From positions 1,216,001 to 1,280,000 of the forward strand of contig OZ243938.1 in NCBI GenBank assembly GCA_965214095.1: a stretch of 64,000 nt of DNA, in the 5' to 3' direction. Below the pieces are notes generated by a model, which searched no databases, was not told the DNA's origin, and saw only the letters and a list, made by a program, of their open reading frames with translations. Positions 1 through 64,000 of the stretch are shown one piece after another (the first letter of the stretch is position 1; every line of letters begins with the position of its first letter). The translations under genes and the position numbers were made by a program. This DNA is from Candidatus Poribacteria bacterium. GTDB lineage: Bacteria; Poribacteria; WGA-4E; WGA-3G.

Positions 1-2147
1 GACTCACTAATTTCAATAGTATGTCATGGGCACCATATTTCCATCCAAGTGGTGAGTATGTCATCTTTGCATCTAACAAACTCGGTTTTTCTAATTTTGA
101 GTTATTCCTTGTGGATACAAAGGGAAGACACGAACCCGTTCAAATTACATCAACCGATGGTTTTGATGGTCTTCCCGTTTTTTCACCAGATGGAAACAGA
201 CTATGCTGGACATCTAATCGCAACAACCAAAAGGTCTCACAACTCTACATCGCAATGTGGAATCACAAGGCAGCCTTGGAAGCGATTTCCCTCTCACCAA
301 GAAGTAGGTTCTTGAGTAATCCGGATCAAACGGAAAATGATCAACAAGAAGATATTTCCTTCGCTGATTTTGATACAGAAATAAAGACGAGAATCCAGCA
401 ACACGTTGAATTCCTCGCAGATGACTCATTAGAAGGACGAATGAGTGGTTCCAAAGGTTCAAAACTCGCTGCTGATTACATCGTAGAGCAATTTACGCAA
501 CTCAATCTACAACCTGCAGGTGAAGAAGATGGATTCTTTCAGACCTTTGAGTTTAGCGGCGGAAGTAAAGTTGTTTTAGAAGAGAATAAGTTCCATCTCA
601 CACGCAAGTTTGATGGAAATCAGGAACTTATGGAATTCAAGGTTGAAGAAGATTTCTTGCCTTTCTCTTTCTCAAATAACGGTATCGTTGAGGGTGAAGT
701 TGCCTTTGTCGGTTATGGATTGTCTGAAACAGGTGACTCAGGTTATAATTCTTATGCAGGAATTGATGTGAAGGATAAGATTGTTATTGCACTTCGCTAT
801 GTTCCCGAAGGTGTTTCAAAGGAACGAAGACAGCAATTAATTCGCTTTGCAGGTATACGTTACAAAGCTATTCAAGCACGAGAAAACGGTGCTAAAGCAT
901 TCCTCACCGTTGCCGGTCCCAATTCACCTAACACTGGCAAAGTTATTCCTATCACTTTTGACAATAGAAGTGCAGATTGTGGTATAGTCGCCGCTTCAAT
1001 TACCGACACAGTCGCAAATACACTCTTAGCCACTGTTGGAAAAAACTTGAAGGACGTGCAATCTGGACTTGATATTGAAAACCCACACCATGTTGGTGAA
1101 TTTCTACTACCTGATGTTAAAATCAAGATTGTTGCCTCATTAGAAAAAATTAGAAAATCTGACAACAATGTCCTTGCAATGCTTCCACCCACCGAACAGA
1201 GTGATGAAAACGAATACATTATAGTCGGCGCACACTACGATCATATCGGTTTCGGAGAAGTCGGATCAATGGCAAAAGGTGAAGAAAAAACCAAAATCCA
1301 TAACGGTGCTGATGATAACGCATCTGGTACTGCTGTTGTCCTAAAATTAGCCGAGATGTTCACTGCTGATCGACAAAATCATCCTGAAATGTTCAAACGT
1401 GGGATTGTTTTTGCACTCTGGTCAGGTGAAGAACTTGGTCTGATTGGGTCAACACATTATGTCAACAAACCCACTATTCCATTAGAGAATTCAGCAGGTT
1501 ACCTCAATTTTGATATGGTTGGACGACTCCGCAACAATAAACTTATCCTTCAAGGTATTGGATCTTCACCTATATGGACAAAGTATATTGAAAAACGCAA
1601 TGTGTTAGTCGGATTAAATCTAAACTTGATTAATGATCCATACATGCCAACAGATGTAACTGCCTTTTATCCAAAGAAAGTGCCTGTCCTTAGTTTCTTT
1701 ACCGGTCTACACAAGCACTATAACAAACCAACAGATGATCCTGAAACGCTCAACTATGCTGGATTAGAACGGATTTCAAACTTGGCTTATGGCATTATTT
1801 CAGACCTAATCAGTGCTGAGGAACGACCTGAATATCTGGATGTAGCACGGAATCAATCCGAGGAAGGAAGCCGTGACAATCTGAGAGTATATTTGGGCAC
1901 TATTCCAGATTATGCAACCGAAGACGAAGGGGTCAAACTATCAGGCGTTCAAACAGGTGGTCCCGCAGATAAAGCAGGTATAAAGAGTGGGGATATCATC
2001 GTTGGGTTAGGTGGAAAAAAGATTGCTAATATTTACGATTACACATACTCACTTGACGGTGTGAAAATCGGCGAACCCGTAGAAATTGTAGTGATGCGTG
2101 ATGGGAAAGAGTTAAAACTAAAGATTACCCCCGAAGCACGGAAGTGA
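1..2147 (+). CDS. TolB/PD40-repeat + PA + M28 metallopeptidase + PDZ protein (5' truncated by window edge)
   Basis: PD40-like repeats (WAPYFHPSG, PVFSPDG); M28 motifs GAHYDH, GADDNASG, SGEELG, NFDMVG; C-terminal PDZ (YLGTIPDY...GGPADKAGIKSGD); frame open upstream of position 21. Confidence 0.88.
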   Translation, partial: LTNFNSMSWAPYFHPSGEYVIFASNKLGFSNFELFLVDTKGRHEPVQITSTDGFDGLPVFSPDGNRLCWTSNRNNQKVSQLYIAMWNHKAALEAISLSPRSRFLSNPDQTENDQQEDISFADFDTEIKTRIQQHVEFLADDSLEGRMSGSKGSKLAADYIVEQFTQLNLQPAGEEDGFFQTFEFSGGSKVVLEENKFHLTRKFDGNQELMEFKVEEDFLPFSFSNNGIVEGEVAFVGYGLSETGDSGYNSYAGIDVKDKIVIALRYVPEGVSKERRQQLIRFAGIRYKAIQARENGAKAFLTVAGPNSPNTGKVIPITFDNRSADCGIVAASITDTVANTLLATVGKNLKDVQSGLDIENPHHVGEFLLPDVKIKIVASLEKIRKSDNNVLAMLPPTEQSDENEYIIVGAHYDHIGFGEVGSMAKGEEKTKIHNGADDNASGTAVVLKLAEMFTADRQNHPEMFKRGIVFALWSGEELGLIGSTHYVNKPTIPLENSAGYLNFDMVGRLRNNKLILQGIGSSPIWTKYIEKRNVLVGLNLNLINDPYMPTDVTAFYPKKVPVLSFFTGLHKHYNKPTDDPETLNYAGLERISNLAYGIISDLISAEERPEYLDVARNQSEEGSRDNLRVYLGTIPDYATEDEGVKLSGVQTGGPADKAGIKSGDIIVGLGGKKIANIYDYTYSLDGVKIGEPVEIVVMRDGKELKLKITPEARK

Positions 2148-2150
2148 ATC

Positions 2151-2195
2151 AAAGAACCGTCATCTGCAGCAATAGCAAATGACGGTTCCTTTTTT
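2151..2195. terminator. Probable bidirectional intrinsic terminator
   Basis: GAACCGTCAT(C)TGC...GCAAATGACGGTTC stem with a T-run on one side and As on the other, between convergent genes. Confidence 0.75.
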
Positions 2196-2209
2196 AGTTT
2201 AATCCAAAT

Positions 2210-3418
2210 TTAAGGACTACTAGGAACTTGCAAGACCCCATCTTTAACTTCTAAAATGACAATCTGTTCATAGATTGCTTCTCCGTTTGGGTCAAAGGAG
2301 AATGGTCCTAAAACTGTATCAAATTCCATCGTCTGTGCCAAAGCATCGCGAATTGCAGCTGAATCTGCTGATCCTGCTGTATTGATCGCATTTGCAAGTA
2401 TATTCATAGTTGCATAAGCTTGTGCAGCCCAAGGACTGGGAGTTTCTCCATCATGTTTTGCCATATAACTCTGGACAAAAGCTTGGTTTTTTGGACTGTC
2501 ATCAAGTTCTGACCATCCTGCAAAAGCAAATGCACCTTCTGCTGCTCCATCTGCAGCTGCCACTTCAGTAGCGGTCAAATCAGGAACAATTAACCTTGTA
2601 GTTTCTGAAGGAATTTCAAGTTCACTTGCCTTCTTTATAATTTGAACCATCTGTGTTGACAGAGCAGCAACAAAGACTACGTTAGGTGCCTCGCCCTTGA
2701 TGGTCTCTAATTGTGTCGTGAAATCGGTATCAGTTGTTACAAACTTTTGAGTGGACGTGAGCGTAACACCGGCTGTTTCTAATGCTTTTGTCAACTCATC
2801 TTTTAGGCTTGTGGAGTATGCGTCAGCGTCATCATATATAATTGCTGCAGTTGCGTATGACGCTGCTGCATGCGTTTGCATCACACCGCGTGGAATAAGG
2901 ATGTTTGTGGCTAAACCAGCGCGGAAGACATAATCACCGATTTCACCACTCAAACCAGCAGCGGAAGAAATTGGACTAAATGCAACCACTCCAGCCTCTT
3001 GTGCAATCGGAAATGCTTCTTTGAGATGCGTTGAAATCCCAACACCAATGATGGCGGGAACACCTTGATCAACCAATGACTGAACAGCAGCCTTCGCACC
3101 TTCAACGGTACTCAAATTGTCTACAGAAACTAACTCTATATTGGCTCCAAGGGCATTCAGTTGGTCCTGTGCCAATTCAATACCACGTTTCATTGGAATT
3201 CCGTATGGTGCTGCGTTCTCTCCAGTTTCTGCTACTGCAACACCAATAGTAATCCCAGGCATTTCTCCATCAGGCATTTCTCCATCAGGCATTTCTCCAT
3301 CAGGCATTTCTCCATCAGGCATCATTTCCATTGCTTTTTCGCAACCTGTCAGTCCAACAACCAATGCGATGAAAGCAAATGTAATCATAAATATTGAAAA
3401 TTTTCTAATTGTCATCAT
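2210..3418 (-). CDS. LivJ/LivK-type ABC substrate-binding lipoprotein
   Basis: Lipobox-like LTGC; Peripla_BP_6-like motifs (GIELA, TDFTTQL, GPFSFDPNGEA); start moved to MMTIRK after an AAGGGG RBS. Confidence 0.85.
   Translation of the reverse strand: MMTIRKFSIFMITFAFIALVVGLTGCEKAMEMMPDGEMPDGEMPDGEMPDGEMPGITIGVAVAETGENAAPYGIPMKRGIELAQDQLNALGANIELVSVDNLSTVEGAKAAVQSLVDQGVPAIIGVGISTHLKEAFPIAQEAGVVAFSPISSAAGLSGEIGDYVFRAGLATNILIPRGVMQTHAAASYATAAIIYDDADAYSTSLKDELTKALETAGVTLTSTQKFVTTDTDFTTQLETIKGEAPNVVFVAALSTQMVQIIKKASELEIPSETTRLIVPDLTATEVAAADGAAEGAFAFAGWSELDDSPKNQAFVQSYMAKHDGETPSPWAAQAYATMNILANAINTAGSADSAAIRDALAQTMEFDTVLGPFSFDPNGEAIYEQIVILEVKDGVLQVPSSP
3256..3322. repeat. 15-bp tandem repeat (CAGGCATTTCTCCAT x ~4.5) encoding (MPDGE)n linker
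   Basis: Perfect direct repeats visible in the sequence. Confidence 0.95.
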
Positions 3419-3666
3419 AAATCCCCTTATAAATAAAATAAACATAGGTATGGTGAATACACAGAATACTTCATCCACTACCTCTTTATGTTGTAATACA
3501 CAAATTTTAAAGACTATCTTAATATTCTTACTAACCCTTTGAACTTCTATACTAAGAATTTGTCTATAAACTCTTTTACATATTATTTCATAATTTAAAG
3601 GTATTGTCAAATGAAATTGACAATAATGTTTTTTCATTATACTTGACAATATATAATCTATTTACT

Positions 3667-4708
3667 AGACATTATAATGAATTAAATAGTAGGAGTTTCA
3701 TAACACCAGGGTCTGAAGTTTAGTCGAAAATTGTGTAAACCACAACAGGTTTCCATAACTAAGTCACAAAACCCTTTCTTCCAATTTCTGAGTTTGTCTT
3801 TGACAATGCGGTATCTTTTGACACCACTAATGGCATGTTCAACACGTATGCGTATAGACGCTATCTTTCTATTGATTTCTTTTTCTTTTTCTGTCAGTTC
3901 TCCACCTTTCGGTTTTTTCTTCGGTTGAACGATGTGAACATCAGGAAGAGTGAACCCCTGAAAACCGGTATCTTGATACAAGGTGCTTCCCGGGGGCACA
4001 CAATAGCCCACCTGATCAGCTATGTATTTGTCATGGTGTCTTCCTTCAAAAGAGGGTGTCAATAGGACGACTTTGCAGCTCTCATTGATAATCAGATTAT
4101 TTTTTGCTGTATGACATTTCTTTTTACCGCTATAATATGCCTTTTGAGCTTCTGGGTCTCTTGGACGCCGTATTCGCCGTTCTATACCATCATGAAAAAA
4201 AATACGCTTTATCTTGACTTTGACTTGATACCTCACAAGTATCACACATAGATGTGGGAACTGTTTCCCGAGATGGCAGCTCTTCAAGTTCTGCTAATGC
4301 GGTGTTCAATATCGGTAAAAGCAAGTGAATCCATTTATTCGCAAGAGGTTGAGCCATACCAAAGAGCGTGCCGAATAGAACCTGTTTCGGAGCTTCATGA
4401 AGATAAATTAATATAAATAGCAACATATCTTCATGTGAAGCAAAACAACTATTCTTGTAGGGTTTATATCTCCGTTTTATGCGCGGTTTTCCATCAAGGG
4501 TATGTGTTTCCATATAAGCTAAAAAACATTTAGAAAAATGAGGTAATAGTTTTGTAAACTCTTCTAAAGTATATCCAGTGAGAGATAGAAGCGTATCAGC
4601 TTTGTCCTTAATATCTTCAAAAACGATAATGAGAAAACCTCCATTTATAAGATTGTAATTAGAATAACAGAGGTTAACTAAACTTGCAACTAAATCATTA
4701 TAATGTCT
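3667..4708 (-). mobile_element. IS5-family (ISL2-like) insertion sequence, copy 1, 1042 bp
   Basis: 18-bp terminal IR AGACATTATAATGA(A/T)TTA; 3-bp duplication ACT (3664-3666 / 4709-4711); second copy at 18768-19809. Confidence 0.93.
3682..4630 (-). CDS. DDE transposase (HTH_Tnp_4 + DDE_Tnp_4 type), two frames joined at a T8 run; probable ATT start
   Basis: LTG..EEF N-terminus, DG.E..I.RP, YSGKKKCHT, DTGFQG, RIRVEHAI motifs; GGAGG 7 nt before ATT at 4630. Confidence 0.85.
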
Positions 4709-4885
4709 ACTATAATTCTTTTTATTCAATGTGAAAACTAAATTGTCTTGTAGTTTAGATGCTACTTGTCAATTCTTTGCAAACCATTAACCGAGTAGTT
4801 ATTAGTTTCGTTGTAAACGGAGTAAGAAACTAACTCATATATTTGAAATTCACTCTACTTTTCCTATTAGCGAAGGAGGAAAGTC

Positions 4886-5329
4886 ATGGATGGCATTAAG
4901 AAAGTTATAGGTGTTGTTCTCATCATTATTGCGGCATTAGTCGCAATCCACACAGTCATTGAACCCATATATCACACTACTGATCCTAGTAGCGAAAATC
5001 CATATAGTTCTGCTTGGGGTTATATTAATCCGCTCTCGGCTATATCTATAGTATTAGGGTTGATTTTCGGGTACATCCGTATGAGTAACACCGACGAGAA
5101 CTCAAGTGTACAAGAGTTTATTGCAGCGAACACATTATTTTATGGATTCATATTCGCCGCTATATTATTCTTCTGGAATTGGTTTGGTATCCTTGAAGTA
5201 GGAAAGGAGTTTACCGCAGTTGATCCTCAGACAAGATCTATAGTATGGATTATCATTGATGCGATCCTACCGTGTTTGAACGGTGCGTTAGGTGCACACT
5301 TACTACGCTCCGGCGGAACAAACGATTAG
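4886..5329 (+). CDS. Hypothetical integral membrane protein (~4 TM)
   Basis: AGGAGG RBS; four hydrophobic segments. Confidence 0.75.
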   Translation: MDGIKKVIGVVLIIIAALVAIHTVIEPIYHTTDPSSENPYSSAWGYINPLSAISIVLGLIFGYIRMSNTDENSSVQEFIAANTLFYGFIFAAILFFWNWFGILEVGKEFTAVDPQTRSIVWIIIDAILPCLNGALGAHLLRSGGTND

Positions 5330-5351
5330 ATTACAAATTCTGCCATTAATC

Positions 5352-5411
5352 AATATTATAAATTTATATTCTGTGTTCATATTTGGACGTAGAATATAAA
5401 TTTATAATATT
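5352..5411 (+). repeat. Long AT-rich hairpin (28-bp stem, 4-nt loop), possible terminator
   Basis: AATATTATAAATTTATATTCT...AGAATATAAATTTATAATATT perfect 21-bp inverted repeat, extended by G-U pairs. Confidence 0.8.
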
Positions 5412-5543
5412 AATATAACAAGAAATGATGTGAATAAGTGTATTTATAGACAAATTATGCTATAATAAATTTATTATAAGCAATTTTTGTCAGAAGATTG
5501 TTCATTTTTTGTTTATATAATAAGAAAAATAGGGAAAAATTGT

Positions 5544-6686
5544 ATGAAAACAAAAGTTTTTGAGTTTACGCTGTGCGTAATTCTCGTACTCTCTGTCGCT
5601 GTGTTTTCTGGATGTGAAAGAATGAAGGATATGCTTCCACCAATAGATGACGATATGCCGATGCTAAAAGTCGGGCTGATTCATCCAGAACCGAATTATA
5701 CCAGTTTTGGAAAAGGGGCTGAACTCGCACGAGACGAAATCAACGCAGCAGGTGGCGTTCTCGGTATGCAGGTTGAGTTGATATTTAAACAAGAGACGAC
5801 TGATACCGTAGTCCAATCTGCAACGGATTTAGTAGAAGTTGATAATGTTGTTGCAATTTTAGGCCCTCTCTTTTCAAGTCATGCAGTGAAAGTCGGTCCG
5901 GTAGCAACTGTGCCAGTTCTATTGGGAGCAACAAGAGCAGAGGTCACAGCAGATGAAACAGACCCAAACGATCTAATGTTTCTCATAGGCGGTTCAAATG
6001 TCCTGCAAGCACAACTTCTTGCTAAGATGGTTAAAGAAACACTTATGAAAGATACTGCCGGGATGATTTGGCAAAATATGGATGTTTATTCTATAGGCTT
6101 CGTGGAGTCATTCAAATCAAGTTTTGAAGCACTTGGCGGAATGGTAGTCGTTGAACAAACTTATGAGAGCGGTGACACAATGTTTGAAACACCGCTTACC
6201 ACAGTTATGGAAGCAGATCCTGATGTCCTTCTTCTTGCAAGTTTTCCACCCGCAAATCCGTACATTATGAAACAAGCAAGAGACATGGGAATTACATCCG
6301 ACTTTATTGGTAGTGACGGTTGGGACGATCCACTTATGTCTACCACTTTGGAAGATAATGCACCTGTTGATGGCCACTATTGTACAAACTTGGATCCAGA
6401 TGCGGAAACTTTTAATTCCGCTTATATGGAGAAATACGGTTCAGTTGATGGCATTGCTGCAATAGGCTATGATGCTATGCAGATATTAGCAATGGCAATA
6501 GAGATGGTAGGAACTGCGGATGATCCAACTGTAATCCGAGATGCAATCGCTGCCATTACCGATTACGAAGGTGCTACAACCATCCTACGCTTTGATGAGA
6601 ACCGTAATCCTGTAAAAAGCGTCGGTGTAAGAGAATTAAAAGATGGAATACCACAGGATGATATTATTGTGGCAACACCTGAGTAG
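5544..6686 (+). CDS. LivJ/LivK-type ABC substrate-binding lipoprotein
   Basis: FSGC lipobox; GAELARDEINAAGGVLG, VVAILGP, GSDGW, GYDA motifs; start at MKTKV. Confidence 0.85.
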   Translation: MKTKVFEFTLCVILVLSVAVFSGCERMKDMLPPIDDDMPMLKVGLIHPEPNYTSFGKGAELARDEINAAGGVLGMQVELIFKQETTDTVVQSATDLVEVDNVVAILGPLFSSHAVKVGPVATVPVLLGATRAEVTADETDPNDLMFLIGGSNVLQAQLLAKMVKETLMKDTAGMIWQNMDVYSIGFVESFKSSFEALGGMVVVEQTYESGDTMFETPLTTVMEADPDVLLLASFPPANPYIMKQARDMGITSDFIGSDGWDDPLMSTTLEDNAPVDGHYCTNLDPDAETFNSAYMEKYGSVDGIAAIGYDAMQILAMAIEMVGTADDPTVIRDAIAAITDYEGATTILRFDENRNPVKSVGVRELKDGIPQDDIIVATPE

Positions 6687-6735
6687 GTAATCACAGTCTA
6701 ATCAGGCTATACAAGAAATAACACGCAACCTTATT

Positions 6736-6883
6736 ATACCATTTCTATGTGATAATATGACATTATTTTGTAGGTCGGGTAGAAGCGATAGCGAAACCCG
6801 ACTTTTAATAGTGCCATGTCGGGTTTCGTAAACTCTACCCGACCTACAATCTATTATGACGATTTTTTAATTAGATATGGTAT
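6736..6883. repeat. REPIN-like element: inverted pair of GTAG-type REP hairpins within short terminal IRs
   Basis: GTAGGTCGGGT...AAACCCGAC and GTCGGGTTT...ACCCGACCTAC (6770-6847), flanked by ATACCATTTCTA / TAGATATGGTAT. Confidence 0.8.
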
Positions 6884-6923
6884 TAGATAGAGGATGCATG
6901 TTATTTTCTTTTACAAAATGTTG

Positions 6924-7994
6924 TTATTCTACACTAATCAAAGCCACAACACCTGCGTGATCTGAGGGCCACAATCCTGAACCTAACCGATCAGTGGATT
7001 TATCACCTACGGTTTGTGTAACAACATTCGTAGGTTGCAGATTGTGGACAAATATCTGATCAATCCGAACTGTGAGATCACTGATCTCATTGAGGATGTC
7101 GCCATCTTGACAGCATGTGTTGCCTATCCCTTCAGAATCCATCTGCCAAAGGTCTTCATAGCCAGCTGATATTAAAACTTGATAGCCAGTACCATGAGTT
7201 GCCCTTGTATTGAAATCACCCAATAGTATAATCGGTAATGTTTCATCAGCAAGGATGTCCACGAGTTCCTGCGTTTGCGCCACTCTTACATCTTCCGTAA
7301 ATGCTTCTAAATGTGTATTTACAAAACGGTATGTAGTACCTGCAACAGTTGCATCCACTGCAGCATACCCACGTTCTATATCAAGTCCGAGCAACTCAAT
7401 CGTGAGTAAAGTGTCATAATTTACACTTGTCGGACGTGATATTTCTACATCACTGCGAGACAAAATAACATCATAATCGGTTAATCGGATATCGTCTAAG
7501 CCAGCTGCTGTTAACAACGGCATTTCAACGTCTAAGTTTTCTACTCGTGCAGCAACTTGATAGTCTAATCCTTCTGCCTGAAGCGCATTCATCAATATTT
7601 GGAGATAGTCCAACTCAATATCTTCAGCAAGGGTAGGGTTGCTAGATAGAAAGTCACCCGGACTTTGACGACGGACTAACGATATTTCTTGAAGTCCTAT
7701 CAGATGAGGCTGATATGTACCTATTGTTTCTGCAATTGCTGCTGCCCTACTTGGAAAATCAGCTGCAATGACGTTATTATACATCTTCTCAACTTCTGCG
7801 GGAGCTTGTAGTAGGTTTTCAACGTTCAATAAAGGTTCAGCACTACTACCCACGTAAACGTTGTATGTCATTACAGTCAGTGGTTGTGAATCCAAAGTCT
7901 GTATAGGTTCCCACACTCGATCAGTTGCATATTCGCAACCCGAAATTATTAATATAAAAATCACAAATAGACCAGATAGTTTGATTTTTGACAA
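6924..7994 (-). CDS. Endonuclease/exonuclease/phosphatase (EEP) family lipoprotein
   Basis: VMTYNV, LIGLQE, NTHLE, LLGDFN, RIDQIF, SDH motifs; ISGC lipobox; TTG start after GGAGG. Confidence 0.88.
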   Translation of the reverse strand: MSKIKLSGLFVIFILIISGCEYATDRVWEPIQTLDSQPLTVMTYNVYVGSSAEPLLNVENLLQAPAEVEKMYNNVIAADFPSRAAAIAETIGTYQPHLIGLQEISLVRRQSPGDFLSSNPTLAEDIELDYLQILMNALQAEGLDYQVAARVENLDVEMPLLTAAGLDDIRLTDYDVILSRSDVEISRPTSVNYDTLLTIELLGLDIERGYAAVDATVAGTTYRFVNTHLEAFTEDVRVAQTQELVDILADETLPIILLGDFNTRATHGTGYQVLISAGYEDLWQMDSEGIGNTCCQDGDILNEISDLTVRIDQIFVHNLQPTNVVTQTVGDKSTDRLGSGLWPSDHAGVVALISVE

Positions 7995-8037
7995 GTTGTT
8001 TCCTCCGATAAAATTGTAGTGAGTAATTATTTTTCTC

Positions 8038-9348
8038 CTAAGATATACCATAAATAAATTCATTATCTGAACTCGTTAACTTAACCTTCATTACTTTGTT
8101 GATAGCAGAATCAGGAACATCCATCAAAACCCTTAGGTAATTATCTGTAAATCCGGCAAGTTGTTTTTTCTCTCCTTCTCTGCTTTCTTCGACTAAAACA
8201 TTCTTATATTTCCCAAGCATACGCTTACGGAACGATTCGCTCATTTCTTTTCCCAATTCTATCATTTCACGACTTCTACTTGCTGAGACTTGAGACGGTA
8301 CTTGATTGGGATATGTGGCAGCTGGTGTGCCTTTGCGTGGAGAGTAACGAAAGACATGCAATTGACTAAATCCTATTTCCTCAACGAACTTAAGTGATTC
8401 CTGAAAATCAGCATCAGTTTCACCTGGAAATCCGACCATAATATCTGTTGTAATGCCTACGTCATCAGTAAAACGAGAACGTAGGTTTTCTACAAGGTAA
8501 GCGAATTGTGAAGTCGAATAACGTCGCCGCATATCACGTAATACTTTGTCAGACCCAGCTTGAATTGGGATATGAAAGTGCGGCATACACTTGGGAAGTA
8601 CAGACATTCTTTCAGAGAGAATGTCGGGAAAATACATCGGTTCTATTGAACTGAAACGAATCCGTTCAATTCCATCAATTCCGTGTATGTGTTCTAATAT
8701 ATCAGCAATGTCCTTGTCTCTTCCTGTGTCTTGTCCATAAGCACCGAGATGTACACCAGTAATAACAATTTCCTTTATACCACTGTCAGCAATTCGTTGT
8801 GCTTCATCAGCAATATCGGCAAGTGGACGACTTGTCATCCTACCCCGCACATACGGAATTATACAGTATGTACAAAAGGCACTACAACCATCTTGCACTT
8901 TGATGAGTGCACGCGTTCGTTTTCCTGCACTGCTAACACCTCCACTAAAACGAGCATGTTCTCGGACAGCATCGTGCTGAACAGGTTGAATCTGTAATTC
9001 TGTTTTGTTATGTAACTTATCAATATAGGTTTGGAAGTCTGCTTTTTCACGATTACCGAAAACTATGGACACACCAGGGATCTGTTCAATCGCCTTTCTG
9101 TCACTTTCCGCGTAGCAACCAGTAACCAGAACTTCAGCATTGGGATTCTGTCGAATTGCTTTCCGCACGGCTTGTCTTGCCTTTTGGTCGGCAGCATTTG
9201 TTACTGTGCATGTGTTTATCAGATATAGGTCTGCAGTTTGAGTTTCATCGACGATCGCGTATCCATTGCGGACAAGTGTCTCCCGCATAGATTGCGTATC
9301 ATATTGATTGACTTTACAACCCATAGTAATGAGTTTCGCCGTTTTCAT
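8038..9348 (-). CDS. mtaB: tRNA t6A37 methylthiotransferase MtaB
   Basis: TMGCKVNQYD, NTCTVT, radical SAM CxxxCxxC (GCSAFCTYC), HVFRYSPRKGT; follows rsmE. Confidence 0.92.
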   Translation of the reverse strand: MKTAKLITMGCKVNQYDTQSMRETLVRNGYAIVDETQTADLYLINTCTVTNAADQKARQAVRKAIRQNPNAEVLVTGCYAESDRKAIEQIPGVSIVFGNREKADFQTYIDKLHNKTELQIQPVQHDAVREHARFSGGVSSAGKRTRALIKVQDGCSAFCTYCIIPYVRGRMTSRPLADIADEAQRIADSGIKEIVITGVHLGAYGQDTGRDKDIADILEHIHGIDGIERIRFSSIEPMYFPDILSERMSVLPKCMPHFHIPIQAGSDKVLRDMRRRYSTSQFAYLVENLRSRFTDDVGITTDIMVGFPGETDADFQESLKFVEEIGFSQLHVFRYSPRKGTPAATYPNQVPSQVSASRSREMIELGKEMSESFRKRMLGKYKNVLVEESREGEKKQLAGFTDNYLRVLMDVPDSAINKVMKVKLTSSDNEFIYGIS

Positions 9349-9361
9349 AGTATTTGAGGTA

Positions 9362-10111
9362 TCAGAGTTTGTATTCATAAGTTGTCATAGCCACCCCAGC
9401 AATTGCTGCGGTTTCTGTTCTCAATACGGTTGATCCGATTTTCACTGGGATACATCCCTTTTCTATTATGTCTTTCACTTCATTGACAGTAAATCCACCT
9501 TCTGGACCAACTATTAGTGCAATTGAATTGACTTCAGGATATTTTCTCAACACAGATTGAATGTGTCTTTCAGGTTCTTTTTCCCAGAATATAAGTGCAC
9601 AATCATAAGTATGTATTGCATTTATGCAATCTTGTAAGGTCTGAATCTTATTTAGTTCTGGTATCCAAGCGCGTCCACACTGTTTTGTAGCAGAGAGCAT
9701 AATTCGCTGCCAACGTTCTAATTTGTTTTTACTCGGTTTCTGTAAAGACCTTTCTGTTATTGTTGGAACAATCTGAGTCACACCAAGTTCGGTTGTCTTT
9801 TGCAGAATCAATTCCATTTTATCATGTTTGGGTAGTCCTTGAAACAGTGTGATAGACGGTGTAGTTCTCTTTTGGTACTCCCGTTTTTCTATGTTGGTAT
9901 TCGTTAATTCAGTTTCAATCTTGGTTATTGTTGCGGTAATGACGGTTCCTTCTCCATCAATAATCCTGATGGTTTCACTTAAACCCAATCGTACCACATT
10001 CCGCAGATGATGGTGTTCTGAACCCACAACAGTAGCACTATCATCATAGATTCGGGTTCTTGGTACATAGAATGTATGCATCAGTTTTTTGTTCACAATG
10101 TGTGAACTCAT
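9362..10111 (-). CDS. rsmE: 16S rRNA m3U1498 methyltransferase
   Basis: HHLRNVVRL, QKTTELGV, VGPEGGF, LRTETA motifs. Confidence 0.95.
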   Translation of the reverse strand: MSSHIVNKKLMHTFYVPRTRIYDDSATVVGSEHHHLRNVVRLGLSETIRIIDGEGTVITATITKIETELTNTNIEKREYQKRTTPSITLFQGLPKHDKMELILQKTTELGVTQIVPTITERSLQKPSKNKLERWQRIMLSATKQCGRAWIPELNKIQTLQDCINAIHTYDCALIFWEKEPERHIQSVLRKYPEVNSIALIVGPEGGFTVNEVKDIIEKGCIPVKIGSTVLRTETAAIAGVAMTTYEYKL

Positions 10112-10113
10112 AT

Positions 10114-10782
10114 CTATTCTAATGTCCGTAATTTTTCGATCACAACATCCGGATGTTCACTTCGAAAAATCGCTGTTCCAGCAACAAGAATAGTCGCGCC
10201 ATGCTGTGCTGCAACCGGGCCTATCTCAGGTGTCACACCTCCATCAACTGAAATGTCAGGTGGAACATCCATATCCTTAATCTCTTGATGTATCCGTTCA
10301 ATCTTCTCTAATGTTTTTGGTATGAATGATTGTCCACCGAATCCCGGTTCAACACTCATCGGTAACACCAAGTCAATATCTGATAGAAAAGGAAAAACTT
10401 CTTCACAACTTGTCCTCGGTGAAAAGGCGATACCTACCTTTAAGTTATGTGCTTTGATTACTGATATTATAGCATAAGGTTCATCCTCACTTTCAATATG
10501 AAATGTGATCATATCAGAACCTGCATCTACTAATGCGTCAATATATCTTAATGGATGTGTGACCATAATATGAACATCAAACGGCACATCAGTTTTTGAG
10601 CGAACTGCCCCAATCATCAATGGACTTATTCCAAAGTTCGGCACAAATTCCCCATCCATCACATCAAAATGGAGTAGGTCCGCTCCCGCAGCAACGACGC
10701 GTTCTACTTCTTCGCCAATACGACTGAAGTCTGCTGCTAATAATGAGGGGGCGATTTTGGGTGTAACTTTATTATGTTTCAT
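10114..10782 (-). CDS. rpe: Ribulose-phosphate 3-epimerase
   Basis: IAPSLLAADF, HFDVMDG, DVHIM, MSVEPGFGGQ, VDGG. Confidence 0.95.
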   Translation of the reverse strand: MKHNKVTPKIAPSLLAADFSRIGEEVERVVAAGADLLHFDVMDGEFVPNFGISPLMIGAVRSKTDVPFDVHIMVTHPLRYIDALVDAGSDMITFHIESEDEPYAIISVIKAHNLKVGIAFSPRTSCEEVFPFLSDIDLVLPMSVEPGFGGQSFIPKTLEKIERIHQEIKDMDVPPDISVDGGVTPEIGPVAAQHGATILVAGTAIFRSEHPDVVIEKLRTLE

Positions 10783-10836
10783 TTGATTCTACTAATGCCT
10801 TCAGGTAAATAGACATAATCAGAAAGTGAATTTGGT

Positions 10837-11802
10837 TTATTGATATTGACGTTCATAGATTTTCTTGCCATCTTCAAACACAATTACAAACGTTGAACCA
10901 AAAACTCTGATTCTATTTTGTTCCAAATCAATCACTGTTCCAGGGGCATAAGGTGCTTCTAATACCGTCCTTTCTTGATATTCATCCGCTACAATGATTT
11001 TTACATCGCGCGCCTTGTTACCCTCTTGGCTGACGGTGTGCTTATGGGTTAACCATCTCCCTCTGTTTTCAGTAATGTCACGTTTACCGCTGACCTCAAG
11101 CGTTATTAAGTCACCTATTTGCACCAGTTGTTTGTGTCCAATTATACGTCCTTCTTCAATAATAGGATGGGGACTATATTTTGTTTCAACGTTGAGTCCT
11201 ATTGCTTCAAGTGCCGGTAAAACATCGTTGACAAGTTCGTTCTTTAAACTTGGTAGTTTAATAACTTCAGGTTTTCTACCCAAACTAACCAATAAATCTA
11301 CTGGGTGACCACGTTCTTTTGCTGTGCCTTCTGAAGGATTCTGAGCGATTACTGTATTGGTCAAATATCTTGTTGAATGAACACGAGCAATTGAATTGGG
11401 ACGAAAACCTGCCGATTGCAATGTTTCATAAGCTGCATCCTCCGATTTACCAATCACCGAAGGAATTGGCGTTAATACAGCACCAATACTTACCGTTATT
11501 TTGACAGGATGGTGTGGCTTTATACTGGAATTGGCTGGTGGGTCTTGCTCTATAACCTTCCCTTTGGGTTCGCTACTACTCGCTTGTATAATCGGTTTTT
11601 CAATTGTTAACCCGACTTCAGAAAGTGCAGGTGCAGCTTGATAGTAATGTTTACCGATTATATTTGGAACCAGTACTTCAGTTGACTTAACCCATTGAGG
11701 AATAACAATGAATACTGTTAACAATCCGACAATACCCATTACGATCATACAATAGATAGCAATTTTGACCATTGCCCATAATATAGAATTCAGCTTGTTC
11801 AT
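10837..11802 (-). CDS. Membrane-anchored PASTA-domain protein (no kinase domain)
   Basis: N-terminal TM; three PASTA repeats (VPNIIG, IPSVIG, VIAQNP). Confidence 0.85.
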   Translation of the reverse strand: MNKLNSILWAMVKIAIYCMIVMGIVGLLTVFIVIPQWVKSTEVLVPNIIGKHYYQAAPALSEVGLTIEKPIIQASSSEPKGKVIEQDPPANSSIKPHHPVKITVSIGAVLTPIPSVIGKSEDAAYETLQSAGFRPNSIARVHSTRYLTNTVIAQNPSEGTAKERGHPVDLLVSLGRKPEVIKLPSLKNELVNDVLPALEAIGLNVETKYSPHPIIEEGRIIGHKQLVQIGDLITLEVSGKRDITENRGRWLTHKHTVSQEGNKARDVKIIVADEYQERTVLEAPYAPGTVIDLEQNRIRVFGSTFVIVFEDGKKIYERQYQ

Positions 11803-11822
11803 CCCATAGCAAGTTCCTGTTT

Positions 11823-12790
11823 CTATTTATCAGTGGTTGATTCTGAGCTTATAAAACATTCACCGGTTTTGAGTTGGTATCCATTTACAAAATCTTTTGC
11901 CGACATAACCTTTTTCGTTGCAGGTTGAACTTGTAGCAGTTGGATTTCTCCTTCTCCAGTCCTAACAAATAAATTTTGTTCTGCATCTATCCTGATTGTA
12001 CCGGGTTGTTCATTCAATTGAGTTTCTTCCGTATTTTCTAATTGAACTTGAATGACCTTGATCAATGTATTTTCAGAAAAAAAAGTGTATGCTCCTGGCC
12101 ATCCTGATGTGCCTCTAATTAGATTATGGATTTTGGTTGAAGATTCAGACCAATTTATACATCCTATCTCTTTAGAAAGTCGTGGTGCATGTGTTGCCTC
12201 TGTGTGATGCTGAGGTGTTGAAGGTGGTGGCTCTCCTGGTTGTAAGTTAGCTAAGACATCTATCAATAACTTCGCACCAATGTCTGCTAATTTCTGATGT
12301 AACGTTAAGGCTGTATCCTCAGGTTCAATCGGTATTCGCTCCATACAGATAATGTCACCGGTATCTTCACCAACATCTAAAAGCATTAGCGTTACACCGT
12401 CTCTTTCTCCCCATTAATTAATGCCCATTGTATCGGGGCAGCCCCTCTGTACTTTGGTAATAGTGATGGGTGTAGGTTAATAACACCGCAAGGCGGGATA
12501 TCTAATACTGATTGTGGCAATAACTGACCAAAAGCAGTAACGACCATGACATCTGGATCAAGTCGTCTCAGATATTCTACAAACTCTTTTTTTCTAACTT
12601 TTTCAGGTTGATACACCTGCAAGTCATGGTTTAATGCGATCTCCTTCACTGGTGAAGGCTTTAATTTTTTCCCTCTACCACTTGGACGATCTGGTTGTGT
12701 AACTACTCCAAGAATTTCATGATTTTCTGCAATTAAAGCGGACAATGCAGGATTTGCAAATTCGCTTGTTCCCATAAACAGAACACGCAT
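11823..12790 (-). pseudogene. fmt: Methionyl-tRNA formyltransferase, frameshifted near 12397 (real lesion or assembly error)
   Basis: N-half RVLFMGT...NLHPSLLPKYRGAAPIQ; C-half in another frame; adding one G restores the conserved ETGVTLM. Confidence 0.85.
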
Positions 12791-12844
12791 ATTATAGATA
12801 CTACCTTAATATTTCTAAAAGAATATGATCGGCATTACCTGCGA

Positions 12845-13408
12845 TTAAAATCGAATCTCAAGTAGAGGTATGGCTATACCAATTGGCGGATCATTTGTCC
12901 ACATATTCAGTTGGTTTGTTGTCATAGTTTCATGCGGATGGTCAAAATAGGTTGAGATACCATAAAAGTTAACATGTGGACCTAAACTTGGTATACCAGC
13001 AAGCGTTCCTTCGGGTGGAACCTCCTCCTCAGTCGGAGGGGTTGGAGGTTTACGACCTGGAACACTCGGTGCTGACCTATCAACATTTCGGGTATGTAAC
13101 CAATCCCATATTCCTATAAAAAGTGATAACGAAACCGCACTAATACCCATCACACGATAATTCTGTGGAGTCAATATAGGTGCAATTTTGTTTGTCTGTA
13201 TCATCTTTACACCACGAACCCCCAAATAACTATGCACTGCAGTGAATGGAAGAGAACTTAAAGTAACTATTTCAAAACGACGAAGAGCACTTTCACTATA
13301 TTCTTCATGTTGTGTTTCTTGTTCTTGTGCCTGTGCTTGTAAATGTGGAATAATACCAAGAAAACAGACTATAGAGATCGCAAAAATTCTAATGTAATAT
13401 TTGAACAT
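12845..13408 (-). CDS. Hypothetical exported/membrane protein with Pro-rich segment
   Basis: Signal-peptide-like N-terminus; hydrophobic segments; co-oriented in operon. Confidence 0.65.
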   Translation of the reverse strand: MFKYYIRIFAISIVCFLGIIPHLQAQAQEQETQHEEYSESALRRFEIVTLSSLPFTAVHSYLGVRGVKMIQTNKIAPILTPQNYRVMGISAVSLSLFIGIWDWLHTRNVDRSAPSVPGRKPPTPPTEEEVPPEGTLAGIPSLGPHVNFYGISTYFDHPHETMTTNQLNMWTNDPPIGIAIPLLEIRF

Positions 13409-13473
13409 AGTGTACCCCTATTTTCTTACAGATATTGTGTGTTTTGGTAATGAATGTCTTTTAGTTCTAACTT

Positions 13474-13962
13474 TCAGTTTGTGGTTTGTTGAACACGAAA
13501 GAGATAAACGATGAGCATGCCAGCACCGATACATACAGATATATCAGCAACATTAAATGTAGGCCAATAAAGCCTTTTGCTTTCAATACCAAACTGAAGA
13601 AAATCAACAACTTCACCCAGATAGATTCTGTCAATAAAGTTTCCTACTGCACCACCAAGAAGAAACCCTAATGAGACCTGCATCCATCGACTGTGTTTGA
13701 ATCTAAACGAATAAACAACTATGAAAATTAAGGCAGCTATTGTAATTATGACCAATAGGGTACGTTGGTCAGATAATATACCGAATGCCGCTCCTGAATT
13801 TCTATCATGTCGTAAGGTAAAAAAACCTTCAATTATTGTGATACCACTCCCTTTAGGAATGTGGTCCTGAACCAGACGTTTGGTGATGATGTCAAGCACT
13901 AATGACGGAATTGCTACGATGATTAATGGAAATATATTCTTAAAATATTGAATTGGTGACAT
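13474..13962 (-). CDS. lspA: Lipoprotein signal peptidase II
   Basis: NSGAAFG, GAVGNFIDR, VVDF, FNVAD motifs. Confidence 0.95.
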   Translation of the reverse strand: MSPIQYFKNIFPLIIVAIPSLVLDIITKRLVQDHIPKGSGITIIEGFFTLRHDRNSGAAFGILSDQRTLLVIITIAALIFIVVYSFRFKHSRWMQVSLGFLLGGAVGNFIDRIYLGEVVDFLQFGIESKRLYWPTFNVADISVCIGAGMLIVYLFRVQQTTN

Positions 13963-13986
13963 AACTACCTGAATATCTTATCACTA

Positions 13987-16557
13987 TTAGGTTTTTGATT
14001 TATCAGATTGTTTCAGTGATTTCCACTCATCATTTGTATTCATTTCGTCATCTATGTGTGGTAAGTGGTACCACTTTTCTTCAAAAATACTCTTCTTAGT
14101 TGAGAACACTTCTGTGTAAAACTCTTCAGCTAAGTAAGGGAGAATGGGAGCAATCCGTTGAAGAAGTATTTTGAAGATAGAAGTTAGTGCAGTATTAGCA
14201 GAATCTGATTTATCAGTTTTACATAAACTGAGATAAAAGGCTAATTCTGACTGGCAAAATTCAAACAGCAATACCCACATCTTGTAAAAATCATACTTCT
14301 CATATACATCTTGAAGGTGTGTTTGAAATTGATGTGTTATCAATATAACAAGTTTATCTTGTTTCTGAAGTTTGTCATAGTCCTTCACATTACTTTCACT
14401 TAGTAATGATGGCTGTTTTTTCTTTTTAGTTTTCTTAAAGTCGGATATTATCTCAGCAACCTGACAAAACGTCTCCTTTAGACTTTCATAGTTTTGATAG
14501 TATTTTTCTATCAAGGTTTCAAGTTGTTCGGTTTCCGCGCTTTCCTGAGGAACTTGATGTACATCAGGAGTAATTGAGAATAACCTGATAATGTCTGCTG
14601 GATATTTTTCCAAGATATCGTCATGAATCTCAGTTTCCCATACTACTTCGTCAATTTCATTTAATTCCAAGTGCTTAAATGGATGACTCTCTTTTGAAGG
14701 TCTACTGAGTTGAAGCGACACAGCTAACACGCTCAATTCACCTAACCATTTTACAAATGGTGTTCTTGGTACAAATGCAACATTGGTGGGTGCCTCAAGG
14801 GCAGATTTCTTAAAATCTGATATGTCAAGTGTTTGGAGTAAATTCGCAAAGTAACTCTCTATATTAGTTGACTCTTTCCGAAAATCCTTAGAATGACAGT
14901 TCATACAAGCCGCATCTGTAGGTAATAACTCTTCAACGCTAAGTCGGAACCAATGTTCTGAACCACGCCTAATTGAACTACGAACTGTACGAAGTATTTT
15001 CTTATCAATTATAAGTTGATTGCAGTTATCGCATCTTAACACAGGTAGCGGAATGCCCCACTGTCTCTGCGATGATATTTTCATATCAGATACACTCATC
15101 ATTTGGTTTTTTATGTCATCGCGAATTGCCTCATCATAATGTTCCCAATACTCAGGAGATGTCGTAATTTCATCAGATGTACCTACTGAGGATGTGCTAA
15201 AGGTCCAATGCCGGAAAGGACGTAAGACCGATGTACCGTTGCAGTGTTGACATTCAAGATGTTCAATCTTCCGTTTTCGGGTATTAATCAAGCAATCACG
15301 ACTTTCCAACTCATCTGTAATAAACTGAATCGCATTTTTTAAGTATAAACCACAAAGCATATCAGCATCTTCCGTAAAACGACCAGTTTCATCAAATATA
15401 GGTGTTGTTGTTGATGATAAAAACTTGGAATTAATGGTGTTACGAAGATGAGGTAACGCACTAAATATGTTGTGGCTAAGTGTGTGATGTGCTGGATTAA
15501 GTGGAATAATTCCATCCATCAATTCTTTTTTCTCTGAAGGATCCGACACATTTTGTAAAATCTTTTCTGGTATGGTAAAAAAGGGAAGGTCGGTGAGCGA
15601 AAATAGTGGGTGTGAAAGCGTGCAATTATTCAGATGTTTTGTATTAAATTTCGTGAGAACTTTGGGAACACTCTTATCTTCGGTGTTTGGATTAGTGAAT
15701 TGTTTCAATTGTGGTTCAGCAAAGATCAGATATTGATCATCAAATTCAGTCAAGCAAAAGTGAGTCTTTTCAAATATGCCAATACCGATAGTGCCAGCGA
15801 TCTCCCACAATTGATTCAATGGAAATCGCACGGCAAAATATATATCTTTTCCAAGCTCTTCAAAACCAATGTTGAATGGAAATTTGACAAAAGTGTATAA
15901 GGTATTTCTGGATACTGGTGTAACAGTCTTACCTGGTTCCAATGGAGTAACACAATTAGGACACCAATGGCTGAGTTTCAGTTCATCTTGAAGATAATTT
16001 GAGTCTCTTAGTCTATCAAAGAAACTGAAGAGTTTTGTATCGTAACGTGCCTCTAAAGTCTTATCGGCTGAACTCCAATCTGCAAATACACCGAGAGCTG
16101 CTAACTTTTGCTGTTGTGATTTCAGACATTCACTATATAATTGCCGGCACTGTTTTCTGAAATTAATAATATTTCCCGACGTTTTTGCATTATTCTCTCT
16201 TATCACACTCGCTTCAATGCTAAATGGAAACGTTTCCCACAGTGGTGAATATGCAACGGAGTGTCCATGCATCATTTCATACTTTAGGAATATATCTTGA
16301 TATATCTTTCTCCGTAACGTGTCTGCATTCAGTCTATGAACCGGTGTCGGCATTTCACGTATTACATAAGTTGGCAATTCAGTCGTTTTTTCATCAACTT
16401 TATACACCTTGCGTTTGTTCCACAGATTGAGGATATCAGTTTCAAGTGATTTGTGTTTCACCTTGTCTGTGGGAACAGAAACAATGTCTTTTTGTGTTGA
16501 TTTACGACCAGACCGTGATGTAGTAGATTTTTTTGTCGAAGGATTTTTCTCTTTCAT
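13987..16557 (-). CDS. Degenerate isoleucyl-tRNA synthetase-like protein (class Ia fold; HIGH, KMSKS and editing motifs absent)
   Basis: Colinear IleRS remnants (LGVFADW, WCPNCVTPL, FVKFP, DETGRFT, SSQRQWGIPLP, CMNC..FRKE, YPADIIRL, IAPILPYLAEE); sits directly before lspA. Confidence 0.85.
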   Translation of the reverse strand: MKEKNPSTKKSTTSRSGRKSTQKDIVSVPTDKVKHKSLETDILNLWNKRKVYKVDEKTTELPTYVIREMPTPVHRLNADTLRRKIYQDIFLKYEMMHGHSVAYSPLWETFPFSIEASVIRENNAKTSGNIINFRKQCRQLYSECLKSQQQKLAALGVFADWSSADKTLEARYDTKLFSFFDRLRDSNYLQDELKLSHWCPNCVTPLEPGKTVTPVSRNTLYTFVKFPFNIGFEELGKDIYFAVRFPLNQLWEIAGTIGIGIFEKTHFCLTEFDDQYLIFAEPQLKQFTNPNTEDKSVPKVLTKFNTKHLNNCTLSHPLFSLTDLPFFTIPEKILQNVSDPSEKKELMDGIIPLNPAHHTLSHNIFSALPHLRNTINSKFLSSTTTPIFDETGRFTEDADMLCGLYLKNAIQFITDELESRDCLINTRKRKIEHLECQHCNGTSVLRPFRHWTFSTSSVGTSDEITTSPEYWEHYDEAIRDDIKNQMMSVSDMKISSQRQWGIPLPVLRCDNCNQLIIDKKILRTVRSSIRRGSEHWFRLSVEELLPTDAACMNCHSKDFRKESTNIESYFANLLQTLDISDFKKSALEAPTNVAFVPRTPFVKWLGELSVLAVSLQLSRPSKESHPFKHLELNEIDEVVWETEIHDDILEKYPADIIRLFSITPDVHQVPQESAETEQLETLIEKYYQNYESLKETFCQVAEIISDFKKTKKKKQPSLLSESNVKDYDKLQKQDKLVILITHQFQTHLQDVYEKYDFYKMWVLLFEFCQSELAFYLSLCKTDKSDSANTALTSIFKILLQRIAPILPYLAEEFYTEVFSTKKSIFEEKWYHLPHIDDEMNTNDEWKSLKQSDKSKT

Positions 16558-16640
16558 ATAAATTCTGTCACTTTTAATTCTATAGTGTCAATGCCACTCT
16601 ATTTCAATTCACCTTTGTATTCTATGTAACGTTCTAAAAA

Positions 16641-16907
16641 CTACATAATCAACAATTGCTGTAGAAAGTACAATAAAAATAATAACACCATCGGTGAAAA
16701 ATCTATACCGATATTTCTACTCACTGGTTGCATTGCGTTTCGCAGCGGCTGCAGAATAGGATCAACAAGTTGACCCGTGAACGAATAGACTCGTTGTAAA
16801 GTGTCATTTCGTGTGCTTAATACAATCCATGAGAGTATTACGTTTATGAATACGATAAATATGTAAACTTTAAGCACACGACTAAGAACGTAGATAAGAA
16901 TTGTCAT
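16641..16907 (-). CDS. yggT: YggT family membrane protein
   Basis: ILSW...LVDPILQPLR...GIDFSP motif; follows proC. Confidence 0.9.
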   Translation of the reverse strand: MTILIYVLSRVLKVYIFIVFINVILSWIVLSTRNDTLQRVYSFTGQLVDPILQPLRNAMQPVSRNIGIDFSPMVLLFLLYFLQQLLIM

Positions 16908-16914
16908 TACCAGT

Positions 16915-17742
16915 TTATCCTCTTCTATTTGTCGTACCAAGTTGTTCTGCTCGATCTGTAGCGGCAATTATTGCTTCTGCAAGCGTTGCACGGAATCCAC
17001 CTTTCTCAAGTTCATGCAGTCCGGCTGCTGTTGTTCCTCCAGGTGTCGTAACCCGATTTTTTAATGTAGCTGGATGTTCTTTGGTTTCTGCTAACATCTT
17101 AGCTGCTCCTAATACCGTATGGGTCGCAAGAATCTGTGCATCCTGTCGTGGTAACCCTACATGAACGCCTGCATCCGCTAACGCTTCAATGAATAGGGCA
17201 ACGTAAGCTGGACCGCTACCACTAACGCCTGTTACCGCATTCAGGTGTCGTTCATCCATAACTAATGTCGTTCCACATGTATTAAAGACCTTTTCTGTAA
17301 TACGGAGATGCTTATCTTCTGCTGCAGTACCAGGTGTCAAGACTGAAATAGCAGCTTGGACAGAAGCTGCTATATTTGGCATTACCCGGATAATCGGTGG
17401 AAGGGTATCAAAGAATGATTCAAGTGATTCTGTTGTGACTCCCGCTGCAATGCTTATTAACAATTGCGATGATGAAAGAGTTGAGGCAACTTGAGGAAGA
17501 ATGTGAGGTATCGCTACCGGTGGTACCGCACAGACAATAACATCTATCTTTGGTATAAGTTTGTCTATACTTGCTGCGTCGTTAATACCCGTTTCTTCAC
17601 ATAGGTGTTTTACAAGTTTCTGGTCCAAATCGGTTACCCAAATCTGTTCTGCTGGTAACAGATTGTCAACAACACTTCGGACGATGATGCCTCCCATTTT
17701 TCCAACGCCGATAAACCCTATTTTTATGTTCTCATCCACCAT
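16915..17742 (-). CDS. proC: Pyrroline-5-carboxylate reductase
   Basis: GFIGVGKMG, ISIAAG, RVMPN, SGSGPAY, VTTPGGTT. Confidence 0.95.
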   Translation of the reverse strand: MVDENIKIGFIGVGKMGGIIVRSVVDNLLPAEQIWVTDLDQKLVKHLCEETGINDAASIDKLIPKIDVIVCAVPPVAIPHILPQVASTLSSSQLLISIAAGVTTESLESFFDTLPPIIRVMPNIAASVQAAISVLTPGTAAEDKHLRITEKVFNTCGTTLVMDERHLNAVTGVSGSGPAYVALFIEALADAGVHVGLPRQDAQILATHTVLGAAKMLAETKEHPATLKNRVTTPGGTTAAGLHELEKGGFRATLAEAIIAATDRAEQLGTTNRRG

Positions 17743-17768
17743 TAAACTCCTAACTGGAATATGAAAAG

Positions 17769-17794
17769 TACCTACCTACCTACCTACCTACCTA
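17769..17794. repeat. (TACC)6.5 tetranucleotide microsatellite between yggS and proC
   Basis: Perfect tandem repeat. Confidence 0.92.
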
Positions 17795-17799
17795 TCTCG

Positions 17800-18519
17800 T
17801 TATTCAAAAATAGCTCGTCCAATTCTGACAATATTTGCCCCTTCTTCAATTGCAATTTCAAAATCGTTCGTCATTCCCATTGACAAGTATTGCATTGATA
17901 CACCTGGGAATTCCTGAGCCTGTATCTTTTCAGCTATAGTTCGTAATAAGGCAAATGCAGGACGGTTCTCCTCAGGAGAATCACCCAACATTCCCATAGT
18001 CATCAGACCTTTGATATTTGCTCCAGAATATGTCAATGATTCTTCAATAAATTGAGGCACATCAGCAGCATCCAACCCGAATTTACTTACTTCTTCGGTC
18101 GTGTTTATCTGTATCAAAACGTCAACTTGTTGATCATTCATTTCTGCGCGTCGGGATATCTCCTCTAACAAGCGCAAACTATCCACAGAATGAATCATAT
18201 CAAACATATCTAATGCGGACTTAACTTTATTCCTCTGAAGATGACCAATAAGGTGCCATTCACAAGCAGAATCGGATGATGTGTAAGTGTTTGTTCTATT
18301 TATTGTCCGATTTATATTATTAAATTTTTGTTGTGTTTCCTGCACTCGGTTTTCACCGATAACGGTATGTCCAGTTTCAAGGACTTTATTTATTTCCTCT
18401 ACTGTACGCCCCTTTGTTACAACAACCAACTTTATGTCTTGCGGCGTGCGATCACTACGCACTGCAGCGAAGACAATTCTTTCCTTTACTTTCGTAAGGT
18501 TATCAGCAATTATGTTCAA
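17800..18519 (-). CDS. yggS: PLP homeostasis protein YggS/PROSC
   Basis: VVVTK, GENRVQE, WHLIGHLQRNK, LSMGMTNDF, RIGRAIF. Confidence 0.95.
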   Translation of the reverse strand: MNIIADNLTKVKERIVFAAVRSDRTPQDIKLVVVTKGRTVEEINKVLETGHTVIGENRVQETQQKFNNINRTINRTNTYTSSDSACEWHLIGHLQRNKVKSALDMFDMIHSVDSLRLLEEISRRAEMNDQQVDVLIQINTTEEVSKFGLDAADVPQFIEESLTYSGANIKGLMTMGMLGDSPEENRPAFALLRTIAEKIQAQEFPGVSMQYLSMGMTNDFEIAIEEGANIVRIGRAIFE

Positions 18520-18767
18520 TTGCTAGCTCCTCACACTCAAAAGATTATTCTTCCTGTGAATCTTCAGGATGATTCTTGTTTCTACCAAATATCCCTTCAA
18601 AAATCTGTATCACTTCTTTGTCGTCAATCAGTCTTCCCATTGAGGCAAACAATATACCTAAACTTACAAAACCGATTCCTACAACAACTGAATGTGTAGC
18701 TTCGGAATAAACTTGAGTTACTCTCACTGCGGTAGTTGTTTCCTTTGACAATTCCTTTGTATATTTT

Positions 18768-19809
18768 AGACATTATAATGAATTAAATAGTAGGAGTTTC
18801 ATAACACCAGGGTCTGAAGTTTAGTCGAAAATTGTGTAAACCACAACAGGTTTCCATAACTAAGTCACAAAACCCTTTCTTCCAATTTCTGAGTTTGTCT
18901 TTGACAATGCGGTATCTTTTGACACCACTAATGGCATGTTCAACACGTATGCGTATAGACGCTATCTTTCTATTGATTTCTTTTTCTTTTTCTGTCAGTT
19001 CTCCACCTTTCGGTTTTTTCTTCGGTTGAACGATGTGAACATCAGGAAGAGTGAACCCCTGAAAACCGGTATCTTGATACAAGGTGCTTCCCGGGGGCAC
19101 ACAATAGCCCACCTGATCAGCTATGTATTTGTCATGGTGTCTTCCTTCAAAAGAGGGTGTCAATAGGACGACTTTGCAGCTCTCATTGATAATCAGATTA
19201 TTTTTTGCTGTATGACATTTCTTTTTACCGCTATAATATGCCTTTTGAGCTTCTGGGTCTCTTGGACGCCGTATTCGCCGTTCTATACCATCATGAAAAA
19301 AAATACGCTTTATCTTGACTTTGACTTGATACCTCACAAGTATCACACATAGATGTGGGAACTGTTTCCCGAGATGGCAGCTCTTCAAGTTCTGCTAATG
19401 CGGTGTTCAATATCGGTAAAAGCAAGTGAATCCATTTATTCGCAAGAGGTTGAGCCATACCAAAGAGCGTGCCGAATAGAACCTGTTTCGGAGCTTCATG
19501 AAGATAAATTAATATAAATAGCAACATATCTTCATGTGAAGCAAAACAACTATTCTTGTAGGGTTTATATCTCCGTTTTATGCGCGGTTTTCCATCAAGG
19601 GTATGTGTTTCCATATAAGCTAAAAAACATTTAGAAAAATGAGGTAATAGTTTTGTAAACTCTTCTAAAGTATATCCAGTGAGAGATAGAAGCGTATCAG
19701 CTTTGTCCTTAATATCTTCAAAAACGATAATGAGAAAACCTCCATTTATAAGATTGTAATTAGAATAACAGAGGTTAACTAAACTTGCAACTAAATCATT
19801 ATAATGTCT
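18768..19809 (-). mobile_element. IS5-family (ISL2-like) insertion sequence, copy 2, 1042 bp
   Basis: Same IRs, length and ORF translations as copy 1; 3-bp duplication TTT. Confidence 0.93.
18783..19731 (-). CDS. DDE transposase with frameshift (copy 2)
   Basis: Translations match copy 1, including the T8 site and ATT start. Confidence 0.85.
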
Positions 19810-20119
19810 TTTGAAGGATGGTTATAGCCTTTCATGATGAAAAAAAAGCCGAGTACACACGATAAGACTGATAGCGATATAAAAAAAGCACGCATAATCA
19901 ATCCTCATTTAGGGTGCAGACCGCTGGCAAATTCTGTCATTTAATGATACCATTTTTTGAAGACCTTTGCAAATTTGTTTCAACGGTGTCTATCATTACT
20001 TTACAGGGTAATCTATATTCACTGAATTCTCACCTATGACCTATGAATGCATGACAAAAAGGATAAGACGTATGTAAATATACCAACACTGTTCCCACGA
20101 AACAATAAACCGTGATAAC

Positions 20120-20256
20120 TATAGTGAAATTTGAAATTAACAATACACTTTACATTTAGATAAACGCGTTTGTAGTCGCGCAATTCATTGCGCCTCTTAC
20201 ATTATATAAATAAGTAATTGGGACAATATGTCTCATTAATTGTAAGTTTTACCATA
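20120..20256. mobile_element. MITE-like element with TATRGT...AATTAA IRs carrying REP GTAGTCGCGCAATTCATTGCGC
   Basis: Left TATAGTGAAATTTGAAATTAA; right TTAATTGTAAGTTTTACCATA; internal hairpin repeated at 35453. Confidence 0.65.
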
Positions 20257-21024
20257 AATGAGTTGAATATATGATAGCATCCGACCAGTTTGTCCACCCT
20301 CAGCACGATAAGAATAAAACAGATCTGTGCAACATGCGGTACAATAGGGTGACATAGATATAGAATCAAACGGCACACCAGCATCGACCAATTGAATCAC
20401 ATTTGCAGTATGTAAGGATAGTGAATGTCCATTGTGAACATTTTGTCCAAAAAGTTCTTCAAAACGGACTAACAATTCTGGACTGACTTCATAGCAACAC
20501 TGCTGTATAGAAGGACCTAAGTGTATCAGGCAATTTACTGCATGTGTGTCATAGCATTTCATCATTTGTACCAAGACTTTTGTCACGATACGAGCAACGG
20601 TGCCACGCCAACCTGCATGCACAATAGCAATGGCAGGTTTTGCAATGTCCAATATGAAAATAGGCACACAATCCGCCGTAAAAACACCTAACGCATCACC
20701 TTGCCTTGCAGAAATCAACGCATCTCCAGGCTGAGCTGCAATGTCAGGATTTACACTATCAAAGAATGTAATTGGCAATGTATCGGCATTGATTATGATG
20801 TCACTATGAATTTGATCACAAAATTTGAAATGGGTAATACCTGATTGTTTGGAAAAACATTGCCGATTTTGAATTACTGCTTCAGGTCTGTCCCCAACGT
20901 GAGTCGCTAAGTTAAGAGAGGTATAAGGGGCATCACTTACACCCCCAGAACGAAAACTTATTCCTGCCTTGACTAAACCTGTTTCTGTTAACTCTTGGAT
21001 TGTAAGATACAAATTTTCAGTCAA
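20236..21024 (-). CDS. pgeF: YfiH/PgeF family purine nucleoside phosphorylase (laccase domain)
   Basis: RSGGVS, SLNL, QIHS, TADCVPI, HAGWRG, CYEV, FYSYR motifs. Confidence 0.92.
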   Translation of the reverse strand: MTENLYLTIQELTETGLVKAGISFRSGGVSDAPYTSLNLATHVGDRPEAVIQNRQCFSKQSGITHFKFCDQIHSDIIINADTLPITFFDSVNPDIAAQPGDALISARQGDALGVFTADCVPIFILDIAKPAIAIVHAGWRGTVARIVTKVLVQMMKCYDTHAVNCLIHLGPSIQQCCYEVSPELLVRFEELFGQNVHNGHSLSLHTANVIQLVDAGVPFDSISMSPYCTACCTDLFYSYRAEGGQTGRMLSYIQLIYGKTYN

Positions 21025-21347
21025 GATATGTAATCTTCCCGAGGTGGACTAAAAATGTCCAGGGCAATTGCAGGTTTATCATTTGCTTTTGCGCTATGTT
21101 TCACATGAGAGGGTATCAGGTAGGTATCACCTTTATTTAATGTGCGTGATTCTCCGTCAATGGTTAATTCAAATGAACCTTCCAATACCATTCCCATTTG
21201 TTCATGGTGATGACTATGTTCCGCAACTATACTGTGTGGTTGCAAATGAACATAAGACATCATCAGATTCTCACCATGGATTGTCCGAATTGATACGCCA
21301 TCAAAAACCTGTTGTTGCGGTTGAGCATTGATATCTATAAATGGCAT
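21021..21347 (-). CDS. Cupin domain protein
   Basis: HSHHHEQ...G and IPSHVKH cupin motifs; DIFSPPREDY end. Confidence 0.88.
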   Translation of the reverse strand: MPFIDINAQPQQQVFDGVSIRTIHGENLMMSYVHLQPHSIVAEHSHHHEQMGMVLEGSFELTIDGESRTLNKGDTYLIPSHVKHSAKANDKPAIALDIFSPPREDYIS

Positions 21348-21383
21348 ATAGATGACTCCGTCTAAGCATAGAATGGTAACGTA

Positions 21384-22127
21384 TTATGGATATGGAATAT
21401 CTGATGAGAGCGGCTCAACATAAAGGAGTCGCTTACAACTTGTACAATATACTAACTTTTCATATTTTTGCGCTTCCTTAAGATTTTGCGGTTGGATTGT
21501 AAGACGACAACTACCACAAGTTCCGTTCTTACCTAAAGATAAAAAATCAGACTTCCGACGGTTTACCCAGTTGTGATATAGTCTAATGAGCTCTTTATTA
21601 ATCTCTGGTAAATATTGTGAACGTTGTTTGGTTTTCTCATCAATAAGCTTTTTTAGGCTGTTCTGTTCCTCCTGATATTCTAATCTTTGCTCTGCAGTTT
21701 TCTCATCTTCACGAGCAACATCGGCTTCAAGATCTGTTAACTCTTCTGTCAACCGATCAGACTTTTCCATCAGTTCTAAGATCTCTTCCTCCGTTTCTGA
21801 ATCCTTTTGATCAAGAAATTCAATCTGATTATCAAGTGCTGTATATTGCTCATTTGTGGTAACTGCGCGTTGTTCAGTTTTGTACTTCTCGCGTTGGACT
21901 TCGTTCATTTCTAATTCAGCATTCTTAGATCGTAACGATTTATCCACTTCTGCGAGTTCATCAGATTTTGCGTTCATCTCTGTTTTGAATTTAGTTACGG
22001 AATCTTCTAACTGTTTTATTTGTTGAGGGATCCCTTGAAAACGTTGGTGCATTGACAACAACTCTCTATCATGCTCTTGCAGTTGGTAGAGCACAGCAAG
22101 TTGTTGTCGTAAAGATCCGATAGCCAT
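21384..22127 (-). CDS. Coiled-coil + C4 zinc-ribbon protein (DUF164/CT398-like)
   Basis: LYQLQEHD start; long coiled coil; CGSC...CTSCKRLL. Confidence 0.85.
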   Translation of the reverse strand: MAIGSLRQQLAVLYQLQEHDRELLSMHQRFQGIPQQIKQLEDSVTKFKTEMNAKSDELAEVDKSLRSKNAELEMNEVQREKYKTEQRAVTTNEQYTALDNQIEFLDQKDSETEEEILELMEKSDRLTEELTDLEADVAREDEKTAEQRLEYQEEQNSLKKLIDEKTKQRSQYLPEINKELIRLYHNWVNRRKSDFLSLGKNGTCGSCRLTIQPQNLKEAQKYEKLVYCTSCKRLLYVEPLSSDIPYP

Positions 22128-22948
22128 TATATTTCTTCCTCCTTTTCAACCAGGAAAGCGAAAAATATTCCCAGTTGATATAATACAAAGAGTGGAACTG
22201 CCATTAGAATCATTGAACCTGGATCTGCTGGAGTTAAGATCGCTGATATGACACAGATACCCATTAAAGCAACGCGCTGCTTGCTACGAAATCCACGAGA
22301 ATTAATGATACCGATTCGGGCAAGAAAAGCCATTACAACAGGTAACTCAAATGCGACACCGAATCCTAATATTAAACCTGTGACAAAACTGAGATACGAT
22401 TTTAAATCCCAAAGGTTTTTATATTCAGGAAAAAGACCTGCCGCAAACTGCAGCACTACGGGAACTACTATTAAATAGGCAAATACTGCGCCAAGCAAAA
22501 AGAAAAATATTATAGTGAAGAAAAGGGGTAAGGCATATCTGCGCTCATTACTGTTTAATGCTGGAAAGATAAACATCCATATCTGATATAGGATAATCGG
22601 GAGTGAAAGAATTATTCCTGCAGCTATACCTATTGTTAGGTATGCCATTATGCCTTCAAAAGCACCCATCAGTATCAATTCTGCTTCAACATTTGATGAA
22701 CTTGTGCGGAGAGTCAAAGACAAAAAACCGAGTGTTGAACCTTCAGAACCTGACCTTAATTCAATCGCATCGGCGACGATGTTAGTTACAGGACTCCGCA
22801 TTGGTAATTCAAGCAGATATCTTAACGGTTGATTAAAAGTCAAACCAAGTAGCGTACAGACACCTAAAGCGATGAGTGAAATAATAATACGACGTCGAAG
22901 TTCCCCAAGATGATCTAAAAAGGTCATTGCCACATCGTTAGATTTCAT
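22127..22948 (-). CDS. tatC: Twin-arginine translocase TatC
   Basis: MTFLDHLGELRRR, YQIWMFIFPAL, FELP, ILTPAD. Confidence 0.95.
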   Translation of the reverse strand: MKSNDVAMTFLDHLGELRRRIIISLIALGVCTLLGLTFNQPLRYLLELPMRSPVTNIVADAIELRSGSEGSTLGFLSLTLRTSSSNVEAELILMGAFEGIMAYLTIGIAAGIILSLPIILYQIWMFIFPALNSNERRYALPLFFTIIFFFLLGAVFAYLIVVPVVLQFAAGLFPEYKNLWDLKSYLSFVTGLILGFGVAFELPVVMAFLARIGIINSRGFRSKQRVALMGICVISAILTPADPGSMILMAVPLFVLYQLGIFFAFLVEKEEEI

Positions 22949-22968
22949 AATCTTGTCTACTCACGGAG

Positions 22969-23175
22969 TTACGTTGATTTGGGGGGTTTGATTGTTTTTT
23001 CTGGATCTACCTCATCTGTCACCTTTGTAATTTCATCTTGGATCTGGCTCCCAGCACTCTTAAATTCGCGGATTGCTTTACCTAATGAACGACCCATTTC
23101 CGGTAATTTCTGAGGACCGAAAATGATGAGTGCACCTAACAAAAGTAAAAATACCTCCATTCCGCCTAGTCCCAT
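22969..23175 (-). CDS. tatA: Twin-arginine translocase TatA/B subunit
   Basis: TM followed by FGPQKLPEMGRSLGKAIREFK. Confidence 0.92.
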   Translation of the reverse strand: MGLGGMEVFLLLLGALIIFGPQKLPEMGRSLGKAIREFKSAGSQIQDEITKVTDEVDPEKTIKPPKST

Positions 23176-23356
23176 TTTCTTAGTACCTCCTTTGATGAAA
23201 TGAAACAAAGAAAATAATATCTAATAGTATATCATAATTAACCATTGAAAAACAAATAAATTCTTTATCTAAGTTTCTAGTTCTCTATATATTGAATCTG
23301 TGATATGATACATATCATCAACTCAATAATTGCAACATGAAATTAGGAGATTTTAG

Positions 23357-24139
23357 ATGATGAAAAGTATCAACCTTACGCTCTCTATAACAATGATTTT
23401 AATATCGGCATGTATTCTATGTCCTCAAATTGACGCTCAAGATATAAACACGGTACTGCTTTATACTTTTGAAACGGGTGAAGGGGATACCGTCAAAGAC
23501 CTGTCTGGGAATAATAACGATGGTAAACTGATGGGAACCAAGTGGGATGATGGAAAGTTTAAGGGAGGAATCCTATTAGGTGGAAATGGTCCAAGAGATT
23601 TTGTTGAAATTCTTGATAGCGAAAGCCTGGATCTTGAAAATGGACTCACAGTAGAGATGTGGATCTTTCTAAATTCACAATCAACTGCTGGTGGTACAGG
23701 TGCTACAAAAGAGGGGGCATATAAATTTGGTCCACGCAGCGACAGTACTGTTCTACTCCGCATGACAACTACAACAAAGGCTTGGGGGAGTGCTGTAGTG
23801 AACGGAAGTAAAGAATTACCTCTCAAGAAATGGGTGCATATTGCCGGTACTTATGATGCTGCCTCTGGTGAAGGAAAACTCTACTTTGATGGCGAGATTG
23901 ACAATGAAGGCGATATCGGCGGGAAAATCATTACAAATGATGTTGTCCTATGGCTTGGACGCGGGTCAGGTCCCTTCCTTGATGGGTACATAGACGAAGT
24001 ACGTATATCAAATATCGCACGTACACAGAAAGAAATTCAGGATTTGATGAATTTAGGGATAGATGGTGTGTTATCTGTAACTCCGAAGGACAAATTAGCA
24101 ACAACATGGGGAAAAATGAAGACTCGGTCTATTCAGTAA
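23357..24139 (+). CDS. Secreted LamG/concanavalin-like protein with C-terminal KLATTWG motif
   Basis: Signal peptide; DLSGNNNDG, WVHIAGTYD, IDEVRIS; ends VTPKDKLATTWGKMK. Confidence 0.85.
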   Translation: MMKSINLTLSITMILISACILCPQIDAQDINTVLLYTFETGEGDTVKDLSGNNNDGKLMGTKWDDGKFKGGILLGGNGPRDFVEILDSESLDLENGLTVEMWIFLNSQSTAGGTGATKEGAYKFGPRSDSTVLLRMTTTTKAWGSAVVNGSKELPLKKWVHIAGTYDAASGEGKLYFDGEIDNEGDIGGKIITNDVVLWLGRGSGPFLDGYIDEVRISNIARTQKEIQDLMNLGIDGVLSVTPKDKLATTWGKMKTRSIQ

Positions 24140-24151
24140 ATACTCAGTTGC

Positions 24152-25036
24152 TTAATATGGGAACGTAATGTAAAGGGTTGACAAGAATTCTTCTGCAACA
24201 TGATCATTATACACGCGAGCGGATATTACCGAACCATATATATTTCCCAGATAGAAGATCCCACTAAGGGTACCGAGAGTCCAGCCCTTGACAGATGAGA
24301 GTCCATCTCTACGAAAACCGTCATAAGCCTGCCAACCAGTAATGCCTACAGTGATAAATGAAGTAATGGCATCATTAACACGACCAGTATATAATCTACC
24401 AGAACCTGGAACAATAGTAGACATTATACCGGCTAATAACGGACTTCGTCTCGGAAGTTGCCTGCCTTGTTGAGCATACATGTTATATGTTACAGCTTTT
24501 TCTCTTACTTCAATAACATCAGATTGTAGCAAGTTGTTAAAGGTATTTTCTGCTGCCACCCATTCTCTTTGCATCAGGTAAGACAATCCAATAACTTGTT
24601 GTGCTTCTGTGCTATACCGAATATCCGATATGCGTGGTAACGATGTTTGCAAGAAATCTACTGATTTTCCAAACTGTTCCAAAAGAAAATAGGATACACC
24701 AATCTGATAATAGGCACTACTAACAAATTTACTATCAGAAGAAACTGAAAGTAAATTTTGAAAAGCCTGTATCGACTGTTCTGGTCTACCCCCTAAACGA
24801 TAACACAAAGCAATCTTGTATTGTATCTGCTCATTGTCAACTGGTTTATAGAATAGGTGACGTTGATATTCACCTATAGCACGTAGGTAATCTCCTTGAT
24901 TAAATAGATTGTCAGCAAATTTGAGAACATTTTCTGGACTATAATGGTCTATCGAATCCTCAGAAGATACGTAACTCAAACACGCGAAATTGAAAAATAT
25001 AATGAGCAATATCCGGAAAAATTGTCTACTTTGCAT
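24152..25036 (-). CDS. Exported TPR protein with C-terminal hydrophobic (TM2/DUF5683-like) segment
   Basis: TPR-like repeats (AYYQIGVSYF); SPLLAGIMSTIVPGSGRLY motif. Confidence 0.7.
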   Translation of the reverse strand: MQSRQFFRILLIIFFNFACLSYVSSEDSIDHYSPENVLKFADNLFNQGDYLRAIGEYQRHLFYKPVDNEQIQYKIALCYRLGGRPEQSIQAFQNLLSVSSDSKFVSSAYYQIGVSYFLLEQFGKSVDFLQTSLPRISDIRYSTEAQQVIGLSYLMQREWVAAENTFNNLLQSDVIEVREKAVTYNMYAQQGRQLPRRSPLLAGIMSTIVPGSGRLYTGRVNDAITSFITVGITGWQAYDGFRRDGLSSVKGWTLGTLSGIFYLGNIYGSVISARVYNDHVAEEFLSTLYITFPY

Positions 25037-25466
25037 AATCTGAAATTGGATCGGCATACTTCTCACTATTTGGATCTTTGTGATAGTGTTGTGCTTGTGA
25101 ACCGTTGCATCGAAGTAACCTGTCTGCTGTAAGGAGTACACCTCGCATTATACCATACTCTTTTATTGCAGCCATGCCAAATCGAGAACAACTGGGACTG
25201 AAACCACACGATGGTCCATCTTGACTAGAGACTAATTTCTGATACAGACGAATAAGTGCGGTTGCAGCGAACTTCAACTCAGAACTTACTTGTGGCTCAA
25301 CGCTGATTGATTCTTGTCGTTTTACCTTTAGTATCGGATTAACTTGACGAATGAAGATAAGGTCAGATGCTTCATTCGCATAAGAAGGTGTTGAGAGAAG
25401 TGCGATTAGTAAAGTGATGACACAAAAATTCAAAGATAGAATGCAAAACCATGTCTTATTTACCAT
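25026..25466 (-). CDS. yidD: YidD-family (membrane protein insertion efficiency factor) protein with N-terminal signal
   Basis: IRLYQ..S....CGFSPSCS...AIKEYG..RG....DRLLRC. Confidence 0.8.
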   Translation of the reverse strand: MVNKTWFCILSLNFCVITLLIALLSTPSYANEASDLIFIRQVNPILKVKRQESISVEPQVSSELKFAATALIRLYQKLVSSQDGPSCGFSPSCSRFGMAAIKEYGIMRGVLLTADRLLRCNGSQAQHYHKDPNSEKYADPISDYAK

Positions 25467-26176
25467 TTTACCACCTTAACTTTAACGGATTCAGGGATTG
25501 TGAAATTCAAAATTTCATTTTTGGGTTCCACATTAACCAAAGGATTACTATAGACAATTGTTTCTTGTTGCACAACTTTAGATTTTTCACCGTAAGTATT
25601 GGAAGTAACAGTCATCGGCACATAGAAGTTTCCAAGTTTGTGGTGGTCTTTATAACTTGATCTTGCAATAATCTGTCCTTTCGGGTTCTTAATTTCGGCA
25701 GAGATGAGTTTATCGTCTTGCATACCGAGTATAATAGAACCGAGCTTATCTTTGGCTTTTTCTGGTGGATTCCAATAGGTAAATAGCATCTTATCAACAA
25801 CATCATGCTTGTGCAATGTATATCCAAGTGCCGTCAAGCCATACTCCGCTTGTGTGGTCTGGATGATGGATTCCACAAAAGGGAGTGGGATTCGACCTTC
25901 AGATAGAAAACGGAATGCCTGTTTCTCAACGGGATAATATATCTCTAAAACTTTGTCCTTTGCTATCATTATCTGTTGAAGTGGTTTTATAACTTCAACA
26001 ACAACCCGTGCTGCTTTTACATCATAGTGTAGTGTGCCTATAATCTCTTCAGTTTTATTGTTTTCAGTAAGTTCCCGTTTAAATTCTAACGAAAGAGTTT
26101 TTAATGGAGCTGCGTGAAGTAAATGAGAGAAAGATAGTGTGATCAGAAATAATAAAAAATATAGTTTTTTAGACAT
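25460..26176 (-). CDS. Exported LolA/LppX-like fold protein (putative)
   Basis: Signal peptide; pattern resembling LolA-like sorting proteins; ends FTIPESVKV. Confidence 0.5.
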   Translation of the reverse strand: MSKKLYFLLFLITLSFSHLLHAAPLKTLSLEFKRELTENNKTEEIIGTLHYDVKAARVVVEVIKPLQQIMIAKDKVLEIYYPVEKQAFRFLSEGRIPLPFVESIIQTTQAEYGLTALGYTLHKHDVVDKMLFTYWNPPEKAKDKLGSIILGMQDDKLISAEIKNPKGQIIARSSYKDHHKLGNFYVPMTVTSNTYGEKSKVVQQETIVYSNPLVNVEPKNEILNFTIPESVKVKVVKW

Positions 26177-26311
26177 TTAGTATTCTACAAAAGAAAGTTT
26201 GAGATGGGTTTATTTATCACCACCAAAATTGACACCTAAAGTGAGGTGTCCCAACCACACCGATTTCCTAAATTGCTTAGACTGTTCTCGCTTCATCCAT
26301 GAAACTATATT

Positions 26312-27301
26312 TCAAAACAAACTACATCCGCCAGGCATATAGTGTTGTGAGAAAAAGATTCCGAAGGTAATAGGCATTATATCTTGATCTGACAATGAAA
26401 AGAATGGTCTATCCACTCGCATTTCAAATTTTAGACGACTTTTGGTAAGACGCAACATTTCTATTCCACCAACAAAGTAAGCACCCAATCCAGTTTCATC
26501 GTTTGAATGATAATCCTCATAATTATTGTAATTGTAGCTGGAATAGCGAGGATAGTAACTTACACTTAAAATCGCAAACCCACCACCTATATAAGGGGAG
26601 ATATTCATTTTATTGAAGAAATGCCGTGCACCAATTGACCACGAAGCAAACATATAATCTTCAACATTATTCGCTCCACCGCTAAGACGAAACTGAGTCC
26701 CAAGAGCATACCTCAGTGTCTGATATCCCCATCCCATTTCCCAACCAGGTTTAGCAAATATTTCTGTTCCCGGTAAAAAAGTAGAAAATATTCCAACATT
26801 CCATAGGGATTCTCCTGCTAATTTTTCGTACGCTGCTGATTCATGACCTGTAACTTGCTCAATTTCAACTGTGGAGGATAACGGTTTGTTGTTTACTATA
26901 GCATCTACTAATCTTGGAACTACTTTTATCATCTCTTCAATATTGTTAATCCATATCTCTCTTTCAACAGCAATTGTTCCAGACATTTCCTGACTCAGAC
27001 GAACCAAGATCTTTTCTCCTAAGCGGCGAAATGATAGTCTGTAGATATATCCAGTTTTAGGATCTTTGAAGACAGGATCACGCACAGAAATATTGAATTT
27101 TCTGAATTCCTCAATGACCAACATAGCTGCACTTTGTGCATCAACTTCATCTAAGCCAGAATTCTCCACGACCAATAGTTCAGGTGTGGGTGAAACAACT
27201 TCAATCTGAGATTTAGGTTGTGCGAATGTTGAAATAGGAATAACACAGGTCAGAATAAATAGAAAAAAGACCGTTGTGCTTAATCTCAGTATGGTATACA
27301 T
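26312..27301 (-). CDS. Exported hypothetical protein with probable C-terminal outer-membrane beta-barrel
   Basis: Signal peptide; amphipathic strands (SPYIGGGF, GAYFVGGIE). Confidence 0.55.
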   Translation of the reverse strand: MYTILRLSTTVFFLFILTCVIPISTFAQPKSQIEVVSPTPELLVVENSGLDEVDAQSAAMLVIEEFRKFNISVRDPVFKDPKTGYIYRLSFRRLGEKILVRLSQEMSGTIAVEREIWINNIEEMIKVVPRLVDAIVNNKPLSSTVEIEQVTGHESAAYEKLAGESLWNVGIFSTFLPGTEIFAKPGWEMGWGYQTLRYALGTQFRLSGGANNVEDYMFASWSIGARHFFNKMNISPYIGGGFAILSVSYYPRYSSYNYNNYEDYHSNDETGLGAYFVGGIEMLRLTKSRLKFEMRVDRPFFSLSDQDIMPITFGIFFSQHYMPGGCSLF

Positions 27302-27536
27302 ATTTATCTCCCAGTAGACGTAATTATTTGTGTATATTCTAAAATCAGACTTGTTAATTGTAAGTAATTAGTGGTATTAGGTCAGAATTTTCTTTGAAAT
27401 TTAGTACTCATTCTACTAATTCGGCAACAGGTCGAATATTCACAAACAATTGAATCAAACCGGTATGCAATTGTCATGTTAGGTTGATTTTGCACAAACA
27501 CCTCAATGAAAGTTTACCTGATACAATAGCATATCG

Positions 27537-28595
27537 TCAACTAAAAATCGCAATTTCAATCGCACGACGTTCCTTTGTTGCACGTCTTGCTGCATCAATA
27601 ATCGCAAGGTTTTGGTATGCCTTATCAGCACTTATTGGCAACGGATTGTTCTCAGCAAGTGCATTAAAGGTTGCAGTAAAATATCCAGCATGTCCACTTG
27701 AATCTTTCAATCCTTCTTCATCAAGGTCGGTAAGTTCAATTTGTTTCCATCCTTCTGCTCTGGTATGTTTTTGTAGTGCCTCTCGAACATTGTACCGATG
27801 TTTAACTCTCAGAGAACTATTTTCGGCATGCACTTCACACCAACCAAAATCGGTCGCAGGAACACTCCAAGCACCAGAAACAGTGGTTACTGCTCCATTT
27901 TCATGTTCAAGTAAAAGCATTGCAAAATCGTCAACATCAATGTCCAGAACCATTGTTCGGACACGCGCCTCAACATAACGAACTGGTGATTGCACTAATG
28001 TACATACAGAATAGATTTCATGATAACTGGTATCACTTATACAACCACCACCTTTTGACTTACTTGCTCGCCATGCAAACGCTGGATTCGGATGATTGGC
28101 GTTGAAATCAGTTGATCTCAATCCCATTCCAGTACTGCGTCCATAATATGTAGTTCCTAATTCAGGTAGCTGCGCTATTGCAGTTTGCATGCCAGCGGTA
28201 TAGAGATAGTTATGTACTATTGTATATGGTACGTTATTCTGATTAACTGCCTCCATAATCTGATTTGCTTCTTCAATTGATGTCGCCATCGGCTTTTCGG
28301 AGATAATCGCTATTCCTGCCTGTGCCGATTCTGCCACCTGTTCTGCATGAAATGAATGTGGTGTTGCAATTGTTACCGCATCAATTCCAGCATTTGCCAA
28401 CATATCACGGTAATCTGAATATCTATGTTTCTCAGGAACATCAAATTCCTCACCAACCTTCTGCAGATTTTCAGAAACTATATCTGCAAGAGCGGATATT
28501 TTGACGGTCTCTGTCAGCGAATGATAGGCACGCGCATGGGTTTTTTGAACTATACCACCACAACCTATCAACCCTAAACGTAACGGTTTATTCAT
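27537..28595 (-). CDS. Gfo/Idh/MocA oxidoreductase
   Basis: GLIGCGGI, IATPHSFH, SEKPMA. Confidence 0.9.
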   Translation of the reverse strand: MNKPLRLGLIGCGGIVQKTHARAYHSLTETVKISALADIVSENLQKVGEEFDVPEKHRYSDYRDMLANAGIDAVTIATPHSFHAEQVAESAQAGIAIISEKPMATSIEEANQIMEAVNQNNVPYTIVHNYLYTAGMQTAIAQLPELGTTYYGRSTGMGLRSTDFNANHPNPAFAWRASKSKGGGCISDTSYHEIYSVCTLVQSPVRYVEARVRTMVLDIDVDDFAMLLLEHENGAVTTVSGAWSVPATDFGWCEVHAENSSLRVKHRYNVREALQKHTRAEGWKQIELTDLDEEGLKDSSGHAGYFTATFNALAENNPLPISADKAYQNLAIIDAARRATKERRAIEIAIFS

Positions 28596-28714
28596 GATAC
28601 CCTCCTTTTTTAGAGTGTATCATAATTCACTTATGAATCAAACAAATTTCTAACACCTGATCTGAAGAATCTGCTATAATAAAGGGCATATATCTATACA
28701 GAAAGGACTTATTA

Positions 28715-30211
28715 ATGAGCAAAGAAGAAAACAAAAACAGTGATGAAGAAAAATCTGAGGATAAAGACAAATCTGTTCCTGAAGATAATCTATCTGTAAC
28801 ACATCATAGTGTTACAATTGATGGCAAGGAACTCAATTATACTGCGACTGCAGGCACACTTGTTTTGAAGGCTGAAGATGACAAAGAGGGTGAGAAACCG
28901 AAAGCCTCTATTTTCTTTGTCGCATACACGCTTGATGATGTAGAAGACGCTTCGAAACGACCTGTGACATTCTCATTTAACGGTGGTCCGGGTTCGTCAT
29001 CAGTTTGGTTGCATTTAGGTGTTTTGGGACCGCGTCGCGTTCAACCGGATGCTGATGGTAACCCACCACAACCCCCTTATCAACTGACTAACAATGAATT
29101 TTCCATACTTGATAAAACCGATCTTGTTTTTATTGATCCGGTCAGCACAGGTTTCAGTCGCGCAGTTCCAGGTGAGGAAGCAAAGCAATTCCACGGGCTT
29201 CAAAAGGATATTGAATCTGTTGGGAACTTTATACTACTTTACTTAGGACGTTACAAACGTTGGCGTTCACCCAAATTCCTTATCGGTGAAAGTTATGGCA
29301 CAACGCGTGCTTGCGGTCTATCAGGTTACCTACAAGATAGAAACGGTACTTACTTGAACGGTATCATGCTCGTCTCTGTCGTCCTGAACTTTCAAACAAT
29401 TCGGTTTGCAGTGGGTAACGATTTGCCTTACATCTTATTTCTACCGACTTATGCTGCGACTGCTTTCCATCATAACAAACTGACAGAATTGGAAACTTCA
29501 GCAGAAGATAGTTTTGAAAAGATTTTGGATGAAGTGCGAGACTTTGCTTTAGGAGATTATAGCGTCGCAATGATGCAAGGCTCAAACGTCTCTGATCGCA
29601 GAAGGCAAACGATTGTAAAGAAACTTGCGATGTATACAGGGTTGACAACCGAATACATTGAAAAAACCGATTTACGTATCAAGATAAACAGATTCTGTAA
29701 GGAATTGCTCCGAGATGAAGGTAAAACTGTAGGACGTTTTGATAGTCGTTTCACTGGTATTGACCGAGACTCCGCTGGTGAAAATTACGAATATGATCCA
29801 AGCTCAGCGGTGATACAAGGTGCGTATACTGCTACGTTAAACGATTATGTGCGTGGAGACCTTGAATTTGAAAGCGACCTCCCCTATGAAATCCTGAGCG
29901 GACGTGTACATCCGTGGGACTATGGCAGCCATCAAAACGAATATGTGAATGTCGCAGATACGCTCCGTAAAGCAATGACCACTAATCCATCATTGAAAGT
30001 ATATGTCGCAAACGGTTATTTTGATTTAGCTACACCATTCTTAGCAACGGAATACACCTTCTCACATCTTGGGTTGGATAAATCACTGCAGGATAACATC
30101 ACGATGTCCTATTATAAGGCTGGACACATGATGTATATTGATATGGATGAATTGAAAAAAATGAAAGAAGATATGGACGCATATCTTGATGACGTTCTAT
30201 CTGATATTTAG
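28715..30211 (+). CDS. S10 serine carboxypeptidase
   Basis: FNGGPGSSS, GESYG, GYFDLATP, AGHMMY. Confidence 0.93.
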   Translation: MSKEENKNSDEEKSEDKDKSVPEDNLSVTHHSVTIDGKELNYTATAGTLVLKAEDDKEGEKPKASIFFVAYTLDDVEDASKRPVTFSFNGGPGSSSVWLHLGVLGPRRVQPDADGNPPQPPYQLTNNEFSILDKTDLVFIDPVSTGFSRAVPGEEAKQFHGLQKDIESVGNFILLYLGRYKRWRSPKFLIGESYGTTRACGLSGYLQDRNGTYLNGIMLVSVVLNFQTIRFAVGNDLPYILFLPTYAATAFHHNKLTELETSAEDSFEKILDEVRDFALGDYSVAMMQGSNVSDRRRQTIVKKLAMYTGLTTEYIEKTDLRIKINRFCKELLRDEGKTVGRFDSRFTGIDRDSAGENYEYDPSSAVIQGAYTATLNDYVRGDLEFESDLPYEILSGRVHPWDYGSHQNEYVNVADTLRKAMTTNPSLKVYVANGYFDLATPFLATEYTFSHLGLDKSLQDNITMSYYKAGHMMYIDMDELKKMKEDMDAYLDDVLSDI

Positions 30212-30267
30212 CTCTCATATTTGAAGATTCAGTTATTAATTGGGTAATTCTCATTTTCTCAAACCTG

Positions 30268-30293
30268 GTAGGTGTGGTTTCCTAACCGCACCG
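30268..30293 (+). repeat. GTAG-type REP hairpin (family shared with 33393-33498)
   Basis: GTAGGTGTGGTTTCCTAACCGCACC. Confidence 0.7.
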
Positions 30294-30360
30294 GACATCA
30301 CCACAAAACTTACCTGATTTATTTCTTATCTCCATATCCTATTAGAGTTACAAGGTTGGT

Positions 30361-31407
30361 ATGAGTTACCAAAGAGACTTTGAAAATAGACTTAATGTGG
30401 CAGTCGTTGGTGTTGGTTCTCACGGTTATAGGAATGTCTTACCAACAATGACCTTTCTCCCAGTTCGGTTGAAAGCATTTTGTGATGTTAACATTGATCG
30501 TGCCAAAATAACTGCAGAACAGTATGGTGTGCCACGGTGTTATGCCGACATGTCAGAGATGTTCAGGAATGAGGAATTGGATGCAATTTTCCTGTGTGTT
30601 CCACCACGTCTACATCCTGAACTGACGTGTCAGGCATTAGATGCTGGTCTTCATGTCTGGTTAGAAAAACCACCAGGGATGTTTGCTCGTGAAGTTGAGG
30701 AGATGATACGGCACAGAAAAGACCGTGTCGCCGTTGTGGGATTCAAGAAAGCGTTCATGCCTGCAACTCAGAAAATCATTGAAATCTTTGATTCAGAAGA
30801 CTACGGTCCATTACGAACATTATTCGGTATCTATCCAATGACCATTCCAAATGACGGTGAACGCATTCTTCGCGATGGAGAACATACCAATTGGCTTCAA
30901 AATGGTGTGCATCCGTTGTCACTATTATTAGCAATCGGTGGTAAGGTTTCAGCTGTCACAGTGCATCGTGGTAAACGAGGTGGTGGCGTTTGTGTTTTAC
31001 ATTTTGCTAACGGCGCACTCGGGAATTTTCATCTTGCAGATGGGGCAAGACACGGACAACCCTCCGAACTTTACCAGTTTTTCGGTGATGGTTGTCATGC
31101 TGAAATTCGCAACGGAACACAGATTATTCTCCAACGCGGTATGCGATTCGATTACACCGGAAGTACAAGTTTCGTGGCAGAAGGTTTTGACAGTGGGGCA
31201 ATTGTCTGGGAACCACAGAACAGTCTCGGCACACTTGAAAATAAAGGACTCTTTATCCAAGGTTTCTACCAAGAAATGCGATATTTCTGTGATTGTATAC
31301 TGGAGGGAAAACCCGCAGTGAAAGGATCGCTCGAGTTTGCATTAGAGGTTATGAAGGTGTATGAAGCGGGGCTGCGTTCAGACGGTGATACGGTTATTGT
31401 TACATAA
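30361..31407 (+). CDS. Gfo/Idh/MocA oxidoreductase
   Basis: [14 protein letters not shown] motifs. Confidence 0.88.
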
Positions 31408-31522
31408 TGTGCATTATGTCAATAAAGATCAAATAGACGCAGAAGTTACAGAAGTTCTTGATACAATCTTAGAAGTTGCAAACAAAGCAAAACCCTTGAG
31501 CAGTTTGTAGATCGGAGGAAAA

Positions 31523-32542
31523 GTGGAATACAGAAGATTAGGAAATAGTGGGCTAAAAGTATCTGAAATCTGTTTAGGTACTATGACCTTTGGGCACGGA
31601 GCAGATGAAACGGAATCCATACGTATGGTACATCTGGCTTTGGATGCAGGTGTTAACTTCTTTGATACTGCCAATTCGTACGGAGAAGGCGAATCAGAGA
31701 AAATACTCGGAAAAGCTCTCAAAGGCAGACGACGTGATGCAGTCGTAGCAACCAAGTTCTTTAATCCGATGGGGAAAGGTCCAAATGATTCTGGGATGTC
31801 TCGCGTGCACATCATGCAAGCAATAGACGACAGTCTTAAACGACTTCAGATGGAATATGTAGACATCTATTATATCCACCACGTTGACACACAAACACCA
31901 TTAGAGGAGATGCTCCGTGCATTAGATGACCTTGTTCATCAAGGGAAAGTCCGTTACACAGCATGCAGCAACTACCAAGCATGGCGATTATCCGATGCTT
32001 TGTGGCTTAGTGATATACACAATCTAACAAGGTTTACTTGTTATCAACCATTATATAATCTTGTTGTGCGTGACATTGAACAAGAATTAGTTCCTCTCTG
32101 CGAAAATAAAGGGTTAGGAATTGTCGTATGGAGTCCATTAGCAGGCGGGTTTCTCTCTGGTAAATATAAACCGGGTGAGAGACAACAATCTGGATCAAGG
32201 TCAGAAGAAGGATGGGCGTTCCCACAACGCTATTTCGCTGAAAATACAGACGAAACCTTACAAACGCTTATTGATGTTGCAGATGAATTGGGATATAGTC
32301 CCGCACAGGTTACGCTACGTTGGACACTTCAACAACGTGCAATCACCTCAGCAATAGTCGGTGCACGACACACACAGCATTTGCAGGATAATCTCGGTGC
32401 AGTAGGATGGAAATTAGAAGGTAAAGCACTGGAGAGGCTGAATGAAATCTCTCATCTGCCTGATCGATATCCGGAGGCTATGGAAAAAAATATGCATGAA
32501 CGTCGCGATGCCGCAGTTGATATGCCAATTCGGTTGTTTTGA
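31523..32542 (+). CDS. Aldo/keto reductase
   Basis: LGNSGLKVSEICLGTM, FDTANSY, ATK, WSPLAGG; GTG start after GGAGG. Confidence 0.93.
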   Translation: MEYRRLGNSGLKVSEICLGTMTFGHGADETESIRMVHLALDAGVNFFDTANSYGEGESEKILGKALKGRRRDAVVATKFFNPMGKGPNDSGMSRVHIMQAIDDSLKRLQMEYVDIYYIHHVDTQTPLEEMLRALDDLVHQGKVRYTACSNYQAWRLSDALWLSDIHNLTRFTCYQPLYNLVVRDIEQELVPLCENKGLGIVVWSPLAGGFLSGKYKPGERQQSGSRSEEGWAFPQRYFAENTDETLQTLIDVADELGYSPAQVTLRWTLQQRAITSAIVGARHTQHLQDNLGAVGWKLEGKALERLNEISHLPDRYPEAMEKNMHERRDAAVDMPIRLF

Positions 32543-32775
32543 TACGAAATCAAATGAAGATAAAGGTCTTACACACTTATAGGTAGATTGAAAAAGGCGA
32601 ACTTTTCACAAAAAAAATTGACTAAATTACGATAGGACTTAGGTAAGTCATATTTAACGAAAACACAACAATTTATGTAAAATACACCATTTAATCGATG
32701 TGTGTATAGAATCTATGAGGATGCTATATGTCCGATTAGCTGCATAAATTCGTTCAATTCAGAGGAGGAATTCCG

Positions 32776-33322
32776 ATGGAGAAGTGGAAAGTTATTGCAA
32801 TTGTGGGTGTGGTTGTACTTGTTGTAGGCACTGCTGTTGTCATTGGTAGTATGGTAATTACATCTAAATAAAGAAGCAGGCTTCCATATACGTAACCAAG
32901 CGGAATTCATGGAAACTTTGGAAGAATCAAGCCAGACATTTACAAATATGATTTTAGGTATTGCTGTTGTTTCTTTACTTGTGGGTGGTATTGGAATTAT
33001 GAATATCATGTTGGTCTCGGTTACAGAACGGACTAAAGAGATCGGTCTTCGCAAAGCTGTTGGGGCACAACGTTTAGATATCCTTGCCCAATTCCTTGTT
33101 GAATCTACAACATTGGCATTGATTGGAGGAATTGTCGGTGTCGGTTTTGGTATAGTTGGTGCTGAAATGGTACCATCGCTTTGGGGGTGGCGTACAGTTA
33201 TTTCACCCATTTACGGAGTGCTTTCTTTCATAGTAAGTGCACTTGTCGGTATATTCTTTGGTGCGTATCCTGCTTGGAAAGCAGCCAAACTTCATCCGAT
33301 TGATGCCTTGCGACATGAATAA
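32776..33322 (+). pseudogene. Deletion remnant of a MacAB-type efflux operon (31-codon N-terminal TM stub + C-terminal FtsX domain of a MacB-like permease)
   Basis: GAGGAGG RBS then MEKWKVIAIVG...TSK* (32776-32871); overlapping frame continues NQAEFM...GGIGIMNIMLVSVTERTKEIG...PIDALRHE. Confidence 0.75.
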
Positions 33323-33362
33323 CATGCTCATAGAATTAGAACTATGAGAATTAAACATTTAT

Positions 33363-33532
33363 TATAGTAAAAACCTTAATATTACACACGACGGTAGGTT
33401 CGGTTTCCTTAATATTTACACACGACGGTAGGTTCGGTTTCCTAACCGAACCAGTGTTTGTTCAGTCTCATAGATGCGGTTAGGAAACCGCATCTACCGC
33501 GGAGTGTGCACGTGTTTTTACATTTCACTATA
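33363..33532. mobile_element. MITE/REPIN-like element with an inverted REP pair and an internal ~33-bp duplication
   Basis: TATAGTAAAA...TTTCACTATA ends; GTAGGTTCGGTTTCCTAACCGAACC / GATGCGGTTAGGAAACCGCATCTAC. Confidence 0.72.
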
Positions 33533-33555
33533 AATCCTATTGAGGAGGGATTGAC

Positions 33556-34272
33556 ATGTCACAAACTGCAGTGATTGCAGGAGTAGGTCCAGGTTTAGGT
33601 GCAGCTATTGCCCGTAAATTTGCTAACGAAGGATGCCACCTTGCACTACTTTCACGTTCATCACCCTACATTATCAATCTATCAAACAGATTGGAAGAAG
33701 AGGGCATATCTGTCCTTCCAATCCCAACAGATATAACGGATGCTACACAAGTTGAAGCAAGTTTTGACCAAATCCGAGACGAATTTGGAGCACCGGATAT
33801 CTTGGTAAATCATGCTGGAAATGCAGCGTGGGGAAACCTGTCAGAACTTACACCAGATGCATTTGAAAGTGCATGGCGTGTTTGCACGCTCGGCGCGTTT
33901 CACTGTATTAAGCAGGTTGTTCCAGATATGCTTGAAAAAAAAAGTGGAACAATCCTATTTTCTGGGGCAACATCTGCTGTGCGTGGGAGAGCAGGGGCAA
34001 TTGCATTTAGCAGTGCAAAATACGCTATGCGCGGATTGGCTTCTTCACTTGCTCGAGAAGTTGGTCCACAAGGTATTCATGTTGCACACATTATCATTGA
34101 TGGTGTTATCAACACACCTAATCTACGAGAACGGTATCAAGTAAAAGAAGGAGACCCTTTACTTGAACCTGATGCCATCGCAGACACATATTGGGCACTC
34201 ATTCAACAGGAAAGAAGTGCATGGAGTTTTGAGGTAGATGTCCGTCCATACAACGAGGAATTCTTCACATAA
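33556..34272 (+). CDS. Short-chain dehydrogenase/reductase
   Basis: GVGPGLG, NHAG, SGATSA; FSSAK at the YxxxK position. Confidence 0.9.
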   Translation: MSQTAVIAGVGPGLGAAIARKFANEGCHLALLSRSSPYIINLSNRLEEEGISVLPIPTDITDATQVEASFDQIRDEFGAPDILVNHAGNAAWGNLSELTPDAFESAWRVCTLGAFHCIKQVVPDMLEKKSGTILFSGATSAVRGRAGAIAFSSAKYAMRGLASSLAREVGPQGIHVAHIIIDGVINTPNLRERYQVKEGDPLLEPDAIADTYWALIQQERSAWSFEVDVRPYNEEFFT

Positions 34273-34321
34273 CAGGTAATCTTAATGTGTGATGTAAATT
34301 ATTGATACTCAAAAGGAGGAA

Positions 34322-35425
34322 ATGATGATCAGAATTAATAAGATACTAACCTTCATATTAATCGGTTTTACGGTTCTGTTTATACAAACAGTTGTTGAAG
34401 GAAAATGGACTGTCCTACGAGAAGACGATATTATTCGTGGTGATGGCATTCAAGGAATGTTACATGATGTGCATTTTTTTGATCAAGAGAACGGTTTGGT
34501 AGTAGGTGATAACGGATTAATGCTAACTACAGACGATGGTGGCAAAACGTGGAAGAAAATAGAAGCCAACACCAGACCACAAGGAACTACTCCCGGACAA
34601 AGACCGGGTCGTCCTGGAGGAGCTGGCGGCGGTCCACCCGCAGGATTTGGTGGTGGCGGCATACCGACTCTCTATAATATCTATTTTGTCAATGAAAACA
34701 TTGGTTACATCACTGGGGCAAGAGGAACTATCCTAAAAACAGATGATAGTGGAAAAACTTGGAACAGAAAAGTCGCAAGAAATGAGAACGCAAGACCGAA
34801 TCCTAACCGACGTGGTGGCGGAATACGTGCAAACCTGATGGGAATACAGATGATTAGCGATACAGTCGGTTTCATCGCTGGTTCAGAAAACACTATCCTC
34901 AAGACAACTGATGGTGGAGAGACCTGGTTAGGTAGTTCTGAACGCGCACGGGTCGGCGAAACTCGTAATAATTTAGAAAATATTTGGTTTGTTACTCCTA
35001 CAACAGGGTGGGTGATCGGTTCTTATGGAACACTATTACACACAACTGATAGTGGGGAAACTTGGAAAAAACTGGACCCTGGGGTGGATAACAACCTTTT
35101 TGGTATCCATTTTGTCAATGAAACAACTGGGTGGATTAGTGGACAGGAAGGCTTAATCCTGCACACCAGTGATGGTGGCAAAACATGGAATGAGCAAGAA
35201 ACAGACTCTTTTGACAATTTACATGATATTATGTTTGTTGATGAAACAGTCGGTTGGGCAGCGGGAGATTTCGGTTCAGTCCTTCATACCAACGATGGTG
35301 GGAAAACATGGAAAGCTACAAAAGCTGGAGGGAGTGGCACCATCAAAGGCTTATTCGCAACTGATAAAGACCATTGCTGGACAGTGGACGACTGGGGTGT
35401 TATCTCAGCATACAAAGGAAAATAA
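34322..35425 (+). CDS. Secreted YCF48-like BNR-repeat beta-propeller
   Basis: Repeated TxDGGxTW Asp-boxes; signal peptide. Confidence 0.88.
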   Translation: MMIRINKILTFILIGFTVLFIQTVVEGKWTVLREDDIIRGDGIQGMLHDVHFFDQENGLVVGDNGLMLTTDDGGKTWKKIEANTRPQGTTPGQRPGRPGGAGGGPPAGFGGGGIPTLYNIYFVNENIGYITGARGTILKTDDSGKTWNRKVARNENARPNPNRRGGGIRANLMGIQMISDTVGFIAGSENTILKTTDGGETWLGSSERARVGETRNNLENIWFVTPTTGWVIGSYGTLLHTTDSGETWKKLDPGVDNNLFGIHFVNETTGWISGQEGLILHTSDGGKTWNEQETDSFDNLHDIMFVDETVGWAAGDFGSVLHTNDGGKTWKATKAGGSGTIKGLFATDKDHCWTVDDWGVISAYKGK

Positions 35426-35452
35426 CCGTCAACTCATAATCATATCCCGTTC

Positions 35453-35485
35453 GTAGTCGCGCAATTCATTGCGCCTCTTACATTA
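35453..35485 (+). repeat. GTAG-type REP, identical 33 bp to 20172-20204
   Basis: GTAGTCGCGCAATTCATTGCGCCTCTTACATTA. Confidence 0.85.
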
Positions 35486-35504
35486 AAATTAAATAAGGAG
35501 ACAA

Positions 35505-36716
35505 ATGTCAGACCAGAATAACCATAAAGTTACTATGCTCGGTACAGGACTCATCGGCATGTTCTACACGATGACACTCCATAACCAACGAGGTGGAGAC
35601 CGTGTGCATGTCGCCTATTCACGACGTGAAGAACGCGTAAACGAATTTGCACAAGAATGGAATATCCCGAATGCAACTACCGATTTAGCTGAAGCCATAA
35701 ATCATCCAGAGACAGATGTCGTTGTCATCGGTTTACCTAACAACTTACATCTGAATGCCGTAGAACTCGCTGCCAAAGCTGGAAAAGCCATTCTCTGCAC
35801 GAAACCACTCGGACGCACAGCCGCTGAGGGTAAAGCGATGTTGGATGCGGTGGAAAACGCAGGAGTTTTTGGTGGGTATCTTGAAGATTTGGTCTATCCA
35901 CCCAAAACGCTAAAAGCATTAGAATCAGTTCAAAATGGTGCACTCGGCAAGATTCTGTGGGTTCGTTCACGTGAAACACACCCCGGTCCACATAGCGATT
36001 GGTTTTGGGATTTAGAACAGGCAGGTGGTGGTGCTATCGTTGATATGGGATGCCACTGTATTGAGATTATCCGAAATTTCGTTGGAAAGAACAATAAGCC
36101 ACTTGAGGTGATGTGTTGGGCTGATACACTTGTTCATCCTATTGATGCTGAGGATCACGGCATCGCACTTATCCGCTTTGAAAGTGGTGCGATGGGACAG
36201 TTTGAAGTAAGTTGGGCTTTCCGAGGTGGTATGGATTTGCGAGATGAAGTATCCGGTAGTGAAGGAACAATCTGGCTCAACCACTGGCTAAGAACCGGTT
36301 TTGAGATGTTCACTGCAGTAGGTCAAGGTGGTTATGTTGCAGAAAAAGCAGAGGGAGATACCGGTTGGTTATTCCCTGTCGGTGATGAAGTTGCAGAACT
36401 CGGTTATAGAGATATGTTCCTGGATATGTTCAACGCTATTGATGAAGACAGGGAACCTTTAGAAACATTCTATGACGGATATGTCGTTAATGCTATCATT
36501 GATGCTTGCTACAAATCAGCAAAGTCAAAACAGTGGGAAGCAGTCGAACTTGAAGACTGGCGCGGTGAAACCGATATTGAAGACATTCAAGCTGATCAGA
36601 AAGATGCTGATGATAAATTGGCACATCTCAAGGATGAACTGCTGCCTGATGGAAGAAAGAAACGCATCTTCAGAAACCGTGAAACTGGTGAGATTATTGA
36701 ACGGGTTGAGGAATAG
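35505..36716 (+). CDS. Gfo/Idh/MocA oxidoreductase
   Basis: [24 protein letters not shown]. Confidence 0.9.
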
Positions 36717-36727
36717 GGTATTAGGAT

Positions 36728-37570
36728 ATGGACACAAGTTGGCTTGAATACTGCGCAACAGATGAACAACTCAACGCATTTAATGACAGCGGTTATCTCG
36801 TCGTTGAGGATGCAATTACACCTGAGATGGTAGACAAGTTAGAGGAAGTAGCAGATCGGATTGATGCAGAGGAACGCGCTAAAACTGGATTGGCATCACA
36901 CAAACTCCTATCAAAGTTCCGCACTGTCATTGACGACGACTTACTTCTGGAATTGCTTGATAACAAGAAGGTCTTTCCACTGCTCTGGGACATCTTAGGA
37001 TGGAACATACAACTATACATTTCACACCTCATCATGTATCCCCCTGAACCTGCCGAAACACCACGTGTCACCAAGGCAGCACATTGGCATCAGGACGGTG
37101 GCAGACCAATTCCTGAGATGGAAAGACCACATCCTCGACTATCACTGAAAGTCAGTTATTGGCTAAGTGATGTTGCGAATCGTGATAACGGTGCAATGCG
37201 ACTTATACCGGGTAGCCATAAACTTGACAAATTGCCGCCAAGGAACAATCCTGATGAAGACCCCGACGGAGCAATTGATTTGATTGTTAAACGCGGGACT
37301 GCAGTGCTATTTGATAGAAGAATGTGGCATTCACGTGGATGGAATTTCTCCAGTGTAACCCGAAAGGTTCTGTTTATGGGATATAGTTACCGGTGGTTGC
37401 GTGGATTGGATTACAACCTTATGCCACCAGAACTCCTTGAAAAATGTGATCCGATTCGAAGGCAGTTGTTAGGTGACGGTGTGAACATAAAAGGCTGGTG
37501 GCAACCCACTGACGCAGATGTCCCATTGAAAACTTGGATTGCAAAACATCGTGGTGAGGAATATCTTTGA
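36728..37570 (+). CDS. Phytanoyl-CoA dioxygenase (PhyH) family Fe/2OG dioxygenase
   Basis: GYLVVED, WHQD, GAMRLIPGSH, FD..WH motifs. Confidence 0.9.
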   Translation: MDTSWLEYCATDEQLNAFNDSGYLVVEDAITPEMVDKLEEVADRIDAEERAKTGLASHKLLSKFRTVIDDDLLLELLDNKKVFPLLWDILGWNIQLYISHLIMYPPEPAETPRVTKAAHWHQDGGRPIPEMERPHPRLSLKVSYWLSDVANRDNGAMRLIPGSHKLDKLPPRNNPDEDPDGAIDLIVKRGTAVLFDRRMWHSRGWNFSSVTRKVLFMGYSYRWLRGLDYNLMPPELLEKCDPIRRQLLGDGVNIKGWWQPTDADVPLKTWIAKHRGEEYL

Positions 37571-37580
37571 TGATATAGTA

Positions 37581-38645
37581 TTACAACGTGTCCTTCCCTT
37601 CTGTTAACCACGCCAAATCAAACTTTGCAAACGACAACGTCTCAGAAGCACCGCGTTCACCACGTTCATAAAGACAGCATATATTCATATCTGAATCGAT
37701 ACAGAGATCAGAATACGCAGCGGGACCTTCGTGCAGGACTTTCCCCTCGTTCCAGCTACGGCATTCATCATAACTGATACGAATTGTCATTTTCTCGCGT
37801 CCAGTACTTGCAGGATTAGAGAACAACACGCGATTCTTATCGTGTGAATTGGCATCCGTAAAACGAACCATGCTGGCTTGACATATCGGTTCAATCAAGT
37901 TATCGTCATAACCGAATTCAGTGAACGTATCCCCACCGTCTGAACTCCAAGCATAAGCACGACGTTTAGGTGCTACATAATTACGACAATTGAAATAGAG
38001 GTTGCCATCCACCGTTTCAACCACAACTGACTCGTTGGTTCCCGGTTGTGCATCCCCCGCCATACGCCATGTCTCACCATGATCATCACTAACAATTAGA
38101 TGGGAATAACCCATCTCAGCATAGTTACGACTTTGACCAAGAACATGATCACATGGAATCACCAACCTACCACTTACTAATTGAATACCGTGACAAGGTC
38201 CGGTTGCATACCATGTCCAGGTATCCAATTTCGTATCAGAAGTGATCTCTCTCGGTTCTGACCAAGTTTCGCCATCATCCGAACTGGAGGTAACCCAGAC
38301 AGTCCGTGGTGCTTCTCCAGCGATGATCTTCCCTTCACCACCATCAGCGTAGTTCTTACAAAACAGTAGCCAAATAGTTCCAGTATCTCTGTCAACAACA
38401 GGCGCGGGATTACCATCCGTATCTGCCCCAGTGGATACTGCAACTTGCAGCGGTTGCCATGTCTCTCCGTTGTCAAAACTGCGTTTCAAAACAATATCAA
38501 TATCGCCAGAATCGCCTCCACCCTTTCGTCTTCCCTCACAGAACGCTAATAATGTTCCATCTTTTGATGCAACGAGTGCTGGAATACGAAAAGTGTTATA
38601 TCCTTCTGTCCCTGACGTAAAAAGCGGACTCTCTGTTTTATACAT
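37581..38645 (-). CDS. Sialidase family (GH33) protein, no signal peptide
   Basis: FRIP motif; Asp boxes SxDxGxTW; AYSDL; YE near C-terminus. Confidence 0.9.
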   Translation of the reverse strand: MYKTESPLFTSGTEGYNTFRIPALVASKDGTLLAFCEGRRKGGGDSGDIDIVLKRSFDNGETWQPLQVAVSTGADTDGNPAPVVDRDTGTIWLLFCKNYADGGEGKIIAGEAPRTVWVTSSSDDGETWSEPREITSDTKLDTWTWYATGPCHGIQLVSGRLVIPCDHVLGQSRNYAEMGYSHLIVSDDHGETWRMAGDAQPGTNESVVVETVDGNLYFNCRNYVAPKRRAYAWSSDGGDTFTEFGYDDNLIEPICQASMVRFTDANSHDKNRVLFSNPASTGREKMTIRISYDECRSWNEGKVLHEGPAAYSDLCIDSDMNICCLYERGERGASETLSFAKFDLAWLTEGKDTL

Positions 38646-38669
38646 CTAATACCTCTTTATGTTACAAAG

Positions 38670-38788
38670 TATAGTAAAGTTTAGAATTAAGAAGACATTT
38701 CAATGCGCTTGCAAGTACTACAAGTCCCATAGGGGCGAGGTTTCCTCGCCCTCTGAGATGTGTCCTATTAACTGTAAATTCCACTGTA
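38670..38788 (+). mobile_element. 119-bp MITE-like element carrying REP (A/G)TAGGGGCGAGG..CTCGCCC
   Basis: IRs TATAGTAAAGTTTAGAATTAA / TTAACTGTAAATTCCACTGTA; about 10 differences from the copy at 48272-48390. Confidence 0.85.
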
Positions 38789-38802
38789 TATTTTACAATT
38801 GA

Positions 38803-39522
38803 CTATTTCACACTTTTCAATTTTCCCCAAGTAGTTGCCAATTTCCCTGCGGGTTGCACAGGAGCAGGATCGTCAAGCACTAATTCATCAGCTTCTTTCT
38901 GATGATCCGAGATCCGAAGACCATCAACGACACAATTCGTTGGGAATTTGGGGTCCGGTGGCGATGCGTTATTAATTTCAAATGTTTCTGCAAATACAGT
39001 TGGACCTTTATCTGATGGGTCCTCTCCTGCCAATTCACCATCAAGGTAGAGTTTCAGTCCATCTGGACCCCAAGTCCCTGCCATGTGGTGATGTTCACCC
39101 TTTTTCCACTGGAGGGGTTCACTATCAGCATTGATCCATGCGTTAGCACTTTTGATCCGCATCTGTGCAATACCACCATTGTTGAACTGTAGAAATATAG
39201 CGTCAGTACCGCGTTTGTAAGTCATAAAGGTAAAGAGTTCACCGGTGATAGTGCTGGTATCCATTCCCATTGTTACCCATAACTCTATTGTGCCTTCTTC
39301 AAGGTTGACAAAGCGGTCTTCTACCGGAAAGTGGATGACATCCCCTACTTCTTCACTTAAAAATCCGTTACCAAATTTACCTGGAACAAAACTACCACCA
39401 TCTACAGTACCACCCGCTTCTTCAACTTCCGCTTGACTTTCAAGCGCAGAGAAGAATGTCTCTTCAGCTGAGACAAGGGAACAACACAGCAACATTATTG
39501 TTATTATGTACAAAGTTTTCAT
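38803..39522 (-). CDS. Secreted LamG-like protein with C-terminal KLATTWG motif
   Basis: Signal peptide; GKFGNG, HHMAGTW, LYLDG, DGLRIS; ends VQPAGKLATTWGKLK. Confidence 0.82.
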   Translation of the reverse strand: MKTLYIITIMLLCCSLVSAEETFFSALESQAEVEEAGGTVDGGSFVPGKFGNGFLSEEVGDVIHFPVEDRFVNLEEGTIELWVTMGMDTSTITGELFTFMTYKRGTDAIFLQFNNGGIAQMRIKSANAWINADSEPLQWKKGEHHHMAGTWGPDGLKLYLDGELAGEDPSDKGPTVFAETFEINNASPPDPKFPTNCVVDGLRISDHQKEADELVLDDPAPVQPAGKLATTWGKLKSVK

Positions 39523-39636
39523 GAATTTCTCCTTATTTTATTATTGTTTGGGTGTCAATATGAACACTTATTGTGGTTATATCTATTGTAAAGCATACAC
39601 ATTTCAAAATCAACTTACATTTAGGTTTGCATCAGT

Positions 39637-41112
39637 TCACTCAGTTGACAGCACACAGTTATTCTCAAAAATTGGACATAAATCACAGAGCTGATCAACA
39701 CAGTAGTTCTTATATAGTCGAATTATTCCTTGCTGGGTTTTCGCTGTAGGTTTAATCATACGCATCGGCTGTGCTTCGTTGAAAACCTGTTTACCTACCT
39801 GACGAATAATACTATTTTCCTGCATTTTTGTAAAGTCACTATAAAGTGATAGAATAGCATCCTGTAACTGTTTACTCTCCGATTCCACTGCCCATATATA
39901 CGCAACTGGCAAGATTTTATTGACTAAGATGTCCACTGCTCTATCCGACCCAATGAGTTTTGCATTCTTGGTGCCACCTTTGCCAAAATTGGAATGTGTT
40001 TCCCAGTAACCTGTCGGTTCAAGTATTAACAGATCAAGAAGATTGTTTCTGATATTACGCAACATACTGGAAGTGTCAATATCCCCCGCCATTTCACATG
40101 TGGGGAGAAAATACATCATCAAACTTCCTTTGCACTGAAAAATCAATTGACTCATCGCTACGATACGTCTGACAGGATGATTATTTGGGCGAATCCGACC
40201 AAATCGCCATTTTGTTCCTACCATACATTCTGTTCGTTTAGCATGTTCTGATACTTCCCATAATTTCTCTAACGCTACGATATACGGATTTTCTGTTTCA
40301 TTCGCAGGCAAAGGTTTTTCTAATTGAGAAGGCAACAAACCAGCAACCCCAAACAGTATGGCTTGTATCTCATGTTCTGATTTGTGATCAAATTCAGAAA
40401 AAGGTACTCGTTGTGCTAACTCACGTAAGGGTTTGCTATTTTGCGAATATCCCAATGCTTCCATTATCCCTTCATAGAGGATTTGCTCAAAATTCAGGCG
40501 CGTTCTCAAAAGGCGGATAGCATCTGTTTTCTCTAAAAATCGCTCTGTTCCTAACGTGTCAAACACATCTTTCAGATTGTCTAAATTCAATCGGTTTCCA
40601 GTAACTCTACAAAAATTGTTGGCATCCTCCTCTGATTGAGTTGTCTCATCATATAGGTCCCCAATTGGAGCATCTATCCATTTGAGGAGTTCCAACGTTG
40701 AAATCCGTTTTCCATTCTGAAGACGCGTGCGAAGATTGAAGTCATCACCATATAGAACAACATGCAGGACAACCCGATTATATCTTGAATTCAGATGGTG
40801 TTTATGTGCATACCATTCTGACGATTTGACATGGATTTCAATATCGCCAACAAGTAGTTTACCATTGATTTCTATCTCTGCGTGCAAAAAATCGGGCCCC
40901 TCTTCTTTATTCCAAACACCCGGTTTTAGTACACGAATCTCTTTGCCATCTATTGAAATGAGATTTGTATTGAAAAAACGTTGTCCATGCCACAATTTCT
41001 GGACGAATTCTTCTTTTATCTTGTCAAAATCTGGTTCATAAACATGATCTACCTCTCTGTACTGCTTTGTTGAAAATGCATCTGTTTTGTAATCATAATT
41101 TGTTCCCTTCAT
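39637..41112 (-). CDS. DUF2851 family protein
   Basis: PG.WN..GPDF..A.I......GDIEIH....W..H.H...Y..V.LHV; LFGVAGLL; RP.N.P..R; C-terminal Cys cluster. Confidence 0.85.
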   Translation of the reverse strand: MKGTNYDYKTDAFSTKQYREVDHVYEPDFDKIKEEFVQKLWHGQRFFNTNLISIDGKEIRVLKPGVWNKEEGPDFLHAEIEINGKLLVGDIEIHVKSSEWYAHKHHLNSRYNRVVLHVVLYGDDFNLRTRLQNGKRISTLELLKWIDAPIGDLYDETTQSEEDANNFCRVTGNRLNLDNLKDVFDTLGTERFLEKTDAIRLLRTRLNFEQILYEGIMEALGYSQNSKPLRELAQRVPFSEFDHKSEHEIQAILFGVAGLLPSQLEKPLPANETENPYIVALEKLWEVSEHAKRTECMVGTKWRFGRIRPNNHPVRRIVAMSQLIFQCKGSLMMYFLPTCEMAGDIDTSSMLRNIRNNLLDLLILEPTGYWETHSNFGKGGTKNAKLIGSDRAVDILVNKILPVAYIWAVESESKQLQDAILSLYSDFTKMQENSIIRQVGKQVFNEAQPMRMIKPTAKTQQGIIRLYKNYCVDQLCDLCPIFENNCVLSTE

Positions 41113-41138
41113 GTTTGTTTTTTACTCCGTAAACTATT

Positions 41139-41774
41139 TTAGGTCTGTTTTGCTTGTTGTATTTCTTGCATTAGGTTTCTTGTTGCCACAAGCGGATCTT
41201 TCTGTCCACACACCGCAGAAATCACTGCAATACCGTGTGCACCTGCATTAATCACATCTGCAGCAGTATCTATCGTTATCCCACCAATGGCTATCACTGG
41301 ACACGTTGCAATCTCACACATCCGACGCAATCCTTCTAAACCCTTAGGTCTTTCAGCATCTGATTTTGAACAAGTCTGATAGATCGGTCCATATCCAATA
41401 TAATCTGCCCCTTCAGAAATTGCCTCAAGTATTTTCTCTTCAGTTCGTGCGGAGGCACCGATAACGGTCTCTGTGGATAGTATCCGTCTACCAATTGCAA
41501 CTGGCATGTCATCTTGTCCAAAGTGTGTTCCATCTGTCCCAACTGCAAGCGCGATGTCTGCCCTGTCATTTACAATCAACGGCACGTTGTGTTTTGTGCA
41601 TATTTCTTTCATCTGCTGCGCGGTTTCCATCAACTCGCGCGTTGTTCCATCTTTCTGACGGAACTGGATTGTATCTGCGCCACCTTGTATTGCAAGTTCA
41701 GCAAGTTGCGCATGACTAAACCGAGTTTGTCCTGTTGTATCTGTGATGACGTGTAGAACACCAATATTTTTCAT
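41139..41774 (-). CDS. thiE: Thiamine-phosphate synthase
   Basis: IQFRQK, VNDRADIA, HFGQDD, GASA, ADYIGYGP, AIGGI. Confidence 0.88.
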   Translation of the reverse strand: MKNIGVLHVITDTTGQTRFSHAQLAELAIQGGADTIQFRQKDGTTRELMETAQQMKEICTKHNVPLIVNDRADIALAVGTDGTHFGQDDMPVAIGRRILSTETVIGASARTEEKILEAISEGADYIGYGPIYQTCSKSDAERPKGLEGLRRMCEIATCPVIAIGGITIDTAADVINAGAHGIAVISAVCGQKDPLVATRNLMQEIQQAKQT

Positions 41775-41878
41775 GTTGGATTTCTATTGAATATATGCTA
41801 TGTTAATGGGAATGTCTGTTTTGGAGAAAGTTTCCCAGAAATACGATTGATCCTAATTAGTATAACACATAAAGGAGT

Positions 41879-42520
41879 TTGTTTGTGAGTAATATGTTGT
41901 TTAAATCTGGAGAAAAGGTCTTATTCATTGGTGATAGCATCACGGATTGTGGCAGACGTGGAGACCATGCACCTTATGGGCATGGGTATGTGCGAAAGAT
42001 TACTGAATTGATTACTGCAAAATACCCTGAGCGCGACATAACTTATGTAAATAAAGGTATCGGTGGGGATATTGTTGAAGGTTTGGAAAATCGATGGGAT
42101 ACAGATGTGATTGATGAAAAACCTGATTGGGTCTCTGTGAAAATCGGTATCAACAATGCAAGTCGTCAACTCGGACAAGGTGTCTCAAACGAAGAATATC
42201 TACCAGAGTGGGAAGCATGCTACAACCGTATTCTCACCCGTGTAAAAAATGAATTAGATGCACCGCTTTTCCTGTTTGAAATCTTCTATATTGAAGAGGA
42301 TGTTGAAAATCCGCGTCCGTTAGCCGTAGATGCATACAATGCCTGTATCCATAGACTTGTAGGAGAATATGATGCACGTCTGATACAGACTAATAATGCA
42401 TTTGATCGTGCAGTTGCCGCACGACCAGGTGCATTATGGACTACACAAGATGGTGTTCATCCCAATGCAGAGGGACATACATTGATGGCGTTAGAATTCT
42501 TGAATCTCGCAGGTTGGTAA
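41879..42520 (+). CDS. SGNH/GDSL hydrolase (possible carbohydrate esterase)
   Basis: GDSITD, NKGIGG, GIN, DGVHP blocks. Confidence 0.9.
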   Translation: MFVSNMLFKSGEKVLFIGDSITDCGRRGDHAPYGHGYVRKITELITAKYPERDITYVNKGIGGDIVEGLENRWDTDVIDEKPDWVSVKIGINNASRQLGQGVSNEEYLPEWEACYNRILTRVKNELDAPLFLFEIFYIEEDVENPRPLAVDAYNACIHRLVGEYDARLIQTNNAFDRAVAARPGALWTTQDGVHPNAEGHTLMALEFLNLAGW

Positions 42521-42542
42521 TGCAGAATGTTAACTGTCTATT

Positions 42543-42645
42543 TATGGTGAAGAATATGAGCAATTATGCCTTTACCTAATACGGTAGGCGAGGTCTCACA
42601 GCCTCGCCTGTGCCAAATATAGATAAAACTTAAAATTTCCCAATA
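42543..42645 (+). mobile_element. MITE-like element with REP GTAGGCGAGG...CCTCGCCT (homologous to 55222-55323, opposite orientation)
   Basis: TATGGTGAA start; central hairpin; colinear with the reverse complement of 55222-55323. Confidence 0.6.
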
Positions 42646-42655
42646 ACTTGTAATA

Positions 42656-43150
42656 TTATTCAGATTCGAGATGTCTTTTTACATTCTCCTTACCAAATGC
42701 CCACACCTCTTCACCAAATTCCTCCAAATAAGAAGCAAAAAGCGAATTCTCAAATTCATTAGCAAAATTGTCACTGATTTGTGGATATAGGAAATGTAGA
42801 AGTAAGGCAACAATAATCACACTTGAAGCAATACCAAGACATAAACCGAGAAGACTATTCAACCATCCTAAAATACCTTCCTCAAATAATCGGTGAATCC
42901 GTCCAAATATCAGGTCAACTATTATAGAGACAATCAATATCAGTACCACAATACTGATCCATTTCGCAATATCCTCCTGTGGAATAACTTTCTCAATAAG
43001 ATAAGCAAGTTCCTGCCACGCTTGACTTGCAACGACCAAACCCGCACCTAAAGCAAAAACACCCCATATACTGCGGGTAAATCCTGCTTTGAAGCAACTA
43101 AATCCTGCTAATCCAACGAGAATGAGTACGATAATATCAAGTATTGACAT
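42656..43150 (-). CDS. cvpA: CvpA family membrane protein
   Basis: ILDIIV...GF..S; LGWLNSLLGLCLG; ENS motif. Confidence 0.75.
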   Translation of the reverse strand: MSILDIIVLILVGLAGFSCFKAGFTRSIWGVFALGAGLVVASQAWQELAYLIEKVIPQEDIAKWISIVVLILIVSIIVDLIFGRIHRLFEEGILGWLNSLLGLCLGIASSVIIVALLLHFLYPQISDNFANEFENSLFASYLEEFGEEVWAFGKENVKRHLESE

Positions 43151-43261
43151 AGTAAGAAAGTATCTGACAAAGGGATCATTATTTTTGAAGTATTTGACGT
43201 GGGTGTTCTAAAATGGATGTAAAATGTATAGAAAAGTTAATCTTATGCTGAAGGAATCTTG

Positions 43262-44269
43262 TTAATTCGTAATAATAGATTTATCATAAATGAGTCGCAA
43301 TGCAATATCAATCGGCGTGTCATTACGTATAAGTTGTAGAAGATTTCTGATAGCATGGAATCCAGACCCATCAATCATGGAAGACACTATGGCAGCAGAT
43401 TGTAGATATGCAATTTTTCGATCTGAAGTTGACTTCTGAGCAAACGGTTGACTGAGTTCAGTCAACGTTGGTAATGTGCCGTTCTTATCCGCTTGTTCTA
43501 ATGCATGTTTTTCAAAGGATAAAAGTGGACGTGCACTGCACTGCGCAAGTCCTTCATTCAACCAAATTGGACAATTTCCATCTGATAACAAATCCACTAA
43601 CAGATGTGTCCATTCATGCCGAATCAATGTCCATAATACTCCCAGTTCCGGTTCACCCTCAGCACAATACTTTAGCATAATATGTCCATCATAACTGCCA
43701 CTTGCCCATGATGGTAAGTTACTCTGTGCTGTTGCATTGTCCGTGTTAATGATTGAAATAGATATCTGACCATCAGGAAAACAATCGAGTTTAGAGCCAA
43801 CTTCTTTGTATGTTTTTACGATGAGTTGGCAGATATACCAAAGAGTTTTTGGCATAAGTGCAGGTTCAACAGATAACTTCAAGAACTTATCTTCTACGAC
43901 GTTCTGTGGACTTTCTAAATTCTTGTCTTCAAGGATGTGGATAAACTCAGGTGGAGGGTCGTCTATTAACACTGCATCGGCAATTATCTGTTGATAGTAG
44001 GTTTTTTCTTCTCTGATACGCGCCAAACGTCTGTGTACCGTTGGTGAATCTGGAGACAACTGTAACGCAATGTCTAAGTATGACAACGCCTGATCCCAAT
44101 TACCTACCATTTCATAAGCTTTCGCAAGGTCAGCGTAGATATGGAAATGACTCTTATCAACTTTTAAACCTGATAAGTAATTGTGTATGGCTTCAACATA
44201 ACGGGCTTGCTGATAACAAACTGCCGCTTGTTGAAAATGGGACATAGCAAGTGCACTTGTATCAGACAT
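43262..44269 (-). CDS. TPR + MA-type zinc metallopeptidase-like protein
   Basis: N-terminal TPRs; HEWTH (HExxH) followed by PIWLNEGLA. Confidence 0.85.
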   Translation of the reverse strand: MSDTSALAMSHFQQAAVCYQQARYVEAIHNYLSGLKVDKSHFHIYADLAKAYEMVGNWDQALSYLDIALQLSPDSPTVHRRLARIREEKTYYQQIIADAVLIDDPPPEFIHILEDKNLESPQNVVEDKFLKLSVEPALMPKTLWYICQLIVKTYKEVGSKLDCFPDGQISISIINTDNATAQSNLPSWASGSYDGHIMLKYCAEGEPELGVLWTLIRHEWTHLLVDLLSDGNCPIWLNEGLAQCSARPLLSFEKHALEQADKNGTLPTLTELSQPFAQKSTSDRKIAYLQSAAIVSSMIDGSGFHAIRNLLQLIRNDTPIDIALRLIYDKSIITN

Positions 44270-44333
44270 GTGATTAATTTAGATTATTGCAAATTCAGAT
44301 AAATTAAGATGTAAAGAACTATACAAATAGTCT

Positions 44334-44480
44334 GTTTGGAAAGGTTTTTACCCTCCAAACTTGTCGGCGAGTTTCCAGCCTCCAGTTTGGTTTGGTAGGA
44401 TTTATTGTCAAGAAAAACATAGGAGCGGGCATTCCTCCCAAACCTAAAGGATTGGGTCTCCTGCCCGAAGATTAGATGAA
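44334..44480 (-). mobile_element. Solitary IS200/IS605-like end (subterminal hairpin next to a TTCAT pentamer) with a downstream structured segment
   Basis: Minus strand: TTCAT...CGGGCAGGAGACCCAATCCTTTAGGTTTGGGAGGAATGCCCG, then TTGACA and a second hairpin; no tnpA/tnpB/iscB ORF. Confidence 0.5.
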
Positions 44481-44549
44481 CAAACAAGTCTCTATGAAAT
44501 AATTATGAAACCAATTTTGACTATCTGTTGTCTCTCCCCTATTCTTTCT

Positions 44550-45191
44550 CTACTCTGTATCAATATCAACGATCTGGAAAGTAATCTGTCCACACTTGAA
44601 CTCGCTTCCTTCTTGAATAGGAGATGAGTCTTTGACACGGACTCCATCAACATAAGTTGGGGTAGAACTTCCTAAATCTGTGATTGATACCTCATCTTCC
44701 TCTTTCTCAAAAGAAAGATTGACATGAGCCAATGGTCGCGATGAAGCATCTTCTGAGTCTTCAGGATTTTGCCACTGCTTCAATTCTCCTTCTGACGGTG
44801 GTTTCAGAGAATTCGGCATAACATCCGTATCTACATTCCCCATGACCTCTGGACTATAGGCAGGCTGAGGATTGAGTGCATAACCCTCTTCACCAGTTTT
44901 TCGTTGTCCTTTACCCTTAATCGCCACCATAAGTTTCTCAGCAACGCGTTCCTTAGAACCTTCTCGTGGGGTAATGCTCTCTGTTTCTTGAAAACGATAA
45001 TGGGCAAAATCAATCAGATCCTTTACTTTATGGAAGTGGCTGGATCCTTGTATATTCTTCAAAAGACTCTTCTGTTTACGACTGAGTTTCTCATTCTTCA
45101 GCCAACAAGTATATGCTTCCTGAATCTCTGCTTCATAGATATCGGTATCGCTATACCGAGCGGTCATTGGTGTCTTCCTGAAAAAACGCAT
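44550..45191 (-). CDS. Putative anti-sigma/partner protein with degenerate C-terminal FHA-like domain
   Basis: Directly after ECF sigma; ITDLGSSTPTYVDG..V......IQEG....CG resembles the C-terminal half of FHA. Confidence 0.6.
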   Translation of the reverse strand: MRFFRKTPMTARYSDTDIYEAEIQEAYTCWLKNEKLSRKQKSLLKNIQGSSHFHKVKDLIDFAHYRFQETESITPREGSKERVAEKLMVAIKGKGQRKTGEEGYALNPQPAYSPEVMGNVDTDVMPNSLKPPSEGELKQWQNPEDSEDASSRPLAHVNLSFEKEEDEVSITDLGSSTPTYVDGVRVKDSSPIQEGSEFKCGQITFQIVDIDTE

Positions 45192-45228
45192 TAGTTATCC
45201 TCCAAGTATGTAAATCTATTTAGTAAAA

Positions 45229-45846
45229 CTAATGTATCCATTGAATTCCTTTATTGATTAATATTTGTCTTAACTCTTGTGTGCAACGGAATATCCAGAT
45301 TTTGACAGTACCATCTTTACGGTTGAGTATTCGTGATATATCCGCTACACTACATCCTTCTAAATGTCGGAGAATCCATGCAATACGGTGGTTCGGTTTT
45401 GTAACCTGTTCAAGGGCTTTCTCTAAAATCTCTTGTGCCTCCTGAGCAATTATATGCTTATCTGGTCCAGGTCTACCATCTTCGTACTCATTTAGCGGCA
45501 AATCATCCTGTTCTTCAAGTGTTAGGAGTGATTCCCGAATCCGATCTCTTTTGCGTATCGCATCAATAATTGTATTACGGGCAACTATATTTAACCACGC
45601 CTGAAAACTACCTTTATTGGGATCCCATTTATCACTATGCAATTTTTGCCAGACTTTAGTAAAAACATCTAAACTAACTTCTTCTGTATCATGATGGTCT
45701 TTTAATATCCTATATGCTTTACTATATACCCAGTTGTAGTGTTTATCAAACAACTGACTAAATGCTGCTTCATCCCCCTGCTTTGCTTGTGTGGCTAAGT
45801 AAGTATCTTCGGTTGCATTAAGGTCATTCTTCGCTTGGCGCGCCAT
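45229..45846 (-). CDS. ECF RNA polymerase sigma factor
   Basis: GDEAAFSQLF, region 2 (DVFTKVW...FQAWL..VARN), region 4 HTH (SVADISRIL...GTVK). Confidence 0.92.
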   Translation of the reverse strand: MARQAKNDLNATEDTYLATQAKQGDEAAFSQLFDKHYNWVYSKAYRILKDHHDTEEVSLDVFTKVWQKLHSDKWDPNKGSFQAWLNIVARNTIIDAIRKRDRIRESLLTLEEQDDLPLNEYEDGRPGPDKHIIAQEAQEILEKALEQVTKPNHRIAWILRHLEGCSVADISRILNRKDGTVKIWIFRCTQELRQILINKGIQWIH

Positions 45847-45920
45847 AGACTAAAACCTCCTTCGTCCCCCCTTTAGCCAAAGGTAATATGAAACCGGTTC
45901 ACAGTTTCGCTTAGATTATT

Positions 45921-45947
45921 AACGCAACTTATGTACATTACGTTACA
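45921..45947 (-). promoter_or_regulatory. Putative ECF-type autoregulatory promoter TGTAAC-N17-CGTT
   Basis: Minus strand TGTAAC GTAATGTACATAAGTTG CGTT about 75 nt upstream of the sigma start. Confidence 0.5.
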
Positions 45948-46197
45948 GAAAAAGACGAAAACTTCTGTTACGCATGAATACTTTTGGCAAATTAGAGGAG
46001 CGTTTGTAAATAAATATGTATAAAAATATAGTATGAATAAGAGTATAACGTCTGATTATATTAGCACACAACGGAACATTGCATCAATAAATTCTATAAT
46101 AACAACAAAGTCCTTCCATTCTAAATGGAAATTCATTCATTGAATTGTTATAATATCTACAAAAAGAAATGCACTTAAGCACAAAACATAAATTCTC

Positions 46198-47805
46198 ATG
46201 ACAATAACCTTCCATTCTCATCATTTAGCCTATAAGTTTCTATTGTGTATCTATTTGATATACATTCTTACGCCTATCTATACAATATCAGCAGACAAAA
46301 GCGGTGAACTCATATCAAAAGTCAAGATTGAAACACTGGAAAAACATGTCATCGCACTACAAGACAATATCACACAATTTCCCACCAAACGGATTTTCAG
46401 AACAAGGAACGCCCATCACCAAGAAGCAACTGAAAACGTAGTTAATTACATCAAGTCGGTTTTTCGCAGTTACGGGAGGTTACAAGTAACAGAGCAAAAT
46501 ATCGGTGGTATCCGTAACATCATTGCAGAACTTCCACCAAAGAAAAATACTTCAAGTAAACACGTTTTCATTATCTGTGCCTATTACGACACCACAGCAG
46601 ACCGGGAACCCAATTGGAACCCATTAGCATCAAGTGCCCCAGGAGCAAACAGAAATGGAACGGGTATGGCAGCCATGTTGGCAATAGCACAAATCCTAAG
46701 CCAAAATGAATATGACCACACAATCAAATTTATCGCATTCGGTGGCGAGGAACTTGGGTTTTTAGGTAGTAAAAATTATATTCATCAGGCAATTGGGAGT
46801 GAGAAAACACATAGCGAATCTTTGGAAAAATCACGTTCACCTGAATCTGAAAAAATAACTGCTGTTTTCAATTTAGATATGATCGGATATAACTGGAAAA
46901 GCGATCTGGTAGAAGTAATCGCGAACAGAGAGTCTATATGGATCAGTCGAGCTCTTGCGATTGCAAATACATGGCACGACATCGGATTGACTATTCGGCA
47001 AACACAGGATGAATTTGTTGACATCTCTTCACACAAGACTTTTTGGGATGCAGGCTATCCTGCTGTTACATTGATTGAAAGTTCTACACCGTGGCGTGAT
47101 TCACAAAACTATACCGCAAACCCGTTTTATCATACTTATTATGATACTGTAGATAAAATCAACTTTCCTCTGGTGACAAAGGTTACACAACTCATTCTTA
47201 TCACAATACACAGTCTACTAACTGATATGTTCCAACCGGATAGAGAATTACCACAAATATCATTGGAATTACCAGACACGGTCAATCAAAATCCATTACA
47301 AATTATAGGTACCTACAAAACAGATTATCCAATAGACATTGTTATTCATCCGAGTAAAGTGAAGGCAGATTTGGACAAAGAAACACATACATATCGTGCA
47401 ACGATTCCGTTGACACCGGGAAAAAACACACTCACTGTTGTTGCCCAGTATCCACTCGGTGCATCTTCTGTGAAACAATCTGTCATTTTAGACGAAGCAT
47501 TTGTCTGGAAGCAAGTTAGCGTCTCACCAAATCCTGTTCGGTTCAATGAGCGAACTGAATTTCGTATTGAAGGAAATCTGGAAATTGCTAACATGAAGAT
47601 AGTCGTCTATGATGTTCGCGGAAACATAATTCAGAGAATTGAAGGTATAGATGATAGACTTGACAAACGGATATGGCGAACATGGTGGAATCAGCAAACT
47701 GTATATGGTTTAGTAGTATCGCCAGGCGTTTATATCTGTCATATTTCCGTAGAATCAAAGGGAGAAACCTTTTCCATCGTAAGAAAATTAGCAATTATAC
47801 GATGA
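46198..47805 (+). CDS. Secreted M28-family peptidase homologue with substituted Zn ligands and C-terminal FlgD/T9SS-like Ig domain
   Basis: CAYYD, GANRNGTG, GGEELG, NLDMIG, YHT; C-terminal SPNP...VYDVRG...WN......VSPGVY. Confidence 0.8.
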   Translation: MTITFHSHHLAYKFLLCIYLIYILTPIYTISADKSGELISKVKIETLEKHVIALQDNITQFPTKRIFRTRNAHHQEATENVVNYIKSVFRSYGRLQVTEQNIGGIRNIIAELPPKKNTSSKHVFIICAYYDTTADREPNWNPLASSAPGANRNGTGMAAMLAIAQILSQNEYDHTIKFIAFGGEELGFLGSKNYIHQAIGSEKTHSESLEKSRSPESEKITAVFNLDMIGYNWKSDLVEVIANRESIWISRALAIANTWHDIGLTIRQTQDEFVDISSHKTFWDAGYPAVTLIESSTPWRDSQNYTANPFYHTYYDTVDKINFPLVTKVTQLILITIHSLLTDMFQPDRELPQISLELPDTVNQNPLQIIGTYKTDYPIDIVIHPSKVKADLDKETHTYRATIPLTPGKNTLTVVAQYPLGASSVKQSVILDEAFVWKQVSVSPNPVRFNERTEFRIEGNLEIANMKIVVYDVRGNIIQRIEGIDDRLDKRIWRTWWNQQTVYGLVVSPGVYICHISVESKGETFSIVRKLAIIR

Positions 47806-47855
47806 ACTCTAAATGAACGTCAAACTGGGAATAGGAACTTTGCAGAGCCAAATGC

Positions 47856-47905
47856 ATAATCCTGAAAATCTAATAATCCTGAAAATCTAATAATCCTGAA
47901 AATCT
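47856..47905. repeat. 17-bp tandem repeat (ATAATCCTGAAAATCTA x ~3) followed by GGTTCAGAC
   Basis: Direct repeats visible in the sequence. Confidence 0.88.
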
Positions 47906-47935
47906 TGGTTCAGACAAATGGGAATACAAAAAAAG

Positions 47936-47964
47936 TGGACAAACACACAATTTTATGGTATCAT
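47936..47964 (+). promoter_or_regulatory. Putative sigma70 promoter of rpsT
   Basis: TGGACA-N17-TATCAT with TGn extension. Confidence 0.5.
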
Positions 47965-48005
47965 TAACTCTGGATATTTACACTTATCAAAGGAGAAATT
48001 ACGTT

Positions 48006-48269
48006 TTGCATAGACGATCAGCTAAAAAACATGCCCGAGCGGATGCGAAAAAACGCGATAGGAACAGACACCGCAAAGCAACACTCAGAACATCGCTCAA
48101 GAATACAGAATTAGCATTGGAAGCAGGTGATTTAGAAACAGCACAACAATTGTGCAAAGTCACATCAAGTCTGCTTGACAGAGCAGCGGTGAAAGGTGTC
48201 ATCAAAAAAGGCACAGCTAACAGACAGAAATCTCGCTTGAATCGTAAATTAAACGATCTCACCGCCTAA
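48006..48269 (+). CDS. rpsT: 30S ribosomal protein S20
   Basis: SAKKHAR...RNR..K..LRT..K; LDRAAVKGVIKK..A.R.KSRL; TTG start after AAGGAG. Confidence 0.93.
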   Translation: MHRRSAKKHARADAKKRDRNRHRKATLRTSLKNTELALEAGDLETAQQLCKVTSSLLDRAAVKGVIKKGTANRQKSRLNRKLNDLTA

Positions 48270-48271
48270 TT

Positions 48272-48390
48272 TATAGTAAAGTTTAGAATTAAGAAGATAT
48301 TTCAATGCCCTTGCAAGTACCACAAGTCCCGTAGGGGCGAGGTTTACTTGCCCTCTGAGGCGTGTCCTATTAATTGTAAATTCCACTATA
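48272..48390 (+). mobile_element. 119-bp MITE-like element (second copy of 38670-38788)
   Basis: TATAGT...ACTATA ends; GTAGGGGCGAGG REP core. Confidence 0.85.
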
Positions 48391-48492
48391 AACATTCAAC
48401 AATTTTTGAGTGCACTCTATTGTTGGCATGGTTTCTAACCCAAATATTCTGTTGGAGTAGTTTCCAACCACGGTTTCTTCAGTCCGAGAGGG

Positions 48493-49875
48493 GTGACACT
48501 TAAAATGAACGCCCGCGAAGTCGCATTAGCCTGCCTGATAGACCTTTCTCAAGCCAATACATCCATTTCATCTATCGTTGACAAGGCATTTGACCGATCC
48601 AACTTAGAAGACCGGGAACGCCGCTTAGCAAATGCCCTTATCTATGGGGTTATTCGTTGGAAAAAACAGTTGGATTGGGTTCTCAAGCAATTTGTCAATC
48701 CGCGTTTCCAACTTGATATTAGACACCGTTCTATCCTGAGACTTGGGACATTCCAATTATTACACCTTGATGGTATCCCTCCGCACGCAGCCATTTTTGA
48801 AACAGTCCAACTCGGAAAAAAGAATAAGAAAACTGCAGGATTTATAAACGCTGTATTGCGGGAAATTCAACGAAAGAAAACAGAATTAGACTATCCTTCA
48901 CTTGATACACACCCGATAGATCATATTTCAACCCGCTTATCATATCCTAATTCGTTAGTGAAAAATTGGATTCAGACACGTGGTCTGACATGGACACTTG
49001 CATTTTGTGAAGCAAGCAACCAGATAGCACCATTGGCAATCCGTGCAAATTCACTTGTTACAGATCGTGACACGTTACACAAATCCTTAAAGGCAGAAGG
49101 TTTAAACACAAGAATCTCAGACATTTCTCCTGATGGAATTGTGATAGAAAATAGATCAGCAACAACAGACGAACCGCAATCAAATCCTAAACGAGAGATA
49201 AGTTTGAAAGATCTGTTAAACCGGGGTGATGTCTATGCGCAAGATGAAAGTGCAATGTTAGTGCCTTATCTTCTCATATCAGACAAACCAAAATTGATAG
49301 TAGATCTATGTGCAGCACCCGGTGGAAAAACAAGTCACCTCGGATGTCTGATGCAAAATACGGGTAAGGTAATTGCTGTGGACATAAATAACATAAAACT
49401 TGATGTGTTACGTGAAAACTGCAAACGATTAAGTGTACAAAACGTAGAAACAAAGGTTATGGATTCAACGAAGGATGATCTCAGTTTCATTAAGGCTGCG
49501 GATGCTGTTCTTTTAGATGTTCCGTGTTCAGGATTTGGCACACTACGCCGCCATCCAGATATCCGTTGGAACAAAGCTGAGGAGCAACTACATGCACTCA
49601 GCAAACTACAGTACCGACTTCTGGTAAAGGCTGCACAACACATCAAAAAAGGTGGTATATTGGTATACAGCACCTGCACAATAGAACCGACAGAAAACGA
49701 GAAAATTGTAAATCGGTTCATGAAAAGTTACCCAATGTTCTCTATAGAACATGCAGGTGAGTTCTTACCAAATATACCGGAAACTGCAATCACCCAAGAC
49801 GGCTTTTTACAGACTTTCCCCCAAGAACATGGTGTTGATGGCACTTTCGCAGCAAGACTCCGCCGTGTAGTTTAG
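48493..49875 (+). CDS. rsmB: 16S rRNA m5C967 methyltransferase (NusB-like + SAM domain)
   Basis: GFINAVLR, QDESA, DLCAAPGGK, DVPCSGFG, YSTCT. Confidence 0.93.
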   Translation: MTLKMNAREVALACLIDLSQANTSISSIVDKAFDRSNLEDRERRLANALIYGVIRWKKQLDWVLKQFVNPRFQLDIRHRSILRLGTFQLLHLDGIPPHAAIFETVQLGKKNKKTAGFINAVLREIQRKKTELDYPSLDTHPIDHISTRLSYPNSLVKNWIQTRGLTWTLAFCEASNQIAPLAIRANSLVTDRDTLHKSLKAEGLNTRISDISPDGIVIENRSATTDEPQSNPKREISLKDLLNRGDVYAQDESAMLVPYLLISDKPKLIVDLCAAPGGKTSHLGCLMQNTGKVIAVDINNIKLDVLRENCKRLSVQNVETKVMDSTKDDLSFIKAADAVLLDVPCSGFGTLRRHPDIRWNKAEEQLHALSKLQYRLLVKAAQHIKKGGILVYSTCTIEPTENEKIVNRFMKSYPMFSIEHAGEFLPNIPETAITQDGFLQTFPQEHGVDGTFAARLRRVV

Positions 49876-49881
49876 CAATAT

Positions 49882-50496
49882 ATGATTGATTTTCAACTAT
49901 ATGTCATAACTGATAGAAAAAGGTGTGCTCCTAAATCTTTGCTGACAGTTGTCTCAGAAATATTGGATGCAGGTGTCAAAGCAATCCAATTACGCGAAAA
50001 GGATTTGGAGGATATATCTCTCTTTCAATTAGCACAACCCATTTCAGAGCAGTGTAAGACCTATGGAGCATGTCTGTTTATCAATACTAACGTACAAGTA
50101 GCGATTGATGTCGGTGCTGCTGGTGTTCATCTCCCTGATAATCACATACCTATAAATCAAGTAAAAGAACAAGCAAACAGTGATATACTGATTGGATGTT
50201 CTATCCACAATATTGAAACTGCAAAAAAACGGGAACGAGAAGGCGCAGATTTCATAACATATAGTCCAATTTATCCAACATATAACAGTCCTGGAGTTGG
50301 TATAGAAGGTCTCCACAAGTTAGTAGAACAAGTAGATATACCACTGTTTGCGCTGGGTGGCATCACACCTGGTCGAGTAAATAAATGTTTAGCAGCCGGT
50401 GCATCTGGCATCGCGGTGATGTCTGGAATCATGGGACCGACAGGTGCTGCTGATAAATCGAAAGCGTACCTATCAGAATTGAAAATTTTAGGATAA
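49882..50496 (+). CDS. ThiE/TenI family protein (second paralogue)
   Basis: LYVITDR, IQLREK, GVHLP, GCSIH, SPIYPT, ALGGI. Confidence 0.82.
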   Translation: MIDFQLYVITDRKRCAPKSLLTVVSEILDAGVKAIQLREKDLEDISLFQLAQPISEQCKTYGACLFINTNVQVAIDVGAAGVHLPDNHIPINQVKEQANSDILIGCSIHNIETAKKREREGADFITYSPIYPTYNSPGVGIEGLHKLVEQVDIPLFALGGITPGRVNKCLAAGASGIAVMSGIMGPTGAADKSKAYLSELKILG

Positions 50497-50497
50497 T

Positions 50498-53400
50498 TCA
50501 ATTGACAAGAATCTCATTGAAAAGTGTACGCGTTTTTTCTGTCCACTTACCATAGTCCTGTAGGAATGCCTCAACGATTGACGAATCTTCAGTTTCCTCA
50601 TATCCGAGTCTACGTGCTAATTGTGCCAATTCCGAGCGATTGGTAGGTAATGAATCTAATGTCCGGTCATGAACTATCCTTAAAGCATTTTCGACACTTC
50701 TTAGATATTGATATGACTCAGATAAACCTTCACGTTGTGTTTCTGTTAGAACTCCGATTCCAAGCAGTTTATCAATCGCCATGAGTGTATTTGGGACTCG
50801 TATTGATTTGTGCTCAGTTCCATGTATGAGTTGAAGCGTTTGCACTGCAAATTCAATATCAACCAACCCGCCGTAACCGGATTTTACATTTGCAGTAGAC
50901 CTTTGCCCTTTTCCACTACGTCTGCGCCGAGACTTTGTTTTCCGAGTAGCTTGGCTCTCTTTGCGTTGACGTGTGTGGACAATCTCTGATTTTTCTTCTG
51001 AAGTAATCGGGTGTGAATAGCAGAATGAATGTGCAATTTCCATATATCTGTTGCCTAATCCTTCAATATCTCCTGCGACAACTCGTGCGCGGGTGAGTGC
51101 TTGTCGTTCCCATATTTCCGCTGAATTATCGTAGTAATTTTGATAACCATCTAACGGTAATGCAATTGCACCGCCAGTACCGTAAGGACGGAGACGAAGA
51201 TCCAACTCGTATATGCTCATACCGTGATTCCCACTAAGTAGATTTACCAACTCTAAACCGAGTGAAGTGAAAAATTCGGAATTGGGCATCCCTTTTGATG
51301 TTTTACCATCTGCTGTGTAGACATACATAATATCTAAATCAGAACTGAAATTAAGGTCACGTCCTCCGAACTTGCCCATTGCAATGATAGCGAATGTTAC
51401 AGGTGTTCCATCATTGTTGATTGGTGTGCCGTGTTCCTTACGTAGTTGAATGTCAATTTGACGGTATATCCCTTGTAGAATTGCTTCAGCTAAATCAGAG
51501 AGTTCCTCAGTTGTTGTAGGTAGGTCTGCTTTACCGAGAATGTTTCGCAAGGCAATTCGCCAAATCTCATCATTCTTGTATTGTCTAATTAAATTCAATA
51601 CTTGTGATTCGGTAGTGTTCTCTAGGATCTGGCTTACCTCTTCATGTTTTTGAGCAAGCGTTTTCGGAAATTCAGTGAAAGTCGGTACTGTCAGAAAGTC
51701 AAACAGTTCTGGACTTGTAATCAAAAGATCTGCCAAGTAAAGGCTTGAACCACAGACCGTTGTTATGGCTTCAAGTGCTCCCTGTCTCTCCATAAACATG
51801 GTGTAGTAACTACTTCGTGCACCAACCTTTGCAGCGAATGCTTCAAAGTACCGTAATGCCATGTCTGGGTCGGGTGCCTCACTGATACATTTCAATAGAG
51901 ATGGAGCCAGTTTGAAGAACGTGCGTCTGACTGATGGAGAAAACTGTTGTCCTTCTGCACCGTTCGCAAGTTGACGGAGCAAGCGATGGGCATCGCGTAC
52001 ATTTTCAAAACCGAATCGTCCCAACTGTTGCTCTATCTGATCACTATCATCTTGGTTTAGCAGCACGGCTATATCCAATTGATCTGGGTCTGAAACATTC
52101 ATTACTTTCTCAAAGATGGCACGAACTTGACGAGTATGTTTCTTGTAATCTTGCTGAAATGCCTCAAGTGCCTCATCACGATATCCTAACATACGAGCAA
52201 GTTGCCTCGCTTCATCCGATTTTGCTGGAACAGAGTACCTTTGTTGATCCGATTCAATCTGTATGGCATTTTCCGTCCTTCGTAAAAAGCGATATGCATC
52301 GCATAATATATCTGCGTCTTCAGCTTCCAGTAATTTGTTTACATTTAATGCAGCAAGTGTTTCCAACGTATTCTGGGAACATAGAGACCTGTTTTTTCCA
52401 CCATGGATCATCTGTAGGCATTGGACAGTAAACTCAATATCACGAATGGCTCCCGGACCAAGTTTAACATGTTTTTCTATGTCAATTCTTTCTCCTAAAA
52501 GTCTCTCCTCTATACGTGCTTTTGTGTTGCGAATATCGGTCTTTATTTCATTGAGTGTAACTCCATCTAAATACCGTTGATATACAAAGGGTTGTATCAT
52601 TCGGATAAATTCTTCTCCGAAAGCTAAATCCCCTCCGACGGGCCGCGCTTTTATTAACGCTTGACGTTCCCATAGATCCCCCCAACCTTCATAGTAACTT
52701 TCGTAACTTTCCATAGAACGGATGATGACTCCTGCACTGCTCTCCGGTCGTAGACGGATGTCAACACGGAAGACATACCCTTCTGCTGTTACTTCACTCA
52801 TTGCTCTAATGATGAACTCACATAAACGTGCGTAGTATTCGCTATTATCTATGTCTTTGTCTGTTTTTCCTTCATCCGAATACACAAAGATTAGGTCAAT
52901 ATCAGAACTAAAATTAAGTTCATACCCACCCAGTTTACCCATTCCTATTACAGCGAATCGACAAGGAGATGTGCCATCTTCACTAAGTGGTGTGCCGTAT
53001 TTCGGTTTCATAATCTGGTTTGACCCGATTTCATAGCAATTTTGTAAAGCTGCTTCTGCTAAATTCGATAATTCCAATGTTGTAGTCTTGACATCTGTAT
53101 CCTGAAGAAGGTCACGTAATGCTATCCGTAGACTTTCGCGTCTCTTGTACCATCGGATGATTCGTAGTTTCTGCTCAACATCATTATATCTGTTGATTGA
53201 TGTTGCAAGTTCAGTATACATTGTATCTCGGGTTTTTGGTGTTCCCATTACGTTAGAATCAATAATGTCATAGAAATAGATTGGATTACGAATCAGTATG
53301 TCAGACAGATATGTGGATGCTCCGAAACTTAGCATGACCGGAGGTATCAAAAAGGGGGCATCTCGTAAGAGTTGATAAACACATCTGCGGTTGAATGTTG

Positions 53401-53659
53401 CATGTGCGAAACGAGAAAAGTTCTTCAATGCTGCTTCCGGATTTGGCGTATTTAGGCAGGATGTCAATAGAGAGATAGCGATTTCTTCAAAGCAGGACTG
53501 AATTTCGGTATTATCAGTGACAAGTTCTTGTAGACTTCGTAATATAGATTCATTGTCTATATTTCCCTGCTCTTTAGATGCCTTGGATAATAATTGCTGA
53601 ATTTCTTCTCTCTGACTTTGTGGTAGTGGCAGTTCTTCGTAATGCATCATCACTCCCAA
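50498..53659 (-). CDS. glnE: Bifunctional glutamine synthetase adenylyltransferase/deadenylylase
   Basis: Two NTase domains (MGKLGGYELNFSSDIDL; MGKFGGRDLNFSSDLD), D.RLRP, WERQAL. Confidence 0.95.
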   Translation of the reverse strand: MGVMMHYEELPLPQSQREEIQQLLSKASKEQGNIDNESILRSLQELVTDNTEIQSCFEEIAISLLTSCLNTPNPEAALKNFSRFAHATFNRRCVYQLLRDAPFLIPPVMLSFGASTYLSDILIRNPIYFYDIIDSNVMGTPKTRDTMYTELATSINRYNDVEQKLRIIRWYKRRESLRIALRDLLQDTDVKTTTLELSNLAEAALQNCYEIGSNQIMKPKYGTPLSEDGTSPCRFAVIGMGKLGGYELNFSSDIDLIFVYSDEGKTDKDIDNSEYYARLCEFIIRAMSEVTAEGYVFRVDIRLRPESSAGVIIRSMESYESYYEGWGDLWERQALIKARPVGGDLAFGEEFIRMIQPFVYQRYLDGVTLNEIKTDIRNTKARIEERLLGERIDIEKHVKLGPGAIRDIEFTVQCLQMIHGGKNRSLCSQNTLETLAALNVNKLLEAEDADILCDAYRFLRRTENAIQIESDQQRYSVPAKSDEARQLARMLGYRDEALEAFQQDYKKHTRQVRAIFEKVMNVSDPDQLDIAVLLNQDDSDQIEQQLGRFGFENVRDAHRLLRQLANGAEGQQFSPSVRRTFFKLAPSLLKCISEAPDPDMALRYFEAFAAKVGARSSYYTMFMERQGALEAITTVCGSSLYLADLLITSPELFDFLTVPTFTEFPKTLAQKHEEVSQILENTTESQVLNLIRQYKNDEIWRIALRNILGKADLPTTTEELSDLAEAILQGIYRQIDIQLRKEHGTPINNDGTPVTFAIIAMGKFGGRDLNFSSDLDIMYVYTADGKTSKGMPNSEFFTSLGLELVNLLSGNHGMSIYELDLRLRPYGTGGAIALPLDGYQNYYDNSAEIWERQALTRARVVAGDIEGLGNRYMEIAHSFCYSHPITSEEKSEIVHTRQRKESQATRKTKSRRRRSGKGQRSTANVKSGYGGLVDIEFAVQTLQLIHGTEHKSIRVPNTLMAIDKLLGIGVLTETQREGLSESYQYLRSVENALRIVHDRTLDSLPTNRSELAQLARRLGYEETEDSSIVEAFLQDYGKWTEKTRTLFNEILVN

Positions 53660-53745
53660 AATAATACATGATTATTATTATCATACCAAAATATAGTTTG
53701 AATATAACATAAAATGATCAGGAAATCAACAGAATTTACACCTAA

Positions 53746-55200
53746 TCAATCCAAAGGAAACAAAGGTCTACGAACATTCTGATATGAAAAATGCAGTGGA
53801 TTCACTGCGGTCAGTCCGGGTGTATCCACTTCAATAATCTTTCCGGCAATAGGTTCGTAGGCAGCACGGTAGGCTATTGCAGCTTTCACAACAATCATAC
53901 GCATTTCCTTTGGATTGATACCCAGGTTCAACAACTGCTGCAGACTAAATGGGGTTTGTCGTCTACTTGTGAGGACAATTAATGAGTCATTTGCTTGGAC
54001 TACTGCTGTTAGTCCTTGATTGTGATATTTCTGTCCACCGTGACGTGGTTCTGTCTCTATAAAATGACCATCATGAAGTAAGCGAACTTCCCCTTGAATT
54101 GACACTGATTCGCCATGAAGATTGTCAGTTTTTCCTCCGACTATTAACGAGATTTCATTTCCGACTCCTGTCTGTACACAAGTTGCAACACTCTCAGGAT
54201 CACATAGCACAACAACATATCCAGATGCTTTTTGTCGTATCAATTCATCAAGAATGATTGTGCTATCACCCGGTGAACCGCCTCCTATGTTATCACCCAT
54301 TTCAACGAGTATCACAGGATGTTTTTGACTTTGTATCGCTTGCTGAACTGCCTCTGAAGTATCAGGTAGATTCAATGATAGTCGGTCTCGTATATTCCAC
54401 AACATATCCGAGAGCCGATTTGCTTCAGTCTGTGCAAGTTGTGGTTCATCGTCAGTTACAACTACGAAGGAAGGACCTATTTCGGACACATCTGCATACG
54501 GATATCCTGCTGCAACATTTGCGACAAGAATGTTCGCGTTGTTTTCCAATTGCTCTGCATTATTGATGATAGATAACATCGGTTCTGCGCTTGTGTTCTG
54601 ATATAGAATGTTAAGAATCATCGGTGGTTTGGCAAGTGCTTGGGTTGGCATGACATTTTCTTTTAGGATTCGTACCAATAATTCTCCTGCTTGGATGCCA
54701 CGTTCTCTTTGGTCAATATGCGGATTAGTCTTGTATATTACGAGAGCAGTTGATCTGTCAACCATCTGTTGTGATACATTTGCATGGTGGTCAAGGGTGA
54801 CAACGATGGGCAGCGACTCACCAAATGTCTCTCTCAACCGATGTAGCACTTCACCGTCACCATCAGGATAACTTTCAACTACCATAGCACCGTGTAAAGC
54901 CAACAATATCCCATCAATGTTTTCTATTGATTTTAGTTGTTGAATTAGGAGATCCGTTAGTTTTTCAAAGGCATCATCGGTTACTGGACCGGCTGGCGTG
55001 GCAGAAGCCATTACTGTAGGAATTGCAATAAGATCTTCTTTTTCTGTGCATTGTATAAAACCACCTATCTCGTGGTGTGTGTCTTTCCATGCAGAGATAA
55101 TATCTACTCCAATTGTCTGGGAAAATGCTTTAATGTCTGTAAGTGTTCTGCTAAACGTATTTGATTCATGCATTATTCCACCGAATGCAATTTTATACAT
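53746..55200 (-). CDS. M81 family metallopeptidase (MlrC-like)
   Basis: HESNTF, LHGAM, DGDG, LDHHAN, PHID, DNIGGG. Confidence 0.9.
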   Translation of the reverse strand: MYKIAFGGIMHESNTFSRTLTDIKAFSQTIGVDIISAWKDTHHEIGGFIQCTEKEDLIAIPTVMASATPAGPVTDDAFEKLTDLLIQQLKSIENIDGILLALHGAMVVESYPDGDGEVLHRLRETFGESLPIVVTLDHHANVSQQMVDRSTALVIYKTNPHIDQRERGIQAGELLVRILKENVMPTQALAKPPMILNILYQNTSAEPMLSIINNAEQLENNANILVANVAAGYPYADVSEIGPSFVVVTDDEPQLAQTEANRLSDMLWNIRDRLSLNLPDTSEAVQQAIQSQKHPVILVEMGDNIGGGSPGDSTIILDELIRQKASGYVVVLCDPESVATCVQTGVGNEISLIVGGKTDNLHGESVSIQGEVRLLHDGHFIETEPRHGGQKYHNQGLTAVVQANDSLIVLTSRRQTPFSLQQLLNLGINPKEMRMIVVKAAIAYRAAYEPIAGKIIEVDTPGLTAVNPLHFSYQNVRRPLFPLD

Positions 55201-55221
55201 GGCTGCTCCTTTAAGTTGAAA

Positions 55222-55323
55222 TATGATAGTTTTTAGGTTTATTTCTACATTTTGATGGATGAGGTCTGGAGACCTCGTCTGCCTTGGACGGTATGCGTCT
55301 TATTATTTTAGTTTTTCACCATA
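55222..55323 (-). mobile_element. MITE-like element, diverged relative of 42543-42645
   Basis: Minus strand TATGGTGAA...GGCAGACGAGGTCTCCAGACCTC... Confidence 0.55.
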
Positions 55324-55477
55324 GTTGTAAATTTAACCATCAAGAAACACTAATACATGTATCTTTTCTTCATATATTCACAATTTAAAAATGTCTTGAC
55401 GAAGAGCATATAAATAGTGTATCATTTAACACAGATTTTGACTTGTACTTATTGCGTCTGAACTGTTAAACCGACAA

Positions 55478-56119
55478 TTGTCAATCTTAAATAGAGTCAC
55501 GAAAGAACGTATGCATGACAATGGTGTCCGAAAGAACCGTATTGAAGAAGCAATAGAAGTTGCTGCACAGGAACACCACGGGCAATTTCGCAAAGGCACA
55601 GAAACGCCGTATATATCCCATCCGTATGCTGTTTGTCTGATATTGATGAACGAAGGATGTTCGGAGGAAGTTGTTATTGCAGGTCTTCTACACGATACAG
55701 TTGAAGATACTGACATGACTTTGGAGTGTATACAAAAGAGATTCGGACAAACTGTCGCTGAGATAGTTGATGGATGTTCGGAAGATAAATCCTTACGATG
55801 GCGTGAACGTAAGACAGAACGAATTGAAGCATTGAAGACTGCAAGTCCTGAAATTTGCCTTGTAACTTGTGCGGATAAAATTCACAATCTACGTACAGTG
55901 ATTTCTGAATATGAAGAAATCGGTGACATCGTTTGGGAACGTTTTCACGGTGGTGTTGAAGCACAAGCATGGTATTATCAAAGCATTTTAGACAGTTTGC
56001 ACACCCAGATAGAATCGGACCATAGTGCAAGCAATAATAAAGATATACAAAGACAATTCCAATCACTTTTTGAACAATTGCAACATGCATTAGTTTATCT
56101 TTTTGATGGAGAAGCATAA
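55478..56119 (+). CDS. Stand-alone HD-domain small alarmone hydrolase (Mesh1/SAH-like)
   Basis: AA..HHGQFRKG...PYISHP, AGLLHDTVEDT, ADKIHN. Confidence 0.85.
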   Translation: MSILNRVTKERMHDNGVRKNRIEEAIEVAAQEHHGQFRKGTETPYISHPYAVCLILMNEGCSEEVVIAGLLHDTVEDTDMTLECIQKRFGQTVAEIVDGCSEDKSLRWRERKTERIEALKTASPEICLVTCADKIHNLRTVISEYEEIGDIVWERFHGGVEAQAWYYQSILDSLHTQIESDHSASNNKDIQRQFQSLFEQLQHALVYLFDGEA

Positions 56120-56193
56120 AAACATACCGAGAGAAATTAGATTGAAGACAAATAAACAATACAATTTGAATCACATTATTGGATAATTAATTA

Positions 56194-57240
56194 ATGACCA
56201 AGAAAAAGGTACGACTCACAGCCACTGTCAAATGTGCTGGCTGAGCATCAAAACTTGCTCCGGGTGAGTTATCACAAATCTTAGACAGCCTTCCAAAATC
56301 CACAGACCCGAATCTGCTTGTAGGAACAGAGACATCTGATGACGCTGGAATTTATCGTATATCAGATGACATTGCACTTGTTAACACTGTGGATTATTTC
56401 ACACCTATCGTGGATGACCCATATACATTTGGTGCAATCGCAGCGACTAACTCACTCAGCGATGTTTATAGCATGGGTGGTGTACCGAAAACTGCGCTGA
56501 ATATCACATGTTGGCCCAAAGATGATCTTGATCTATCAATTCTGGGTGATATTGTCAGAGGCGGTGCAGATAAAGCTGCTGAATCTGGTGCAGCACTTGT
56601 TGGTGGACATACAGTGGATTCACCCGAACTCATGTATGGTCTTTCGGTAACAGGTGTCGTGCATCCTGATAAATATGTTAAAAACTACGGTGCAGGTCCC
56701 GGTGATGTACTTATCCTATCAAAGAATCTCGGTATTGGTATACTGACCACTGGATTGAAATTCAATAAAATAGGTGATGAAGTTCTACCACAAGTTGTTG
56801 AGTCCATGACACGTCTCAATGCCTCTGCGTCTAAGGTGATGTTAAAGTATGGTGCCACTGCTTGTACAGATGTCACGGGGTATGGTTTATTAGGACATGC
56901 GTCAGAAATGGCAGAAGGCAATAATATTCGTTTGCAGATAGATAGCAGTTCTGTTCCTTTCTTTGATGATGCACCGTCACTTGTTGCAAAGAAAACTTAT
57001 ACACAAGCATATCTTGCTAATACAAAGTTTCTTGCAGATAAGGTAACTTTCAAGCAATCCGTATCAGAAGAGATGCAACATATTTTGATGGAAGCTGAAA
57101 CTTCTGGTGGTTTGCTATTTGCTCTTCCTGCAGAACATGCAGCTGCTGCTGTCAAAGAACTTCGTGCTGCTGATTGTCCAGAAGCATCTGTAATCGGTAA
57201 AGTTGTTGACGCAGATGGCGCACATATAGAAGTGCATTAG
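56194..57240 (+). CDS. selD: Selenophosphate synthetase, selenocysteine-containing (UGA at 56242-56244)
   Basis: MTKKKVRLTATVKCAG-U-ASKL in frame with DDAGIY, DYFTP, ATNSLSDVYSMGG, GGHT, TDVTGYGLLGH, ETSGGLL. Confidence 0.93.
56252..56270 (+). promoter_or_regulatory. Candidate bacterial SECIS hairpin
   Basis: AACTTGC-TCCGG-GTGAGTT stem-loop starting 8 nt after the UGA. Confidence 0.5.
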
Positions 57241-57264
57241 TATGTCTTTCAAACGGTATCTTAT

Positions 57265-57786
57265 ATGACAAAAGCTGAGTTAGCACTGCAGATACGTGCA
57301 GTATCTTATCTTACAGGTGAATTCACTCTACGGTCTGGACAAGTAAGTAACTTTTATTGGGACAAATATAGATTTGAAAGTAACCCAGACCTCTTGGCTG
57401 CAATAGCCAGAGAGATGGTAAAATTGTTACCGAAGGAATATGACGGATTGGCAGGATTGGAATTAGGGGGAATCCCGCTGGTTACTGCAATTTCCTTGCA
57501 AACAGGTAGTTCTTGTTTTTATGTTCGTAAAGAAGCAAAACCCTATGGAACATGTAATCTGATAGAAGGAGGTGTGAAAGAGAAAAGCACACTGGTTGTT
57601 ATTGAAGATGTAATCACCACTGCGGGACAGGTATGTAGATCAATCGAACAGATCCGTGAAGAGGGACACACGGTGGAGCATGTGGTGTCAGTTATTGATC
57701 GGCAAGCAGGGGGAGAGGAGAAAATCAATACTTACGGTTGCTCTTTGGCATCCGTGTTTACACTTGCCGAATTAGAAGTAGTTTAA
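57265..57786 (+). CDS. pyrE: Orotate phosphoribosyltransferase
   Basis: GEFTLRSG..S..Y.D, GLELGGIP, VRKEAK.YG, VIEDVITTAG. Confidence 0.9.
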   Translation: MTKAELALQIRAVSYLTGEFTLRSGQVSNFYWDKYRFESNPDLLAAIAREMVKLLPKEYDGLAGLELGGIPLVTAISLQTGSSCFYVRKEAKPYGTCNLIEGGVKEKSTLVVIEDVITTAGQVCRSIEQIREEGHTVEHVVSVIDRQAGGEEKINTYGCSLASVFTLAELEVV

Positions 57787-57954
57787 CATCCATAGTATAA
57801 ATAATTGAACACATAATAGACAATCTGTTCAACTGTAAACTATAAATAACTTGTGCTGCTAAATAAGTTGTAAGCAAACACATTTCTAAAATACTACTTA
57901 AATGAGAAAGCACAAGCAACCGTAATAAAATACGAGAAATGTGAAGATATTAAA

Positions 57955-58752
57955 ATGAATATATTATTTATTGGTGATATTGTCGGCAACCCGGGGAGAA
58001 AAGTAGTAACTGAATATTTGAAACAAATAAATAAACCATCTGAAAACACTTATGACTTCATCGTTGTTAATGCGGAAAATGCTGCAGGCGGCAAAGGTCT
58101 AACCTTTGATATTGTTGACCAGTTGTTAGCCTCAGGAGTTTCTGCGATAACGACTGGTAACCATGTTTGGGCACAGAAGGAAATATTGGATTTCATTGAC
58201 ACAACTCCTCAATTGATTCGTCCAGCAAATTATCCGGTAGATGTCCCTGGTCGTGGTTACACAATAGTAGAATCTGCGGATGGAAATTCAAAACTTGGCG
58301 TAATCAATCTCGCTGGTCAGATTTTCATGAACAGATATACCAATCCGTTTCATGTGCTGAATTCGATTGTCCCAGAGATTAGAGCGGTAACACCTTATGT
58401 GCTTTTAGATTTTCATGCAGAAGCAACATCTGAAAAGATTGCGATGGGATGGCATGCGGATGGCAAGGTGAGTGCGGTAATTGGCACACATACTCATGTT
58501 CAAACAGCAGATGAGCGAGTTTTGCCTGAAGGAACTGCCTACATAAGTGATGTAGGCATGACTGGACCACACGACTCGGTTATCGGTAGTCGTAAAGAAC
58601 AGGTATTAGAGACTTTTCTGACATTGATGCCTGCACGTTTTGGCGTTGCTAAAGAAAATGTCAGGTTAAATGCTGTTAATATTGAGTTGAATGATGATAC
58701 TGGTTTAGCTGAAAACATAACGCGGATACAATTTCAGCTGCCAAACAGATAG
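57955..58752 (+). CDS. ymdB: YmdB-family 2',3'-cyclic phosphodiesterase
   Basis: GDIVG, NAENAAGG, TTGNH, DFHAEATSEK, GTHTHVQTAD. Confidence 0.93.
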   Translation: MNILFIGDIVGNPGRKVVTEYLKQINKPSENTYDFIVVNAENAAGGKGLTFDIVDQLLASGVSAITTGNHVWAQKEILDFIDTTPQLIRPANYPVDVPGRGYTIVESADGNSKLGVINLAGQIFMNRYTNPFHVLNSIVPEIRAVTPYVLLDFHAEATSEKIAMGWHADGKVSAVIGTHTHVQTADERVLPEGTAYISDVGMTGPHDSVIGSRKEQVLETFLTLMPARFGVAKENVRLNAVNIELNDDTGLAENITRIQFQLPNR

Positions 58753-58946
58753 TTTTGTCAATAGGCGATAATTATCCTTTGAATACGTGATTTAAACCAT
58801 TTCTGAAGAATAAGGTTCCATTGTGAAATTATAGGTTCACATTGATGTGAAGTATGTAAGATGCGCGTGAATTGCGTGACCTCAAACAGTCTATTTTTTT
58901 CATAGAGCGTATCTTATTTTTTCAAAATGGTTTTAGAAAGAGTCTT

Positions 58947-60167
58947 ATGCCATTAGATATTCCAATACCCCGCATTATTTTTAGTGTGTCACAGATCACA
59001 AAAACTATATCGCGGGCTATTGCGCAACAGCCGAAACTTCAAAATGTGTGGGTGAACGGACAGATATCCAACCTTGGAACACCGGCATCGGGACATATTT
59101 ATTTTACACTTAAAGATGAGAATAGTGCTATTCGGTGCGTTGTTTTTAAGAGTAGTGCGTCTCGTTTGAAGTTTACGTTAAGTGATGGAGATGAAGTTCT
59201 AGTACACGGGAAAGTCAATATCTATGCAGCAAGTAGTGGATATCAGATTATTATTGATAAGATTGAACCTATGGGTATTGGTGCACTTCAACGTGCCTAT
59301 GAGGAACTAAAACAGAGATTAACTGACGAAGGTTTATTTGATAGACATCATAAGAAATCTTTGCCTGCGTATCCAAAGAAAATAGGTGTGATCACATCCA
59401 AAACTGGTGCAGCAATCCAAGATATTTCCCAGCAGCTTCAAAAACGATTTCCTCTGTCTGAACTTCTCCTTTATCCTACCCTCGTTCAGGGGGAATATGC
59501 TGCTGCCCAGATTGTAAAGGCAATACAGGTTATGAATAATAGAACTGACATTGATGTTCTGATAGTTGGTAGAGGCGGTGGTTCAATAGAAGATTTATGG
59601 GCATTTAATGAAGAAAGAGTAGCACGAGCGATATTTGCATCGACCATCCCTATTATTTCTGCTGTAGGTCATGAGACAGATCTCACTATTGCTGACATGG
59701 TTGCAGATGAGCGAGCACCTACTCCGACTGCAGCTGTTGGTCTTGCTGTTCCTGATCAGCAAGAAATCTTGCCGCAGTTGCATGCTCAGAAAAACCGTTT
59801 AGAAAGCCTTGTACTGCATAGACTTGTAAGCCAACGTGATCAAGTTAATATGCTGGAAGAAGAACTTTCTCCTACAAAAAGAAGAGATGCAATTAATGCG
59901 TTGTCTCAATCTATAGATAGTATTGAAACGTCATTTCAAAAAACTGTAAGTGAAAGGATAAATGCCAAGAATGATTTGCTACATGCATTTGAAGCTCGGT
60001 TAAATGGGTTGAGTCCTTTAGCAACACTGAAACGAGGATATAGCATTACCAGAACATCTACAGGAGAAATCATCACGTCTAACAAACAGGCAAATGTTGG
60101 TGACAGACTTGATGTAACACTCTCTGATGGAAGTCTTGTATGTACCGTTGATGAACGGGTGGATTGA
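58947..60167 (+). CDS. xseA: Exodeoxyribonuclease VII large subunit
   Basis: SGHIYFTLKD, GRGGGSIEDLW, SAVGHETD, PTPTAA, LSPLATLKRGYS. Confidence 0.95.
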   Translation: MPLDIPIPRIIFSVSQITKTISRAIAQQPKLQNVWVNGQISNLGTPASGHIYFTLKDENSAIRCVVFKSSASRLKFTLSDGDEVLVHGKVNIYAASSGYQIIIDKIEPMGIGALQRAYEELKQRLTDEGLFDRHHKKSLPAYPKKIGVITSKTGAAIQDISQQLQKRFPLSELLLYPTLVQGEYAAAQIVKAIQVMNNRTDIDVLIVGRGGGSIEDLWAFNEERVARAIFASTIPIISAVGHETDLTIADMVADERAPTPTAAVGLAVPDQQEILPQLHAQKNRLESLVLHRLVSQRDQVNMLEEELSPTKRRDAINALSQSIDSIETSFQKTVSERINAKNDLLHAFEARLNGLSPLATLKRGYSITRTSTGEIITSNKQANVGDRLDVTLSDGSLVCTVDERVD

Positions 60168-60195
60168 AGTTTTCTGTCGAAATAAGTCGATTGTA

Positions 60196-60225
60196 TGTCA
60201 GGTTTAGTTCCACAACCCGACCTAC
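60196..60225 (-). repeat. GTAG-type REP hairpin (family of 6770-6847)
   Basis: Minus strand GTAGGTCGGGTTGTGGAACTAAACCTGAC. Confidence 0.7.
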
Positions 60226-60287
60226 AACAAATACCCATGTATGCATTTTGTCAGTAATTTTGCTCATGTTTTGAGAGGAGATATCGT

Positions 60288-60539
60288 TTGACATTTGAAG
60301 AGAAACTTGACAGATTAAAAGAGATTGTAGATATGTTAGAATCTCCAGAGACTTTGGAATTGGACACTTCTTTGTCACTTTTTGAGGAGGGAGTTGGATT
60401 AGTTCGTTCGTGTCGGAAACTCCTTGAAGAAGCCGAAGTCCGAGTTCAATTCATATCGCAAGATGAGAACAGCGTGAATGATGGGGAATCGTTATCCGAA
60501 AATGAAAACGGAGTATTTGATGGTTTTGAAGAAAATTAA
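60288..60539 (+). CDS. xseB: Exodeoxyribonuclease VII small subunit
   Basis: TFEEKL.RL.EIV..LE....L..SL..FEEG..L...C...L.EAE. Confidence 0.92.
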   Translation: MTFEEKLDRLKEIVDMLESPETLELDTSLSLFEEGVGLVRSCRKLLEEAEVRVQFISQDENSVNDGESLSENENGVFDGFEEN

Positions 60540-62379
60540 TGACCCATCCGATCTGAAGAATCTAAATGTAAATGAACTCAAAACGCTTGCCGATGAGATG
60601 CGGACACACATGTTGACTGTCCTTTCTGAGCATCCTGGGCACTTCGCACCAAATTTTGGTACGGTTGAACTTGCGATAGCAGTCCACACTGTTTTTGACA
60701 CACCACGAGATAAAGTAATCTGGGATATTGGTCATCAAGCCTACCCTCACAAACTGTTGACAGGTCGGTTAGATGCATTTGAAACTTTGCGTCAAACTGA
60801 TGGAATGAGCGGGTTCTTAAGTCGAGAAGAGAGCAAATATGATGTATTTGGAGCCGGACATTCCAGTACATCTATTTCTGCTGCTTTGGGAATTGCCGCT
60901 GCACGAGATGTCAACAATGATGATTTCAAAGTGTTAGCGATTATTGGAGATGGTGGTCTGACTGGTGGCATGGCACTTGAAGGTTTGAACGCTGCTGGTG
61001 ACTTTAAAAAGGATATGCTTGTTATCCTGAACGACAACCAAATGTCAATCTCACCAACTATCGGAGCAATCTCAAAACATTTTCACAAATTGATCAGCTC
61101 CAAGGGTTACAATAAGCTTCGATCGGGGGCAAAGGAATTGATGAATTTCATATCCTCCGATGCTAAAGCCCTTGCGCAGAAAATTGAAGCATCGCTTAAA
61201 CCAGGAACACTCTTTGAGGAATTCGGATTCCGATATTTCGGTCCGCTTGATGGCAATGATTTAGAAACACTGATACCAGTCTTAACCGGTATTCGCGAGT
61301 TAACAGGACCGATATTAATTCATGTCGTTACCAAAAAAGGTTTGGGATTTAAACCTGCTGAAGAGGATCCTATCGGGTTCTATAGTGTAAGTGGTCGGTT
61401 TGATTTAAAAACTGGTAAATCGCTGCGACCATCATCTGCAGTTCCTAAGTATACCGATGTTTTCAGTCGTACTCTTATTGAAGCAGCGAAACAGGACTCT
61501 CGGATAATTGGTGTAACTGCTGCCATGCCGGGTGGTACGGGTTTGGATAAATTCGGTGACGCTTTTCCTGACAGATGTTTTGATGTGGGTTTGGCGGAAC
61601 AGTGTGCTGTTACCTTTGCTGCTGGACTTGCTACAGAAGGTCTAAAACCGGTTGTTGCTATCTATTCAACCTTCCTTCAACGAGGCTATGACCAGGTACT
61701 GCATGATGTCTGTATTCAGAATTTACCAGTAATCTTCGCACTTGACCGTGCTGGACTTGTGGGTGCAGATGGTCCAACACATCACGGTGTTTTTGATATT
61801 GCCTTTTTGCGTTCCATACCAAACATTGTTTCTATGGCACCAAAAGATGAAAATGAATTACAAAGGATGTTGAAGACCGCATTGAACCACGATGAAGGTC
61901 CTATAGCACTACGTTATCCTCGAGGAACTGGTATCGGAGTTAAGTTAGATGCTGAACCTAAACCACTTCCTATAGGCAAGGCTGAAATTTGTCGTGAAGG
62001 CGATGACCTATTAATATTGGCATTAGGTAATCGAGTCTATCCCGCACTTGAAGCAGCAAAGACACTCAGTGATACAGGAATTGAATCTACTGTTGTGAAT
62101 GCACGGTTTATAAAACCTTTGGATACAACGTTGATCTTAGACTTAGCAAAACAAATTGGTAAAATCATAACCGTAGAAGATGGAGTATTAATGGGTGGCT
62201 TCGGAAGTGCTGTGCTTGAAACACTTGCTAATGCGGGGATTACAAATGTTCGTGTTACTACACTCGGTGTAACTGATCGATTTGTTGAACATGGAGATGT
62301 AACTACTTTGTATGAACGTTATGGTGTTGATACACAAGCGATTATTCGAACAGGAATTACTCTCGCTGTTGGATCCTAA
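60478..62379 (+). CDS. dxs: 1-deoxy-D-xylulose-5-phosphate synthase
   Basis: WDIGHQAYPHK, GHSSTS, GDG...NDN, DVGLAEQ, DGPTHHG; true start may be 60520. Confidence 0.95.
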   Translation: MMGNRYPKMKTEYLMVLKKINDPSDLKNLNVNELKTLADEMRTHMLTVLSEHPGHFAPNFGTVELAIAVHTVFDTPRDKVIWDIGHQAYPHKLLTGRLDAFETLRQTDGMSGFLSREESKYDVFGAGHSSTSISAALGIAAARDVNNDDFKVLAIIGDGGLTGGMALEGLNAAGDFKKDMLVILNDNQMSISPTIGAISKHFHKLISSKGYNKLRSGAKELMNFISSDAKALAQKIEASLKPGTLFEEFGFRYFGPLDGNDLETLIPVLTGIRELTGPILIHVVTKKGLGFKPAEEDPIGFYSVSGRFDLKTGKSLRPSSAVPKYTDVFSRTLIEAAKQDSRIIGVTAAMPGGTGLDKFGDAFPDRCFDVGLAEQCAVTFAAGLATEGLKPVVAIYSTFLQRGYDQVLHDVCIQNLPVIFALDRAGLVGADGPTHHGVFDIAFLRSIPNIVSMAPKDENELQRMLKTALNHDEGPIALRYPRGTGIGVKLDAEPKPLPIGKAEICREGDDLLILALGNRVYPALEAAKTLSDTGIESTVVNARFIKPLDTTLILDLAKQIGKIITVEDGVLMGGFGSAVLETLANAGITNVRVTTLGVTDRFVEHGDVTTLYERYGVDTQAIIRTGITLAVGS

Positions 62380-62409
62380 TGCATACCATATCTTATCTTT
62401 CCTGTTGAT

Positions 62410-63261
62410 ATGAACATCTCTACACGAAATCAGACAAAATCAATGATGGAAAGGTTAGATATAATACTTGTTAATCGTGGTTTCGTTGCGACTCGTCAAC
62501 AAGCAAAACGTTTGATTTTGGCTGGTGCGGTTAAAGTTAACAACAATTCCCAACTCAAACCGGGACAACGTATATCCTCTGATGCAGAAATCGTAGTAGA
62601 AAAACCACCAAAATATGTCAGTAGAGGCGGATTGAAACTTGAAAAGGCGATACAACATTTTGATGTTTCCATTCAAAACAGAATTGCCTTAGACGTTGGA
62701 GCATCAACGGGTGGATTTACCGATTGCTTGCTTCAACATGGCGCAGATTTCGTCTATGCTGTTGATGTTGGTTACGGACAACTGGCATGGAAACTTCGCA
62801 AAGATACGCGGGTTCACGTAATTGATAAAACAAATATCCGCTACATTGACAATCTCATTTTTTCACATCCTCTTGAGATCGCCGTAATAGACGTTTCTTT
62901 CATCTCTTTACAGAAAGTTTTACCTGTAATACTTGATAAATTAGATGTGACTGAGGTCATAGCACTTGTAAAACCTCAGTTTGAGGCAGGTCGCGCTTTC
63001 GTGAAAAAGGGAGGAATCGTTGATAATCCAGATATACATAGAGATATACTGAATAATTTGATTGACTTTATCCAGAATGATTTGTCAACAATTACAACGG
63101 GTTTGACGTTTTCACCTATACACCGAGACATAGGAAATATTGAATATCTGCTCTGGTTACAAAAGATGCCGAATACTGAATCAGGTTCTCATTCAATAGA
63201 CTCAGAAATTATAGATGATGTAGTAAAATTAGCACATAAAGCATTTAATGGAAAAGCATAA
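62410..63261 (+). CDS. tlyA: TlyA family rRNA 2'-O-methyltransferase
   Basis: S4 domain; YVSRGGLKL, DVGASTGGFTD, DVSFISL, LVKPQFE. Confidence 0.93.
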   Translation: MNISTRNQTKSMMERLDIILVNRGFVATRQQAKRLILAGAVKVNNNSQLKPGQRISSDAEIVVEKPPKYVSRGGLKLEKAIQHFDVSIQNRIALDVGASTGGFTDCLLQHGADFVYAVDVGYGQLAWKLRKDTRVHVIDKTNIRYIDNLIFSHPLEIAVIDVSFISLQKVLPVILDKLDVTEVIALVKPQFEAGRAFVKKGGIVDNPDIHRDILNNLIDFIQNDLSTITTGLTFSPIHRDIGNIEYLLWLQKMPNTESGSHSIDSEIIDDVVKLAHKAFNGKA

Positions 63262-63279
63262 AGAACATAAAACAAAACG

Positions 63280-64000
63280 ATGACTCGCAGAAAGATACTA
63301 TTCATATCAATTCCAGTATTCCTACTACTGTGTGGCATATTTGGATATCTTTTTATCAGTTCAGAAGGTTTTCTTGATTCTTACATTAAAGAACGGCTTA
63401 TACAAGCATTACAAGAGCAAATCAATAAAAATTATGAAGTCAAAATTGAGAAATTACGTGGTAATGTACTGATAGGTGTTGAAATTGAGAATCTATCCAT
63501 CAATAAAAAAGAATCCGATCTTCCTCCAATTCTGTCAACAAAAAAAGCACTCTTCAAATATCACATTTTCCCATTATTGAGACGTAACTTTCTTGTGTCA
63601 GAGTTGGTGATTGACTCACCGATTGTAAATGCCGTACGTATTTCTGATGGAGATTTGAACCTAACACAGATGTTGCAAAAGACTACATCAGAAACTAAAC
63701 CAGATACAAATCGTGATTTTGCATTTTCGGTGGCACATATAACTCTAAATGGGGGTTCTGTCCTGTATTCTGATTCACAGCAAAATCTAAAACTGAACTT
63801 ACCGGATATTACCTTCAATTTGGAAGGTTCACTTGAGGAGTGGGATCATACTGGCAATTTTTCTATTGGGAAAGGGCATGTCAAGATAAACGAATCTGAG
63901 ATCCCAATTGAACAATTAGAGAATATGAAGTTTGCCATATCAAAACAGAGTAGTAGATTGTCTAATAAATTGATGCTTAAGATAGGAAATTCATTGATAA
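63280..64000 (+). CDS. AsmA/TamB-like protein N-terminus (runs off window)
   Basis: Open frame MTRRKILFISIPVFLLLCG...; N-terminal TM followed by an AsmA-like pattern (LLRRNFLVSELVIDSP...DGDLNL). Confidence 0.6.
   Translation, partial: MTRRKILFISIPVFLLLCGIFGYLFISSEGFLDSYIKERLIQALQEQINKNYEVKIEKLRGNVLIGVEIENLSINKKESDLPPILSTKKALFKYHIFPLLRRNFLVSELVIDSPIVNAVRISDGDLNLTQMLQKTTSETKPDTNRDFAFSVAHITLNGGSVLYSDSQQNLKLNLPDITFNLEGSLEEWDHTGNFSIGKGHVKINESEIPIEQLENMKFAISKQSSRLSNKLMLKIGNSLI

What the first reader, a model, noticed from the sequence alone, without database searches (positions are those of the whole stretch)
13987..16557. Full-length but catalytically stripped IleRS homologue at the canonical ileS locus
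Seen: an uninterrupted 856-aa ORF between yggS-proC-yggT and lspA, colinear with IleRS. The HIGH region (normally PPYANG..H.GH) reads MPTPVHRLNADT. There is no KMSKS and no EG.DQ.RGWF. The CP1 editing motifs WTTTPWT and GTG.VH.AP.HG are replaced (RFPLNQLW; DGIIPLNPAHH). The CxxC pairs (CPNC, CQHC, CDNC, CMNC), the QRQWGIPLP motif and the anticodon-domain helix (IAPILPYLAEE) persist. It has a basic N-terminal tail and lacks the C-terminal zinc finger. Known: HIGH and KMSKS are required for aminoacyl-adenylate formation in class I synthetases, and ileS-lspA is a conserved gene pair. Inference: active-site loss with the frame and Zn ligands retained suggests selection for a non-aminoacylating role (tRNA binding, scaffolding or regulation), with a second ileS elsewhere doing the charging.
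Basis: partly seen in the sequence, partly recalled or inferred. Interest (0 to 1): 0.85.

Follow-up and report, generated by a model that had tools for sequence, protein, structure and literature searches.

The report
Dead isoleucyl-tRNA synthetase kept by selection
A sponge-associated bacterial phylum keeps, at the old ileS position, a full-length copy of isoleucyl-tRNA synthetase that has lost its catalytic and proofreading motifs yet is still preserved by selection, while a second, antibiotic-resistant-type enzyme does the real work.

Summary
The 856-aa ORF (13987..16557, minus strand) is colinear with bacterial type-1 IleRS. It lacks HIGH, WDxHG, the Thr-rich and GTGxVHxAPxHGxxD editing motifs, EGxDQxRGWF, KMSKS and the C-terminal zinc domain. 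It keeps all four CxxC pairs. It scores 178 bits against NCBIfam ileS (cut-off 621).

The genome holds one real IleRS elsewhere: 1047 aa, type 2, with GVHH in place of HxGH.

The stripped protein is not decaying:
- Intact orthologues are in 111 of 111 genomes of its family and in several other classes of Candidatus Poribacteria, always between proC/yggT (or divIVA) and lspA.
- dN/dS is 0.13-0.19, against 0.05-0.07 for IleRS2 in the same genome pairs.
- dN/dS falls to 0.04 in residues 495-585.
- Two lineages deleted it cleanly, so it is dispensable.

AlphaFold2 (pLDDT 84.6) gives a complete IleRS1 architecture, VIA Z 26 to S. aureus IleRS.

The best reading is an IleRS1 relic, displaced by IleRS2 before the phylum diversified, that survives as a non-charging binding protein. 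The canonical tRNA-contact motifs are also gone. Constraint centres on the zinc knuckles, the CP2 insert and the remodelled core. RNA or protein binding there is inferred, not shown. I found no description in print.

The parts
13987..16557 (-). 856-aa IleRS1-derived pseudo-synthetase (P0001)
   Evidence: ORF. Pfam tRNA-synt_1 plus Anticodon_1. NCBIfam ileS 177.8 bits against a cut-off of 621.4. AF2 pLDDT 84.6. VIA Z 26.2 to 1qu3_A.
16450..16557 (-). Residues 1-36: disordered basic N-terminal tail (11 K+R, 3 D+E)
   Evidence: pLDDT about 30. Charge. Composition is kept in family f1 but absent in other families. dN/dS 0.38.
16318..16353 (-). Residues 69-80, MPTPVHRLNADT: the place of PPYANGxxHxGH (HIGH lost)
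   Evidence: Alignments. Not conserved between classes of the phylum.
16219..16242 (-). Residues 106-113, LWETFPFS: the place of GWDxHGLP (only W kept)
15952..15963 (-). CPNC (C199, C202): first half of the CP1-base zinc knuckle
   Evidence: C199 is invariant and C202 at least 90% conserved in 130 family sequences.
15838..15897 (-). Residues 221-240, family-specific conserved patch (KFPFxxGxExxG) at the entry of the editing domain
   Evidence: Mean conservation 0.60 in 25 deep family representatives against 0.34 in 28 intact IleRS1. P227, G231, E233 and G236 are conserved only in the family.
15799..15828 (-). Residues 244-253, RFPLNQLWEI: the place of the Thr-rich editing peptide WTTTPWT (only W251 kept)
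15475..15519 (-). Residues 347-361, MDGIIPLNPAHHTLS: the place of GTGxVHxAPxHGxxD (the editing Asp is Ser here)
   Evidence: Deep-branching family members still have xPGHxxxD.
15241..15252 (-). CQHC (C436, C439): second half of the CP1-base zinc knuckle
   Evidence: C436 is invariant and C439 at least 90% conserved.
14803..15075 (-). Residues 495-585: most constrained stretch (SQRQWGIPLP, CDNC, CMNC, EHWFRLSVEELLP, DFRKE, SDFKK). This is the CP2 insert with the second zinc knuckle.
   Evidence: dN/dS 0.042 against 0.15 for the whole protein. C509, C512, C551 and C554 are invariant in 130 sequences. The family is more conserved than IleRS1 in residues 501-560.
14743..14775 (-). Residues 595-605, FVPRTPFVKWL: the place of EGxDQxRGWF (only W604 kept)
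14635..14658 (-). Residues 634-641: the place of the KMSKS loop, variable within the family
   Evidence: dN/dS 0.24 for residues 641-700.
14059..14346 (-). Residues 738-833: helical anticodon-recognition domain 1 (Pfam Anticodon_1), fold kept, contact motifs mostly lost
   Evidence: pLDDT about 90. dN/dS 0.245. Only 3 of 27 IleRS1-conserved positions of residues 661-856 are kept in at least 70% of the deep family set.
13474..13962 (-). lspA (signal peptidase II), 24 nt downstream
   Evidence: Pfam Peptidase_A8 E 2.5e-40. The same neighbour is seen across the phylum.
16641..16967 (-). yggT, 83 nt upstream
   Evidence: Pfam YGGT E 2.8e-18.
16915..17742 (-). proC
   Evidence: Pfam P5CR_dimer E 2.7e-42.
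17800..18519 (-). yggS-type PLP-binding protein
   Evidence: Pfam Ala_racemase_N E 5e-17.

Best explanation
The ORF is the resident bacterial type-1 isoleucyl-tRNA synthetase gene of the yggS-proC-yggT-(divIVA)-ileS-lspA cluster.

In the ancestor of Candidatus Poribacteria it was functionally displaced by a type-2 IleRS encoded elsewhere. That enzyme now carries the GVHH signature variant.

Relieved of charging, the IleRS1 copy lost:
- the ATP, isoleucine and transfer motifs (HIGH, WDxHG, EGxDQxRGWF, KMSKS);
- the post-transfer editing motifs;
- the wobble-reading C-terminal module.

It did not decay. Selection has kept the whole multi-domain fold, both Cys4 zinc knuckles and a nearly frozen CP2 stretch (residues 495-585).

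Shown here: homology, motif loss, the second real IleRS, purifying selection, phylum-wide synteny, and clean loss in two lineages.

Inferred: it no longer activates isoleucine or charges tRNA (about 0.9). It acts as a binding protein, not an enzyme. Its working surface is the zinc-knuckle/CP2 face together with the remodelled Rossmann core.

My preferred partner is RNA, bound at the acceptor-arm side and helped in this family by the basic N-terminal tail (about 0.35). A protein partner, HisZ-style, is next (about 0.25). The function is accessory, since two lineages live without it.
For: Motif loss:
- All six motif sets are absent by alignment to solved IleRS1 and to 121 representatives.
- Of 158 positions at least 85% conserved in 28 intact IleRS1, P0001 keeps 50, mostly W, G, P and C.
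- NCBIfam ileS scores 177.8 bits against a cut-off of 621.4.
- Published work found no natural IleRS1 with a non-canonical signature. Even the GXHH swap abolished product formation in IleRS1 (PMC10485003, passages read).

Real enzyme elsewhere:
- Only one match in the genome is over the cut-off. It is 1047 aa with GVHH, editing motifs and KMSKS.
- One real IleRS2 was found in each of 5 of 5 other Poribacteria genomes checked, with or without the relic.

IleRS1 origin:
- The family profile matches PmIleRS1 colinearly over residues 38-855 against 23-804 (191.9 bits). It matches PmIleRS2 at 118 bits over the N-terminal half only.
- In the tree the family is monophyletic (28 tips, support 0.999). 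It falls with IleRS1 and outside the IleRS2 clade (support 1.0).
- It occupies the ileS-lspA position.

Selection:
- dN/dS is 0.13-0.19 for unsaturated pairs; one near-identical pair (L014/L015, dS 0.047) gives 0.47.
- By region: 0.042 for residues 495-585, 0.08-0.11 for the core halves, 0.18 for the editing domain and 0.245 for ARD1.
- 154 of 176 genomes of the phylum match at E<=1e-30, and 111 of 111 in family f1.
- C199, C436, C509, C512, C551 and C554 are invariant in 130 sequences, and C202 and C439 are at least 90% conserved.

Fold:
- AF2 pLDDT 84.6, pTM 0.84.
- Foldseek top hits are IleRS1 structures.
- VIA Z 26.2, 743 residues aligned to S. aureus IleRS.

Family-specific conserved patches lie at 221-240 and 501-560.
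Against: - There is no biochemical and no expression evidence. No listed run is on record as RNA.
- The protein is dispensable. Family f2 (0 of 11) and genus g3 (0 of 4) lack it, and there lspA follows proC/yggT directly.
- Constraint is about three times weaker than on IleRS2 in the same genome pairs (0.14-0.19 against 0.045-0.067).
- Against ordinary tRNA binding: the RNTxRF stem-contact motif, most conserved ARD1 positions, ARD2 and the zinc domain are lost. ARD1 is the least constrained folded domain. Overall pI is not basic (median 6.24 against 5.96 for IleRS1). The basic tail is confined to family f1.
- Between classes of the phylum the former active-site residues are not conserved. No single new pocket is evident.
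- The node joining the family to IleRS1 has weak support (0.633). The family branch is about twice as long as the others (2.63 against 1.22), so long-branch effects are possible.
Confidence: 0.7

Rival explanations
1. It is still a working isoleucyl-tRNA synthetase, or a synthetase for another amino acid, that uses unrecognised equivalents of the signature motifs.
For: The full-length fold is retained. Type-2 IleRS tolerates a swapped HIGH (GXHH) (PMC10485003). This shows that signature motifs can vary.
Against: - No His or Lys equivalents align at HIGH or KMSKS.
- The KMSKS-equivalent loop and the HIGH-equivalent stretch vary within the family.
- The residues that hold the amino acid and adenylate (the WDxHG Asp/His, EGxDQ) are gone.
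- IleRS1 did not tolerate even GXHH.
- A complete IleRS2 is present in every genome checked.
- The gene was deleted in two lineages with no replacement at the locus.
Confidence: 0.03
2. It is a gene in slow decay (a pseudogene in the ordinary sense). It is kept open only by chance, or because its transcription or translation is needed for the downstream lspA.
For: It was lost cleanly in f2 and g3. dN/dS is higher than for IleRS2. The assembly has at least one frameshifted housekeeping gene nearby (fmt).
Against: - 856-aa frames are open in all 12 orthologues examined in the genus.
- Matches in 111 of 111 genomes of the family.
- Homologues of 734-887 aa are at the same locus in other families and classes at 26-33% identity.
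- dN/dS is far below 1, and 0.04 in residues 495-585.
- Six of the eight zinc-ligand Cys are invariant in 130 sequences and the other two are at least 90% conserved.
- A high-confidence fold.
Confidence: 0.04
3. It is a regulatory or scaffolding subunit that binds a protein partner, as HisZ (a HisRS paralogue) does with HisG. The conserved zinc-knuckle/CP2 face would be the interface.
For: - The strongest constraint is on a surface insert (residues 495-585) and on family-specific patches, not on the RNA-reading domains.
- Overall charge is not basic.
- Precedents exist for non-charging aaRS paralogues (PMC9437257, passages).
Against: No partner is suggested by gene order. The neighbours are the ancestral ileS neighbours, and they stay when the gene is lost. 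No complex was predicted or tested.
Confidence: 0.25
4. It is an enzyme with a new activity that uses the old fold. Examples would be an aminoacyl-tRNA-dependent transferase like SbzA, or a hydrolase in the former editing pocket.
For: - The editing-domain fold is kept with conserved His316, Pro317 and His357.
- Deep-branching members keep xPGHxxxD.
- SbzA shows that an IleRS homologue can use Ile-tRNA as donor (PMC6331615, passages).
Against: - SbzA keeps HIGH- and KMSKS-like motifs and sits in a biosynthetic cluster. This protein has neither.
- The Thr-rich peptide is lost in all members, and the editing Asp is lost in the window's family.
- There is no conserved pocket across classes.
Confidence: 0.08

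Closest known systems
Bacterial type-1 isoleucyl-tRNA synthetase (IleRS1; P. megaterium 8C9E, S. aureus 1QU2/1QU3)
   Same: - Colinear domain order: Rossmann/HUP core split by CP1, editing domain and CP2, then ARD1.
- The Cys4 knuckles seen in many IleRS1.
- The position upstream of lspA.
- Best sequence and fold matches.
   Different: - All catalytic and editing signature motifs are missing.
- The last ~110 residues (rest of ARD2 and the zinc-binding domain) are missing.
- 18-20% identity.
- Below the NCBIfam cut-off.
LeuRS-I of Sulfolobaceae (non-aminoacylating LeuRS duplicate)
   Same: A class Ia synthetase copy that coexists with the working enzyme, has a disrupted editing domain and does not charge tRNA (PMC9437257, passages read).
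   Different: LeuRS-I still forms leucyl-adenylate and binds tRNA-Leu, according to that review. Here the adenylate-forming motifs themselves are gone. The origin is displacement by a xenologous type, not a simple duplication.
HisZ (HisRS paralogue, regulatory subunit of ATP phosphoribosyltransferase)
   Same: An aaRS-derived protein without aminoacylation that is kept for a non-translational role. It is listed in PMC9437257. The regulatory-subunit detail is recalled.
   Different: HisZ is class II and truncated, and has a known partner and ligand. This protein is class I and full-length, and has no known partner.
SbzA (IleRS-like aminoacyl-tRNA-dependent transferase, Streptomyces)
   Same: An IleRS homologue that coexists with a housekeeping IleRS and has a function other than charging (PMC6331615).
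   Different: SbzA keeps slightly modified HIGH and KMSKS motifs, retains weak charging and sits in a secondary-metabolite cluster. It was modelled on T. thermophilus IleRS at 37.6% identity.
IleRS1/IleRS2 pairs in Bacilli and mupirocin producers
   Same: Two IleRS types in one genome, with type 2 being the mupirocin-resistant kind (abstract listings; passages).
   Different: In those pairs both enzymes are active. Here the type-1 partner is catalytically stripped, and this state is ancestral to a phylum.

Membership tests
Isoleucine--tRNA ligase (NCBIfam TIGR00392 equivalog, EC 6.1.1.5) | Whole-protein score over the curated cut-off | tested here: not met
   177.8 bits against 621.4. 136 + 45 bits in the genome search.
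Isoleucine--tRNA ligase (NCBIfam TIGR00392 equivalog, EC 6.1.1.5) | HIGH (HxGH, or GxHH in some type 2) signature | tested here: not met
   LNAD aligns to HMGH. There is no conserved His in the family at this site.
Isoleucine--tRNA ligase (NCBIfam TIGR00392 equivalog, EC 6.1.1.5) | KMSKS loop | tested here: not met
   NEIDEV aligns to KMSKS. The loop is variable in the family.
Isoleucine--tRNA ligase (NCBIfam TIGR00392 equivalog, EC 6.1.1.5) | Amino-acid/adenylate pocket motifs GWDxHGLP and EGxDQxRGWF | tested here: not met
   Only W107 and W604 remain.
Isoleucine--tRNA ligase (NCBIfam TIGR00392 equivalog, EC 6.1.1.5) | CP1 editing motifs (Thr-rich peptide; GTGxVHxAPxHGxxD) | tested here: not met
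   PLNQLW and DGIIPLNPAHHTLS. The Asp is replaced by Ser.
Isoleucine--tRNA ligase (NCBIfam TIGR00392 equivalog, EC 6.1.1.5) | Class Ia multi-domain fold in IleRS order | tested here: met
   AF2 pLDDT 84.6. Foldseek E 2e-34 to 8c9f. VIA Z 26.2, rmsd 9.3, 743 residues aligned to 1qu3_A.
Isoleucine--tRNA ligase (NCBIfam TIGR00392 equivalog, EC 6.1.1.5) | Ile activation and tRNA-Ile charging | not testable with these tools
   Needs ATP-PPi exchange and aminoacylation assays.
Type-1 (bacterial) IleRS lineage | Closer to IleRS1 than to IleRS2 in sequence, and placed with IleRS1 in a tree | tested here: met
   Profile 191.9 bits full-length to PmIleRS1 against 118 bits for half-length to PmIleRS2. 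The family lies outside the IleRS2 clade (support 1.0), but the joining node has support of only 0.633.
Type-1 (bacterial) IleRS lineage | C-terminal treble-clef zinc-binding domain (definition from PMC13752280) | tested here: not met
   The protein ends at PmIleRS1 residue ~804-810 of 921. No PF06827 hit. The four C-terminal Cys columns of IleRS1 are gaps.
Type-1 (bacterial) IleRS lineage | Gene upstream of lspA | tested here: met
   30 of 66 true-IleRS1 loci have an LspA-like gene within 3 kb, 29 by my same-strand, downstream filter.
Pfam tRNA-synt_1 (PF00133) + Anticodon_1 (PF08264) | Scores over the gathering cut-offs | tested here: met
   89.2 bits against 22.7, and 51.6 bits against 25.1.
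Non-charging aaRS-derived proteins (pseudo-synthetases such as HisZ, LeuRS-I) | aaRS ancestry, catalytic residues lost, a working aaRS of the same specificity present | tested here: met
Non-charging aaRS-derived proteins (pseudo-synthetases such as HisZ, LeuRS-I) | Maintained by purifying selection | tested here: met
   dN/dS 0.13-0.19 for unsaturated pairs, with one near-identical pair (dS 0.047) at 0.47. 0.042 in residues 495-585. Phylum-wide intact orthologues.
Non-charging aaRS-derived proteins (pseudo-synthetases such as HisZ, LeuRS-I) | A demonstrated alternative function or partner | not tested
   No complex prediction or assay was done. Gene order gives no candidate.
SbzA-like aminoacyl-tRNA-dependent transferases | Retained HIGH/KMSKS-like motifs and a biosynthetic-cluster context (PMC6331615) | tested here: not met
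   Motifs are absent. The neighbours are housekeeping genes.

The most novel reading that the evidence does not exclude
Poribacteria carry a previously undescribed family of full-length class Ia pseudo-synthetases. This is an IleRS1 that lost all chemistry after displacement by a GVHH-type IleRS2. It was then recruited, through its zinc knuckles and CP2 insert, to a new macromolecular-binding job. Examples would be holding or sensing tRNA acceptor arms or another RNA, or regulating a protein. A second, independent degenerate IleRS1 clade in deltaproteobacterial MAGs hints that this route is recurrent after IleRS type replacement.
Probability: 0.35. Interest if true: 0.8.

Novelty: new variant of a known kind. 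Interest (0 to 1): 0.62.

Why it matters
- It is a natural, phylum-wide example of what happens to an essential enzyme gene after a foreign isoenzyme takes over. The gene was neither lost nor kept as a back-up. It was stripped of catalysis and retained as something else.
- The IleRS literature I read states that no natural IleRS1 with a non-canonical signature motif is known (PMC10485003). This family is an IleRS1 descendant with no signature motifs at all.
- It gives a clean system for asking which parts of a class Ia synthetase have value apart from catalysis: the zinc knuckles, CP2 and the hinge.
- Databases label members 'isoleucyl-tRNA synthetase' or 'class I tRNA ligase family protein'. 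That could mislead metabolic reconstructions and marker-gene counts.

Tried and rejected
Expression. The look-up of sequencing runs listed no holder on record as RNA. This says nothing about expression.

Charge. Whole-protein pI and net charge do not separate the family from true IleRS1. I dropped 'basic protein' as an argument.

IleRS2 length as a correlate of relic loss. Lengths were 1069, 1130 and 1173 aa without the relic, and 1129, 1055 and 1047 aa with it. There is no pattern.

Leader RNA. An Rfam gathering scan of the whole window found 0 families, so no T-box lies upstream. Promoter-like sites were not more frequent than in shuffles (18 against 22.2 expected). One TTGACA-18-CAGAAT site lies just upstream of the start, but I give it no weight.

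First structure job. The 24-sequence alignment gave pLDDT 64. It was replaced by the 130-sequence job.

Taxon of the deepest degenerate sequences.
- P0133's best matches in five further Poribacteria genomes were only 26-33% identical.
- Its 42%-identical relative P0135 is labelled Candidatus Poribacteria by NCBI.
- I therefore treat that clade as Poribacteria. P0140, P0237 and P0240 remain unplaced.

Complex prediction was not used. There is no motivated partner, and the protein with IleRS2, or two copies of it, would exceed 1000 residues.

I could not map the conserved patches in 3-D or compute electrostatics.

Stops flagged inside matches.
- marks 8 matches with 1-2 stops.
- For G021 and G005 the ORFs are intact (854 and 853 aa).
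- For G030 the ORF is intact (770 aa).
- The other five were not checked.

Rows dropped.
- For some searches I kept only representatives of 700-1100 aa (121 of 148, P0121-P0268).
- For A2 I left out fragments, a few near-duplicates, and P0132 and P0141 (intact IleRS1).

Literature. Searches found no paper describing a catalytically stripped IleRS in Poribacteria or elsewhere. Passages of PMC10485003, PMC13752280 (and its preprint), PMC9437257, PMC6331615 and PMC5388404 were read by term search only. Supplements are closed and I did not ask for them. The supplementary trees and alignments of PMC10485003 and PMC13752280, and Supplementary Fig. 34 of PMC6331615, could bear on whether such sequences were seen and discarded.

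Recalled, not from a call: the B. subtilis gene order (ylmE-sepF-ylmG-ylmH-divIVA-ileS-lspA), the HisZ-HisG partnership, and the roles of individual IleRS motif residues.

Full report
**1. The observation**

The window holds an uninterrupted 856-aa ORF at 13987..16557 on the minus strand. Pfam finds tRNA-synt_1 (89.2 bits, residues 42-620) and Anticodon_1 (51.6 bits, residues 738-833). NCBIfam's ileS equivalog scores 177.8 bits, far under its cut-off of 621.4.

Residue-by-residue alignments were made to solved IleRS1 structures and to 121 library representatives.

| IleRS1 motif | What this protein has |
|---|---|
| PPYANGxxHxGH | MPTPVHRLNADT |
| GWDxHGLP | LWETFPFS |
| WTTTPWT | FPLNQLW |
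| GTGxVHxAPxHGxxD | MDGIIPLNPAHHTLS |
| EGxDQxRGWF | VPRTPFVKWL |
| KMSKS | NEIDEV |

The four CxxC pairs, QRQWGIPLP and IAPILPYLAEE are present. The protein stops where P. megaterium IleRS1 is at residue ~804-810 of 921. It therefore lacks the rest of ARD2 and the zinc-binding domain.

The neighbours are a YggS-type protein, ProC and YggT upstream and LspA downstream.

**2. A real IleRS exists elsewhere**

In the 5.25-Mb genome (4 contigs, 94% complete) only one place exceeds the ileS cut-off: C1:3563969-3566479, at 966.6 bits. Its 1047-aa product has GWDTHGLP, TTTPWT, an intact editing motif and KMSKS. Its signature reads GVHH instead of HxGH.

That is the swapped motif of mupirocin-hyper-resistant type-2 IleRS described by Brkic et al. 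(PMC10485003). According to the passages I read, that paper also reports two things: no natural IleRS1 with a non-canonical signature is known, and the GXHH swap abolishes product formation in IleRS1.

**3. The stripped protein is a conserved family, not a decaying gene**

Orthologues:
- A search of 5.8 billion proteins gave 185 hits. The best 120 are 37-88% identical and mostly 850-930 aa.
- Where named, they are labelled 'class I tRNA ligase family protein', 'hypothetical protein' or 'isoleucyl-tRNA synthetase' of Candidatus Poribacteria.
- All 24 of 24 same-genus genomes hold an orthologue at 48-82% identity.
- The 12 that I cut out all have open frames of 849-862 aa.

Phylum scan with the family profile:
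- 154 of 176 genomes match at E<=1e-30 (119 of 133 among high-quality genomes).
- By family: f1 111/111, f3 25/29, f4 6/7, f8 7/8, f2 0/11.
- f2 genomes hold an IleRS2 yet give no match. This shows that the threshold does not pick up IleRS2.

In one-per-species GTDB genomes, one search kept 80 of 595 matched stretches:
- The 14 loci at 36-80% identity are 13 Candidatus Poribacteria MAGs and one 'uncultured bacterium'.
- The other 66, at 21-24% identity, are ordinary IleRS1 of Atribacterota, Bacillota and others.

**4. Synteny and history**

- In other families of the order, the homologue (734-819 aa, 26-31% identical) lies in the same yggS-proC-X-lspA-hypothetical-(def)-fmt-PASTA-rpe string.
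- In other classes, an 843-887-aa homologue lies between a DivIVA-like gene and lspA.
- All of these lack HIGH, KMSKS and the other motifs.
- In f2 (two genomes) and g3 (one genome), lspA follows proC directly after a 0.4-0.8-kb gap. This is a clean deletion.
- Among the 66 true-IleRS1 loci of other phyla, 30 have an LspA-like gene within 3 kb, and 29 of these passed my rough same-strand, downstream filter. The position is therefore the ancestral ileS1 position.

Tree (137 sequences, 884 columns, FastTree LG+gamma, rooted on the genome's own ValRS):
- The Poribacteria proteins form one clade of 28 tips (support 0.999).
- The clade lies with IleRS1 and outside the IleRS2 clade (support 1.0).
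- The joining node is weak (0.633), and the family's branches are about twice as long (2.63 against 1.22).

Against PDB sequences, the family profile matches IleRS1 over its whole length (191.9 bits). It matches IleRS2 only over the N-terminal half (118 bits).

Each of five further Poribacteria genomes checked has exactly one IleRS over the cut-off, and it is type-2-like, whether or not the relic is present.

The simplest history is this. The phylum's ancestor already used IleRS2, and its IleRS1 had already lost catalysis. The relic was then kept in most lineages and deleted in two.

**5. Selection**

Nei-Gojobori dN/dS for orthologue pairs with unsaturated dS is 0.13-0.19, apart from one near-identical pair (L014/L015, dS 0.047) at 0.47. 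For IleRS2 in the same four genomes it is 0.045-0.067.

| Region of the relic | dN/dS |
|---|---|
| Residues 495-585 | 0.042 |
| C-terminal core half with CP2 | 0.083 |
| N-terminal core half | 0.113 |
| Editing domain | 0.178 |
| ARD1 | 0.245 |
| Basic tail | 0.378 |

In a 130-sequence alignment, 21 positions are invariant: W107, F158, W161, W198, C199, P227, G231, E233, G236, P317, G392, C436, R446, W451, P505, C509, C512, C551, C554, D655 and R658. C202 and C439 are at least 90% conserved.

I compared 25 deep family representatives with 28 intact IleRS1:
- The family is more conserved than the enzymes in residues 221-240 (0.60 against 0.34) and 501-560 (0.55-0.62 against 0.36-0.49).
- It is much less conserved at every catalytic and editing motif.

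Of 158 positions at least 85% conserved in IleRS1, P0001 keeps 50. In the region 661-856, only 3 of 27 are kept by at least 70% of the deep set. The RNTxRF helix is among the losses.

**6. Structure**

With the 130-sequence alignment, AlphaFold2 gives pLDDT 84.6 and pTM 0.84. Only residues 1-30 are disordered.

- Foldseek's best matches are PmIleRS1 (E 2e-34) and S. aureus IleRS with tRNA.
- VIA-align gives Z 26.2 (rmsd 9.3, 743 residues aligned, model 31-856 to chain 17-809 of 1qu3_A) and Z 25.7 to 8c9e.
- The high rmsd fits domain-hinge differences in a multi-domain protein.

The fold is a complete IleRS1 body minus the C-terminal module.

**7. Mechanism**

Shown: ancestry, motif loss, the presence of a working IleRS2, purifying selection with a hot spot, and dispensability in two lineages.

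Inferred: the protein neither activates isoleucine nor charges or edits tRNA. What selection preserves is a shape with two zinc knuckles, a frozen CP2 insert and a repacked core. That points to a binding protein.

I prefer RNA as the ligand (about 0.35), for three reasons:
- The retained parts are those that, in class Ia enzymes, face the acceptor arm. This is general knowledge, not tested here.
- Family-gained basic residues sit in or near the hot spot (R526, R171).
- The window's family added a Lys/Arg-rich disordered tail.

Three things count against ordinary tRNA-Ile recognition:
- Loss of the stem-contact and anticodon-reading elements.
- Relaxed constraint on ARD1.
- An unremarkable overall pI.

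A protein partner (about 0.25), a new catalytic activity (about 0.08), slow decay (about 0.04) and residual synthetase activity (about 0.03) are the rivals.

**8. Comparison with what is known**

- It works like the known non-charging aaRS relatives (LeuRS-I, HisZ; PMC9437257). It differs from LeuRS-I in having lost the adenylation motifs as well. It differs from HisZ in class, length and the lack of a known partner.
- It is not SbzA-like. SbzA keeps HIGH/KMSKS-like motifs and lies in a biosynthetic cluster (PMC6331615).
- It fails the membership tests for IleRS as an enzyme family. It passes those for the class I fold and for IleRS1 descent, except for the zinc-binding domain.

**9. Novelty**

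My searches and the passages read turned up no description of such a protein. Supplements could not be seen.

I rate it a new variant of a known kind (aaRS-derived pseudo-synthetase), with interest 0.62. It is a clear, old and well-conserved case that would surprise people who work on IleRS, but its function is still a guess.

Noticed in passing
window 11823..12790 (-): fmt (methionyl-tRNA formyltransferase) is split into a 132-aa ORF (Formyl_trans_N) and a 187-aa ORF (the rest, plus Formyl_trans_C). The cause is a one-base frameshift at a short G run near 12390. Relatives have an intact 317-353-aa fmt at the same place. This is either an assembly indel or a young pseudogene.
   Followed up: partly
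window 18783..19614 (-): An IS5-like transposase lies in two overlapping ORFs: HTH_Tnp_4 (19291..19614) and DDE_Tnp_4 (18783..19388). It sits directly upstream of the yggS end of the cluster.
   Followed up: partly
G000:C1:3563969-3566479 (locus L001), outside the window: The genome's working IleRS is type 2 and carries GVHH in place of HxGH. This is the variant linked to mupirocin hyper-resistance in PMC10485003.
   Followed up: partly
loci L126-L130 (IleRS2 of G025, G054, G037, G032, G026): Two kinds of working IleRS2 occur within the phylum. One has GWDTHGLP/KMSKS (also in G000). The other has GFDCQGLW and xMHKS and is 1119-1166 aa. The relic coexists with either kind, which suggests a later swap of the working enzyme.
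   Followed up: partly
proteins P0153, P0167, P0170, P0161, P0148, P0168 and others (13 tips): A second, separate clade of partly degenerate IleRS1-like proteins has HIGH and KMSKS lost and WDxHG mostly kept. It is nested inside IleRS1 (support 0.993). P0153 is 37-40% identical to ordinary IleRS1, and its 86%-identical relative is labelled 'Deltaproteobacteria bacterium'. P0244 and P0254 look like degenerate IleRS2. I did not check whether those genomes hold another IleRS.
   Followed up: partly
window 12845..13408 (-): A 187-aa ORF after lspA has no Pfam match and an N-terminal hydrophobic segment. Its motif ESALRRFEIVTL is conserved in every Poribacteria locus examined, including those that lost the relic.
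   Followed up: no
G038:C1:34-1440 and 6470501-6471367: In one relative, the relic gene runs across the start of a circular single-contig assembly and therefore appears as two pieces.
   Followed up: no
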